In this document: positions 1 to 64,000 of the stretch, piece after piece | Layout: the number at the start of each line of letters is the position of its first letter | Numbering within the stretch: position 1 is the first letter of the stretch | Assembly (NCBI GenBank): GCA_964016885.1 | Contig: OZ024749.1 | Coordinates: forward strand, 22,816,001 to 22,880,000 | Direction of reading: 5' to 3' | DNA length: 64,000 bases | DNA from: Eledone cirrhosa | Lineage: Eukaryota | Made by a program: the position numbers and the translations under genes | Notes under the pieces: generated by a model | Database searches by the model: none | Seen by the model: the letters and a program-made list of their open reading frames with translations, nothing else | What the model was told of the DNA's origin: nothing

Positions 1-473
1 TTTTTCTATTACCTACTCTACTACCCTAAGTACAGAGTACTCTGGTGCGTTATGGTCCATTTGGTTCCTTTCCACACCTCCTTCGGTATATATATATATA
101 TATAGTATTCTTTCACCCTAGCAAACCTGGTCCTTTACAATTCGAACACATATATATTTATATTTGTGTTTATCTCTCTTGTATGTTCAATTACATTACA
201 CGGCTTAGAATAACTTCTTTTTTAGAGTTATTTGATTGTAAGACTATTTGGAGTTTCTAACTCAGTATATGATTGTCGGCTCCATCATGTTGAGGTAATT
301 TTAATGTCGTGTTAACCATGCTGCTATTTTTAGCGGCATAGGTTTTCGAGACAAGCTAGGCTCCTAAGACATGTGCGTTATTTCGTATCGCACACAATTC
401 AGTCTTCTAAAATGTTTAGAAGTGTAAGGATCGCTAGTATTTTTTCCCCCTAGCAAACCCGGCCCTTTACAAT

Positions 474-571
<98 letters not shown>

Positions 572-1046
572 AAGTATTTATTATTTGTACAGATTAAAGT
601 TTATATATATATATATATAATTACAAGATTGACATAAACAGGTAGCCAAGTTTCGTTGGGTTCAACCTATCATGACAAAAATAAAAACAAAGAGAGCCGC
701 TTAGGGCTGATTGTGCTTTACTTATAGGAATATAACATAAGAGTTTACGCATTGGCAGGTAATTAAAAAAAAACGTTTAGAAAAAGGTTGTTTTTTTATA
801 TTATAGAGTAAGGTTGAGGGAGGTAACTCTTGAGAGACCACAGTCAATTTTTAATGAAAATAGAAGCACAATAATTTCTTCTAGTTTACTCAAAAGATCC
901 AATTTCACTGTATTACAATATAGTCAGTAAATCAAAAGATACTTCTAGACCTGTTAGTCAGGCCTAAGCCATTTATTCAAAATATATTTCTTCATATGCA
1001 CTGAGCGTTTTTACTCTTGGATATTTCCACTTACCTTTTACTTCAG

Positions 1047-1217
<171 letters not shown>

Positions 1218-1229
1218 ATATATACATAT

Positions 1230-2400
1230 GTGTATAAAATCAAGGAAAAGCAAATACAGAAAAAAATTTAAAATGAATTTCAAAAAATTCACTGTACTTA
1301 CTATATTTGCCTTTACCGCGGTTTCAGTTCCTAAAACAAATTAGATGATCCAAGCGGATTTCCATTATTTACATGCAGGAACACATACTTTTATTATATA
1401 TATATATATAGTAATAATAATAAATTTGAAGACTAAAATCCAAAGAAGGCTCGATAATGATAAATAAATGTCAAATATATAAGAACGATAGAGCAAATAT
1501 TTAATATGTTGTTTTAATAAATATATATATATCGAAGAAAAACATATATAAAAAGATGAAAAGAGAAATAAATATGATATATGTAATGCCAATAGCCGAA
1601 GGGAAGTAGCTAAAGAATATTTTAATTATAACAAGCCATGGTTAAGTGACATTGATAGAGTAGATGTTAGGTGGTGTGTTGTGGGCCAAGATGTACAGTC
1701 TTCAATTAAGTAACCCATTATGAGCAGCAGTGATTTAGATACCCAGACTAATCTATAGGAAATAGCTATTAGAGGGTCTATTTTAGGGGTGAAGGGGGAG
1801 AAATTCTGGTTGATCATTTAAGATGGCTCTATGGAATCATAGACACTGTTAGAGAAACAGTAGGGAAGTATGTGTGGGAAATTGATTACTGTTTCGGCTC
1901 TACTGTTAATAATAGTAGGTGGGGAGCATAGTATGTAATATGCTTCCATCAGACACAAATTACATTTCTTCTTAAAGTTATAAGAGGCTGCTCTGTCTAT
2001 TATACTCCATTGGTTTGTGTAACTCGTGTTGGATTCTATTAATTGAGTAATATAGTTTGTGAGAGAAGATGAGAACATGAGTTTTCACTTTTAAAAGAAT
2101 GGAGGTGGGATCTAAATCTAGTTTTGAATTCATTAAAGTAGACCCCATTTAAGATTTAGTACTATTATCTGTAGTGACTGTGCAGCTATAGATCACATGA
2201 CCGACTAGGCAATGACCCTGAATTGGACAGTTGCTAGGGGTCCTACAATTACTGTTCATGTTTATACTATACTTTATGTGATCATATAAGCTATGGTCAT
2301 TCAAATCTAAGCCTGTGCTAGTAGGTATATTAAGCATGTTAGCGTTATAATCATAACCACAATGGTCACCATCATATCCGTTATTAACATGTTAACAGAA
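1230..2400 (-). mobile_element. Degenerate Penelope-like 3' fragment (GIY-YIG region + 3' UTR)
   Basis: Minus-strand pieces NCRTPSNCPIQGHCLVGHVIYSCTV and KKKCNLCLMEAYYIL...INSRAE match the PLE endonuclease C-terminus. A GAAA-CCGCGG-TA hammerhead half-motif lies at ~1314-1325. Boundaries approximate. Confidence 0.7.
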
Positions 2401-2648
2401 CATGAATCAATAATAGTAGTTTCAGATGTTAAAGTCCTTTAATGATAATGCTGTGATACATATTTCAATGACGACAGTGGTGACCCTCTTCGGTGTACCC
2501 ATTGCCGTAAATTCATCAGACAGCTTCCTACATAATAAGGTTATGTTCCCGAGGTAATCCAAATTGAATCGACAAGGGAACGGACAATACAAGTGCCCTT
2601 GGTTCCTTCGTCCGTGCTCGAATCGAATTGCAACAAAGTTAATCTTAA

Positions 2649-2697
<49 letters not shown>

Positions 2698-2985
2698 GAC
2701 AGTGTTAAAGCCCGATAGCTAAAAACGACCTCCCCCCTATTGGCCCTTACTCCTCCTTCCCACCCTACCCCACCCCTCTTCAACCTGAAATACGGCCACT
2801 ATGGTTATGTGAGTACCTCTTACCTATCTGAATTCTCTGCCTGTAGAGCTGTTTTTATGTGCCTGTGTATATGCGTATATTTATTGAGTACTTATTTATT
2901 TGTTAGTGTACATATTTGTGTGTATGTATGTATATGTATGTGCTTGTTTATGTATTGTATATATGAGTATGTGTGCATATATGTA

Positions 2986-3016
<31 letters not shown>

Positions 3017-3152
3017 TTATATGTGTATGTGTATTTATGTGTATATCTGTATGTGTGGGTATACGTGTATGTATGTGCATGTGTGTATATATATGTGTAT
3101 ATGTATACATATATATATATATGTATGTATGTGTATATATGTGTATGTGTGT

Positions 3153-3188
<36 letters not shown>

Positions 3189-3236
3189 ATACATATGTGT
3201 ATGTATATGTATGTGTGTATGTGTGTGTGTGTGTCT

Positions 3237-3278
<42 letters not shown>

Positions 3279-4345
3279 ATGCAGGTATGTATGTGTATGT
3301 ATGTATCTATATGTATGTGTATGTATGTATATGTGTATGTATATATATATATATATATATATTTGCGTATATATATATATATATATATATGTATATGTGT
3401 GTATATGTGTATGTGTATTCGTATGTATATATATATGTATATATATATATATTTAATACAATAACAGAGATTGTTTAAAGCTAAAATCTGACTGGTAACC
3501 ATCTCACTCAACAAACATTAGGTTATATTTAAATATAAGCCCAATTTAAGTGTTTGGGGTGCTAATAATATGTATAATCTGGAAAAACCAGTTGTATTAT
3601 TTTATGAGATATAATTAAAGTTAAAGTATATCTCTCTTTCCAAACAATTGTTTCATTATAAGTTTTCTACAAGTTGGGAGAATATTTCCAGTTTATGTAG
3701 AAGCCTAATATATATTCATGTAAGAATATATTTAGGTGGGCGTTTATAAATCATCAGTGGAAGTTCATTAAACTTTGATATAAGAAACAAATTCTTACCG
3801 CAGTCAAAAATCGTGTCTGTTAAGTTGCTCCTTCTCGCATCCAATGACCGCGAAATTTGAATTCTAGTATCATAGCGACACCAAGCGGGAAGGGGAGACA
3901 ACTACGATCCACGAAAGGAGGAAAAAAATAATATACACGCGGGTTAATTAGTTTTTTCGAAAACATTATCAATCCAACGTGTTAAGAACTCAATTCAAAA
4001 TTAAAAAAATAAATACATGCGTGTATAAATTACACACGCATATAGATATTTTCTTAGGCTAAAATCAGAAGTTGTACCCGAATAAGAACCGCATCTCATA
4101 ACCGCAGTAAATACAGAAAGTTATGCTTTAAAGGGCAAATGGGAATGTAAATATCCGGCCGAATTAAGAGTAAAATATAAAACACACGCGGGTTAATTAG
4201 TTATTTCAAAACTAATATCAATTCCTCGTATAAAGAACTCAATTAATTAAAGAAAATAAATGTATGCATGTAATTATATACATAGGCATATATATATTTT
4301 CTGCGGCTAAAAAACAGAGAAGTTACAACCCCAAAAAATATATGT

Positions 4346-4397
<52 letters not shown>

Positions 4398-4430
4398 ATA
4401 TATATATATATGTATATGTGTTTGTATATA

Positions 4431-4461
<31 letters not shown>

Positions 4462-4499
4462 GTATATGTGTATGTATATGTATATGTATGTATGTGTGT

Positions 4500-4535
<36 letters not shown>

Positions 4536-5544
4536 AAAAAGGGATGAAATCGAAAATGCAGCTGAAGTCTTATTTTTTTAAAAAATATATATATTTATTT
4601 GGTTCCTTTACCGGTTTCGCAGTTCTTCTGCTTTTAAAAAGGTGAGTTGAGATGGATGGTCTGTGGTTTTTCTCACATCTGGTTGGTCTCTAAATGTTAC
4701 TTGTTTTATATGGAAAAAGTGGCTCGAAAACCAGGTTTTTCGAGAAGTAATTTGATTGGTTTGTCAATAATTATAATAAATTTCGCGCCAGTTCGCGTTA
4801 CAATAGTTCTTCAAATAAGAGAGGGGGGGTTGTCACAGGTTGTTTTTTCATATATGAGTGTTTGAATTTCTTTTTACTTGAAAAAATGAGGCTCACGAAG
4901 GCTTTTTTTTGGTTGGTTATAAATAAAATTTGGCTGTCACGTGAACAAGTTTTCATTACATTTTTGCGCCCTTATTTGAAAAACTATTCTGTAGTCTTTA
5001 TAGTGAATGTTATGACAATGGAGAGATAGTGGTCAAGGGAAAAGGGATTGGGAGAAATGTTCTGGTTCAGTGAATATGGCCAGCTGTCAGAGTTCAGGTG
5101 TCAGAGTTCAGATTTTCTATTGAGACTGAAGATATGTGTTTATTTGTGTGCTTGTGTGTATATGTGTGTGTGTGTGTGTGTATGTGTGTATTGGAAGATG
5201 ATTCTATTAGTAGAGATGGGGGAGGGAGTTGTGTGTGTGTGTATATGGGTGTTATGTGTGTGTGTGCGAGTATGTTAGATAGAGAGAATATATATTTTGT
5301 GTGTGTGTATATATATATGTGTGTAGGAAAGTGGTTCTATTAGTAGACATGGGGAGGGTGTTGTAGGTGTGGGGGTTGTTATGTGTGTGTATGGGTGTTA
5401 TGTGTGTGGGAGTATGGTTAGCATGTTAAGATGAAGAGAATATATATATATATATATATTGTGTGTGTGTGTATGTGTGTGTGTGTATGTGTGTGTGTAG
5501 GAAAATGATTCCTTTAGTAGGAATATTTTTGAATATTTTTGAAT

Positions 5545-7787
5545 CGGCACAAACCGATTTTGAAAAACCGAAAATAATTAACATTTCAAATACAAACCTC
5601 TCAGCCCAACAAGTAAAAATTCTCTCCAAAGGTCTGAAATTCACACCAACACCACAATATCCTAACCCCAACGAGATAAATGACGATATCTCACACTTCT
5701 GTAGAAAATTACGTCTCACAGAGGAATTCTTTGACAAGGAGAATAACGACGAATAAAAGCAGCTACAACCCAACAAAAGGTAGAAACAGAGTTCTGGACA
5801 AATTTTGTGACCACATAGCTACCTTTCCATACCATGAACTACCGCAACCTAAACCCAAACCCAACACAAGTCGAAGGGAATGGGAGATTATCCATGAACT
5901 AAAAAACAATCCGGACATTGTAATTAAGGAAGCGGACAAGGGAAGTACTGTTGTCATTATGGAGGCTGAAAAATATAAAAATTCTATGTTCTCTCTCTTA
6001 CAAAATGCTAATTACTATGAAAGAGTAAAAAACTACCAGCAATCAAACATAATGACCAAATTAAACACACTGATTTATCGATACCAGGAAGACCTAACTA
6101 AAAAGGAACGCGATTATTTAACAAATTTTGAATACAAAACCAGCAACCTTTACGGACTTCCGAAGATCCACAAATGTAAAATAATCAACGATGCCTGTAA
6201 ACAATCCACCTCAGCCTGCGTGAACACACAATACCCCTCAGACCTTAAATTAAGACCAATTGTAGCGGGCCCACAATGTGAAACACACAGATTGAGCAAC
6301 TTTATAGACATACTACTGAAACCAATACTGAAACACATACCAAGCCTTGTAAGAGACGATCTGGACCTCTTAAACCACCTCCCCAAACATGTCAACAACG
6401 ACACTATTATTGTGTCTTTCGATGTAGTGAATCTCTACACAACGATCCCACACCAATACGGACTAGAAGCAATAGGATTCTGGCTAGAGAAATATCCCAA
6501 TGAGATACCTGACAGAATAGAAAAAAGCTTCATCACCGAGGGATTAAAATTCATCCTACAGAACAACTTTTTTGATTTCGATGGCAATACTTACAAGCAA
6601 ATATCGGGGACTGCGATGGGCACAAAAGCCGCTCCAACTTATGCCAACTTAGTCATGGCATACTTAGAAGTCCAGATATATGAACAGTCCAAATCAAAAT
6701 ACGGATTGAACTTCCACAAATATTTATCAGAGAATTGGAAACGCTACTTGGATGATTGCCTCATTCTTTGGTCTCACACACTCGACCAACTGAAGGATTT
6801 CAAAAACTTAATAAACGGCATCAATAACCACATCCAATTCACAATGGAATACAGCCAAGATTAACTCCCATTTCTGGATATCTTAATCACAAAAAAAGAC
6901 ACAAATATCGAAACAGACATACACTACAAACCAACAGATTCCAAACAATATCTGCTATTCACCCCCAACCATCCAAAGCACACGAAGACGAACATTCCTT
7001 TTAACCTAGCAAGAAGAATTTGCACAATTGTCTCCAATTATGAAACGCGAAATAAAAGACTTCAAGAATTAAAGGAAATTCTACTTGAGAGAGAGTACCC
7101 ACTATTACTAATAAATAATGGAATAGAAAGGGCTAAAGCAATAGGCATTGATGAATTACGGAAACAGAAACAAATTCAAGGTACGTCCAATATTCTATCA
7201 TATATCTCAACACACAACCCAAGAAATGTGGAAGCTTACAACACTATTCACTATAACATCCCACTACTAAAACAAAACCCAAGAATGAAAAAAGCCCTTG
7301 AAACACACAAAATAATCAAAAGCAAAAGACAACCAAAATCACTGAAAACATTACTCACCAATGCCAAATTACCTACCACAAACCCACAACCAAGTATCAA
7401 AAAATGTGGTCGCTCTAATTGTGGAACCTGCACTCACCTCATTGAAGGCAACACGTATACATTTAAATCAGGACAAAATTTTACTGTAAAAAATCACTTC
7501 ACTTGCTCATCAAAAAATCTAGTTTATACCATTAAATGTAAAGGATGCAATGAAGATTATATAGGACAAACTAAACTCACACTCAGAAACAGAATGACAG
7601 TTCATCGCCAACAATTACGAGATCCAACCACGAGACAGATACCACTAAGTGCCTATCAAGTAATAAGACACCCACATTCCAAGTCTTCCCATTTTACCTT
7701 TGCGCTAACAATACAACAGAACAAATGCGAATAAATAAGGAAAATATGTTTATTCAAAAATATAGACCAACATTAAATAAGGTTTAA
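5545..7787 (+). pseudogene. Penelope RT + GIY-YIG endonuclease ORF, 5'-truncated and disrupted
   Basis: Motifs NLS..L.KGLKF.P, EADKG, YGLPKIHK, LRPIV, SFDVVNLYT, GTAMGT, RYLDD, LPFLD, Cys-rich linker CGRSNCGTC, NLVY..C..C...YIGQT and terminal KE.MFI.KY.P.LN. Frameshift ~5750, in-frame TAA at 6862-6864, deletion/frameshift ~7655. Confidence 0.93.
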
Positions 7788-8814
7788 TATACATTATGTC
7801 AACACCACAATATGACATACACTCACACACATAACACCTTCTACTTTAGAAAATAAAAACCCGAACTAAATAAACCTTAAACATACGTTTGCACTGGCAA
7901 TACAACAGCAAACACGAAAAAGTCAGGAAAGTTCATTCAAAAATATTCCTACTAAAGGAATCATTTTCCTACACACACACATACACACACACACAATATA
8001 TATATATATATATATTCTCTTCATCTTAACATGCTAACCATACTCCCACACACATAACACCCATACACACACATAACAACCCCCACACCTACAACACCCT
8101 CCCCATTTCTACTAATAGAACCACTTTCCTACACACATATATATATACACACACACAAAATATATATTCTCTCTATCTAACATACTCGCACACACACACA
8201 TAATACCCATATACACACACACACACAACTCCCTCCCCCATCTCTACTAATAGAATCATCTTCCAATACACACATACACACACACACACACACATATACA
8301 CACAAGCACACAAATAAACACATATCTTCAGTCTCAATAGAAAATCTGAACTCTGACACCTGAACTCTGACAGCTGGCCATATTCACTGAACCAGAACAT
8401 TTCTCCCAATCCCTTTTCCCTTGACCACTATCTCTCCATTGTCATAACATTCACTATAAAGACTACAGAATAGTTTTTCAAATAAGGGCGCAAAAATGTA
8501 ATGAAAACTTGTTCACGTGACAGCCAAATTTTATTTATAACCAACCAAAAAAAAGCCTTCGTGAGCCTCATTTTTTCAAGTAAAAAGAAATTCAAACACT
8601 CATATATGAAAAAACAACCTGTGACAACCCCCCCTCTCTTATTTGAAGAACTATTGTAACGCGAACTGGCGCGAAATTTATTATAATTATTGACAAACCA
8701 ATCAAATTACTTCTCGAAAAACCTGGTTTTCGAGCCACTTTTTCCATATAAAACAAGTAACATTTAGAGACCAACCAGATGTGAGAAAAACCACAGACCC
8801 TCCATCTCAACTCA

Positions 8815-8852
8815 CCTTTTGAAAAGCAGAAGAACTGCGAAACCGGTAAAGG
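8815..8852 (+). ncRNA. Minimal hammerhead ribozyme, U3-A8 variant, in Penelope pLTR
   Basis: cctt-TTGAAAA-gcag(aagaa)ctgc-GAAA-ccgg-TA-aagg. The mirror copy at 4605-4642(-) has G5>T. Confidence 0.7.
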
Positions 8853-8983
8853 AACCAAATAAATATATATATTTAAAAAAAAAATAAGACTTCAGCTGCA
8901 TTTTCGATTTCATCCCTTTTTCTTTATACTTTCACTCGTGTAGGACACCTCGGTTATTTTTCATTTTGTAAAAAAAACCTCAC

Positions 8984-9089
<106 letters not shown>

Positions 9090-9090
9090 T

Positions 9091-9163
<73 letters not shown>

Positions 9164-9174
9164 ATGTGTACCTG

Positions 9175-9254
<80 letters not shown>

Positions 9255-9490
9255 TGCTACTGTACGTCTGTATACATATATGTATGTACGTATACATACA
9301 TACTTACATTTAAGTAAGTGCCGTATAAGAGTGAGAAATGAAATTTCGTTTTCATTTTATTTCAACTTATCGTTTTCGGTATGCCTGACCGACTTAACTC
9401 ACTCGTTATGCAAATTAGGCTGCTCAGCCGTTGATTTTCATAAGGAAAGTATATACTTTCGAACGTTCAACTATCTGGCAGAAGGGTATA

Positions 9491-9531
9491 CGGTGCTGAT
9501 GATAGCTAACAAGCTTGAAACTAGTACATCG
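9491..9531 (+). ncRNA. Minimal type-I hammerhead ribozyme
   Basis: cggtg-CTGATGA-t agct(aaca)agct t-GAAA-ctag-TA-catcg; palindromic stem III. Confidence 0.85.
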
Positions 9532-9749
9532 TTCCTGTGTCAGTGTTGAACAAAAAGATTACGTGGTTGCCTTAACAGCGTACGGCATAAATTCAGGCTG
9601 TTCAGTCTGTTTACAAACGAACAAAGCGGCGATATAATAAGCGTCCGCTAAACTGATACGTGCATATATGTATGTGTACCTGTATGTATATATATATATA
9701 TATATATTTCGTTTCTGAATTTATTGGCAACATGACCCTGCCAAATTAT

Positions 9750-9793
<44 letters not shown>

Positions 9794-10027
9794 TACTGTA
9801 CGTCTGTATACATATATGTATGTACGTATACATACATACTTACATTTAAGTAAGTGCCGTACTAAGAGTGAGAAATGAAATTTCGTTTTCATTTTATTTC
9901 AATTTATCGTTTTCGGTATGCCTGACCGACTTATCTCACTCGATATGCAAATTAGGCTGCTCAGCCGTTAATTTTCATAAGGAAAGTATATACTTTCGAA
10001 CGTTCAACTATCTGGCAGAAGGGTATA

Positions 10028-10068
10028 CGGTGCTGATGATAGCTAACAAGCTTGAAACTAGTACATCG
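10028..10068 (+). ncRNA. Minimal type-I hammerhead ribozyme (second unit)
   Basis: Identical to 9491-9531. Confidence 0.85.
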
Positions 10069-10219
10069 TTCCTGTGTCAGTGTTGAACAAAAAGGTGACG
10101 TGGTTGCCTTAACACCGTACGGCATAAATTCAGTCTGTTCAGTTTGTTTACAAACAAACAAAGCGGCGTTATAATAAGCGTCCGCTAAACTGATACGTGC
10201 ATATATGTATGTGTACCTC

Positions 10220-10319
<100 letters not shown>

Positions 10320-10431
10320 GGCTACTGTACGTCTGTATACATATATGTATGTACGTATACATACATACTTACATTTAAGTAAGTGCCGTACCAAGATTGA
10401 GAAATGAAATTTCGTTTTCATTTTATTTCAA

Positions 10432-10471
<40 letters not shown>

Positions 10472-10475
<4 letters not shown>

Positions 10476-11005
10476 CATAAGCAGAACATGTAAAATTCAA
10501 TCAATTCTTTAAAATACATTAAAACATATAATATAAATATTTACCTCTCCTAGTGGCCCCTACTGATCAGTTTCGCTTTGTAAAACCTCATAAATCCGAT
10601 GGATTTATGATGGAAAACCAGAGCTCATCAGAGAAGCATTTTCCCTTCCTAGGGCTAAACGTCCCAGGAACGACAAAATATATAACCTCCTGCCAGCAAA
10701 TAAAGGTCTGAAAGGTCGTAAAAGTGACCCGTATGTAAACTGGACCGAAGTAAAAGCGGGAAAATCAAAGACTTGCTGTCTACAATTACTACTAAAAAAA
10801 TAGCAGCTAAATAGAACAGCAGAATTGTTCTCAACAGACGGAGAAAGAGATTGAAGTTAATATGTCCAGGGATACTAGGTACCCCCAGAAATACATAGGT
10901 TGTCTATGATTCAAGGTTGTTCAATGGTATTAATTTGATACACCAGAACTTTAATATTAAGATAAGCAGAACAAGTAAAATTCAATCAATTTTTTAAAAT
11001 ACATT
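10472..11005 (-). mobile_element. Hammerhead-bearing element with ~48-bp terminal direct repeats
   Basis: ttaa..taagcagaaca.gtaaaattcaatcaatt.tttaaaatacatt at 10472-10520 and 10957-11005; internal minus-strand hammerhead. Confidence 0.7.
10557..10635 (-). ncRNA. Type-I hammerhead ribozyme with long stem II
   Basis: Reverse complement reads ttct-CTGATGA-gct...tcataaatcc/ggatttatga...agc-GAAA-ctgatcag-TA-gggg. Stem I relies on G-U pairs. Confidence 0.7.
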
Positions 11006-11038
11006 CTCAGTGAGAAAATATGTTCCGAATGTATTGCA

Positions 11039-11130
11039 TGTGTCCGAAGAACCTGCAGATCTAGAATCAGACAGATCCATACAATGATCGTGTCTCGAGC
11101 TATCTGCCGGCGAAACAATTGTAAAACACA
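11039..11130 (+). ncRNA. Hammerhead-like motif (U4>C), long stem II
   Basis: tgtgt-CCGAAGA-acctgcagat...atctgccggc-GAAA-caattg-TA-aaacaca. The GAGTGCT tail motif follows at 11202. Confidence 0.55.
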
Positions 11131-11267
11131 ATAAACTGAGTCTAGATGCATCATTGATTTTTCGTTTTATATTATATCACACTCTGCTCTGTAAGAATAT
11201 AGAGTGCTCAACTGGTATACCGCCTATGGAAGCATCATAGCTACCATTAAACACACATATATTTATA

Positions 11268-11995
11268 TCTGTATATATATAAATCTGAAAATTTCTGTAT
11301 GTATGTGTATATGTGCGTCGACATTTTTTAATGAGGGCTCGTATATTCTAAACCATTCATGCGATTTCTTTGAAATTTTTTACAGAGCTTCTCCTTGTAC
11401 AAAACCTGTACATGATCTACAAAGGCATTCAAAAATCGATATTGGGGCCTTTGGAGCCATTAAAAAATTTCGGTTATTTGTGTGAATTTTCGTGATTAAG
11501 TAAGACAAGAGTTATCTTTCGTAATCAAGAGTTATCTTTCGTAATTTGGCTCATTCGGATTTTAATTTACTCTTTCTACTTGAAACAAAGAGAATAAGAA
11601 TATCATTTCGTATATTTCACAACCAGCAATTTCTAACAGATTACTAAGTTAAGTTATAGATTTGACATTGTATAATTTATCGTTTCATGATCTCATAACT
11701 TTTACAATATTATGCTTAAATTTATCTAAAGGATGGTTTATACATCAAAGACTTAGAATTATTCTATTTTTTCGCATTGATTAGACTACGTTTCTGACAC
11801 ATAATTTAATTATTAACTTATATACCCTGTACATATCCAACGTTCTACCGCTACATGTACTTCAAATACATTTTAAAATTAATCTTTATTTTTACATTCG
11901 ATGTTGTTATATCGTGTTTCTTCTATGTATTAAAATTTACTTTGTTTAGTTTAATGAGCTACTTGAACCGTCCAAAGGACGGGTAGTTTAGCTAG
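11268..11995 (+). mobile_element. Non-autonomous Helitron
   Basis: A|TC start (TCTGTATATATATAAA...gtatgtatgt), subterminal hairpin ccgtcc-aaa-ggacgg (11968-11982), CTAG|T end, no TSD. Confidence 0.8.
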
Positions 11996-12065
11996 TATAT
12001 ATATACATATATACAAGCTAAACTACCCATCCTTTGGACGGTTCAAGTAGCTTTCGATGTATATA

Positions 12066-12338
12066 TATTGTTATACTGAAGAGATCACAGAGTGTGTGAC
12101 GAAAGGACTATGACTATATATAAACAACTATCTGATTGTGGAACCAACCAACCAACCAGAAATTTATAAGTTTGTAGATTTGTAAATTTATAAATTTATA
12201 AATATATAATAAATTGAAGTGAACGCAACTGGTGCGTGTGTTTCTTATTGGCAACATGACCCTCCCAAAGTATAACAATATCGGTTTCAACAGACGATTT
12301 CAGATAAAGAATCTTGCTAAACAAATTCAGAAACGAAA
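12066..12338 (+). mobile_element. Short hammerhead-bearing PLE-like element with 12-nt 5' inversion
   Basis: CTGAAGA-g.tcaca/tgtgac-GAAA-ggac-TA-tgac at 12076-12114. The 5' tattgttatact is the reverse complement of 12269-12280. Homolog at ~18590-18852. Confidence 0.7.
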
Positions 12339-12399
12339 TATATATATATATATATATATAGTTAAAAGAATAGAGGTGTAACACACAAGTTATTATATA

Positions 12400-13004
12400 T
12401 TGGTAAACGGAATAGAAAATGCTGACAAATTGTTCACAGTTGAAAAATGGTTTAATTAGGAATAAAAGAGTATTAGTGATTGTATGGGTTAGTATTCAGT
12501 TGTGGTTTTAAGTTTTTTAAGTTTTTACCGGTTGCGCATTTCTAAATGCTTTTCAAAAATAATTTTGAGATAGAGTGTCCGTGCTGTTTGCTCTGATCTG
12601 ATTAGTTTTGGGAATTCTACCTGTTTTTATGTTAAAAAAGTGGCTCCACCGTTATTTTTGTGTTGCAAAAATGCTTGTGGTCAAAACAATTTTGATTGGT
12701 CGGTAGAGGTCATGTGAATGTAAAAAGTTGATTTTGCGCCAAGACTGTTTTTATGTTAAAAAAGTGGCTCCAGCAAAAATCTTGGTCAAAACAATTTTGA
12801 TTGGTCGGTAGAGGTCATGTGGATAAAAAATTGTTTTTGCGCCAAGATTGAGAAATGACTCTTTCACAACAAATATGTGTGTGTGTGTGTGTATGTGTGC
12901 GTGTGTGTGTATATGTGTGTGTGTGTGTGTAGTAGTAGTAGTAGTAAGGTGTTCGATGCTGCGACAATGGCCAGCAGCGATGTGTGTCAAATGGCTATTA
13001 AGAT

Positions 13005-13061
<57 letters not shown>

Positions 13062-13380
13062 GCAGAGTAATTCGATGGTCAGTAAGAATGTGTCTGAAAA
13101 TACTGGTCCATCCACACACACACACATATATACACAAATACTGGTCCACACACACACACACACACACACATATATACACAAATACTGGTCCACCCACACA
13201 CACACACATATATACACAAACACATACACACGCGTACATCAACATACAAAGAGACTTATACACACACACACACACACGCACTTCACCGTATAAGACAAAA
13301 GCTGAAAAATATCTTTTGACATGCTAAAATACCCCCCATTGCTTTCAGACACATTCTTACTGACCATCGAATTACTCTGC

Positions 13381-13451
<71 letters not shown>

Positions 13452-13520
13452 ATCTTAATAGCCATTTGACACACATCGCTGCTGGCCATTGTCGCAGCAT
13501 CGAACACCTTACTACTACTA

Positions 13521-13578
<58 letters not shown>

Positions 13579-14047
13579 TTGTTGTGAAAGAGTCATTTCT
13601 CAATCTTGGTGCAAAACCAATTTTTTATCCACATGACCTCTACCGACCAATCAAAATTGTTTTGACCAAGAATTTTTGCTGGAGCCACTTTTTTAACATA
13701 AAAACAGTCTTGGCGCAAAATCAACTTTTTACATTCACATGACCTCTACCGACCAATCAAAATTGTTTTGACCACAAGCATTTTTGCAACACAAAAATAA
13801 CGCTGGAGCCACTTTTTTAACATAAAAACAGGTAGAATTCCCAAAACTAATCAGATCAGAGCAAACAGCACGGACACTCTATCTCAAAATTATTTTTGAA
13901 AAGCATTTAGAAATGCGCAACCGGTAAAAACTTAAAAACTTAAAACCACAACTGAATACTAACCCATACAATCACTAATACTCTTTTATTCCTAATTAAA
14001 CCATTTTTCAACTGTGAACAATTTGTCAGCATTTTCTATTCCGTTTA

Positions 14048-14052
<5 letters not shown>
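12400..14052. mobile_element. Large fold-back (700-bp inverted arms, ~245-bp loop) of Penelope-related pLTR
   Basis: 12400-13099 is the reverse complement of 13343-14052. Shares accaatcaaa and gagccactttt..cata.aa blocks with the pLTR at ~8697-8755. Both arms carry a TTGAAAA/GCAA/ccgg/TA hammerhead variant (12522-12558 -, 13893-13930 +). Confidence 0.8.
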
Positions 14053-14113
<61 letters not shown>

Positions 14114-14160
14114 TATATATATATAATATAAGATCAAAAGATGGTTAAAGGAGTTCCATG

Positions 14161-14231
14161 TATTTTATTATGCGCATTTCAAAAACAAACATCATCATGC
14201 AATAATATTTGTGTTTTCATCAGATAAAACA
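14161..14231 (-). ncRNA. Type-I hammerhead ribozyme (mirror arm)
   Basis: Reverse complement of 14333-14403 with intact core. Confidence 0.88.
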
Positions 14232-14332
14232 GGAGAACATGATATGAAGGCTAAAGAACACTTGTGGATAGTGCAGTTTTAAATCAACTGCACTATCCAC
14301 AAGTGTTCTTTAGCCTTCATATCATGTTCTCC

Positions 14333-14403
14333 TGTTTTATCTGATGAAAAAACAAATATTATTGCATGATGATGTTTGTTTTTGAAATGCGCATAATAAA
14401 ATA
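14333..14403 (+). ncRNA. Type-I hammerhead ribozyme
   Basis: tgttttat-CTGATGA-aaaacaaatatta...tgatgtttgtttt-GAAA-tgcgca-TA-ataaaata. Confidence 0.9.
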
Positions 14404-14524
14404 CATAGGACTCCTTTAACCATCTTTTGATCTTATATTATGTATACTCCAGTCCTACAAACTGTAGAGTGCTTCTTATCCGATATCTGCATTGCTTTAT
14501 TGTACTACAATAAAACTCACCTCC

Positions 14525-14570
<46 letters not shown>

Positions 14571-14575
<5 letters not shown>

Positions 14576-15776
14576 AATTAAGTAAGTTAATTGCTATAAT
14601 TTTATTATTTTACGTCTTTCATATAATTGTTCTACATTTTTGTATTGAACCACAAAGTTACTAAGACAAAACCTATATCTTGCTAGCGTAAGTATACATC
14701 TGTATAAATATGTTGGTAGATATACTAATTCTTTATAATTATCTCCAAATTATTTTGTTGAGCAAAAATTTGCCTAAATTACTACTATGGTTCATAGGTA
14801 ACATTTTGGCTACTGTCTTGTTAACACCCCACTCCTCACTGATTAACCTCGATGTCACGTGATAGATTCTTTTGAATTTGCCACTGACCGGGAAGGCAGT
14901 GAAATTTTCAGTGCCTTGAAATTTAGTCCACGTTTGCTTTTTTTTCCATTCACTGAATTATTTTTGTTTGAACTCCCTGTGTCCGCCTATCGCTAGGATT
15001 CTTAGCCGAGAATTGACTCCCTGCTGAAGAAAGGATTCTCCATAGATTAAACACTATGTATATCCCCTTTCAGAAACTAATTAGTTGGAATGAAACTTAA
15101 ATATGTAAGTTAATTATTATAATTTTATTATTTTACGTCTTTCATATAATTGTTCTACATTTTTGTATTGAACCACAAAGTTACTAAGACAAAACCTATA
15201 TCTTGCTAGCGTAAGTATACATCTGTATAAATATGTTGGTAGATATACTAATTCTTTATAATTATCTCCAAATTATTTTGTTGAGCAAAAATTTGCCTAA
15301 ATTACTACTATGGTTCATAGGTAACATTTTGGCTACTGTCTTGTTAACACCCCACTCCTCACTGATTAACCTCGATGTCACGTGATAGATTCTTTTGAAT
15401 TTGCCACTGACCGGGAAGGCAGTGAAATTTTCAGTGCCTTGAAATTTAGTCCACGTTTGCTTTTTTTTCCATTCACTGAATTATTTTTGTTTGAACTCCC
15501 TGTGTCCGCCTATCGCTAGGATTCTTAGCCGAGAATTGACTCCCTGCTGAAGAAAGGATTCTCCATAGATTAAACACTATGTATATCCCCTTTCAGAAAC
15601 TAATTAGTTGGAATGAAACTTAAATATGTAAGTTAATTATTATAATTTTATTATTTTACGTCTTTCATATAATTGTTCTACATTTTTGTATTGAACCACA
15701 AAGTTACTAAGACAAAACCTATATCTTGCTAGCGTAAGTATACATCTGTATAAATATGTTGGTAGATATACTAATT

Positions 15777-15780
<4 letters not shown>
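14571..15780 (+). repeat. Tandem array, 523-bp period (~2.3 units), hammerhead in each full unit; retrozyme-like
   Basis: tacgtctttc at 14611, 15134 and 15657. Motif tcc-CTGCTGA-agaaagg...cctttca-GAAA-ctaattag-TT-gga at 15018-15089 and 15541-15612 (A6>C). Confidence 0.9.
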
Positions 15781-15852
<72 letters not shown>

Positions 15853-16237
15853 GATCGAGTATCGAAAAATCGGCGCACGAGTTCACGATAAACAATATTC
15901 GAAATGAGCGGCAGAGGGCTCAATAATTCAGATGAATCAGAGCTATAACTATCGTTAAAATACCGTCACACATAGAACAAGTCTAAAATCAACCATACGA
16001 TAAAAAATCGATAATAGAAGATTCGGGACAAACAGATAAAAAATATCAATAAAACAATACATCAATAATTTAAATGAATGTAAAATCATACCCGGACCCA
16101 CTAGAAAGGTGTTAAATCTAGCTTCTTGGGTTTCTGTAAATCCTTAGACTGTACTCTATCAGCTCACATATAAATATATAAGGCTACTAGAGCAAGAGGA
16201 ATGGAGTTTACTTCATCAACGAGCTTTTTCCTAGCGG

Positions 16238-16297
<60 letters not shown>

Positions 16298-17665
16298 TGT
16301 GAGAGAGAGAGTAGTCAGGCACAAAACTTTGAGGGATCCAATCAAATTCCGAGCATTGTGAGTTCAACTTCTGCTTTCTTCTGTCAAGAGTTGTGACCGG
16401 CAGATTGTATTTCTAATGGAACGACTAATGGTATGACATTTTCCCTGTTCCGCTATAAGAAGTCTATCGTTTCCTTTCCTGTTGTTAGTTAATTGAAACA
16501 TAGTTTTCTTGGTCCTTTACGACAATAGGATCCTTTTTATTACTTCATATAGTTGTTGTTAGCCATTAGAAACAGAGTTCCCTTCGCCATTCATGACTAT
16601 CGGATCCTTTCCTTTACATCGTATATCTATTGTTAGCTGCATCAAGTGACTCGAAAGTTTGGGATTGTTTTGGTGTCTTTTCTATTTCCTTCATATTGAA
16701 TGTAAAAGCTTATTTCCAATATAAATGGGAAATTGATCACCGATAAATTCCAGCGACATAATGGTAAGTACAGGTATATTATAATGGAGGCAATGAATGT
16801 GAATTATAATTGTATATTATTTTGAATTTATCGGTTTTGGGTTCGATATCTGTCAGGTTAATAATGTGCTTTTTGTCATCTCACTAAGGTCTAAAGGAAA
16901 TTGCTTAGACGTATTACCATTCGTTTGAAAATCAATAATCGAAAATCCAGAATTCGCTGACGCATTGTCCCCTATTTCACATATATGACACATCGTAAAT
17001 ATACTGGTTGACTAATAGTGTTTGCGTGGCATCTGGTAGAGGGAAATTGTGTGGGATCTTAATCTTATAGTATATATGAATATTAGTGTATGTGATTTAC
17101 CATACGTGTATATCTGCAAATGATGTAAACTTCGGCGTGAAAAAATAAAGATGCCTTACAAAATGTCTCCCTGCAAATAAAACATTTACAGAAACAGTGA
17201 CTGGTACATTGAAAACCGAAAATTAACATTTATGATATTGATTAAAGAAGTAGTGGTGTGTCAATGTTGGATGATACTCTGGTTTATGTATTAAGAAAGA
17301 AACAGATTTTCTCGTTTAGTTTTCGTGTTAATTAAAAATCTTTTATATTCATCCTTTATCGGAATAAACCCCCACATAATCACTTTTTTTTCTTCTTACA
17401 ATATGAGCTTAATTTAGAGATAATTTCAAAACTGATTTTTGGGAATGTACTTAGTAGAATGTAAGTAGCACAAAAGCTGCATGTCACTAAATTAGTTTCG
17501 TGTTGGATTAAGAAAAAAATTGAATTATGCCAGCTGTATAGGTTCACTTCGATGTTCTCTATATGTCATAGAACTAATTTACTTTGCTGATAACCATCTA
17601 ACTTCTACGTGATTATTATTACTATTATCAACATTATTATTGTTATTATTATTATTAATATTTAT

Positions 17666-17696
<31 letters not shown>

Positions 17697-17929
17697 TTAT
17701 TATTATTATTATTGTAGTTGCTGTTATTGTTGTTGTTGTTGTTGTGGTTGCTATCGTTGATTTTTTTTGTATGTCGATTTATTTGTGTCAAAATGAATTC
17801 CAATATTTTTGGTTGCAATCGACGTGAGTTAATGGGTATTCACAATTTCTACTGCTTCATCAGCCTGTGTTTTTATGGAGAAAAAAGTGCATGAGTGCGT
17901 GCATATATATATTTATATATATATGTATA

Positions 17930-17967
<38 letters not shown>

Positions 17968-18480
17968 TATATTTATATATGTGTGTGTATGTGCGTGTGT
18001 GTATGTATAGATGTACATATATATATATATATATGCATATGCATATCAATATATTATATAGATATGTGTATGTATGTTGTGTGTATGTGGTGTATATGGG
18101 TGAGTGTGTGTGAGTGTGTGTTCACAAAGAAAAGCAATATCTTGTGACACACAGCAATATTGTGTTATCTTCAATAATATTGTAGCAATATACGGCATCT
18201 TTCAATCCAAAGATACGATAGTTTTGTTTACACATCTACTCTAATTTTCATCTTACACTTTTATTGGATTTGGTTTTATTATTGTTGTTGTTGTTGTTGT
18301 GGTTGTTGATTATTTGTATCTGAACGTTTTATTCTTTTGTGTTTTGTTTTGATTTTTTCTTATATAGTTGATATTACTACAAAAAAGTAGATCAAATCAT
18401 ATGCCTACACACACATTAAGACTTACATACACACACTTATCTCTATATCTATACATACTCAAACACACATCCACACACAT

Positions 18481-18548
<68 letters not shown>

Positions 18549-18589
18549 GTATACACATAAAACCTATCTTGTATTTAAAAAAAAAGATG

Positions 18590-18852
18590 GTGTAGGACAG
18601 AACAGGAGAGAGACAAAATAAAAACCTAGTCACTGAGGAGGTCACAGAATGTGTGACGAAATACTGTTGACAATATATAAACAACCATCCGCTTATCAAA
18701 CCAACCAACTAACCGGAAATTTGTAATAAATAGGAGTGAAAATCAACAGGTGCATGTGTTTTTATTGGCAGTGTGACTCTCCCAAAGTACAATATCTGTT
18801 TGAACACACGTTTTCGGATAAGAAATCTTGCAAAACTAATTATAAAACGAAG
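18590..18852 (+). mobile_element. Second copy of the 12066-12338 hammerhead family
   Basis: gtca-CTGAGGA-g gtcaca/tgtgac-GAAA-tactgt-tgac (18629-18671) and colinear 3' part ending aaacgaa before (TA)n. 5' boundary uncertain. Confidence 0.65.
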
Positions 18853-19029
18853 TATATATATATATATATATATATATAATCGAATAAATTGACGGGAGGC
18901 CGGATTGTGGAATCTTACATGAAAGAAGAATGAGTTGCGTCACGTTAACTATACGGAATGACCAGTTCTATCTAGTGGTGAATAACCAATTTCAATGAAT
19001 ATATACATCTATACATTCATACACACATT

Positions 19030-19096
<67 letters not shown>

Positions 19097-19389
19097 ACAC
19101 ACCCACACACACACGCACACCCACCCACACACACAGACACACACACATATATATATATGTAAGAATATATAATGGAAAGTAACCGATTATATTGTCAGAT
19201 TGGCTATTTTTTCTTTACTGGTACTGTCTGTCATTCATACATACGTACAGACATGATGGCTGCAAACTCTGCTAAGAGTATTGCATCACTTGTCAGATTA
19301 CAGAAAATTGTGCACGTTTAGGTTACGGCCAGCCACATGATCCTGTACCAGATCTTGAACAGCAAAGCCTGTGCTTTGAAGGTTTTTTT

Positions 19390-19758
19390 AAACTCGGCAA
19401 AGGCCTTGCACTCGACCAATCCCACTCTCTGAGCATCGAAAACACTACCCGAGAAGGCGAACTAGTCAACATCATCGGATGCTTCCGAAGCCGCAGTTTT
19501 TTTTTCAGAGTTTCCCTCTCCTAGATACGTGTTGGGACAACAACTGTGGGCCTTCCATTCCCAGGTAAAAAAAAAAAATAGTGCTATTTGAATAGCCGTT
19601 GACTCAGGTCTTGTATTTTATCCCGCAGGGTGTCCAAATATCACCCTCCTCACCAAGCAAGTTTAGTGGGGTTGCCTGTTTACTCTCCGACGACCCGACG
19701 ATGAGACAGGTGTACTGGGTTACATGTTACCATTAGCACTGGATAGCGACTTGCCATG
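19390..19758 (-). mobile_element. RTE-5'UTR-like non-autonomous repeat (family also at 23727-24076, 36063-36518, 37410-37672)
   Basis: Shared blocks ctaggagaagg..aactctga, gatgatgttga and gagagtgggattgg..gtgca in four copies. RTE affinity is recalled, not searched. Confidence 0.5.
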
Positions 19759-20436
19759 CATACATCATACATACATACATACATAAATGCATGCATACAG
19801 CCATACATATATACATAAAAACTGCATTGTAGAACCTAGGACAGTTTCAGGCGGAGTGGGATAAAAACTGGTTAAAGAAAATGTAGCTGCTATTTCTAGT
19901 ATATCATGCAAGCGCATCGGCTAGAATTTGCACGATTCCTGGCGGATCATTAAAGTATATCTGACCTTTAAGAAAACGTTCTTGTTTGACAGTTGTAAAC
20001 CATCGATTACTTCCCAAAAACGTCTCCATCTTGTATTTAATGTAAGACAATATACTGAAGTGCCTTGTTAACAATACCTCTTTCTCCCAACAATAGTTAC
20101 CAGATGACATTTTCCAGAAAAATTCTTTCAACTCTACCCTGTCATTGGTTGGCAATTTTGAGGGAGGAGCTACCGTTGGTAACTGATTATATAGAAATAG
20201 AGCGGAAAGGATAAACAGAGGTGGTGATTACAGTTATGGAGAATGTGAGAGTGAGATATCGAGAGAGACAGATTTGGAGATAAAAACTGTGTGATAGATA
20301 CATAGGATAGATTGATAGATAGATATGTTTATTTATTAGCCACAGGGGCACAAAAGAAGGGGACAAATACAAAGGGGGAAGTTTAATAGATAGATAGATA
20401 GAATAGGATAAATAGATATATAGATAGATAGATAGA

Positions 20437-20956
20437 TTTCTTTATTTGCCACAAGGGCGCACAAGAAAAGGGGACAATACAAAGACACATGCCGGGTATT
20501 TTACATACAGTCGTGTAAAAATATTGAAACAAACAATTATAACAATCGAAATCCCCAATAGGGTGGGGGTGGGGGAGTGGAGCGTCACAAATGGGTTGTT
20601 TAATACCCCGTTGATAGAACAACCCTCAACTTCAGGAGCGTGTTGTGCAAGTTCTCCCTTCTTCCTTTTGCTCTCTTCTTTAACGTACAGGCTTATAAAC
20701 AGAGAAGGCCCAATCACTCGGGCCATTTTCGCTTCATTCACCCATCTTTCAGTAAATTTACTGGGGTGCAGTGTTTCTCTCTCCACTCTGATTCTCCTTC
20801 TAAAGTGGTATCTAGGTCGCTTACGCCCGGGCAGTGTACAATTGCGTGCAAGACGGTTTCAATGTCATGCTCGCATCTTTGACACGTCCTCTTGCAAGGA
20901 TCCCTGTCAAGGTGTCCGTGCCTGTAGATCTTATCTCGAACGGGTAAAGCTCCTCA

Positions 20957-20957
<1 letters not shown>
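20437..20957 (-). mobile_element. 3' fragment of Tx1-like LINE in (GATA)n
   Basis: Encodes ERETLHPSKFTERW...ARVIGPSLFISL, homologous to the C-terminus of the long copy. Ends tgtggcaaataaagaaat(ctat)n. A smaller piece lies at ~20326-20386. Confidence 0.85.
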
Positions 20958-21049
<92 letters not shown>

Positions 21050-21283
21050 CAGGAAGGATAGATAGCAGATGGAGAGATGGATAAATACATAGATAAATAA
21101 ACAGAGAGTGGATAAATATATAGATAGATAGATGAATAAATATATTTATAGATGAAGGGAGTGAGGGAGGGAGAGACCGATACTGATTTCGAGAAATAGA
21201 ACGATGAATAGATATATTCTGATTTGGAGAAAGAGAGGGAGAACACGAGACGTCTATAGTGAACCCCAGGCTTACGCACACAC

Positions 21284-21396
<113 letters not shown>

Positions 21397-21916
21397 GAGG
21401 GAGAGAGTGTATTTTTCCATAGCAAGTATTTCTTCTTCTTGCTCCATATAATAACATAATACTTGCATATATTTCACCCATCTCAAGAGAACTGGTTCAC
21501 GTTCTACCGCCAAGACTTCCTGTTTTCTAAAGGCAATATCTAATCGTAACGCTTTTGTAATATTTACTTCGGCGTCTAATCATAAACTTTTCTTAATTTC
21601 AAAAGGTCCCTCTCAGGGTAAAAGCAGTAATTTATTGCTTAAGCTTTTAATATGTACGAACACTCATACACACACACACTTATATATATATACATGTGCG
21701 TATGTGTGTGTGTGTATATAGATATTTATGTGTTTATGTGTGTAAATATATATATATAACTATAAAAATACATATTACAAAATTCAATCTCACTCAAATT
21801 ACACAGAAGAAATAGCACAAAAATAAACAACAAATAACAAAACAGAACTGACACAACACAACACACACAATCAAATATGTCCAACACATCACATACACGC
21901 TATTACCAAAATCACA

Positions 21917-21965
<49 letters not shown>

Positions 21966-22025
21966 AACACCATACAAAAGAACCATATATATATACACAC
22001 AAACTTAAGACGCATATAATTCAAT

Positions 22026-22110
<85 letters not shown>

Positions 22111-22113
<3 letters not shown>

Positions 22114-22534
22114 GGAGGTGAGTTTTATTGTAGTACAATAAAGCAATGCAGATATCGGATAAGAAGCACTCTACAGTTTGTGGGACTGGAGTATGCATAA
22201 TATAAGATCAAAAGATGGTTAAAGGAGTTCAATATATTTTATTATGCGCATTTCAAAAACAAACATCATCAAACAATAATATTTGTGTTTTCATCAGATA
22301 AAACAGGAGAACATGATATGAAGGCTAAAAAAACACTTGTTGATAGTGCAGTTTTAAATCAACATATCATGTTGATTTAAAACTGCACTATCAACAAGTG
22401 TTTTTTTAGCCTTCATATCATGTTCTCCTGTTTTATCTGATGAAAACACAAATATTATTGTTTGATGATGTTTGTTTTTGAAATGCGCATAATAAAATAT
22501 ATTGAACTCCTTTAACCATCTTTTGATCTTATAT

Positions 22535-22536
<2 letters not shown>
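22111..22536 (-). mobile_element. Palindromic hammerhead element (same family as 14124-14528, opposite orientation)
   Basis: Tail 22111-22197; inverted arms centred ~22367. Intact hammerheads at 22235-22305(-) and 22429-22499(+). Confidence 0.9.
22429..22499 (+). ncRNA. Type-I hammerhead ribozyme
   Basis: tgttttat-CTGATGA-aaacacaaatatta...gatgtttgtttt-GAAA-tgcgca-TA-ataaaata. Confidence 0.88.
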
Positions 22537-22578
<42 letters not shown>

Positions 22579-22651
22579 AGTGTGTATAAATCTATCTATC
22601 TATCTATACATATATATTTATATATATATAAATATATATTTATAGATAGAT

Positions 22652-22707
<56 letters not shown>

Positions 22708-23067
22708 ATGTGTGTATGTGTGTGTGTGTGTAGGTGTGTGTACACATGTCTAATAGAAATATTTTCAAAACAATGATTATTACGTCGTAATTAATTTTCA
22801 AATTTCTCGAAAACGTTCTATAATCATTTGATAAGAAAAGCGACTGTACGATGCCATGATGATATATTACGAAAGCCACCAACACACCGCCTTACTCACC
22901 AGCACATCACCACTACTCCTCCATTAAGTCGCTACGCTAAAGAATTACTATTAGCCATTCTTCTACAGAACGGCAGATGCAATCTTTACATTATATTCCC
23001 CAAATATCTGCTATGTAATTTTTACTTAACTTGGTTCATTAATCTCCTGTGATTACTGCACGTATGC

Positions 23068-23121
<54 letters not shown>

Positions 23122-23187
23122 CTATATATTTATACATATATATATATCATACACAGACACACACACACACACACACTCACCTATTTG

Positions 23188-23269
<82 letters not shown>

Positions 23270-23334
23270 AATATATATATCAATCTATCTATCTCTTTCT
23301 CTCTCTTCTCTCTCTCCTCCCTCTCTCTCTCTCT

Positions 23335-23407
<73 letters not shown>

Positions 23408-23726
23408 GTGTATACACACGTGTGTGTATATGTACAAGTATTTCAATATTTTGCGTAGATTTACGTGTCTTATAAGAAATCTCTGTTTACAGATATATGG
23501 CTGGAGAACAAAGATACTAAGCTCTTATATAATGAGGATATAACTGTAATAATTGGAAAATCATGGCTAGTATAAAGACGGAAATATAGAGAAAGTATTT
23601 TTCTCGAGCGTAGAAGGGGTATTAATCATTTGAACATTAAAAGACGGATACATGGGCATATACACAGACAGGTACACACACACACGCACACACACATATA
23701 TATATGTATATATATACATATTTTAT

Positions 23727-24076
23727 GATGGCTGCCTCCTCGTTATCGAGTGTGACCATTGCACGATATACCATTATTAAAAATAATTAATTAATTATAT
23801 CGTGAAATGCCTGTACGTGAAGATATTTTTTAAAGTGAGGAAAGACTGTGCACTGAGCCAATCCCACTCTCTGAGCGACAGTAGCTATAACCTGAAAAGA
23901 AGAAAATATCAACATCATCGGTAACTACTGAGCGCAGGTTTTATATCGGAGTTATCCCAGTTTACTGAGTTGCCTTCTCCTAGAAGAATGCCCTGAGAAA
24001 GGCTAGGGGTCCTTCACTCCCAGTGGTTTAACCGCGCTATCGGTGTCCAGCCCGACTATTTCTATGTCCCCGCGCA
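23727..24076 (-). mobile_element. RTE-related short repeat, reverse complement of 37410-37672
   Basis: Colinear ~260 bp with 37410-37672 on the opposite strand. Confidence 0.6.
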
Positions 24077-24194
24077 TATACATACACATGCACCCATGCA
24101 TATACACATATACACACACATGTACATGTGTATATACATATTTACACACTTTTGGATGGCCGTTGACCCTTATGAGTTCTTCCGCCCTTTGTCA

Positions 24195-25329
<1,135 letters not shown>

Positions 25330-26270
25330 AAAAGAATTTAAAAATGTAACTGTAGTCTTTTATGAATATTTATTTACTTTACCTGTTTCACAGTTCTTAT
25401 TATCATAAGTAATAGTGTGATGGAGGACTGCCGAAGCAGGAGCTGCGCCAGCAGTGACAATTTTAGTTTCGCCTATGGATATTATCTCTGTGCAAAGAAG
25501 TGTTGAAATTTATTGTTTCACAGTACTTGCGCAACACGCGCGTAGACGATGCCAGCGGAACAACAGAGCTGCGATGGAGTTTTTCTGCATGGTTGTCTAA
25601 TGTGTGTTTTCTAAATTTAAGAAAGAAGGGAGGGTTGTGATATGGGGGAGAGTTAGCTGCAGTTTCTAGCAGGTTTAGTGACCTCATAGAGGATATTATT
25701 GTGTATAGTAAATGAACTGATTCTTCTTTCTTCCACGTTCGTTGATAGATGTTTTAAAAAAGATGTATTGCTATTTTTGTTGTTGTTGAATAAATTTATC
25801 TGTTGCTTTTGAATAATTGTTGTTTCGTATGAAATGTAATAAGTTCTCTTTGTCATTGAAGTAAATAAATGTTTGACCGTTCCACACTCAAAAACAAATG
25901 TTCTCTCTCTCTCACCCTCTCACTATGTCTCTCTGTCTCTTAAAGTTTGTAAGTTTAATCGTATATAAGAGAACGTTGCAGCATGTATGTAGTTTTTTCG
26001 AATTTTAAGGGGAGTAGAGAGAGGTTATCAGATTGTATTAGAGGGGTAAAAGCGTCATGTATTTAGTTTTATCGATTATTTCCGTAATTGTGGGTGAGTT
26101 TGAATGAAATAAATAGTCGTCGACATGAATTAGACCATTTACAACATTCTTACAGACGTTCCCTCGAATCGGTTTGAAATTGTGCAAATGTATAAACATG
26201 GAACAGGCACACACACACACAACAACAACCTGCCTTTTATAGATAATGATATATATATATATATATATAA

Positions 26271-26406
26271 CGAAGGAAGAGTGGTAAGGAACCAGATGGA
26301 CCATAACGCACCAGAGTACTCAATACTTAGGGCAGTAGAGTGGGTAATAGGAAAATGCTTGACCCCGACAGCAGAGCTCTAGCCGTTTCGACGGCTATTT
26401 CTGGAC
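26271..26406 (-). mobile_element. Short (TA)n-inserted family A (also 1-86, 46012-46163, 47735-47893, 52985-53098, 56440-56530)
   Basis: Shared gaccataacgcaccagagtactc..tacttaggg.agtagag and gtcgaaacggc..gagctc blocks; several copies are fold-backs. Confidence 0.75.
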
Positions 26407-26424
26407 TATATATATATATATACA

Positions 26425-26493
<69 letters not shown>

Positions 26494-27419
26494 GTTAGGT
26501 ATTAAAAACTATGTCTGTTCGTTTGTCTGTTTTCACTGTTTTTCTGCACCTTTAACCTTAAAGAATACTTCAGCAATGCTGGTATAGTCATTATCTTCGT
26601 CTGTCTCGCTCTCCCGATCTCTCACTATGATAAGGAAATGAGGGCCCACGCGCTAGCCTCGTCACAACCCCGACGGACAGAATAGAGATGGTTTCATTTG
26701 TATGACAATTGATTGTACAAATATTAAACATTTTTTATTACAGTTGTATAAATTTACAGTAGAATAACGTTGCAAATATGTTTTAATATATACATAAATA
26801 ACATAACAAATCCGTAGATAATATTATATATAACATAAATGCGTAAATAATACCATACATTTCGTGCGGTATTTTACTAATTTAAACTAAAGTTGATGTG
26901 TAAGAAGAAGAATAAAGAGAAGTCGTGTCAGATGAGGGGAAATTGGTGAACTCAAGAGTTCAAATCGTTAAAAAAATCACACGGAGGTGGTAATTGGCCT
27001 CGTGTTTATGTAGCTATGAATTTGCCTCTCTTGACCCTATCCACGATCGTAAAGAATGAAGAAAAACTATACAACAGTCCATGCAGCAAACTGCCAGAAG
27101 GTTTGGTCACCAGTTGATGGGTAACTAGAAACAAACTAAATTCTAAGTGCTTACTAATGTGTCCGAACACGGAAGAGCCAAACTCCCACTGTCATCGCCT
27201 CCATCTCTTTCACCCTCCCCACCTCTCTGTATTGATTGTACTAAATATTTCCTTAGGTGTCAGTTTGACACTTGGCAAGATATGGAAAAGAAGCAGAATT
27301 CAAAGCAAGTTTCAAATATTAGTATTTTCTTTATTAGCCACACAGGGTTAACATTAAGGAAACATTACAGACGGTACAGGACGATACAGTATGGATTTTT
27401 CTTTGTGTAAAAAAAAAAA

Positions 27420-27845
27420 TCATTTCTAGTAGAGACAAGGCTAGTAATTTGCGGGGAGGGGAAAGTCAATTAAATTGACCGCAGTCCGTGACTGGTACTT
27501 TTTTTTATCGACCCCGTAAGGATGAAAGGCAAAGTTAATCTCGTAAAGAGCCGTAACTCTATGCTGCAAAGTATGGTCTCCGACTCTCTACCGATACTGC
27601 CAATCCACCACCCTAGTGTAAAATAAAATAATAGTTTCAAACATTAGTAATAATTGTGTCTACTTTTGGCACAAGACCAGCAATTATACAGTGAATTACT
27701 GGTACTTTATTATTTTATCGACCCCGTAGGGATGAAAGGTAAAGTTAACCTTGGCGGAATTTGAACTCAGAACGTAAAGGGCCGTAACTCTATACTGCAA
27801 ACATGGGCTCCGACTCTCTACCGATACTGTCAATCCACCGCCCTT
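27420..27845 (-). mobile_element. Pair of tRNA-derived SINEs
   Basis: Reverse complement shows A-box tggcagtatcgg, B-box gagttcaaattcc (right-hand copy) and central gcctttcatcc.tacggggtcgataaaa..gtaccag. Confidence 0.8.
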
Positions 27846-28348
27846 GTGTAAAATAAAACAATAGTTTCAAGTATTAGTAATAGTAGGGATGCATGTTGGA
27901 CAGTTTCGGGGACCTAATAAATATTATCGGAATTGATGCAAGGTTACAGATGTGATACAGAAGACAGCACTTCTTGCTACAGTAAGGGTTTTAAGGAAAG
28001 GCTTGTCTATGTAAGGCGCAGGAGAAGATGCCGTGAGGGACTTTTTTCAACTTGTTGTTGATTGCTCCCTTACTGAAATCTGTGTCTGAGATTTACAAAT
28101 ATGAACCATAAAAATAATAACAATAATAATAAGATTATTAATAATGATAATAATAATTTAAATAAATATACGCGTAATAAATAACTAATAATGATAATGT
28201 AAGTTTTGAAAAGTTTGCTTCGGTTTTCTGTATCATATATACATCGTTGGAATGTGACTATGCTGTAAAGTTAGATTATATTCTGACAAGTGTTTCATTC
28301 GATAGAGTAATTGTGATTTAATGTAGGTAAGAAGTGAAAGCGGGGCTG

Positions 28349-28422
<74 letters not shown>

Positions 28423-28641
28423 GGGTAGATAGAGAGAGAGAGGTAGGGTTGTTAGTCGTAATCACGGCCATAGTGATGTATGTCTTAAAGGGTTTGGTAC
28501 TGACTCACAACTGTAGCACGGCAATAGATAGATGGATTAACAGGCAGATAGATAGGTAGAGAGGGGGAGTGGGAGAGAGGGAGAGAGAGAGCTAGAGAGA
28601 GAGAGAGAGAGAGAGAGAGACGGAGAGGGGTATGATAGATA

Positions 28642-31355
28642 TATTTCTTTTATTTGCCACTAGGGCATCAAAAGTGGGACAAGTACAAAGGGGGGAGTTT
28701 ACACAAAAAGGCGTCCTCAATAAGGAGGAGGCAATAACAAAATATAAAAATAAAATAAGATATAACAAAAAATAAAATTTTTAACAAAATCCTCAATAGA
28801 GAGGAGGCGCCTTGGGGGGTCGCACACACCCCCGAAAAAAGTGTGCAACCCTACTCCTCAGGAGCACAGAGAAGGGGTGCTCCCTTGGTCTTTCATCTTC
28901 CTCACCTATAGTCTGATGTAGAGTGAAGGCCCATTCACACGGGCCATTCTCGCCACTTTCACCCATCTTTCATAGAAACGGCTGGGGTGCAGCACCTCTC
29001 TCTCCATCCTGATCCTTCTTCCGAAATGATATCGGAAGAAACGGACCAGTTGTTGGCCAGAGAGAAAGGTGCCCGACCTCAGTCCTTTCAGACGCGTCCA
29101 CCATACAACCTCTTTCGCCATGGCTATTACGCACAGAAACACCGCCTCTGCTTCATCTTTGAAGGGGGGAGGCGGCTTGATCATTACAATAGACTCGGTG
29201 GTCAACCGGATCGGTCCCACCCTTGACAGCAGTTGTTCGACATAGCCCCACAGATCGGCTACGCCCGAGCAGTGTACCAATGCGTGTGCAACGGTTTCCT
29301 CGTCGCACACGCATCTGGGACAGATCTTTTTGGCGGGGTCCCTACCCGGGCGCCCGTGTCTGTAGAGCCTTTCTCGAACGGGTAAAGCCCCTCGGTAGCA
29401 CTGCCAGGCCAGGGACTTCTGGAAGTTGTCCATAGGTCCCGGGCTGAATGTCCTACCGAACAGGCTGGCCAGTTCGTCCTCCTCCATGTCTAGGGCTTCT
29501 CCGAGGGCGTCGTCGCACCTGCTGCGTACCAGCCCTCTATAGAATGTTGCGGTGGAGTCTCCACTGATAACCGGATCCGCCTGCCAGAGGGCGGTGAGCG
29601 CCTGGGCACACTCAGTGTGCCAGGCGCCCAGTTTTCTCGGTCTTTGCTTGACCCAGGATTGCAGCTCGGTGAGTGAGACGAGTCTGGGAAAGGTTCGTCT
29701 CACAAACGAGGCCCACACCGGTTGTCCGGTGAGGAATACGTAGAGGTGCCGTAGCCTTAATGCGTGTTTACGCATCATTAGCCACGGCATCCCCAGCCCT
29801 CCTTTCGAAGGGTGTTGACAGCAGATGGATCTCCTCACCATAGGAGCCCGCCTCTTCCAAAGGAATTGGAAGAGCGCGCGCTCCATCTTGGTGAGGGTTT
29901 CCCTTGGGCAGGGCACTACGGTCAGGCGGTAGTAGATGACGGACGCTATGTAGGTGTTCGCCACCTCCGCCCGACCTTTCAGGGATAGTTTGCAACTGGC
30001 CCACTTCTGGGTCAGTGCAAACACCCTGTTCGTAACCTCCGCCCAGTTTTTCTCCACCTGGAGGTCCGGTCCGAACCAGACCCCGAGCAACTTCACCGGG
30101 CCCTCCGTCCAGCGTCCGACGACGCCATCGGAGGGCATCGGTCTGCCCCTCCACGTGCCGAGTTGCAAACCGATCGACTTGTCCCGGTTCAGCTTAGCCC
30201 CTGTGAACTTTTCGTACTCCTCCAGTAAGGTGCCGACCGCCTCGATTTCGGAGGCCGTCGACACCATTACTGTCACGTCATCGGCGTAGGCCGACACCGC
30301 TTTCCGCAATCCCGGTTCCAAAGGGATGCCCTGCAACAACTCCAACTTCCGCAGTAGTGGCTCGAGAGTCAACACATACAGAAGGGAGGAGAGAGGGCAC
30401 CCTTGTCGGATGGACCGCGCGATTTTGAACGGCTCCGAGAGGTAGCCGTTCACCTTGACCCTAGAGCAGATGCGGCTGCTGTGCATAGCAGTGATCCAGC
30501 CCCTGAAAACGGGTCCGAAGCCTGCCGCCGCTAGCACCGCATCCAGGTAACCATGGTCGACCCTATCGAACGCCTTAGATTGATCCAAGTTGATCAGAGC
30601 CCCACCAAAGCCGGGTTCGTTCCCAACCCTCTCTATGATGTATCGCATGAGGTGGAGGTTGTCATGGATGGACCTGGACGGGATAGCGCATGTCTGCGCA
30701 TCTCCCACCAGGTTGCCCACGACAAGCGCCAACCTCTTTGCTAGCACCTTGGCCAAAATCTGTAACTCTGTATTTAGCAGTGTTATGGGCCTGAAGTTAC
30801 TTATTTCGTCCCCCTTGTTCTCGTCCTTCCTCACTAGCGTGACTACGCCCTTGGTCACAGTACAGGGAATTCTCCCGTTCTGTTGCCAGTTGCAGTAGAC
30901 CGCCTCGAGGAGATCGGGGAACAAGTCCGGCATAGCTAGATATAATTCGTAAGGAAGACCATCGAGACCCGGGGATTTGCGTTTGCCGCATTGGCTCAGC
31001 ACGTCCTCTATCTCAGCGGCCGAAATCGGCTCCTCGCAGGACTTGGCCTCCCTGTCCGAGAGGCGCGGCAGGCCGTCGAGGTATGGACCGAAGTCCACGT
31101 TCCTAACCGGCTCCCCGCCCCTCCCGAACAGTCGGGCAAAGTGCCTTTGAAAGGCCTCACACATCTGCTTAGGCTCAAGAATCGCCCGTCCATCCAGGTC
31201 TCGCAAAGACCGGATGGTGGATTTAGTTCCACTGTTGGCCTCTGTCACGCGGGCCCAGCTAACAGCTTTGGTCCCCTCGTTCCCTAGAGCACGTATTTTA
31301 CTTCGGACAACGCAGCCTTCGTGCTTCGCGTCGAAAAACTGGCTCAAAGCCGTAT
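28642..31355 (-). mobile_element. Tx1/L1-clade LINE, 5'-truncated, with 15-bp TSD
   Basis: TSD ggggtatgatagata at 28627-28641 and 31356-31370. The 3' UTR ends gtggcaaataaaagaaat. GC-rich body. Confidence 0.93.
28906..31352 (-). CDS. Tx1/L1-type ORF2 (RT + C-terminal CCHC), lacking the N-terminal endonuclease
   Basis: Uninterrupted ~815 codons: KSPGLDG, FRPITLLN, LDQSKAFDRV, IRQGCPLS, YADD, CPRC...ETVAHALVHC. The ORF-track N-terminus (31353-31689) is read-through of microsatellite. Confidence 0.88.
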
Positions 31356-31442
31356 GGGGTATGATAGATAGATGGATTATCAGATAGATAGATGAATAGA
31401 GAGTTAGATAGATAGATAGAGGGATAGATAGATAGATAGATG

Positions 31443-31496
<54 letters not shown>

Positions 31497-31519
31497 CAAA
31501 TAGATAGACAAATAGATAA

Positions 31520-31770
31520 ATTTCTTTATTAGCCACAAGGTCACAAAAGAAGGGGACACATACAAATGGGAAGTTTACATACAGGTATATGAAAATAAAA
31601 CTATTAATAAAATAACAAATCACAATTGAAATCCCCAATAGGGGAGAGGCGTTACACAGGGGTTGTACGCACCCCGAAAAAATGTACAACCCTCATCTCC
31701 AGGAGCACCAAGAGTGAGTACTCCCTTTCTCTCTTACTCTTTCAACCTACAGGCTTATATAGAGAGAGGG
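31520..31770 (-). mobile_element. 3' UTR fragment of the same Tx1-like family
   Basis: ttctttattagccacaagg...ccccaataggg, adjacent to (GATA)n. Confidence 0.8.
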
Positions 31771-32174
31771 ATAGAGAGAAGGAGATAGATAGATAGATAG
31801 AGAGAGAAAGAGGGGCATAGAGATATAGAGAGAGAAAAGAGAGAGAGAGAGAGATTCAGGAAGAAAGAAACAAAGAAGGGAAGATCGAAAGAAAGAATGA
31901 AAGACGAAAATAAGGAAAGAAAGGACGGCATGAAGGAAGGAGAGAACTGTGAGAAAGGCCCAATGTATTATTCATGATGTGGTACAGGCCAAGCGCCAAA
32001 GTCGCCTTATAAATCATTGGTGTATCCAATGTAATTTGCTCACCTTCACTCACACCAACACACTCACACATATGTAACCTACACACACAACATACATACA
32101 TACATACAAACACACACCCTCACATATATATATATATATATATATACATTCATATATATATATACATATGTATG

Positions 32175-32253
<79 letters not shown>

Positions 32254-32254
32254 G

Positions 32255-32341
<87 letters not shown>

Positions 32342-32497
32342 GTATATATATATATATATATACACACATATATATGTATATATATATATATGTATATATA
32401 TACATATGTATGTATATATATATACATATATATACACACACATATATATATGTATATATATATACATATATATATATATATGTATATATATACATGT

Positions 32498-32542
<45 letters not shown>

Positions 32543-32544
32543 TA

Positions 32545-32580
<36 letters not shown>

Positions 32581-32857
32581 CATATATATATATGTGTGTG
32601 TGTGTGTGTGTATATATGTATATATATGTATATATATATGTATATGTGAATGTGTGTATATACATACATACATACATATGTACATATATATGCACACGCA
32701 TAACACGCAAAAAGACACATACACACAAAATCTCATGGATACATAAACACACACACACAATCACACATAACACTCACACAAACACATAAAATATACAACA
32801 CATACATAATATACATACATATAAAGTGCACATATATATCACTATCTCATATTCTCA

Positions 32858-33400
32858 CTAACATATACTTACACACACATACAATACACAAACATTTACA
32901 TACACACACATAACATACACACACAATAACATATGCTTACGAACATATACATATACACACATAGAAAACACAAACATACACATACACACACACATAACAT
33001 ACAATAACATATGCTTACGAACATACTTATATACACATAACGTACACAATCCTATACATACACACACATAACGTACACAAGCCTATACATACACACACAT
33101 ATAAACACACAATTACATATCCTTACGAACATACGTATATACACATAACGTTCACAAGCCTATACATACAAACACATACCATACACATACCTATACATAC
33201 ACACACATAACGTACACAAGCCTATACACACACACACATAACATACACACACATATAAACACACAATTACATATGCTTACGAACATACGTATATACACAA
33301 CGTTCACAAGCCTATACATACAAACACATAACATACACAGACCTATACATACACACACATAACGTACACAAGCCTATACAAACACACACATAACGTACAT
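32858..33400. repeat. CA-rich minisatellite (~30-bp units)
   Basis: Recurrent cataacgtacacaagcctataca and atgcttacgaacatac. Confidence 0.7.
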
Positions 33401-33714
33401 ACACGCCCATATACTACACAATTAGATAGGCTTCTATACACATACATACATACAAATGTGCAAACACAAAAGCTTTACATTCAATATTTCAAATCAAAAT
33501 TTAAGAGAATCTATATGCGAAATACTCGATATCTTCATAAAAACATGCCTACAGATCGTAAAAGTAAAATCACATCAAATTATTTTCCTTCTAAATGTAT
33601 TTCTCCATGTGACTACCGTTATCTGTGGCCATAAATCTTGGGTTACGACCGAAGGAACACTATCACCAATACAAGCCGTCTTTATTGGGTTCTGGTAACA
33701 ATACTCAATAAAGG

Positions 33715-34270
33715 GAGTAGGTCGGAGAACATAGGAGCCTTACAGGTAGAATCGCTACTTCTCAGAATTGAGGGATCACAGCTCTGATACTACATGTGGT
33801 TAGAATGTATCAGGAAAGAACCGCTGGACCGATAACACGGGTAAAGCCAAATCGTAGGAGACCCAAAGGCAGACCACGGATAAGATAATTGCTAATACAA
33901 GCCAGCCTAAATACGGTTCCTCCGAAAGGTTTTTACGGTAACGTTACTATTTACCATGAGTAGGTCGGAGTTCATAGGGCCCTACAGAGAGAATCGCTAC
34001 CTTTCCGAAGTGAAGCATCACAACTCCGATATTACATGCCGTTAGAATGTATCAGGAAATAACCCTTGGACAAATATCACGGGTAAAGCCAACTTGCCAA
34101 CTTTCAAGAGACCCAGGGGCAGACCACGAACAAGATGATTGCATAACATACAAGAGTTTTGCTGGTCACGCTTGAGGATACAGCCGGATCAAGCAGAGAC
34201 GGTTGTTTCTGATACGACCCTCTGGAATGCGTGTCTAAAGTCTCTACTTCCAGAAGTAAATGGGAGAAGA
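33715..34270 (+). mobile_element. Degenerate RTE-like LINE 3' end with internal duplication
   Basis: LLRIE.SQL...HVVRM.QE...RRPKGRPR-like coding remnant present twice (33715-33892, 33957-34142). Confidence 0.6.
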
Positions 34271-34384
34271 TCTATTTACCTATGACTCGTGTCAACAATG
34301 CCGTAATCTACAGTACTTTTAGTAGTTTAGTTATTACTGAGAATTTATTTAGTTAGTTAAGTCTGTTCTAAGTCGACGGCACAT

Positions 34385-34636
34385 CAACCAGGGGCTTATC
34401 CCTGGTTTCATTAGTGTTAAGCGACTAAGATTACCAGAGACTATCTGGACACAACTCAGGTCTATCACAGGATTAATTCCCCCAGCTATTGCTGGGGCTC
34501 ATTCTCAGCTGAGTGTCCTGAAGCAATATGAAATTAAGTGTTTTGATCAAGAACACAACTCAGTCCTCTGACCAGGATTCGAACCAATGATATTATGATC
34601 GTAAGACCACCATCCTAACCATTTGGTCATGCGGCT
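34385..34636 (-). mobile_element. tRNA-derived SINE with CORE-like domain
   Basis: Reverse complement shows A-box tgaccaaatgg, B-box ggttcgaatcc, then ttgtgttcttgatcaaaacactt...cagctgagaatg. Confidence 0.65.
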
Positions 34637-35862
34637 TAACTGATGTTAACACAGTAAATGTGGCGCTTACTGAATATTCTACTGCTTGTAGGGTCTGCAA
34701 AAAGACCTTACACTGATAGTATTTTCCTGGCTATATGTGAGGTGCTCATCAGGGTAGCCTATTGTGATTAGAGGTCTGTTAACATCATCACCGCCATCAC
34801 CTTTATCATCATCATTTATTTTTATTACTATCATTTTTGTTTTGTGTTCATACCAGTTATCACCAAGTCACCACAAGTGAACTCAAGAGACACCAAATTC
34901 CGCCATGTTTAAATAAAAAATAAAATAAAGATGTTTACACTCATGAGGCACTTATATCGACAGAATTATCCTCAGTGTATGGGACAGTTCACATAACTAC
35001 TATCTTTTGTATTTCTTCTCTACGTGGGTTTCCTGGAATTTGGAATGAGTAGCCGGTGGATTGACAGAGACGGTAGAGCGCCGGCCAACATGCTTTACAG
35101 AACATAGTTAGAGCCCTATTACGTTCTGGGATGAAATATCGCCGACGTTAACATTCCTTTTCATGATTACGAGGTCAATGAAATAAAGTACCAGTAATGC
35201 AATGTGTCAATTCAATCAACTTTTCCCTTCACTTCAATTGCTAGCCTTGAGCCAAACGTAGAAACAGTTATTTGGATGGTCGAAATGTGAGCACTTGGAT
35301 GGAATTAAAATGAAAAACACATATTATGCATGTATATGTTAAATGGAGTAAGACGAACAGACCAGACAGGATATATATATTTTTTATAATTTACAATTTA
35401 TATCGTTGATCTTCCGTAATAAATTTCATTCCACTAAAACTGATACATGAGCACAACAGAAAATAGAAGATTAGTAAAAAATATTTATTATGACCAAGTC
35501 ACGTCACGGAGTTTTCGAGATCTAAAACGAGATTGCCATTCAACACTAATCTAATTCAACCAAGAATTAGGAATTTTTATCTCAGGAGAGTTGGTCTGAG
35601 AGAGCGAGAGGGGGAGGGGTGGGTGGGGGCTGAGAGAAAGGTAGATAGATAGAGGGGGAGAAAGAAAGGGAAAAAATAAAAAAGATCGCAATGGATAGGA
35701 GACATTTGACATACACACAAACACACAAGCACACACACACACACACACAAATAGACAATGAAATACACACTTAAATATAGAAATACTCTTACATATATTC
35801 ACACCAATACGATAACCAAGAAAACACACACCTTCACATATTTCTTTATCGACACACACACT

Positions 35863-35894
<32 letters not shown>

Positions 35895-36581
35895 AATATA
35901 TATATATATATGCACACGTATATATATATATGCACATATACATATATGTATATATATATATGTGTGTGTCTATATACATATATATATATATATATGTATA
36001 TATATATGTATATAGACACAGATATATGTATACATATATATATATGCCTATATATATATATATTTGGTGGTTGCCAACTCGTTTTCGAGTACGGCCACTA
36101 CTTTATATCCATGTAGGAGAACCCCTACCGATGGGCTGAACGAGTGTGACTTTTTAGTCCAGCCAGCGACTTGCAAACTCTGATACAAACACTACACTTG
36201 TGACAATTATAGACACATAGTGCTGGGCGCATGGTACCATGTGACGACAAGTGCAGAGAGATCTCCACATACAAAGCAAAGGGCAAAGGAGCTCTTAAGA
36301 GTCAATGGCCATCCAAAATCACTGGGAGAGATGACCCCTTAGCCTTTGTCAAGGCAGAATTCTAGGAGAAGGAAAACTCTGATATAACACCTGCAGCCCT
36401 GATGGTATCCAATGATGCTGACTTGTTCTTCATTTTGGTAAATATCATCTTGGTTAAGAGAGTGGGACTGGCTTTGTCCAGTGCCTTTGCTCACTATAAA
36501 AGCTTCACGGCACAGGCATATATATATATGAGAGACGTAAAACAAGAAAATTAAAACATTAACTTACTTACTAAAATTTCA

Positions 36582-36660
36582 CTCCAACTAATTAGTTTCT
36601 GAAAGGGAATAAACATACTTTCCGAAGAAACGTACGGAGAAGCCTTTCGTCATCAGGGAA
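36582..36660 (-). ncRNA. Type-I hammerhead ribozyme
   Basis: Reverse complement reads ttcc-CTGATGA-cgaaagg...cctttca-GAAA-ctaattag-TT-ggag. Confidence 0.85.
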
Positions 36661-37105
36661 GTCTATTCTCGGCTAAGTTTCCAGGCAATACGTGGACACA
36701 GGGAACTTATACAAAAATAATTCAGTGGATGGACAAAAGCAAAGCGTGGACTGAATTCCAAGCCATTGAGAAAATCACTGCCTACTGCGTCGGTGGCAAA
36801 TTCAAAAGAATCAATCACGTGACATCGCGGTCAATCAGTGAAGAGTGGTTTGTTAAGAAGACAGCAGCCGAACTGTTACTATAGTAGCAGTTTTGGCCAA
36901 TTTTTGCTCGACAAAATAATTTCGAGATAATTATAAAGAATTAGTATATCTAGTAACATATATATACACAGATGCATACTTATGCTAGCAAATATATAGG
37001 TTTTGACTTAGTAACTTTGTGGTTCAATGCATGGGGATGCAGAACAATAATATGAGAGACGTAAAATAAGAAAATTATAAAATTAACTTACTTACTAAAA
37101 TTTCA

Positions 37106-37184
37106 CTCCAACTAATTAGTTTCTGAAAGGGAATAAACATACTGTCCGAAGAAGCGTACGGAGAAGCCTTTCGTCATCAGGGAA
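37106..37184 (-). ncRNA. Type-I hammerhead ribozyme (second unit)
   Basis: Same motif 524 bp away. Confidence 0.85.
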
Positions 37185-37303
37185 AGTCTATTCTCGGCTA
37201 AGTTTCCAGGCAATACGTGGACACAGGGAACTTATACAAAAATAATTCAGTGGATGGAAAAAAGCAAAGCGTGGATGACTGAATTCCAAGCCATTGAGAA
37301 AAT

Positions 37304-37334
<31 letters not shown>

Positions 37335-37373
37335 GTATATAAATATATATGTATGTATATATATATATATATG

Positions 37374-37413
<40 letters not shown>

Positions 37414-37672
37414 AGTAGGCAACTCAGGAAACTGGGATAACTCCGATATAAAACCTGCGGCTCAGTGGTAACCGATGATGTTGATCTTTTCTTCTTTTCG
37501 GGTTATAGCTACTGTCGCACAGAGAGTGGGATTGGCTCAGTGCACAGTCTTTCCTCACATCAAAAAAAATATATATTCACGCACAGATATTGCACAATAT
37601 AATTAATTAATAATTATTAAAAATGGTATATCGTGCAATGGCCATACTCGATAACGAGGCGGCAGCCATCAT

Positions 37673-37904
<232 letters not shown>

Positions 37905-37928
37905 GATATCTATATATGTGTGTGTGTG

Positions 37929-37986
<58 letters not shown>

Positions 37987-38056
37987 TACAGATACAATCA
38001 GGTGTTGCAAGGCACGTATATTCTAGCCATTAGTAAAAGCAATCGGGATGACTTAA

Positions 38057-38099
<43 letters not shown>

Positions 38100-38101
<2 letters not shown>

Positions 38102-38459
38102 TTTCTTTATTAACCACAAGGGTTTACATAAAGTAGACATTAAGGACAGTGCAGGACACTACAGGACGGTACAAATGGGCATTTCTGCGTGTCAAAAACA
38201 CAAACAGAGGATGTAACATAAACATAACAATGAAAAATTCCCCAATAGGGGGGAGACTTCGGAGGGACATTTGTGGAGAAAGCCCAGTAAAAGGCCACAA
38301 TGACCCTGACCACCAAGGCAAGTGCCCTCTCCCAGTTTTCCACCTTTAATTTACAGATATATACTCAGAGTAGGCCCATTCACTCGGGCCATTCTTGCTT
38401 CTCTCGCCCATCTTTCAACAAAATGCTGGGAAGAGAGCACTTCCCTCTCTACTCTGATT

Positions 38460-38461
<2 letters not shown>
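38100..38461 (-). mobile_element. Tx1-like 3' fragment inserted in (TAA)n (second copy 41423-41763)
   Basis: Encodes IRVEREVLS....ERW...ARMARVNGPTL-like C-terminus. 3' end ccttgtggttaataaagaaatc(att)n. Confidence 0.8.
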
Positions 38462-38511
<50 letters not shown>

Positions 38512-38512
<1 letters not shown>

Positions 38513-40122
38513 TTGTCCTTGCCCTGATGCCCCTGACCATTGTACTGTGAAAAGTGAGAGCAGGATACAGGTTGGGAAAGGGAGGGCTTACCATCAATCA
38601 CCTCCTCTTCATGGACGATCTTAAGCTCTTCGGGAAGAGTGAGAAGGAGTTGGATGTGCTTGTTGACACTGTCCATATTTTCAGCAATGATATATGTATG
38701 CAATTTGGTATTAGTAAGTGTGGAGTCATTGTGATGAGGAGGGGTAAGTTGAGCAGAAGTAACGGAATCCAGATACCAACAGGTGAGATGATAAAAGAAA
38801 TTGACTCTGAAGAAGGATACAAGTATTTGGGCGTTCTGGAGGCTGATGACATCAAGAACAAAAAAATGAAGGAATTGATAAGAACTGAATACCTTCGGAG
38901 AGTAAGGAGCGTATTAATGTCACATCTGAACAGTAGGAATGCCATAAGTTCAGTAAATTCCCGAGCTGTGTCTATTATTAGGTACAGTGTGGGAATTCTG
39001 AGATGGAATGTTGCTGAACAAAAAGAAATGGATAGGAAGACTAGGAAGCTATTGACTATCTACAATATGTTCCACAAGAGGAGTGATGTCGATAGACTCT
39101 ACTTAAGGAGATCTGAGAGTGGAAGAGGTCTTATCAGCATTGAGGACTGTGTTCAGATGGAGAAAAACAACCTACACAAATACGTGACTGATAGTAAGGA
39201 GCCAATGCTCAGAGCTGTACTGAAGGAGGGGACAATAGGCCAGGGGATGTCCAAGGAGGAAATAACATCAAGGAGAAAGAGCAGCCTTCAGGAAAAATCC
39301 CTTCATAGTACCTTCTTTGAGAAAACTGAATTTAGAGATCCACAGACATGGAACTGGTTGAAAAGAGGAGACCTTAAAAAGGCTACAGAAGTAATGTTAA
39401 TGGCTGCGCAGGAGCAGGCCCTCAAAACGAAGTGGTTGAAACACCACATTTACAAGGAGGAGGCTAGCCCACTGTGCAGGATCTGTGGAGAGAGAGAGGA
39501 GACTGTGGCTCACATTGTATCCGAGTGTAAACACCTAGCCCAGAGTCACTATAAGGGCTGCAGACATGATGTGATGGGCAGGGTGATCCACTGTCACCTG
39601 TGCAAAGTAAACAATTTACCACATTCTGAGAAGTGGTATGAGCATAAGCCAGAGGCGGTGATAGAAAACGATCAGGTGAAGGTGCTGTGGGATTTTAGGA
39701 TATAGACGGACAAGAAACTGGAACACAATAGACCTGACCTGGTGGTTTTGGACAAAGAAAACGATCGTGCCTGATTGTGGATGTGGCCTGCCCATTCGAC
39801 ACGAGAGTGCAAGAGAAGGAGAGGGAGAAAATTAACCGATACCATGACTTAAAGTGGGAGGTAAAAAGGATTTGGAACTGCCATGAAGTCAAAGTGATCC
39901 CGATTGTCATAGGCGCACTGGGGACTATCTCAAAAAGTTTCCAGGGATGGTTAAAGAAAATTGGCCCCTTCACGCTTTTTGGAACGCTTCAGAGGGCATA
40001 CTTGCTGGGAACAGCAAGAACCCTCCGATACGTCCTGAATATCTGAGGCTGCAGGTAGTGGCTTGACATTCATCTATACAAACTTTCCAGTTAACTAACA
40101 TCAATGACTGAGACTCAAAGAG
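38512..40122 (+). mobile_element. R4/Dong-clade LINE (RT C-half + CCHC + restriction-like endonuclease), 5'-truncated, in (TAA)n
   Basis: NHLLFMDDLKLF, YKYLG, CRICGEREETVAHIVSEC, RHD, WDFRI.TD...HNRPDLVV, DVACP, KINRYHDL, IPIVIGALG. Stop at 39703-39705 and frameshift ~39770. (TAA)n on both sides. Confidence 0.92.
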
Positions 40123-40148
40123 TAATAACAATAATAATAATAATAATA

Positions 40149-40817
40149 AGCTCCAACCGAATAATAAATAGCTCCAACCGAAGACCTAAACAGGCATGAC
40201 AGAGCTGCACAATACATGCATTGGATAATGTGTAAGCATTTTGACCTGCCCCATCAAAAGAATTGGTGGGAGCATCAACCACCTCCCATACTTGAAAAAT
40301 ATCACATCTCAATCTTGTGGAACTTTAGCATCCAAACAGACCGAAAAATAGATGCAAATAGACCTGATATAATATTGAAGGACTTTAAAAAGAGGTTATG
40401 ACTGCTAATTGATATGTCCGTTCCAATAGACAAGAATGTATTTATAAAAACATTTGAAAATTTGAGCAAGTATAAGGACCTGGAGATAGAAAGTGGAAAA
40501 ATGTGGAAATTGAGAACTAAAACAATACCAGTGGTTGTAGGCGCTCTGGGAATGATACCTAAGGGGTTTAATTATTACTTATCGCAAATCCCAGGAAACC
40601 CGCGTATAGGAGAAATACAAAAGATAGTACTAATGGGAACTGCCCATATACTAAGGAAGATTCTGTCAATATAAGTACATCACACGTCTAATCACTAAAG
40701 ATGCATGTGTGAGTATGTATGTTCTTTCTTGAACATGGCGGACCTTGTTGTCTCTTGAGGTCACTGGTTGTGACTTGGTGATAACTCGTATGAATATAAA
40801 GAAAGATAAATGCAACT

Positions 40818-40818
<1 letters not shown>
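40149..40818 (+). mobile_element. 3' fragment of a second Dong-like subfamily
   Basis: RHD, WNFSIQTDRKIDANRPDII, DMSVP, KYKDL, IPVVVGALG; different 3' UTR; followed by (TAA)n. Confidence 0.85.
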
Positions 40819-40867
<49 letters not shown>

Positions 40868-40868
<1 letters not shown>

Positions 40869-41150
40869 GTGGGAGGTGAAAAGGATTTGGAACTGCCATG
40901 AAGTCAAAGTGATCCCGATTGTCATAGGCGCACTGGGGACTATCTCCAAAAGTTTCCAGGGATGGTTAAAGAAAATCGGCCCCTTCACGCTTTTTGGAAC
41001 GCTTCAAAAGGCATGCTTGCTTGGAACAGCAAGAACCCTCCGATACGTCCTGAATATCTGAGGCTGCAGGTAGTGGCTTGATATTCATTCCAACGGACTT
41101 TCCAGTTAACCAACATCAATGACTGAGATTCAAGGAATAACAACAACAAC

Positions 41151-41236
<86 letters not shown>

Positions 41237-41372
41237 CCTTCAAAAGGCATGCTTGCTGGCAACAGCCAGAACCCTCCGATACGTCCTGAATATCTGAGGC
41301 TGCAGGTTGTCGCTTGATATTCATTCCAACGGACTTTCCAGTTAACTAACATCAATGACTGAGACTCAAGGA
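40868..41372 (+). mobile_element. Two further 3' fragments of the first Dong-like family (40868-41136, 41236-41372)
   Basis: Near-identical to 39853-40122 and separated by (TAA)n. Confidence 0.88.
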
Positions 41373-42089
41373 ACAATAATAATAATAATAATAATAATAA
41401 TTATAATAATAATAATAATAATGATTTCTTTATTAACCACAAGGGTTTACATAAAGTAGACATTAAGGACAGTTCAGGACAATGCAGGACGGTACAAATG
41501 GGCATTTCTGCGTGTCAAAAACAAAAACAGAGTATGTAACAAAAAATAACAATGAAAAATTCCCCAATAGGGGGGAGACTTCGGAGGGACATTTGTGGAC
41601 ATTTGTGGAGAAAGCCCAGTAAAAAGCCACAATGACCCTGACCACCAAGGCAAGTGCCCTCTCCCAGTTTTCCACCTTTAATTTACAGATATATACTCAG
41701 AGTAGGCCCATTCACTCGGGCCATTCTTGCTTCTCTCACCCATCTTTCAACAAAATGCTGGGAATAATAATAATAATAATAAGAAGAAGAAGAAGTAAAA
41801 GAAGGCGAATCCCATCATATATTCCTATATAAGTTTGTTACATGGTAGAAATAGCGATGGAGCAGTCATGTCTGTCATTCTGCAATATATTATGTATTCT
41901 CAGATTATTTCGTAAGCTTTACATTAAATATAGAAACATATAAGCATAAATTTCAACTGCGCTTTCACTTAACATATGAAGATTGTAGTAGTTTTATGGC
42001 AGCTGATAAGAGAAGCAGCAACAACATCCACAACAACAACAAAACACTACTACTACTACTACTACTACTAATAATAATAATAATAATAA

Positions 42090-42427
42090 TTGTTTCTACT
42101 TTTGGCACAAGGCCAGCAATTACCGAGTGCATTAATGGTACTTTATTTTATCGACCCCGTACGGATGAAAGGCAAAGTTAATCTCGGCGGGATTTGAACT
42201 CAGAATGGCTAGGGCCGTATCTCTATGCGTCGAAGCATGGCGTCCGACTCTCTACCGATACTGCCAATAGCCCTTTTTCTACTACTACTACTAATAATAA
42301 TAATAATAGTTTCTACTTTAGGCATCAGGCCAGCAATTTTGGGGCGATGGAAAAGTCGATCAAATCGACCACAGTACGTTACTGGTACCTTACTTTATCG
42401 ACCTAGTAAGGATGAAAGGCAAAGTTG
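42090..42427 (-). mobile_element. Pair of tRNA-derived SINEs (second truncated)
   Basis: Same family as 27420-27845. Confidence 0.8.
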
Positions 42428-42641
42428 CGTGTAATACAGCTTAAAAAATGCATGGCATCAATATAACAGTTATAACAGTATTTTTTAAGCTGTATTACAC
42501 GCACCCTCTCTATTGTTTGTATTATATATTTTTCTCATGTTCTCAATATTAGGGTATACATATTGAGTTTTGTCATATGTTAATTACTACCATGACTGAA
42601 TCTTAACCATCTACTATGTCAGGGTATGTCATGCATCATCT

Positions 42642-42708
42642 TATTTTATCTGATGAGGACGTACTGTTGAACTTAACTCAGTACCTCTGAAATATGTATA
42701 ATAAAATA
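42642..42708 (+). ncRNA. Type-I hammerhead ribozyme in element 42427-42852
   Basis: tattttat-CTGATGA-ggacgtactg...cagtacctct-GAAA-tatgta-TA-ataaaata. The element starts with a 23-bp inverted repeat and has the GAGTGCT tail. Confidence 0.85.
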
Positions 42709-42864
42709 TACTTGATATCAAGAATATCTATTTTGTTAATATTTTGAATTAATATTAATAACTCTGGAAAACCTTTTATCACTGTTGAGTGCTTCCAATC
42801 TATTGTAAAACTCATTCTTTGATGTATTCATTGAACCTTGTTCAACTTTTAAATATATATATAT

Positions 42865-43273
42865 CATGATATTAAATAAATGGAAACTATATTTCAAAAA
42901 CCATATTTATTTTATTATATATATTTCAAGGGCAACCAAGACAAGCTTGGTGCGCTTTCATCAGATAAAATCCAAAGTTTGTTTTATAAATTTCTAGGAA
43001 TAAATTTTTATGAATTTCTAACCGATAATGTTTGTTTTTTCATGGGTACGTCTTTATTTATAAAACAAACTTTGTATTTTATCTGATGAAAGCGCACCAA
43101 GGTTGTTTTGGTTGCCCTTGAAATATATATAATAAAATAAATATGGTTTTATAAATATAGTTTCCATTTATTTAATATCATGGAATATTTACTCCAGTAA
43201 GCTGTTGAGTGCTCTAAAATAGTTATAAACATTTATGTTTGTCGAACTTCCAACAAATTAAATACAACTTCTA
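42865..43273 (+). mobile_element. Palindromic hammerhead element with 3' tail
   Basis: Arms 42865-42991 and 43057-43182. Hammerheads at 42908-42971(-) and 43075-43139(+): tattttat-CTGATGA-aagcgcacc...ggttgccctt-GAAA-tatata-TA-ataaaata. Confidence 0.88.
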
Positions 43274-43417
43274 CATATATATATACACACACACAATGAG
43301 TGAATGTCTGTGTGTGTATGTGTGTGAGTGTCTGTGTGTGTGTGAGAGAGAGAGAGACAGTGAATGTGTGTGTGTGTATGTGTGTGTGAGGCAGGTACTG
43401 AAATACCTAATGCAAAG

Positions 43418-43469
<52 letters not shown>

Positions 43470-43864
43470 CTTTGCATTAGGTATTTCAGTACCTGCCTCA
43501 CACACACATACATACACACACTCACTCTCTCTCACACACACACACACTCACACACATACACACACAGACATTCACTCATTGTTTTCTCTTTCTCTCTCTT
43601 TGTCTCCTTCGGACACGCTACTTAAATTTTCAGGTGCGTTAAACTGTTGAATTCCCTGACTCGTAGAAGACCTTTAAGCTGCCACCTAGCCATCATATAT
43701 TCCTAAATGGTGTCCGCTATGTTTTCAGCATCATTAACGATATTAAATTCATGGAGAAACCCAACCAAGCAGCCCTCTGCCCTATTACCCACCCAAACCA
43801 CACACTTATATCGTAATGCTATAAAGAGCTGAGCAACACGTTTAGAACAATTGACATTTACTGT

Positions 43865-43897
43865 TGTGTCTCTCTCTCACATTATTCTCTCTCTCAG

Positions 43898-43936
<39 letters not shown>

Positions 43937-44485
43937 ATCTGTCTCTCTCTCTCTCTCTGTCTCTCTCTCTCTCTCTCTGTATTATCTGCCTGACTCTTCT
44001 TTCTCTCTCTCACCATTCTTTCTCTCTTTCTTCCACTCACTCCCTCTGTTTCTCTGTACCCCCCTCTCTCTCTGTAGCTCTGTCTTCTCTCTCACTCATC
44101 TTTCTCTTTTTCTTCCCCTCCCTCCCTCGCTCCCTCTGTCTCCCTGCACCTCTCTTTCTCTCACTATTCTCTCTCTCACTCTTCTCTCTCTCTCACTCTT
44201 CTCTTTCTCTCTCTCACTCTCTCTCTCTCACTCTTCTTTCTCTCTTTCTTCCTACTCCCTCCCCCTGTCTCTCTGCACCCCTCTCTCTCTCACTCTTCTC
44301 TCTCTGTATCTCTGTCTTCTCTCTCTCTCACTCTTCTTTCTCTCTTTCTTTCCCTCCTTCCCTCCATCTGTCTCTCTGCACCTCTCTCTCTCTCTCTCAC
44401 TCTTCTCTCACACACTTCTCTCTCTCACTCTTCTTTCTCTCTTTCTTCCCTCCCCCCTCTGTCTCTCTGTATCTCTCTCTCCTCT
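43865..44485. repeat. Long CT-rich (polypyrimidine) degenerate microsatellite
   Basis: ~620 bp almost entirely C/T. Confidence 0.9.
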
Positions 44486-44814
44486 ATTTACTTATTACTG
44501 TATAATGCAATGACAACCATGATGTATAGGCGAACAGTAAACCAGCAAGAATATATCAAGGTATTTACTTAGTTAAGTAATAATAAATATTTGATTCAGG
44601 TCTTAATCTGGTCCACTTAGACATTTTAATTTCCAATGAGTTCCAGTGGTGAGAAAAATCACTGCAAGGTATCAATATATTTAATGTTTCCTTTTTTTTT
44701 TATAGTTGTCTTTATTTCCTGGCAAACTCGTTTGAGTCATTAAAAAGTAAAATAAAATAAAAGTGTGAAATAACATAAAAAATAGAAATGAAAACAAAAC
44801 AAAATAATAATAAT

Positions 44815-45212
44815 TGTTTCTACATTCGGCACAAGGCCAGCAATTAACCAGTACATTACTGGTACTTTATTTTATCGACCCCGTAATGATGAAAGCAAGG
44901 TTAAACTCAACAGGATTTGAACTCATACCGTAAAGGGGCGTAACTATGCTGGAAAGCATGGCGTCCGACCCTCTACCGATACTGCCATGATAATAATAAT
45001 GATCATTATTATTTCTATTATAGGCAAAAAGCCAGTAATTATTTGAGGGGACGGGAAAGTCGTTTAATCGACCCCAATGCATTAGCGATGTTTTATTTCA
45101 TCAACACCATAAGGATGAAAGGCAAAGCTAACCTCGACGGGATTTGAACTCAGAACGCAAGGGGCCATAACTTTATGCTACAAAGCATGGTATCTGACAA
45201 TCTACCAGTACT
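44815..45212 (-). mobile_element. Pair of tRNA-derived SINEs
   Basis: Same family as 27420-27845. Confidence 0.8.
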
Positions 45213-45502
45213 CTTAAATAATCATAATAATACACAGACACTCACAGGAAAACTGACAAATTTACTTCATATGTCTTAGTGTCAAAACTTTCAGAATGAT
45301 GTTAGTGACCTGGTTACTGACCCAATGTGGCTGCCAGTGGTCATGATGCAAGCAATGTGACGACATTTTAACACCGTGAAATAAATGATACATCTTAAAG
45401 GGAACAAATAGTTTTTGTGCGTTTTCGATAGTTTCTTTACATGTATGTATGATATTAATATGTTTGCATCTTGTATTAACACAAACTATGAAATATATGT
45501 AC

Positions 45503-45565
<63 letters not shown>

Positions 45566-45589
45566 CATACATATATATATATATATACA

Positions 45590-45769
<180 letters not shown>

Positions 45770-45778
45770 TATATGTAC

Positions 45779-45815
<37 letters not shown>

Positions 45816-45963
45816 TATGTATGTCCACCACTCTGCCTCACACCATTGGAACTCTTTCCCTGCCCACTTTTTTCCCGATGAAGGGCTTATGCCCGAAACG
45901 TCGTCCCTCACCCCACACTCTCAAGCGTGACCCTAATACTAAAACTGTTTGTACTGCCATATT

Positions 45964-46017
<54 letters not shown>

Positions 46018-46174
46018 TAGCTTTGGTAAAGTACCTGGTGGACCATGCCCACTAGTGTGCTCGATACTTGGGGTAGTAAAGTGGGTTCTAATACTGGTGG
46101 CTTAGTTCAGATCTAGCTGTCGAAACGGCCGGAGCTCAACCGTCAGGGTCCCGAATCTTTTCATATATATATCA

Positions 46175-46248
<74 letters not shown>

Positions 46249-46362
46249 CGTTGACAAATATATCAATATGCCCAGACATGCAGATATATTGCCCTAATAA
46301 AACAATGTATTGCTAAGCACTCTTTGGTTATTCCTATACCTATATATATATATATATATATA

Positions 46363-46450
46363 CAGCATATCACCAAAAATGTATACACAATTCAAAAGCA
46401 ATCAAATAAACATTGCCTGTATAATCAAGGTGTATGCATCATTTTGGGAC

Positions 46451-46456
<6 letters not shown>
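46363..46456. mobile_element. Tc1/mariner-type MITE remnant in (TA)n
   Basis: Imperfect TIRs ta|cagcatatcaccaaaaatgtatacac ... gtgtatgcatcattttgggacaccct|ata. Confidence 0.5.
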
Positions 46457-46523
<67 letters not shown>

Positions 46524-47889
46524 CTATCTAATTTTAAAAGGTTTAACTCACATCACAGATTTCTCCTCAGTGAAAGACTATCGGAAATAGCCTTAACACC
46601 TTCTAGCTATACATCTATCAAATACATAGTTCAGTGCAGAGAGACAATTATTTAGTTCGGTAAGTAATTAAGGTGTTAAATTACTTAGAAAATTACCCCA
46701 CTTACTTTCCTTCTCCCTCTTTTAATGAACATTCAGCTGTTCTCTAATTAAATGCAGCAGAATATCATCCATGTGTAAGGTGGAGAAAAAAAAAATGTCT
46801 AAACCTACAACAGAAAAAAAAATTCATAAACCTACAACAATTTCACCTACAGTTAAAAGAAAGTTCCTTTAAAAGAAAATTAAAATTTTAAAATAAGCAA
46901 CAAATGTAATTTTCCTTGAAATTAATTGTCAATTTCTAAGAATTATCTAACCTGGCTCCTACATATTTGAGCGCAATAAATATTTGCAGCTAGGTTTGTT
47001 TTCTGCAACTAAGAGGAAAATTTCTACCAATTTATTTGTGTGTAAATGTACATGTTTGGGGTATTTTTATAGAGGTGATTATATTTATAGTATAGAGCGG
47101 TTAATTACGCGTCATCAAATGATATTTGTAGTTCTTTCATCCACCCAAACCAAACAGTGAGTATGTTTTACAATATACTTCTGGCAATGCTACACCAGCA
47201 TGACCCTCACCAAATATAACAATATTTGTTTAAGCACACAATTTCATATAAAAAAATCTTACAAAACAGATTCATTGCCGTCACATATATATTCTTCACA
47301 TTTCTTTCATGTATAGAGGCTGTCTATATTGTGTTTCTGCATCTAGTTCTATTGCATTGTATATGTTGTGACATACAGCGTATTCAGTGTACAATAATAT
47401 TTCGTATGGAAACAATTGTAGAGTTACCCTAAGGAACACACTCTTCACATTTGTTGACTCCATCTAACACTTATTTCTGTCAACCGGCCCTACTGTGCAT
47501 TTAGAAACAATTAGATGTAACACATGTACAGTTGCCACACCCAGGGAAACTCCGACGACAAACAACTCCAAACATAATGTAGGGTTGTAGTATTTTAGAG
47601 TAGCACAATTATACTAACATTTTATATATACTTTGCCTTTCAACCTTACGGAGTCGATAAAATAAAGTACAAGTAATACACAGGTAATTGCTGGCCTTGT
47701 GCCTAATGTAGAAACAATTATATATATATATATACCGAAGGAGGTGTGGTAAGAACCAGATTGACCATAACGCACCAGAGTACTCAATACTTAGGGTAGT
47801 AGAGTGGATAATAGGAAAAGGTTTGACCCCGACGGCAGAGCTCAAGCCGTTTCAACGGCTTGATCTCTGCCGTCAGGGTTAAACATTTT

Positions 47890-47952
<63 letters not shown>

Positions 47953-48048
47953 ATGTATATTGTATATATATATGTATATGTATATATATATATGTATCTT
48001 TGTATATATATATATATATGTACATGTATGTAGATATATATATGTATA

Positions 48049-48095
<47 letters not shown>

Positions 48096-48106
48096 CTATG
48101 TATATG

Positions 48107-48146
<40 letters not shown>

Positions 48147-48189
48147 TATATGTATCTATGTATATCTATATATATATGTACATGTATGT

Positions 48190-48289
<100 letters not shown>

Positions 48290-49016
48290 GATTCCACCTG
48301 GTTGTGGTGGGGTTGATAACGTTAGGACCCAATGTATTCTAGGAAGTGTAGCTGTGGTGAGAATCGGCAGTGTGACCGGTAATTATTTTGGTAGTTGATC
48401 ACCACTTAAGGTATACTCGGGTGTTTCTGAGGAGGAAGGCCAATTGAAGATGGTTCTCGAGATAGTAATGGTTAGTAAATTAATCACTACTATGTTAGTT
48501 GATATATTCATTTCCACCATTCAATCAACCCTCTGAAACGATCGTAAAACAATGAACTAACTATCTACCAACATGAGACTTCTGTTTCTATTGTTCGAAC
48601 ACTCACACACACACACACACACACACAAACACATACACACACACATACACACAGACACACATACAGATACACACATACCCCCCTCCCTCTATATATATAT
48701 ATGAAAGGAAGTAAGAATATTCGTTTCTGAAGGCTAATTCACGTTTGTGGAAATGAATATGTGAAGCAAAGAATTGAAAGTGGCAGTTTAGCGGTTAGTT
48801 GTGCTCAACGTAGTCGGTGGAGTTGAGTAACATGAGTATCTTAATGATACGAGAGGCGTCATCGTGCTTGCTACACCACAGTCACGGCTGGAATGACTAT
48901 AGATTTCAGAAATTATGACCGTTGTGCTCGAATCAATCAAACAGAGATCAATTTCAACTTCCATAATCGACAAATATAAATTTAAATACCAAATCAAAGG
49001 AATGATTATATCATAG

Positions 49017-49430
49017 TTTCTGATTTAGACAAAGGGTCAACGACATTTGGGGGAGGGGAATGGGGGAGGGGAAAGTCGATTAAATCGACCCCAATACGTT
49101 ATTGGTGCATTATTTTATCGACCCTATAAGGATGAAAGGTAAAGCTAACCTTGGCGGGATTTGAACTCTGAGTGGAAAGGGCTTTAACTATATGCCGTAA
49201 AGCATAATATACGACGCTCTACCGATACTGTCAAATATAATATAATTGTTTCTACTTTTAGCACAAGGCCAGCAATTGTCCAGTGCATTACTGGTACTTT
49301 ATTTTATCGACCCCGTAAGGATGAAAGGCAAAGTTAACCTCGGCGGGATTTGAACTCAGAAGGGCAAGGCCCGAAACTCTATGCGTCAAAGCATGGCGTC
49401 CGACCCTCTACCGATACTGCCAATCCAGCG
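49017..49430 (-). mobile_element. Pair of tRNA-derived SINEs
   Basis: Same family as 27420-27845. Confidence 0.8.
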
Positions 49431-49496
49431 AGATAATATAATGTGGTAGAGGAATCTATGTTTCTAGGAGTAAGACCTGAGAGTTACGGCTAGAAT

Positions 49497-49658
49497 TACC
49501 ATATTTGCCGGCACCGAAGATGCTTCGTCCTGGAGGACGCACCCTAATTTTGACAACCAAAAATTTGAAAAAAAAAATAATAAACAACCTTCGTCCTCCA
49601 GGACGCATGGTAGACTTTTGAGTCGTATTTTAAGAAAAAAGTAGCGTCTTCGACGGTA
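49497..49658. mobile_element. pogo/Tigger-like MITE
   Basis: TACCatattt...gaagatgct at left and agcgtcttcg..cGGTA at right; internal cgtcctggaggacg / cgtcctccaggacg inverted motifs. Confidence 0.55.
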
Positions 49659-49946
49659 CTTTGATCATGGGTCTGTAGCCCATTGCCTTTTCAGTTCAAA
49701 TACAGCGGCAGTAGTTATATATATCTGTGTCGATAAATAAAATAAAATCCTATCGAGAAAAGAAGAGATAAGGTGTCGGTTAGCGTTGTTTACGTCTCGT
49801 CGTGTACGAATTATTCCCCTTACTAAATACCCACTAACATTAGTGTTATTAGAAAAAGCGGGAATCGAGACTAATCTGAAACAAAATACCAATATATCTA
49901 TATCAAGATGTCATTAAAAAAAATGTTCAATGCGACAAGATGTTAT

Positions 49947-50032
<86 letters not shown>

Positions 50033-50188
50033 TAAATGGAAACTATATTTATATAAGCATATTTATGTTATTAGATATATTTCAAGGTAAGTTATGGTGC
50101 GCTTTCATTAGATAAAATACAGATTTGTTTTATAAATAAATATTGACATACCCGGAAAAAAAGACAACCTCAGCGGTTGAAATTCGCT

Positions 50189-50244
<56 letters not shown>

Positions 50245-50888
50245 AAGATATATATTGAGTTAGAAACTCAAAATAGTCTCTTACAATAAAATAGCTCTAA
50301 GAAAGAGATCTTTACGAGCCGTATATTATAATTGAATATAAAAGAAAAACGAACACAGATATATACATATATGTGTTCAAATCGCAAGGGACCAGATCTG
50401 CTAAGGTGGAAAGAATACTAACTATAGACAATAGGGTTTGCCTGGAAAATAATTTTGAAAACGATACAATACATTAGGAAGAACCTTACTATAACAAAGT
50501 GATCTTACAAAAGCAAATTTAATGGTCCCAAATATTTTCGGTTTAAAAACCGATTATAAAGGGAGTAACTCTATGAGAGACTTAAAAGGTCAATCGGACT
50601 GACTTGCTTGTTAGGAGAGCAGATTTAAGTTAAATGAGATGAAAAGACGGTAATGTTCGAACGTGCGTGTTGTGAACTGTATAGTATATGCATGTATGTG
50701 CGTGAATGAATGCTTAGTAGGATGTTTGTATGTGTAAGCATGAATGTAAGTTTATGTAGTGAATGATGAATATAACAAGACGGAAAAATGCGTGCGATAT
50801 ATGTATGTATATATATACATATATATCTTAATGAAATAATTCCGTCGGAAATTTTTTAAAAATCCAGTCAATAAATACACCAGGATTT

Positions 50889-50949
50889 TTTCATTCTGAT
50901 GACTGAAAGCAAATTTTGTTTGCTTTCAAGAAACCACTGGTTAATGAAA
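50889..50949 (+). ncRNA. Type-I hammerhead ribozyme
   Basis: tttcatt-CTGATGA-c tgaaagcaaa(ttttg)tttgctttca a-GAAA-ccactgg-TT-aatgaaa. Confidence 0.88.
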
Positions 50950-50978
50950 TAATTATCTTATGTTGTTTTTTACATAAC

Positions 50979-51027
<49 letters not shown>

Positions 51028-51030
<3 letters not shown>

Positions 51031-51436
51031 GAGGTTATATTTAATTTGTTGTGATTCAACAAGTTTAAAAAAAAATTATAACTGATATAAAGCACTTAAC
51101 AGTTTAGTGGAGTAAATATACAATATATTAATAAATGGGAACTATATTTATAAAACCATAATTATTTTATTATATATATTTCAAGGGCGACCAAGGTAAA
51201 TTATGGTGCGCTTTCATCAGATAATATACAGATTTGTTTTATAAATAAATATTGACATACCCGGAAAAAAGACAACCTCAACGGTTGAAATTCGCTGGAT
51301 AGTCCATTTATAAAACAAATATGTATTTTATCTGATTAAAGCGCACCATAATTTACCTTGGTCGCCCTTGAAATATATATAATAAAATAATTATGGTTTT
51401 ATAAATATAGTTTCCATTTATTAATATATTGTATTA
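51028..51436 (-). mobile_element. Palindromic hammerhead element (family of 42865-43273)
   Basis: Tail on the left. Intact hammerhead 51163-51228(-); mirror 51324-51389(+) has CTGATTA. Degenerate copy at 50029-50192. Confidence 0.85.
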
Positions 51437-51440
51437 TATA

Positions 51441-51510
<70 letters not shown>

Positions 51511-52076
51511 CAGCCATGCAGTATTCTTCTCCCCATATTTTTCATATATTTACCTAAACTGCGATTCTGTGTTTCTCTCTATCTCTCTTACTGCTCCCTC
51601 GTTCTCTCTGTTTCTCTTACTTTCTTTCGTCCCCTCTGTCATGTCAGTTAACACTTTCTCTCTACTGACCTCTTCCTCGCACTTGCACTCACTCACTCTC
51701 TCTCTGTTTCTCCCCTTCTCACCTCCTCCCGTTCGCTACGAAAACGATTTTCCTTCTTTCTAACATCGGATTCACTAACGGAAGGTCTGTTTCTAACTCG
51801 CTGATATATTCACACAGCTTTTGCTGATAGAATAACCATGTTGCTTGTGTTTCTTTCCATCTTCGGTTAGCTTTCCCCTGTGTTGTTTACTTGTCTCACT
51901 CGCTTTACGCGTTTCAATCGTCCTAATAACTTATTTTAGTTATTATCGCTCCAACGTGAGGTATCTGTATTTTAATGCGATGAAATACCAATGATCGTTG
52001 GCAAATCACTGATGAGGGACTCATTTTATAACATGTAAATCCATGTGCAACCATGCAGTATTCTTCTCCCCATATT

Positions 52077-52114
<38 letters not shown>

Positions 52115-52383
52115 AAATAAGTAAGTTAGACATGTTAAATTTGGCTTCGTTTACTATAAATTCTATGCTATATATATTACAGTGACAGCCATTATTGGTT
52201 TTGAGCTCATCAGGCAGTACGAACCAATGTAGAAAAAACAGGTAAACATGGTGTTGAAATGTGTTCCACGTTCAATTCATCGATATGTCCAGTTCCCGCG
52301 TGTGTTGTTAGTCCTCCGGTGGACTGGGATCATATACAAACAACCAACACATACTTAATATATATATATATATTTATATATAT

Positions 52384-52680
52384 GAGCAAAAGGGATATTT
52401 ATTTTGTTGGTAATTCAACGAATATACATGTTTATAACTAATTCGAAGCACTCGACACTTTTTCTAGAGTATAATAGTCAATGATATTAGATAAATGGAA
52501 ACTATATTTATGAAACCATATTTATTCTATTATATATATTTCAAGGGTAACAAAACGTTCGTACGCTCTCATCAGATAAAATACGAAGTTTGTTTTATTA
52601 ATATTGACATATACAGGAAGAAGATCTTAACGGTTCAAGTTTTCCAGAGGAAAAAATGGAACCGTTAAGATCTTCTTCTT
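52384..52680 (-). mobile_element. Hammerhead element with 5' terminal hairpin (family of 42865-43273)
   Basis: Hammerhead 52523-52583(-) with CTGATGA/GAAA/tatata/TA; hairpin gaagaagatcttaacggttc...gaaccgttaagatcttcttc. Confidence 0.8.
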
Positions 52681-52694
52681 ATATATATATATAA

Positions 52695-52784
<90 letters not shown>

Positions 52785-52803
52785 CTATGTATATGTATAT
52801 ATA

Positions 52804-52852
<49 letters not shown>

Positions 52853-52903
52853 CTATGTATATCTATATATATATGTACATGTATGTAGATATATATATGT
52901 AGA

Positions 52904-52987
<84 letters not shown>

Positions 52988-53099
52988 AGAAGAGTCAGGG
53001 CCGCGACGGCTGAGCACCGGCCATTTCGACAGCTAGTTCTGGACTCGCTGTCGAAACGGTCGGAGCTCAGCCGTCGGTGTCCTACCTCTTTTCCTATTA

Positions 53100-53146
<47 letters not shown>

Positions 53147-53368
53147 CATATGTGAATGTGTGTCTGAAAATTGAATGGAATCAGATAAAATGGTTACATT
53201 TGGAGCGTCTGTGTTCAGAAAACCACACGATCACCATTAATACCATTTAATACATGAATAGAAGTATTCATGTATTTAACGTCTACTAGAGATGAATGTA
53301 TAGACTATATACAACGAAAAGTCGATTTTCCTTTGTATCACTTTAAACATACATACATATCAGATATA

Positions 53369-53405
<37 letters not shown>

Positions 53406-53416
53406 TTTGTCTCAGT

Positions 53417-53485
<69 letters not shown>

Positions 53486-53671
53486 GACGTATAAGAACAT
53501 GGTTCAGACATACAGCCCTTCTATACCTCCCCTTTTGTCAACCCTGTTCTCCTGTCTATATTTACGCTCGCGTGCTCCATTACACAATTGTGAATATACA
53601 ATATTGTCTGAAATCAACAGCTGCATACATACATACACATATACATACGTATATGCATCAGTACATAAATT

Positions 53672-53884
<213 letters not shown>

Positions 53885-53948
53885 GTATGTATGTATATTC
53901 ATGTATACATACATTTTAACATGAGTATATATATATAAACATATAAAA

Positions 53949-53993
<45 letters not shown>

Positions 53994-54012
53994 TATTTAT
54001 ATATATTTATAT

Positions 54013-54099
<87 letters not shown>

Positions 54100-54984
54100 C
54101 ACATTTACACATATATGCCTCCCCTGCCCAAAAGGATAATAAAAAATATATACATAAATATATACAAATATATACAAACATATACAAATATATACAAATA
54201 ATTTTGTAGATTCAACAAGAAATTAAAAATTAATAAAAAAAAACGACACACAGACACCCGACAAAAATCCAAAAATTAACCTAAAGAATTTTAAAATATT
54301 TTTTTACATTTTATTTCCCTCCTCCAAATTTTATTTCCTTCATCTATATTTTATTTCGTTCTATCATTATATATTGTGTTGTTTTATTTTTTGTTTCCAT
54401 AAAATATTTCTTGTAGTCTTGGGTTTGTTTTGTTGTTTTAGTTTATTGAATTGTTTGTTATAGTTTTACTTATTTTTTGTACCTACGATATATATACACA
54501 CGTATATATATATATATGTATATACAGTATACATACATATATATATATATATATATGAAAATGTATGTATGTGTGTATATTAATATATGTATATGTATAT
54601 ATATGTGTATATATATGTGTATATATATACACATATATACGTATCTAATTGAGTTTTTTTTTTTTTTTTTCATCTTTCTACATTGTCTGACATCAAATGT
54701 TGTGATTTATATTTGCAATTCAACTGTGTCAACAGAAATTGACTATAAAATTATTCACAACTTACAGAGAGAAAGAAAGAGACAAAAACACATTTTTTTT
54801 TTCTCGAAAATTCGAAAACGGAAAAACAACAAATACAACAAGACAAGAATATAACACAAAAAAATCAATAGATACATAAACAAACAAGAGGGTAGATGAA
54901 ACTTCATGCTTTGATTATATATTCCTCCATTTGGAGAGTTTAAATATTTATTTGTATATACAAAACACTTATATATGTATGTAT

Positions 54985-55068
<84 letters not shown>

Positions 55069-55177
55069 ATATATATATATCCACACATAATATATACATA
55101 ATGTATGCATATATATATATATATACATGTATATATACATATATATACATATATATATTTGTATATAACTAAGTATA

Positions 55178-55258
<81 letters not shown>

Positions 55259-55312
55259 ATATATATGTATACACACATAATATATACATAATGTATGTAT
55301 ATATATATATAA

Positions 55313-55364
<52 letters not shown>

Positions 55365-55386
55365 GTATATATCTAAGTAAATATAT

Positions 55387-55463
<77 letters not shown>

Positions 55464-55978
55464 CATATATATTTATTTAAATGTATATAAATGTATATTT
55501 ATATATATATATGTATATTTGTAAATATATAAATATATATATATATATTATTTAAGTCTATACATGTATTTATAAACATAAATATGTGTACATATTTATA
55601 TATATTCAAATTGTGTTTATTTTATATTGATTTTGAATATAAAGTTTTGAATAAAGTTATGTTATTTTGTTAAGGTAAAAGCAACAATGCACACGCATGC
55701 AAACAGGAATACTCATACACATAACCACAGAGAGGCATATATACATACATGTCTACACGCGTACATACGCCTAACTGTATACCTGAAATTGAATACAGAT
55801 AAGTATGCATACCAATCTATGCAATAATATGTATGCATTTATCTATATTTATATATACTGTATATATGCAGACCTGTATATACCTGTATACGTGTATCTT
55901 ATTCCCACTTTATATACACATATAAGGATATGCTCATAAGTACACATATAAACACACGCAGACACTCAAACACACGCA

Positions 55979-56026
<48 letters not shown>

Positions 56027-56029
<3 letters not shown>

Positions 56030-56258
56030 CACCGTAATTTTGACTAAAGGAATTTTAGCCTGATAATGGGGTTTAGACCCCTCAGATAAATGGAAAAAGG
56101 TGAATATTCATCAGGTGTACGTCAATACTCATCTTTTTCCATTTATCTGAGGGTTCTAAACCCCATTATCAGGCTAAAATCCCTTTAGTCAAAATTACGG
56201 TGAAAGCTATTCTATTTTCTAATTTCAAACCTGCTCACTGTTTCAAAACATACTTACT

Positions 56259-56260
<2 letters not shown>
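56027..56260 (+). mobile_element. Fold-back element with 3' tail in (TA)n
   Basis: ~75-bp inverted arms 56027-56102 and 56130-56205 plus a 55-nt tail. No hammerhead core recognised. Confidence 0.7.
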
Positions 56261-56302
<42 letters not shown>

Positions 56303-56339
56303 GCGTGTGTTTGAGTGTGTGCGTGTGTTTATATGTGTA

Positions 56340-56407
<68 letters not shown>

Positions 56408-56534
56408 TATATACATAAATGTACATTTAAATATATATATCAGAAAGTGTGTGGTAAAATACCAGGTGGACCATAACCCACCAGAGTACTCGATAGATGG
56501 GGTAGTACAGAGTGGGTAATATGACATATTCCTG

Positions 56535-56598
<64 letters not shown>

Positions 56599-56675
56599 GA
56601 ACAGATTAAAGTTTAAGCAAAGAATCGCTCCTTTTACATTTATTATTACTATTACTATTATTATTATTATTATTG

Positions 56676-56960
56676 AGCGGTGGATTGGCAGTATCGGTAG
56701 AGAGTCGGACGCCATGCTTTCCAGCATAGAGTTATGTCCCTTTAAGGACTGAGTTCAAATTCCATCGAGGTTAACTTTGCCTTTCATCCTTACGGGGTGG
56801 ATAAAATAAAGTACCAGTCACACACTGGGGTCGTTTTAATCGATTTTCCCTTGCACCCCAAAACTTGCTGGCCTAGTGCCTATATAAGAAACCATTATTA
56901 AAGTACCAGTAATACACTGAAATAATTGCTGGCCTTGTGCCAAAAGTAGAAACAATTATT
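56676..56960 (+). mobile_element. tRNA-derived SINE with two 3' tails
   Basis: A-box tggcagtatcgg, B-box gagttcaaattcc, central gcctttcatccttacgggg..gataaaataaagtaccag, tail ggccttgtgccaaaagtagaaacaattattatt. Partial or diverged copies at 35072-35270, 47632-47718, 62527-62650 and 63128-63280. Confidence 0.85.
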
Positions 56961-57070
56961 ATTATCATCATTATTATCATATATATATAGTAATAATAAT
57001 AATAATAATGAGAAGAAGATTCTTTGCTTAAACTTTAATCTGTTATTTTAATAAATATATATAACATATA

Positions 57071-57172
<102 letters not shown>

Positions 57173-57182
57173 GCAAATAGTT

Positions 57183-57801
57183 AATCGCTCTCCATGACTG
57201 AATACAATAAATGTAATCTGAGCTTTTCGAATAGTAATAAAGATATTCGATTCGTTCGCAATTATGCACACAGCCTGTTTAAAAGTCATGTCAGTAGAAT
57301 GAGTCCCTCATTCTTGCTCTTGCGTTGGCATGTAAACAGAACCGCAGACACTAACGTTTCTGGGTGATTACCCTTCATCAGTACACTATACTGCTTACTT
57401 GCCCACTGTCAGAATTAGTGAAAATATATGATATTTTCTAAAATATACAGTGACTGATCAGCCTGATTTGCATATCAGTAGACTGCCTGATCAGTCAGAT
57501 ATGCATATTAGCGAACCCACTGATCAGCGAGATTTGCATATTAGCAGATATGCCAATCAGTCTCATGTATACGAGCGATTGATCGCCGGCTTTGCCATAT
57601 TCAAATAACTAACAAATAATGTATCGCTCTACATGGCTGAATACAATAAATGTAAATCTGAAACATTAGTGTCTGCAGTTCTGTTTACATTTCCAATACA
57701 AGAGCAAGAATGACAGGGTTATTCTACATGGCTTGAAAAGAGACTGTTTGCATAATTGCAAACACATGGAATATTATTATTAATATTCGAAACACTCAGA
57801 T
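57183..57801 (-). mobile_element. Hammerhead-like element with terminal direct repeat and appended inverted arm
   Basis: Direct repeat 57185-57220 / 57624-57660; 57660-57801 is inverted to 57217-57360. Core CTGATGA-agggt/accc-GAAA-cg-TT at ~57353-57381(-) with poor stem I. Third copy 58239-58410. Confidence 0.6.
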
Positions 57802-57956
57802 ACGCTCCATCATCCACTTTTCTAAAATAATAAATCATACACAAAACGCCAGCACCAACAGTTTTGCAAGAGATGTCAACATGAATGGACATGCTATTTT
57901 TATCTAAAGATATTTATTCCAATTCCAACCCGCAGTCTATCTTATTTCTCATTCTT

Positions 57957-57992
57957 TCTTCTGATGAAGGAATAGCGTCCGAAACGTTAAGA
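57957..57992 (+). ncRNA. Minimal hammerhead ribozyme
   Basis: tctt-CTGATGA-a gga(atagcg)tcc-GAAA-cg-TT-aaga. Confidence 0.78.
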
Positions 57993-58094
57993 CCCTCTTC
58001 CTCCTATATCAAGCGTTAACCTAATATATCCCTTCCATATACTGTGTTGTTATTTCTGTGTTGTTATTTCTGTTTAATTTTACACACACACACT

Positions 58095-58156
<62 letters not shown>

Positions 58157-59200
58157 GTATTATATATACACACACTATCATCATGATCATCAGCGTTTAA
58201 AATCTATTTTCCACGCTAGTAACAAACAAGTAGTTTATCACTCTACATGGCTCAATACAATAAATGTAATCTGAGTTTTTCGAATATTAATAATAATATT
58301 CAATTCGTTTGCAATTATGCAAATATCCTCTTTAAAAACCCATATCTTTAGAATGTCCCCTTCATTCTTCCTGTTGCTGTGGCATATAAAGAGAACTGGT
58401 GACACTAATGATACATTTTTATTGACCTCGAATGGATGAGATTTGAACTGACAGTTCAGTGAGCCGCCGTAACAAATCCCGTAGAGCCCTGATATGCCAT
58501 GTTGTAACGACTGTGCCATCTCACCGTGGATATATCTCTGAATTTATTAACTAATAAATCCTTTACATTGAAATAATAACGATGTATTGAAACTCTCATA
58601 TACGAATACAAGTTATTTAGCATTTAATAAAAGGATATACTTTCTACATAGTCATATGGTGCCTTTGTGTAATCTTAAAGAATAAACATTTTTTTTCCTC
58701 AGACTATAAATAATATATCTTATATATATATATATAATTTAACATTCAACTTCCTGCCTAAATATACAGAAAAAATGACATAAATTAAAGGGTTAAATAA
58801 TACAACATTGCAAACATTATGCACAGTAACAATGATAAGAAAAATAATAAATATCAGTAAAAAACAAGGCATAAAATATGGTAACGTTTACACACATACA
58901 CATACATATAAATATATATATGTATGTACATATCAACATACCTAAATACAACATACCTATATACATATATACACGCACAGAAACGTTTGAGAAGATAAAC
59001 AGTGCACACGCCCATACTTACAACACCATATATCATGCCAAATATTCACACACACACGCACACACACACATATATATACATACATATATATATTTATACA
59101 CATATATATATATGTATATATATGAATGTATATATTTATTTATATGTATATATATATAAATATTTATATATAAATATATATGTCTCTCTCTCTCTCTCCG

Positions 59201-59248
<48 letters not shown>

Positions 59249-59978
59249 CGCATATATGTATGTGTATAGGCGTGTATATATCCAACTAAAATGTCTGACC
59301 TATCGATTCTAGCTTAATTATACTTTCAAATCACCAATGTCGGACTGTAAATTACATATAATATATCGCATCTATTTTTTGCTGACTTCTTGAGCTATTC
59401 TTTTTAAAAAAAATCTTACACCGTGTGTGAGAGTGTGTGTGTATGGCAGGGAGAGTGTGTTTACGTGTGTGCCTGTGTATTGTTTTTTGTCTATATATGT
59501 GTGTGTTTGTTAGTTATCTGCATGTGTGAGTAAATGTCTACCTGTGTGTATGGGATGAAGAGTGTGTTTATATGTGTGTCTGTGTATTGTTTTATGTCTA
59601 TGTGTGTATGTGTTTGTTTGTTATGTGCATCTGTGAGTTAGTGTCTACCTGTGTGTATGGTGTGTGTATATGTATGTTTTTAATGGAAAGTGAAATAGAG
59701 AGAGAGAGAAGGGGAGAGAGAGGGGGAGAGAGGAGGGAGAGAAAGAGAGAGAGGTGGAAATAAAGGGAGTGATGGCTTGCATGTGTGTGTATGTATATCT
59801 TCATATGTGTTCTGTGTGCGTATGAGCGAGATCGTTTGCGTTTGTGTGTGTGTGTCTGTGTGTACGTGTGTGTATGTGTGTGTGTGTGTGTGTGTACGTG
59901 TGTCTAAAATAGAAAAAGCTTACGTGTATGTCATATGTGTGTGAGAAAGGGAGAGTGAGACTATATGTGAACGTGATA

Positions 59979-60030
<52 letters not shown>

Positions 60031-60063
60031 GAGAGACAGAGAAAGAGAGAGAGAGAGAGAGAC

Positions 60064-60163
<100 letters not shown>

Positions 60164-63041
60164 TGTGTGTGTGTGTGTGTTTGTAAGTGTGTTTTGTATG
60201 AGTAGATCCGTATGGAAGAGAATTTGTGTTTCGGAGACAAGATGAAGGCAATGTATGTTTGTAAATGATAGAGGTTGCGTGTAAAAGCGGGAGTGTGTTC
60301 ATAAGGGAGGAACAGAGTGATTGATAGATTGGGGGGAGGGGGTGATAGGGTCGAGATAGGGGAGATCATGTGTCCGACGTAATTGTAATGTCTGTCTCTA
60401 TTTAAATATATTTTTATGTGTATGGATTAATTTTATTTAAATTTTATACACTCCTTTTAATATGTATGTATACATATTTATGTTACCAGATATACATAAA
60501 TCCATTTATATAATATACATACATTCACATATACAAACATTGTTTTTTTTAATTCACTAAATAAACCTATATAAATGTGTGTGTGTGTGTGTGTGTGTGT
60601 GTAGTTTGTGTGTATGTATGTGTGTATTCTTGTATATGTGTGTGTACAGTTATGTTTTGTGTATTCTGAAAAAAAAAAGATAAAAATATCAATTGTAGAA
60701 GCGTGTTTTTTTGGAATTTGATTTATGTCCTCTTTAAGAGAAAACATATTATCAGGCCGAAAATTACAATTACAAAAAATAAAAATAAATAACAAATAAA
60801 TAAACAAAATACGATAATCACAAAAAAATAACTAAGAAACTAGCATAAATGAAAAAACATAAATGAAAACCAATTACTTAAATGCAAGTTTAAAGTAAGT
60901 TTTTTATTTACTGTTGTTGTTTTCATTTTTGTTGTTTTTGTTATGTTGTTAAGGTGATGGACTCGTATGTCATAGGATCAAACTCCATTACATTCGCCAT
61001 ATTGGTATACAGATTTCTTACAAACTTCATTTACATATGCCTTAACCCTTCCAAGCTGTTTCCTGTGTTCTATTTTTATTTTTCAACTTGCAAAGAGCTT
61101 AACAATTTGATTACCTCATATTTAATTAATGAAAGATGCTATATTATAAAATACTAGCAGAAAACCACCCTTCGGGTAGTTTTCTGCTAGCATGTGTAGT
61201 GTGTATATTGATATTATACGCAAATATATATGCATGTAGATATGATACATCAAATAAAATCGTAATTGATAATAACTATAGAAACTGAATAGAATCTGTG
61301 TTACACTGTCTTCTGCAATAAGTAAAGTAATACATGATACATTTAAAAAAGACGGTATTATATATAAACTGCATTAGGAGAAAATTAGTGACGGAAATAT
61401 ATACGATGTTTAATCAATTTTCCCCTCTCCTTAAGATTTACTGACCTTGTGTCTAAATGATAATCCTTTATTTGTAGAATCTAGCTCTACCTGCAATCCT
61501 AGTCATAGCCATTCTATCATATAACATATTTTTCACGTTTATAGACGGCTTACTGTGGCTTGAAGGAGATTTGGTTGCCATTTCTAGCAAGTAGGCGCAT
61601 TGTTATTGCTAATAGTTCGTTGCTGTTATTGTCGTTGTTATTATTTACAGGCGGTAGAATGCTTTGTCGTTGTTATTGTTGTTGTTATTGGTGGTGTTCT
61701 GTCCAATGTGAGCCCTGATTGAACAGACCTATGATCAAATCATTTCCACCAGTGACAACCCCACACCTGTTTGTTTTTATTTGATCTTTGTTTGTTTTTT
61801 GTGTGAGTCGTTCAATATAAAATTAATACATGTTTCATTATAAGATAATAAAAACAACATAAATAACAACAACAATGAAATCAACAACAATTACAGCAAC
61901 AACAATAACTATTTTACAAGTGATACTACCGTCATTAATTTAGAACAAATTACATTATTCTCGCTGAAATATCGTATTTATGTATTAGCATTAACACGAG
62001 AGCAAGTAATTTGGCCATGTTTCACAACAACCTAATAGAGTTTAGAGGTTAGAAGCAGCATAAATATAAGTTTGTAAAGTTCAGCATTAACTTCAGAATG
62101 ATAATGATACGATCCTCCGTAGGTTGCGGCGATGAGCATTCGATTTTTCGATCAGCTGTACGTCCAGTTTGTGGTTTAACTCTCTTACTAAAATAAACAA
62201 CTCAACTTCTTCGAGTGGGCCCTGAAAAGTGATCACTGTTTTCTGATATCGATTAGCGAACAACAGCAATCTAAGACCAACTCATGCAAGAAGAAGAAAA
62301 AGAAGACCTATTGCCATGGCAACTGATCACTGGTTTCAGATATCAATCAGGCGAATAACAACCACATGAGACAAACTTATATGCAAAAAGAAAACCTACC
62401 GCCTTGTAAACTGAGCACTGATCTCTGTATTATCGATCAGGCAGACACCATCATCCTGAGACTGATTCATACGCAAGAAGAAGAACGTCTACTCAGTTTA
62501 AAACGATATGGTGTTATTTGAGAAGAATGAGTTCAAATGCCGCCGAGGTTAACTTTGCCTTTCATCCTTACGGGGTCGATAAAATAAAGTACCAGTAATG
62601 CACTGGGGTAATTGCTGGCGGCTCTTTGTCAAAAGTAAAAACAATTATCATTATCTCGAGGAGATTCGAAATAATGAGAACATTGGTTATATTATTAAAT
62701 GCTTCAGAATCCACGATCATTTTCAAATTTGTTTACAAATCATAGCGTTTTACATTAGAAATATGGCAACGAAATGGTTACGGTATTTAGATTTGTCTAA
62801 AAATATCAGTTTTATGTAAGCACATTTGGTAAGTTATGTTCCAAACACCAGTTTAATAATGAAAAGGTTATATTATTGATATTTTTCAAAACTACTTGAA
62901 AATCATTAGCTCTGTCTTTTATTAACGAGGAAGTGTGTATGTGTGTGTGCGCGCGCGCGCGTGTGTGTGTGTGTGTATGTATGTGTGTGGTTGAGTGGGT
63001 GTGTGCGTGTGTGTGTATGTGTGTGTGTGTATGTGTGTGAA

Positions 63042-63127
<86 letters not shown>

Positions 63128-63304
63128 TTGACGCCAGTATTTGACTGGTACTTCATTTATCGACATCGAAAGGATTATAGCATTTTTAAACGCAATGGCA
63201 TTTGAACTCAGAACGCAATGATTCGGAGCAAATACTGAGGAATTTCTTTAACCGTTCGTCCTTACGGATCTTCTAATTCACCGTATATTAGATAGCGCAA
63301 TACC

Positions 63305-63820
63305 CGGCTGAGGACATAGCATATGAGAATGCTTAAGACGTTCGTTTCACACTCGTTAGGTTCAGTGTTCGATTCTACAACGTGGAATTTCAGGCAAGTG
63401 TCATTTGTATTAGCATCATGTCGACCCATACATTGAAAGAGAAACTAAGTAGACAGAAACTGTGTGGCTGTCCGTCGGATGGACTATAACTTTAACACAA
63501 AGGACCGGCCTTACTATATACTGCGTCACATGTAATCTCCCTGAGAATTACATTCAAGCTTTCACGTGTCAATGGAAACTTCACCCATGCTTTGAAAGAG
63601 AAACTAGGTAGACAGAAACTGTGTGGATACCTATCAGATGGACTGTAACTTTAACACAAAGGCCCGGCCTTATTATATTTTGCATGACATCTAATCTCCC
63701 TGATAATTACTTTAAAGCTTCCACGTGTAAACGGAAGGTTGAGCCGTTAATTCCATTAGCGGCTCTTCGGTTGATCTACTAATTGGAACAAACATCGCTA
63801 AAACCGACGTAGACCCATTC
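63305..63820 (+). mobile_element. Degenerate SINE of another family with internal ~160-bp duplication
   Basis: tRNA-like head (gttcgattc). ttgaaagagaaacta.gtagacagaaactgtgtgg...ctccctga.aattac repeated at 63433 and 63592. Confidence 0.5.
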
Positions 63821-64000
63821 CATTCCTTCCCATTCCTTACTATACTCAGTAGTAAAGATCGATGAAAGAGGAAAGCAACACAGTCGATGTAATAATATAT
63901 GGTGGACATCAATTCTCACTATTTCGATTATGTCAAATATGTTATAATGATTTTTCCCCTTTGATTAGCTATTCCCCTAAGACTCTGTGTATTGGGCTAA

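Follow-up and report, generated by a model that had tools for sequence, protein, structure and literature searches.

A 46-nt insert in a (TA)n tract of the Eledone cirrhosa genome is a minimal product of a (TA)n-targeting Penelope-like retrotransposon, probably formed by priming from both cut target strands on one RNA at two sites, here termed A and B. For Penelope-like elements of at least two clades, the evidence leans slightly toward programmed twin priming by an asymmetric complex on one RNA as the normal route of insertion. The insert lies in a window of 64,000 nt (the whole stretch of DNA that was analysed), to which all unsigned coordinates below refer.

Make-up of the insert

The insert and a longer copy, the 12066 copy, are composed as listed below. 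Site A was set at position 12277 (upstream) and site B at 12337 (downstream).

9683..9707, no strand: left (TA)n target tract
9708..9722, minus strand: B arm of the insert, the reversed final 15 nt of the 60-nt tail; its last 2 nt are common to the A arm
9721..9753, plus strand: A arm of the insert, 33 nt, terminating at site A (nucleotide 22 of the ORF, end of the pLTR)
9754..9791, no strand: right (TA)n target tract
12069..12077, minus strand: inverted A arm of the 12066 copy, 9 nt, with a 3-nt overlap with the forward arm
12075..12337, plus strand: forward B arm of the 12066 copy, 263 nt, comprising a truncated pLTR, site A (12277) and the tail (12278-12337), followed by (TA)n

Positions 9707-9722 are the exact reverse complement of 12323-12338 (16 nt, the sole match within the window), and 9721-9753 align with 12245-12277 over 33 nt with 2 mismatches. 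The first-pass annotation had described an inverted tail end joined to a sense copy of the 12245 region; this structure is confirmed, while the size it gave, 50 bp, becomes 46 nt (9708-9753, central overlap 2 nt) net of (TA)n-like bases. It had also traced the inversion of the 12066 copy to the same site, which the 9-nt reversed piece starting from A bears out, although the distance of about 58 nt has to be corrected to the 60 nt that separate A from B in this copy.

The insert occupies the TA tract of a tandem repeat unit present in about 2.3 copies (9253-10433), and the paralogous tract of the next unit, at 10220-10316, is empty. A near-perfect hairpin of 96 nt with a TA-rich centre (11957-12052) adjoins the 12066 copy.

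Identity of the element family

The insert belongs to a very abundant (TA)n-targeting Penelope-like element: the 19-mer adjoining A on its upstream side matches the 3.0-Gb genome exactly 30,067 times, against 0 for the control. Sites A and B are nucleotides 22 and 82 of the element ORF, both are followed by ATATC, and they are respectively the pLTR end and the tail end of a canonical Penelope-like element. The ORF of one copy (L145) is frameshifted and gave a weak Pfam RVT_1 match below the cut-off (E 9e-4), together with BLASTP matches to the RT and GIY-YIG ORFs of the window (E 3e-9 and 8e-7); its Atlas neighbours carry GIY-YIG and RVT_1, at 0.96. A single ORF with RT and, at its C terminus, a GIY-YIG endonuclease, as in EN+ Penelope-like elements, was found, as were the partial tandem pLTR, the inverted truncated copy and the tail overlapping the ORF start that mark this group. 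Furthermore, the L145 ORF contains the motifs CIDKKCITC and IRCTEGQC, and hence both a CX2-5CxxC linker before the GIY-YIG domain and two cysteines in the GIY-YIG core, which are the marks of Neptune and Nematis (PMC8557442). The family is a Penelope-like element whose linker is of the Neptune/Nematis type.

Hammerhead-like core motifs were seen by eye near 12076-12110, and these motifs together with a stem II are visible on folding (z -1.1); Rfam scans returned neither a hammerhead nor any other credible family. Folding around the tail gave only weak structure (z -1.2) and no RNA structure marking A and B, and a search for a solved structure of a close relative found none. As the insertions sit in (TA)n, a target-site duplication would be invisible.

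Two fixed end sites

The ends of the arms were tabulated from two anchors. The first was the 19-mer at -95, for which the first 100 matches along contig C1 were taken: 48 arms end at A, 49 at B and 2 elsewhere, and 1 reads through (97/100 at A or B). Since this anchor is blind to ends further upstream, the count was repeated with an anchor at -367, which has 6,725 matches; among the first 100 of these, 26 of them inside the region of the first sample, 45 arms end at A and 48 at B (93/100); of the others, 2 have their end upstream of A, 1 within the tail, and 4 show read-through. The start points of inversion, which the first-pass annotation had proposed to be fixed, are therefore non-random and fall at two sites. 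Ends at A and at B followed by (AT)n also occur in short-read contigs of two runs, one possibly from the assembly's own sample and the other from a different organism.

Two details of the earlier proposal are not supported as worded. The internal site had been thought to be defined by its TA-richness, but longer TA runs at -222 and -135 in the element are almost unused as ends, which rules out TA homology as the sole determinant. The other priming site had been placed at the RNA 3' end, whereas B lies at nucleotide 82 of the ORF, and tandem copies read through it. In a few cases (L303 and L126, which are one insertion, and L135 at 1206-1262), arms end 11 nt short of B, passing into (TA)n; a third start site of minor use may be responsible, or else a subfamily whose tail is shorter.

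Pairing of A with B

Inverted insertions join one site with the other, as had been suggested from the window. Short insertions were searched for genome-wide with equivalent patterns for each pair type and a gap of 0-30 nt, giving at least 515 A+B insertions, 2 A+A loci, no B+B and no match to the control pattern; the members of this class measure 29-50 nt, and their halves do not overlap. For the longer class, 123 loci were examined, and both outer ends could be called in 64 insertions, of which 63 are A+B (one of them also among the 515), 1 is B+B and none is A+A. The strict end test missed L339, an A+B insertion, and L360, whose left arm begins about 85 nt past B. The B+B exceptions are L335 and a single triplicated event (L005-L007), the latter drawn from a similarity search biased to tailed copies, and in L107/L294 A is paired with an end near -135. 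For 30 of the 97 arms ending at A or B in the -95 sample, and for 29 arms in the -367 sample, no partner was found. Among two-armed insertions, A+B pairing is near-obligate.

The same excess could arise if ends were chosen independently, or if both were B and later trimmed, with like-with-like products lost through selection, instability or assembly, given that A+A and B+B products would be perfect palindromes continuous with their (TA)n flanks. Against such a loss, stems as long as 1.6 kb have been retained in A+B insertions, the rare A+A and B+B copies are assembled intact, and both ends followed by (AT)n are found in short-read contigs, including those of another organism; this is the least probable of the explanations considered here.

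The pairing extends to a second family, termed H here and 'family A' in the first-pass annotation. It has a Hydra-type CxCX5C linker (CNCPDRSTC in L184) and a 79-nt tail, and with this linker, the lack of the CCHH core pair and its (TA)n target it shows the marks of the Hydra clade as defined in PMC8557442. Junction matches are similarly numerous genome-wide for the two sites (8,068 A ends and 8,911 B ends). Thirty matches selected for A yielded a B partner in 23, an A partner in 2 (one insertion) and no partner in 5; thirty selected for B yielded an A partner in 17, a B partner in 2 (one insertion), 2 unclear cases and 9 without a partner above threshold. In total, 38 of 40 insertions are A+B, with 1 A+A and 1 B+B (two insertions occur in both sets). 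Of its members in the window, three are listed here:

46012..46163: diverged family H member, reversed tail arm and forward A arm with a short filler
47735..47891: family H insertion, reversed B arm (79-nt tail, through A) and forward A arm
52986..53099: family H insertion, both arms beginning at site A

The first of these had been described as having non-overlapping halves, and its diverged tail arm and A arm indeed show no clear overlap. The second, annotated at 47735-47893, uses the same site as claimed, but its halves overlap by about 45 nt. The third (52985-53098) had been cited for the same site as the second; it is A+A, an exception to the pairing rule. In the family H copies L154-L243, a very frequent stopping point of both arms lies next to a hammerhead-like motif, 45-60 nt upstream of A, which suggests an RNA 5' end or a strong RT stop there.

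Arm geometry and junctions

In 47 simple longer insertions the arms overlap; the A arm reaches further upstream in 19 and the B arm in 24, and the two lie within 5 nt of each other in 4, which are almost symmetric hairpins. B arms consisting of tail only are found in the short class and in L091 and L104. The A arm is the longer in 8 of 23 younger and 11 of 24 older insertions, and asymmetry is flat against the age proxy (Spearman -0.01), although the A arm is not the longer one in any of the 8 youngest insertions (p=0.12 for the age difference overall).

These figures bear on an explanation with a single primer, in which cDNA primed at B uses itself as template after folding back, and the resulting second strand, ended at A by a cut or a stop, is linked to the target; the hairpin, being unstable, would later suffer deletions that give rise to unequal arms and to the short class. 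Such a course would account for the A+B pairing of B-primed events and agrees with the 4 near-symmetric hairpins out of 47 and with the 0/8 among the youngest insertions; Craig et al. moreover ascribe the tail to endonuclease resolution of an intermediate (PMC8557442). However, fold-back places the A arm inside the B arm at birth, so that 19 of the 47 insertions must have undergone secondary deletion, amounting on the B side to as much as 1.7 kb, and so must every one of the 515 short insertions; the flat relation of asymmetry to age (8/23 younger, 11/24 older) speaks against it. In addition, direct priming at both tail boundaries has been observed in vitro (PMC11167929). Self-copying by fold-back is accordingly regarded as rather unlikely, although it is the strongest rival to priming by both target strands, which is preferred.

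The central junctions of the short class were compared in 31 loci, which reduce to 27 events after removal of 4 likely duplicates. The mean overlap is 2.7 nt, a value reached in 0 of 100,000 resamples, against 0.67 expected; this fits annealing of cDNA ends, and it fits deletion, and thus fold-back, too. A one-off chance join is ruled out as the source of the insert by the 515 copies and by 14 distinct junctions among the 27 events. A self-copying mini-element is likewise ruled out for the short class, because the junctions vary.

Evidence for a single RNA template

In the three informative edited insertions, both arms trace to one RNA. Clusters of A-to-G changes on the sense strand are the expected mark of A-to-I RNA editing. 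The arms of L135, which lie in opposite genomic orientation, carry the same sense-strand A-to-G cluster (16 rare changes shared), and an edited stretch of 55 nt occurs exactly twice in 3.0 Gb, once per arm. A looser search for editing gave 27 matches, including three heavily edited insertions with overlapping arms (L135, L145 and L260), and all three share edits between their arms, about 15 A-to-G changes being common to both in L260. The short B arm of L145 agrees throughout with the edited upstream pLTR (302 of 302 positions), while it differs from the 3' pLTR, where the A arm begins, at 33 of 247; the two start sites consequently need not share a repeat unit. Wider fetches at seven further loci from the editing search yielded no more heavily edited overlapping pairs. 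Rare variants point the same way, being common to both arms at 5.5 per kb, against 0.45 per kb in mismatched arms, and in 15 of 17 pairs the two arms resemble each other more than they do the median other arm.

Dual priming from two RNA molecules, one per protein subunit and primed at A and at B respectively, would dispense with strand displacement for overlapping arms, and a dimer has been predicted for PAc (PMC11167929); L145 can be read as A-primed cDNA jumping to a second RNA, and a few arm pairs differ at selected sites. These are weakly marked picks in which the selected G's lie in one arm only (L256, L259, L267) or in which two changes are shared and one is different (L271), and they may be later mutations picked by the search. 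Edits common to both arms in the three heavily edited insertions disfavour two RNAs, and since the L135 pattern is found nowhere else in the genome, inheritance from a donor locus is unlikely; dual priming is considered highly improbable. Shared edits fit fold-back equally well, although in L145 the second arm would then have to pass A and stop at B.

Dense sense-strand A-to-G changes are found in rare copies (L135, L145, L260, L265, L275 and L277), reaching 120 in L265. In most of these copies the changes sit upstream of about -150 and leave the 130 nt around A and B free; a protein on the RNA could have left such a footprint. In L275 editing comes closer to A. One arm of L275 (10-118) has sense-strand T-to-C changes instead, as if it derived from an edited antisense transcript.

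Proposed mechanism

In the preferred model of two primers on one RNA, the endonuclease would nick both (TA)n strands, and each target 3' end would pair with the ATAT that follows A or B in the RNA. The strands would be allotted to A and B, one each, by a complex of protein and RNA, probably a dimer, whose two RT sites are not equivalent. The two RTs would then stop independently of each other, the B-primed one displacing the A-primed cDNA once it has passed 60 nt, and the two cDNA 3' ends would anneal through 2-4 nt before fill-in. Very early RT stops would give the 29-50 nt class, longer runs an inverted pLTR with a tail on one end, and loss or failure of one arm the single-armed copies. The use of both target strands as primers is suggested by the arm geometry, its in vitro counterpart being limited to PAc.

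Relation to known systems

For PAc, the Poseidon element of Anolis, both strands are nicked and extended in vitro, reverse transcription begins from two internal positions on the RNA, which lie inside the ORF start and delimit the tail, and hammerhead cleavage is not needed (PMC11167929). Sites A and B likewise bound the tail. Two observations of Frangieh et al. count against the model: in bulk they detected no difference between strands in start site, and their start sites lack homology to the target (PMC11167929), whereas here a match of 4 nt exists, ATAT following both A and B. The main text of that paper does not pair the start sites on one target and leaves inverted insertions unexplained (PMC11167929).

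The canonical EN+ unit consists of a pLTR, an adjacent inverted 5'-truncated copy and an optional tail (PMC3846280, PMC8557442). The tail has been described as optional on one inverted pLTR (Arkhipova 2013, PMC3846280), and as often present at one end of a structure with an inverted truncated copy, the mechanism being left open (Craig 2021, PMC8557442). In contrast to these units, whose tail measures 30-40 nt, the tail is here 60 nt, and 79 nt in family H; insertions with two arms carry it on one side in a near-obligate manner, and they include a class of 29-50 nt in which the halves do not overlap. In the sections consulted, neither PMC3846280 nor PMC8557442 offers counts of pairing, and both treat the origin of the inverted structures as unresolved.

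Twin and dual priming of L1, in which two target strands prime two cDNAs, likewise generate inverted fragments (Meyer 2010, PMC2837659), and in L1 twin priming both cDNAs come from one RNA (PMC2837659). The latter trait is shared by 3/3 informative edited insertions here, which fold-back would also fit. The first L1 primer acts at the poly(A) 3' end, whereas no poly(A) is involved here and B is ORF nucleotide 82, and the second site is fixed in the Penelope-like insertions. L1 fragments that do not overlap and enclose an internal deletion are matched by the 515 short insertions, but not by the 47 simple longer ones. Because most arms overlap, the two primers do not divide the RNA between them in the way known from L1 twin priming, contrary to what the first-pass annotation implied. 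Furthermore, either arm can be the longer, and inverted insertion is the common route here and a side reaction in L1. General background is provided by PMC2377424, PMC8969392, bioRxiv 2024.12.14.628481 and bioRxiv 2026.07.22.740005.

The tail, the inverted ends and two in vitro start sites are already published, and with the element type and the one-sided tail known, the surprise is limited. New points are how strongly A is paired with B in two families, a minimal class whose halves do not overlap, and the evidence for a single RNA. The literature searched, mostly without subscription papers and with two key reviews outside it, contained no pairing rule, twin-priming model or editing tag for Penelope-like elements, and neither pairing counts nor a non-overlapping minimal class. 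The origin of tandem and inverted Penelope-like ends is named as an open question by Craig 2021 (PMC8557442), and the PAc study leaves the steps after priming unvalidated (PMC11167929); a near-obligate A+B rule on one RNA makes this question directly testable in the existing PAc assay. If programmed twin priming is true, with a different start site for each target strand, this one rule would account for the micro-insertions as well as for the inverted pLTR and its one-sided tail, and marks of A-to-I editing would serve as its natural single-molecule barcode. Target priming would then make both junctions, and the far end would need no conventional second-strand step, a point of importance for understanding this telomerase-related RT class and for its use in gene insertion.

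Other insertions in the window

Apart from family H, Penelope-like coding sequence within window insertions was found for one element only:

4533..8989, plus strand: unrelated near-full-length Penelope-like element, RT 5680-6864, GIY-YIG 6865-7734

This element has a stop between RT and GIY-YIG, a CX4CxxC linker and inverted ends that are long and nested, only one of which bears a tail (about 66 nt); a tailed arm of its family also flanks L106. Extra sequence on one arm only likewise characterizes the inverted insertions at 12361-14050, 14126-14527, 22111-22534, 47735-47891, 51028-51448 and 56028-56260, as well as 4533-8989 itself. A separate short insert at 45870-45910 shows a minimal hammerhead-like motif by eye, with no Rfam match at the gathering score. 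LINE-type RT fragments with RVT_1 and zf-RVT matches, unrelated to the finding, are located at 28906-31692 (minus strand) and 38551-39705 (plus strand).

Follow-up and report, generated by a model that had tools for sequence, protein, structure and literature searches.

What kind of insertion leaves a short DNA palindrome with a tail at one end only? The question is raised by a locus at 14.1 kb in a 64,000-nt stretch of the Eledone cirrhosa genome (contig OZ024749.1), the whole of which is called the window below. The unit (14118-14528) consists of two 161-nt arms that are 98% complementary, a 7-nt spacer between them and an 82-nt tail on one side (Table 1). The outer end of the inverted arm (14118-14278), GATCTTATATTAT, is referred to here as the proximal start point, and the tail spans the distance from this point to a distal start point, where its end, ...CCTCCTAC, adjoins (TA)n. 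The inverted arm reaches 7 nt further than its partner, and the direct arm of the focal locus is therefore slightly more 5'-truncated; L030, which has another haplotype, is the one further locus with the same type of junction. We interpret the locus as a severely 5'-truncated Penelope-like element (PLE) insertion in (TA)n that was probably made by reverse transcription from both cut strands, and we put the probability of this interpretation at roughly 85%.

Table 1. Features of the focal locus, of the full element in L045 and of the other palindromic units in the window. Positions are those of the window unless L045 is named.
Feature	Position	Strand	Basis or remark
Left (TA)n microsatellite, part of insertion target	14050..14117		sequence
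Inverted arm, tail-less copy of element 3' region	14118..14278	-	arm alignment
7-nt centre TTAAATC	14279..14285		further 7-nt extension of inverted arm
Direct arm, sense, same 161 nt of element	14286..14446	+	arm alignment; genomic copies
82-nt tail, direct arm only	14447..14528	+	sequence; corresponds to the PLE tail of PMC8557442 (relevant sections) and PMC11167929
Right (TA)n microsatellite, part of target	14529..14572		sequence
Minimal type I hammerhead motif, direct arm	14329..14407	+	core scan, covariation; predicted cut after 14395
Same hammerhead motif, inverted arm	14157..14235	-	core scan; CUGAUGA start 14223
L045 inverted truncated copy with tail	1424-3752 of L045		full element layout
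L045 pseudo-LTR	3788-5075 of L045		full element layout
L045 ORF, two frames	5092-6426 and 6411-7556 of L045		overall 5092-7556
L045 3' end at proximal point, without tail	8727 of L045		full element layout
22.1-kb copy (L047), same family as focal unit	22111..22542	-	opposite orientation to focal unit
Family B palindrome	42856..43273	+	arms, tail on right, hammerhead motif in both arms
Family B palindrome, tail on left	51028..51434	-	arms; one hammerhead core intact, other mutated
Third family, same layout	56022..56260	+	arms and tail; no hammerhead core in arms
4.5-kb Penelope-like element, another clade	4529..8988	+	arms, ORF with RT and GIY-YIG

The initial annotation had listed the palindrome-plus-tail layout at 14.1 kb and at five further loci in the window, and we found it at all six. 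The 22.1-kb copy has arms of 174 nt (22192-22365 and 22369-22542; 99% complementary) and an 81-nt tail at 22111-22191. It shares the outer breakpoint GATCTTATATTAT with the focal locus, the fold points of the two copies lie near each other, and variants specific to each locus are common to both of its arms, all as first described. Family B is represented by the 42.8-kb locus, with 136-nt arms (42856-42991 and 43056-43191; 94%), a 64-nt centre and an 82-nt tail that runs to 43273, and by the 51.0-kb locus, with 129-nt arms (51118-51246 and 51306-51434; 97%) and a 90-nt tail (51028-51117). The arms of the 56-kb locus are 87 nt long (56022-56108 and 56124-56210; 93%) and its tail is ~50 nt. In the 4.5-kb element, an inverted 956-nt copy (4529-5484) is matched by the 3' region at 7971-8928, which is followed by a tail of ~60 nt (8929-8988). 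The ORF of this element (5680-7734, one in-frame stop) reached the Pfam cut-offs for both RVT_1 and GIY-YIG and is of the type with DKG and a CX4CxxC linker. Since its ORF is of another type than that of the parent element described below and it has no detectable hammerhead, the short palindromes are not copies of the 4.5-kb element.

The parent was found outside the window. A search of the genome (3.0 Gb) with arm plus tail returned 358 candidate matches, 40 of which were scored, at 96-100% identity, and 30 loci were fetched. Sixteen of the 30 were short palindromes like the focal one, three had a partial or rearranged inverted arm, three were short copies without an inverted arm, and eight extended upstream into a longer shared element. 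An adjacent inverted arm accompanied 19 of the 30 copies (16 full, 3 partial) and was also present in L032 and L045. One long copy (L005/L032) is itself a palindrome, with 1.28-kb arms, and its inverted arm stops at the same outer point. When an internal 401-nt piece of the longer element was used as the query, 1813 candidate matches were obtained, and the 40 that were scored were 99-100% identical. The focal arm and tail are the last ~257 nt of this element, which is ~3.7 kb long. No RT ORF was present upstream of L009 (L031), and the parent was instead found via the internal sequence; an ORF with a Helitron helicase-like N-terminal domain (L031 3233-5077, minus strand, E = 1.4e-57) lies near a copy of the long element.

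The layout of the full element was taken from L045 (Table 1). The direct repeats at 3788-5075 and at 7505-8727 are its pseudo-LTRs (pLTRs), and their tandem junction, CCTCCTAC to ATTAACTTG, was also found in L018. The first ORF frame (5092-6426) carries YRDD and DKT and aligns collinearly with the RT motifs of the PLE in the window, while the second (6411-7556) contains a GIY-YIG core (IYE...YFG...R..NH) with a single C within it, together with CxxC and CxH and without CCHH; a CxCX5C linker is present in the ORF of the inverted copy in L045. The parent ORF had no Pfam match at E<=0.01, and its hhalign comparison with the RT of the window's PLE was weak (probability 2.2%), so the RT call is based on motifs and on the neighbours of the ORF in the Atlas, which are clusters with GIY-YIG and RVT_1 and were treated as leads. 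Furthermore, a homologue (P0002) that is 32% identical to the parent ORF reaches the Pfam cut-off for GIY-YIG (22.6 bits). A PDB sequence search with a 4-sequence profile gave one match at E = 0.29, which was taken as chance.

The relevant sections of PMC8557442 describe a Hydra clade of C-terminal EN+ PLEs that has DKT in place of DKG, a CxCX5C linker, CxxC, CxH, no CCHH, and RWK. The parent resembles this clade, as those sections present it, in DKT, CxCX5C, CxxC and CxH near the EN core, the lack of CCHH, the hammerhead and the (TA)n target, but its ORF has RWT rather than the RWK described there, and its unit of ~3.7 kb exceeds the size given for the clade in the same sections ('generally <3 kb'; PMC8557442). 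The parent ORF carries Hydra-clade PLE motifs, and its apparent placement in that clade follows from the motif list.

Insertions of EN+ PLEs are described in PMC8557442, within the sections that deal with them, as highly 5'-truncated, with an inverted 5'-truncated copy beside the direct one and a tail at one end; pLTRs derived from partial tandems, a hammerhead in the pLTR and insertion into (TA)n are also reported there. These features are credited to Evgen'ev and Arkhipova 2005 and Arkhipova 2006, as cited in the corresponding part of Craig et al. 2021 (PMC8557442). Here we found GIY-YIG, pLTRs, an inverted 5'-truncated copy, a one-sided tail, a hammerhead motif in the pLTR and a (TA)n target. 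The palindrome is therefore the published architecture of PLE insertions (PMC11167929 and the pertinent sections of PMC8557442 and PMC4209133) and not a new class. The focal family differs from the published EN+ PLEs in that its copy is cut to ~257 nt without an ORF and that many copies fold at one point. Its tail, at 82 nt (50-90 nt across the families in the window), is also longer than the 30-40 bp given for EN+ PLEs in the same part of PMC8557442.

To define the ends of the insertions, we compared 55 distinct palindromic loci. These are a non-random sample of 16 loci from the best arm-plus-tail matches and 39 selected because they resemble the 22-kb junction (of 614 candidates, 40 loci were scored and 39 fetched), and the recurrence of those junction types is therefore inflated. 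Altogether 80 locus records corresponded to 69 distinct loci, since some had been fetched on both strands. The outer end of the inverted arm lay at element coordinate 221 (GATCTTATATTAT) in 47 of the 55 loci and at 214-220 in the other eight, and in no case (0/55) did the inverted arm of this family, family A, carry the tail. Fold points fell at element coordinates 46-49 (ATATGTTG...) in most loci. The defined ends proposed in the initial annotation were thus observed, with one coordinate for most inverted arms and fold points within a few nt. Among eight adjacent inverted arms of family B, five ended at the proximal point of that family, one had the tail and two ended further in; in the head-to-head pair at G000:C1:314879877-314880312 both arms appear tailed, the only such case among the eight listed. 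The outer end of the direct arm, ...CCTAC, adjoined (TA)n in 28/55 loci. In 8/55 it was ...CCTACATTA, whose four extra letters are those with which the following tandem unit begins; the template therefore probably extended beyond the unit boundary. On the target side, TATATA stood directly outside the inverted arm in 41/55 palindromes, and 12-nt direct duplications flanked L002 and L083, which lie in imperfect TA repeats (e.g. TATGTGTTTATA). At the centre, the junction CAACATAT-CATG-ATATGTTG was found in 11-12 loci, CAACAT-G-ATATGTTG in eight and its mirror image in eight. In all three there is an additional C on the cDNA strand, at a position where G would be templated by the parent; this would be in keeping with a capped 5' end of the RNA to which a few letters were added without a template.

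At its start, directly 3' of the proximal start point, the tail contains TACTCCAG...CTGTWGAGTGCT in both family A and family B (14449-14473, 43192-43215). The motif is supported by sequence conservation between these two families only, and a small hairpin, in which no covariation was detected, is possible there. The fold energies of the tail hairpins were unremarkable (z between -1.8 and +1.2).

The arms were then compared over 139 columns. Arms of the same locus differed by 0.67 positions on average in the 55 loci, with no difference in 27 loci, one in 20, two in seven and three in one. Identity of the arms in 27/55 loci is consistent with a route in which a single cDNA, made from one target strand, folded back and primed itself, so that the inverted arm was copied from the first cDNA and not from RNA, and the self-complementary ATAT/CATATG in the 5' region of the RNA could seed such a fold-back. 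We nevertheless consider this route unlikely. In L045 the tail-less copy, which comprises pLTR, full ORF and 3' region, is longer than the inverted copy that bears the tail, and therefore it cannot be a snap-back copy of the latter. In addition, the fixed outer end of the tail-less arm matches the second in vitro RT start site of another PLE (PMC11167929), and the asymmetric, mirror-image junction types Jb and Jc occur eight times each relative to the tail.

A further alternative is that the palindrome is itself a mobile unit, MITE-like or foldback, that is copied whole with its arms as terminal inverted repeats. The recurrence of identical non-trivial junctions, such as the one with CATG above, speaks for it. 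However, arms grouped by locus and not by side: the between-locus means were 2.9 differences for left against right arms, 2.77 for left against left and 3.01 for right against right, without side-specific fixed differences, and none of 10,000 permutations of the arm pairing gave a total as low as the observed one. Inside single junction classes, 0, 0 and 8 of 10,000 permutations reached the observed value. The three recurrent junction types each occurred on 5-6 different arm haplotypes, with the haplotype common to both arms of a locus, and the 16 loci chosen independently of the junction had at least 11 different junctions. Moreover, arms of 161 nt to 1.28 kb have the same outer breakpoint, they are the 3' end of an ORF-bearing retroelement, and the one-sided tail makes the unit asymmetric. 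Copying of whole palindromes is accordingly very improbable. Since arms pair by locus without side structure and the junctions lie on varied haplotypes, each palindrome was formed anew, and the view in the initial annotation that both arms come from one template was borne out by the 55 loci; the clustering of arms by side that it had named as contrary evidence did not appear.

An assembly artefact, for instance from a chimeric long read, is scarcely credible: no read obtained spans the focal centre, the best public contigs (X1-X4, 60-150 nt) are too short to bridge the palindrome or its (TA)n flanks, and 0-3 RAD-seq reads cover 14295-14309 (X21-X23), but the 55 loci have the same element-defined outer ends in unrelated flanks, 0-3 private differences between their arms and, in places, 12-nt target duplications, raw Illumina reads from other individuals connect tail-less ends with (TA)n (56-80 reads), 97 reads in X21 contain the head-to-head junction of a further copy, and the pattern is already published for PLEs. 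Two TGCGCA sites enclose a palindromic fragment of 213 nt, which may just fail to be amplified in RAD-seq. In RAD-seq data from three individuals, reads begin at the TGCGCA of the helix III loop (14386-14391, 14173-14178), with 1134-1530 ends at 14386, so that reduced-representation libraries of this species sample these elements heavily.

One pattern in the arms is not predicted by a simple one-template model. Seven arm discordances (in L001, L002, L013, L014, L021 and L030) fall at element positions 182 and 184, which are 14407 and 14409 in the window, and each of them puts the rarer base in the tail-bearing arm (sign test p = 0.016, post hoc), while the other 30 discordances had it in the inverted arm 15 times and in the tail-bearing arm 14 times, with one tie. 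A-to-I editing as the sole cause was rejected, since the substitutions at the two sites run in opposite directions (A versus G and G versus A).

The preferred interpretation, a truncated PLE insertion primed from both target strands, would proceed as follows. The GIY-YIG endonuclease would cut both strands of the TA repeat. From one 3' end a cDNA would be started at the distal site, following ...CCTAC, and from the other at the proximal site, which lies 82 nt further upstream, and because the two cDNAs would have different start sites, the tail would be on one side only. Both cDNAs would run to the 5' end of an RNA stretch of ~257 nt that begins inside the pLTR at ATATGTTG. This short RNA, whose start and cap are deduced from the DNA junctions, probably represents the capped leader of the transcript of the element. 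The two cDNA 3' ends would then join head to head, by template jumping or by AT microhomology.

The second strand of the target also primes reverse transcription in LINE-1 twin priming, which gives an inverted segment; the two segments are then adjacent, non-duplicated parts of one RNA. In contrast, both arms here are the same segment, and each arm has its own fixed start site.

A closer parallel to the proposed steps is found in Poseidon PAc of Anolis, the subject of the sole biochemical study of PLE insertion, which concerned this one vertebrate element (Frangieh et al. 2024, PMC11167929). The purified protein cleaves and extends both strands of an AT-rich target, two adjacent internal RT start sites are used and the tail is the stretch between them, and a hammerhead lies upstream of the start sites, with the uncleaved RNA as the main template (PMC11167929). 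The focal family matches this picture, but it belongs to another PLE clade, and here the steps are deduced from genomic copies alone. In addition, TTATATTAT, the stretch that contains the proximal start point of the focal family, is TA-rich and could pair with (TA)n, whereas no homology to the target is reported for PAc (PMC11167929).

We also considered the hammerhead motif. The direct arm contains helix I, the CUGAUGA that lies at 14341, a long helix II, GAAA and the palindromic UGCGCA; in each arm with the motif the order is CUGAUGA, long helix II, GAAA, palindromic hexamer (UGCGCA/UAUAUA), UA and the 3' strand of helix I. The initial annotation had described the elements as carrying one ribozyme per strand. 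The motif was indeed present in both arms at 14.1, 22.1 and 42.8 kb, but the description does not hold at the 51.0-kb locus, where one arm has the intact motif and the other a mutated core (CTGATTA), and at the 56-kb locus and the 4.5-kb element, in whose arms neither the motif scan nor Rfam found a hammerhead core. The 4.5-kb PLE thus has 956-nt arms without a hammerhead core, though the literature places one in the pLTR of canonical PLEs. Rfam gave no hammerhead match over the whole window at gathering score, and at E<=10 no hammerhead was among the matches listed for the whole window and the locus; the matches that were listed, to microRNA models, lay on microsatellites or in the long hairpin and were taken as chance.

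An alignment of seven sequences from the window was tested on one named structure. In this structure 93.2% of cells were paired, compared to 33-57% with the partners slid, and both-sided pair changes were present at 6 of 19 pairs, among them four of the seven helix II pairs and the two pairs that make up the palindromic loop. The putative ribozyme is in this way supported by covariation in two families (four loci). According to the relevant part of Cervera and de la Pena 2014 (PMC4209133), the hammerheads of metazoan PLEs are minimal, dimer-type, type I motifs with a long helix II in the pLTR. Both these and the motif described here have a helix III of 1-2 bp and a palindromic loop (UGCGCA/UAUAUA) suited to dimers, as that part of PMC4209133 has it. 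They differ at pair 10.1-11.1, which is A-U or G.U here instead of the usual, highly conserved G-C (PMC4209133, same part), and at the fourth pair of helix II, a conserved pyrimidine mismatch found here in six of the seven aligned sequences. The predicted cut lies 51 nt upstream of the proximal site. Since the fold points lie elsewhere, the cleaved RNA was not the usual template, and the uncleaved RNA probably was. The inverted arms of L012 and L015 are alike in breaking off at the palindromic loop of the hammerhead, GCGCATTTCAAAATGCG, and take a different course beyond it, which suggests a template switch at this loop.

The mechanism of PLE insertion is called undefined in the discussion section of PMC8557442. 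The focal family consists of hundreds of very young natural insertions in which each arm has one start, the 5' end of the RNA is a common one and the cDNA ends are joined. Because these insertions show start points, the RNA 5' end and joins, they may serve as in vivo read-outs of the model with two strands and two start sites, and such read-outs would concern a PLE clade other than that of Poseidon PAc. For annotation, small 'palindromes with ribozymes' belong among the PLE stubs to be masked rather than in a new element class.

If the element's mRNA starts in the upstream pLTR, its start signals would also be present once near the cap, and a stub of fixed length would result. A broader proposal, which we regard as speculative and rather improbable, is that the palindromic stubs would be a by-product of internal initiation on the capped leader of the mRNA, where a second set of RT start signals would lie ~257 nt from the cap. 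A dimeric enzyme on two sister RNAs would prime both target strands, the junctions (the extra G and the ATATGTTG end) would record the transcription start, and the stubs would act as a hairpin reservoir and a trigger of RNAi or editing. If this were true, the stubs, numbering hundreds to thousands, would together be a genome-wide source of perfect-hairpin RNA against the leader and ribozyme of the element, with a built-in trigger for RNAi or editing, and the junctions would preserve the element's transcription start in DNA.

RNA of the focal unit (14118-14528) had a folding energy of -265.5 kcal/mol compared to -74 for shuffles (z = -36.8). As modelled, a read-through transcript of the locus would form a 161-bp hairpin that would bury both ribozyme cores. 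In the initial annotation such dsRNA, from transcription in either direction, was proposed as a potential substrate of ADAR or Dicer.

Other repeats were observed in the window. Directly left of the focal locus is an inverted repeat of 274 nt, 99% complementary, with copies 891 nt apart (12507-12780 and 13672-13945). Inverted repeats of 300-430 nt, 80-88% complementary and apparently microsatellite-rich, occur at 45493-45822, 47961-48300, 52680-54116 and 55106-55539. Tandem repeats of ~537, 523 and 524 nt, 95-99% alike, are located at 9300-10440, 14850-15925 and 36300-37375; each has a hammerhead-like core (CUGAUGA/CUGAAGA...GAAA), and together they look like retrozyme-type arrays.
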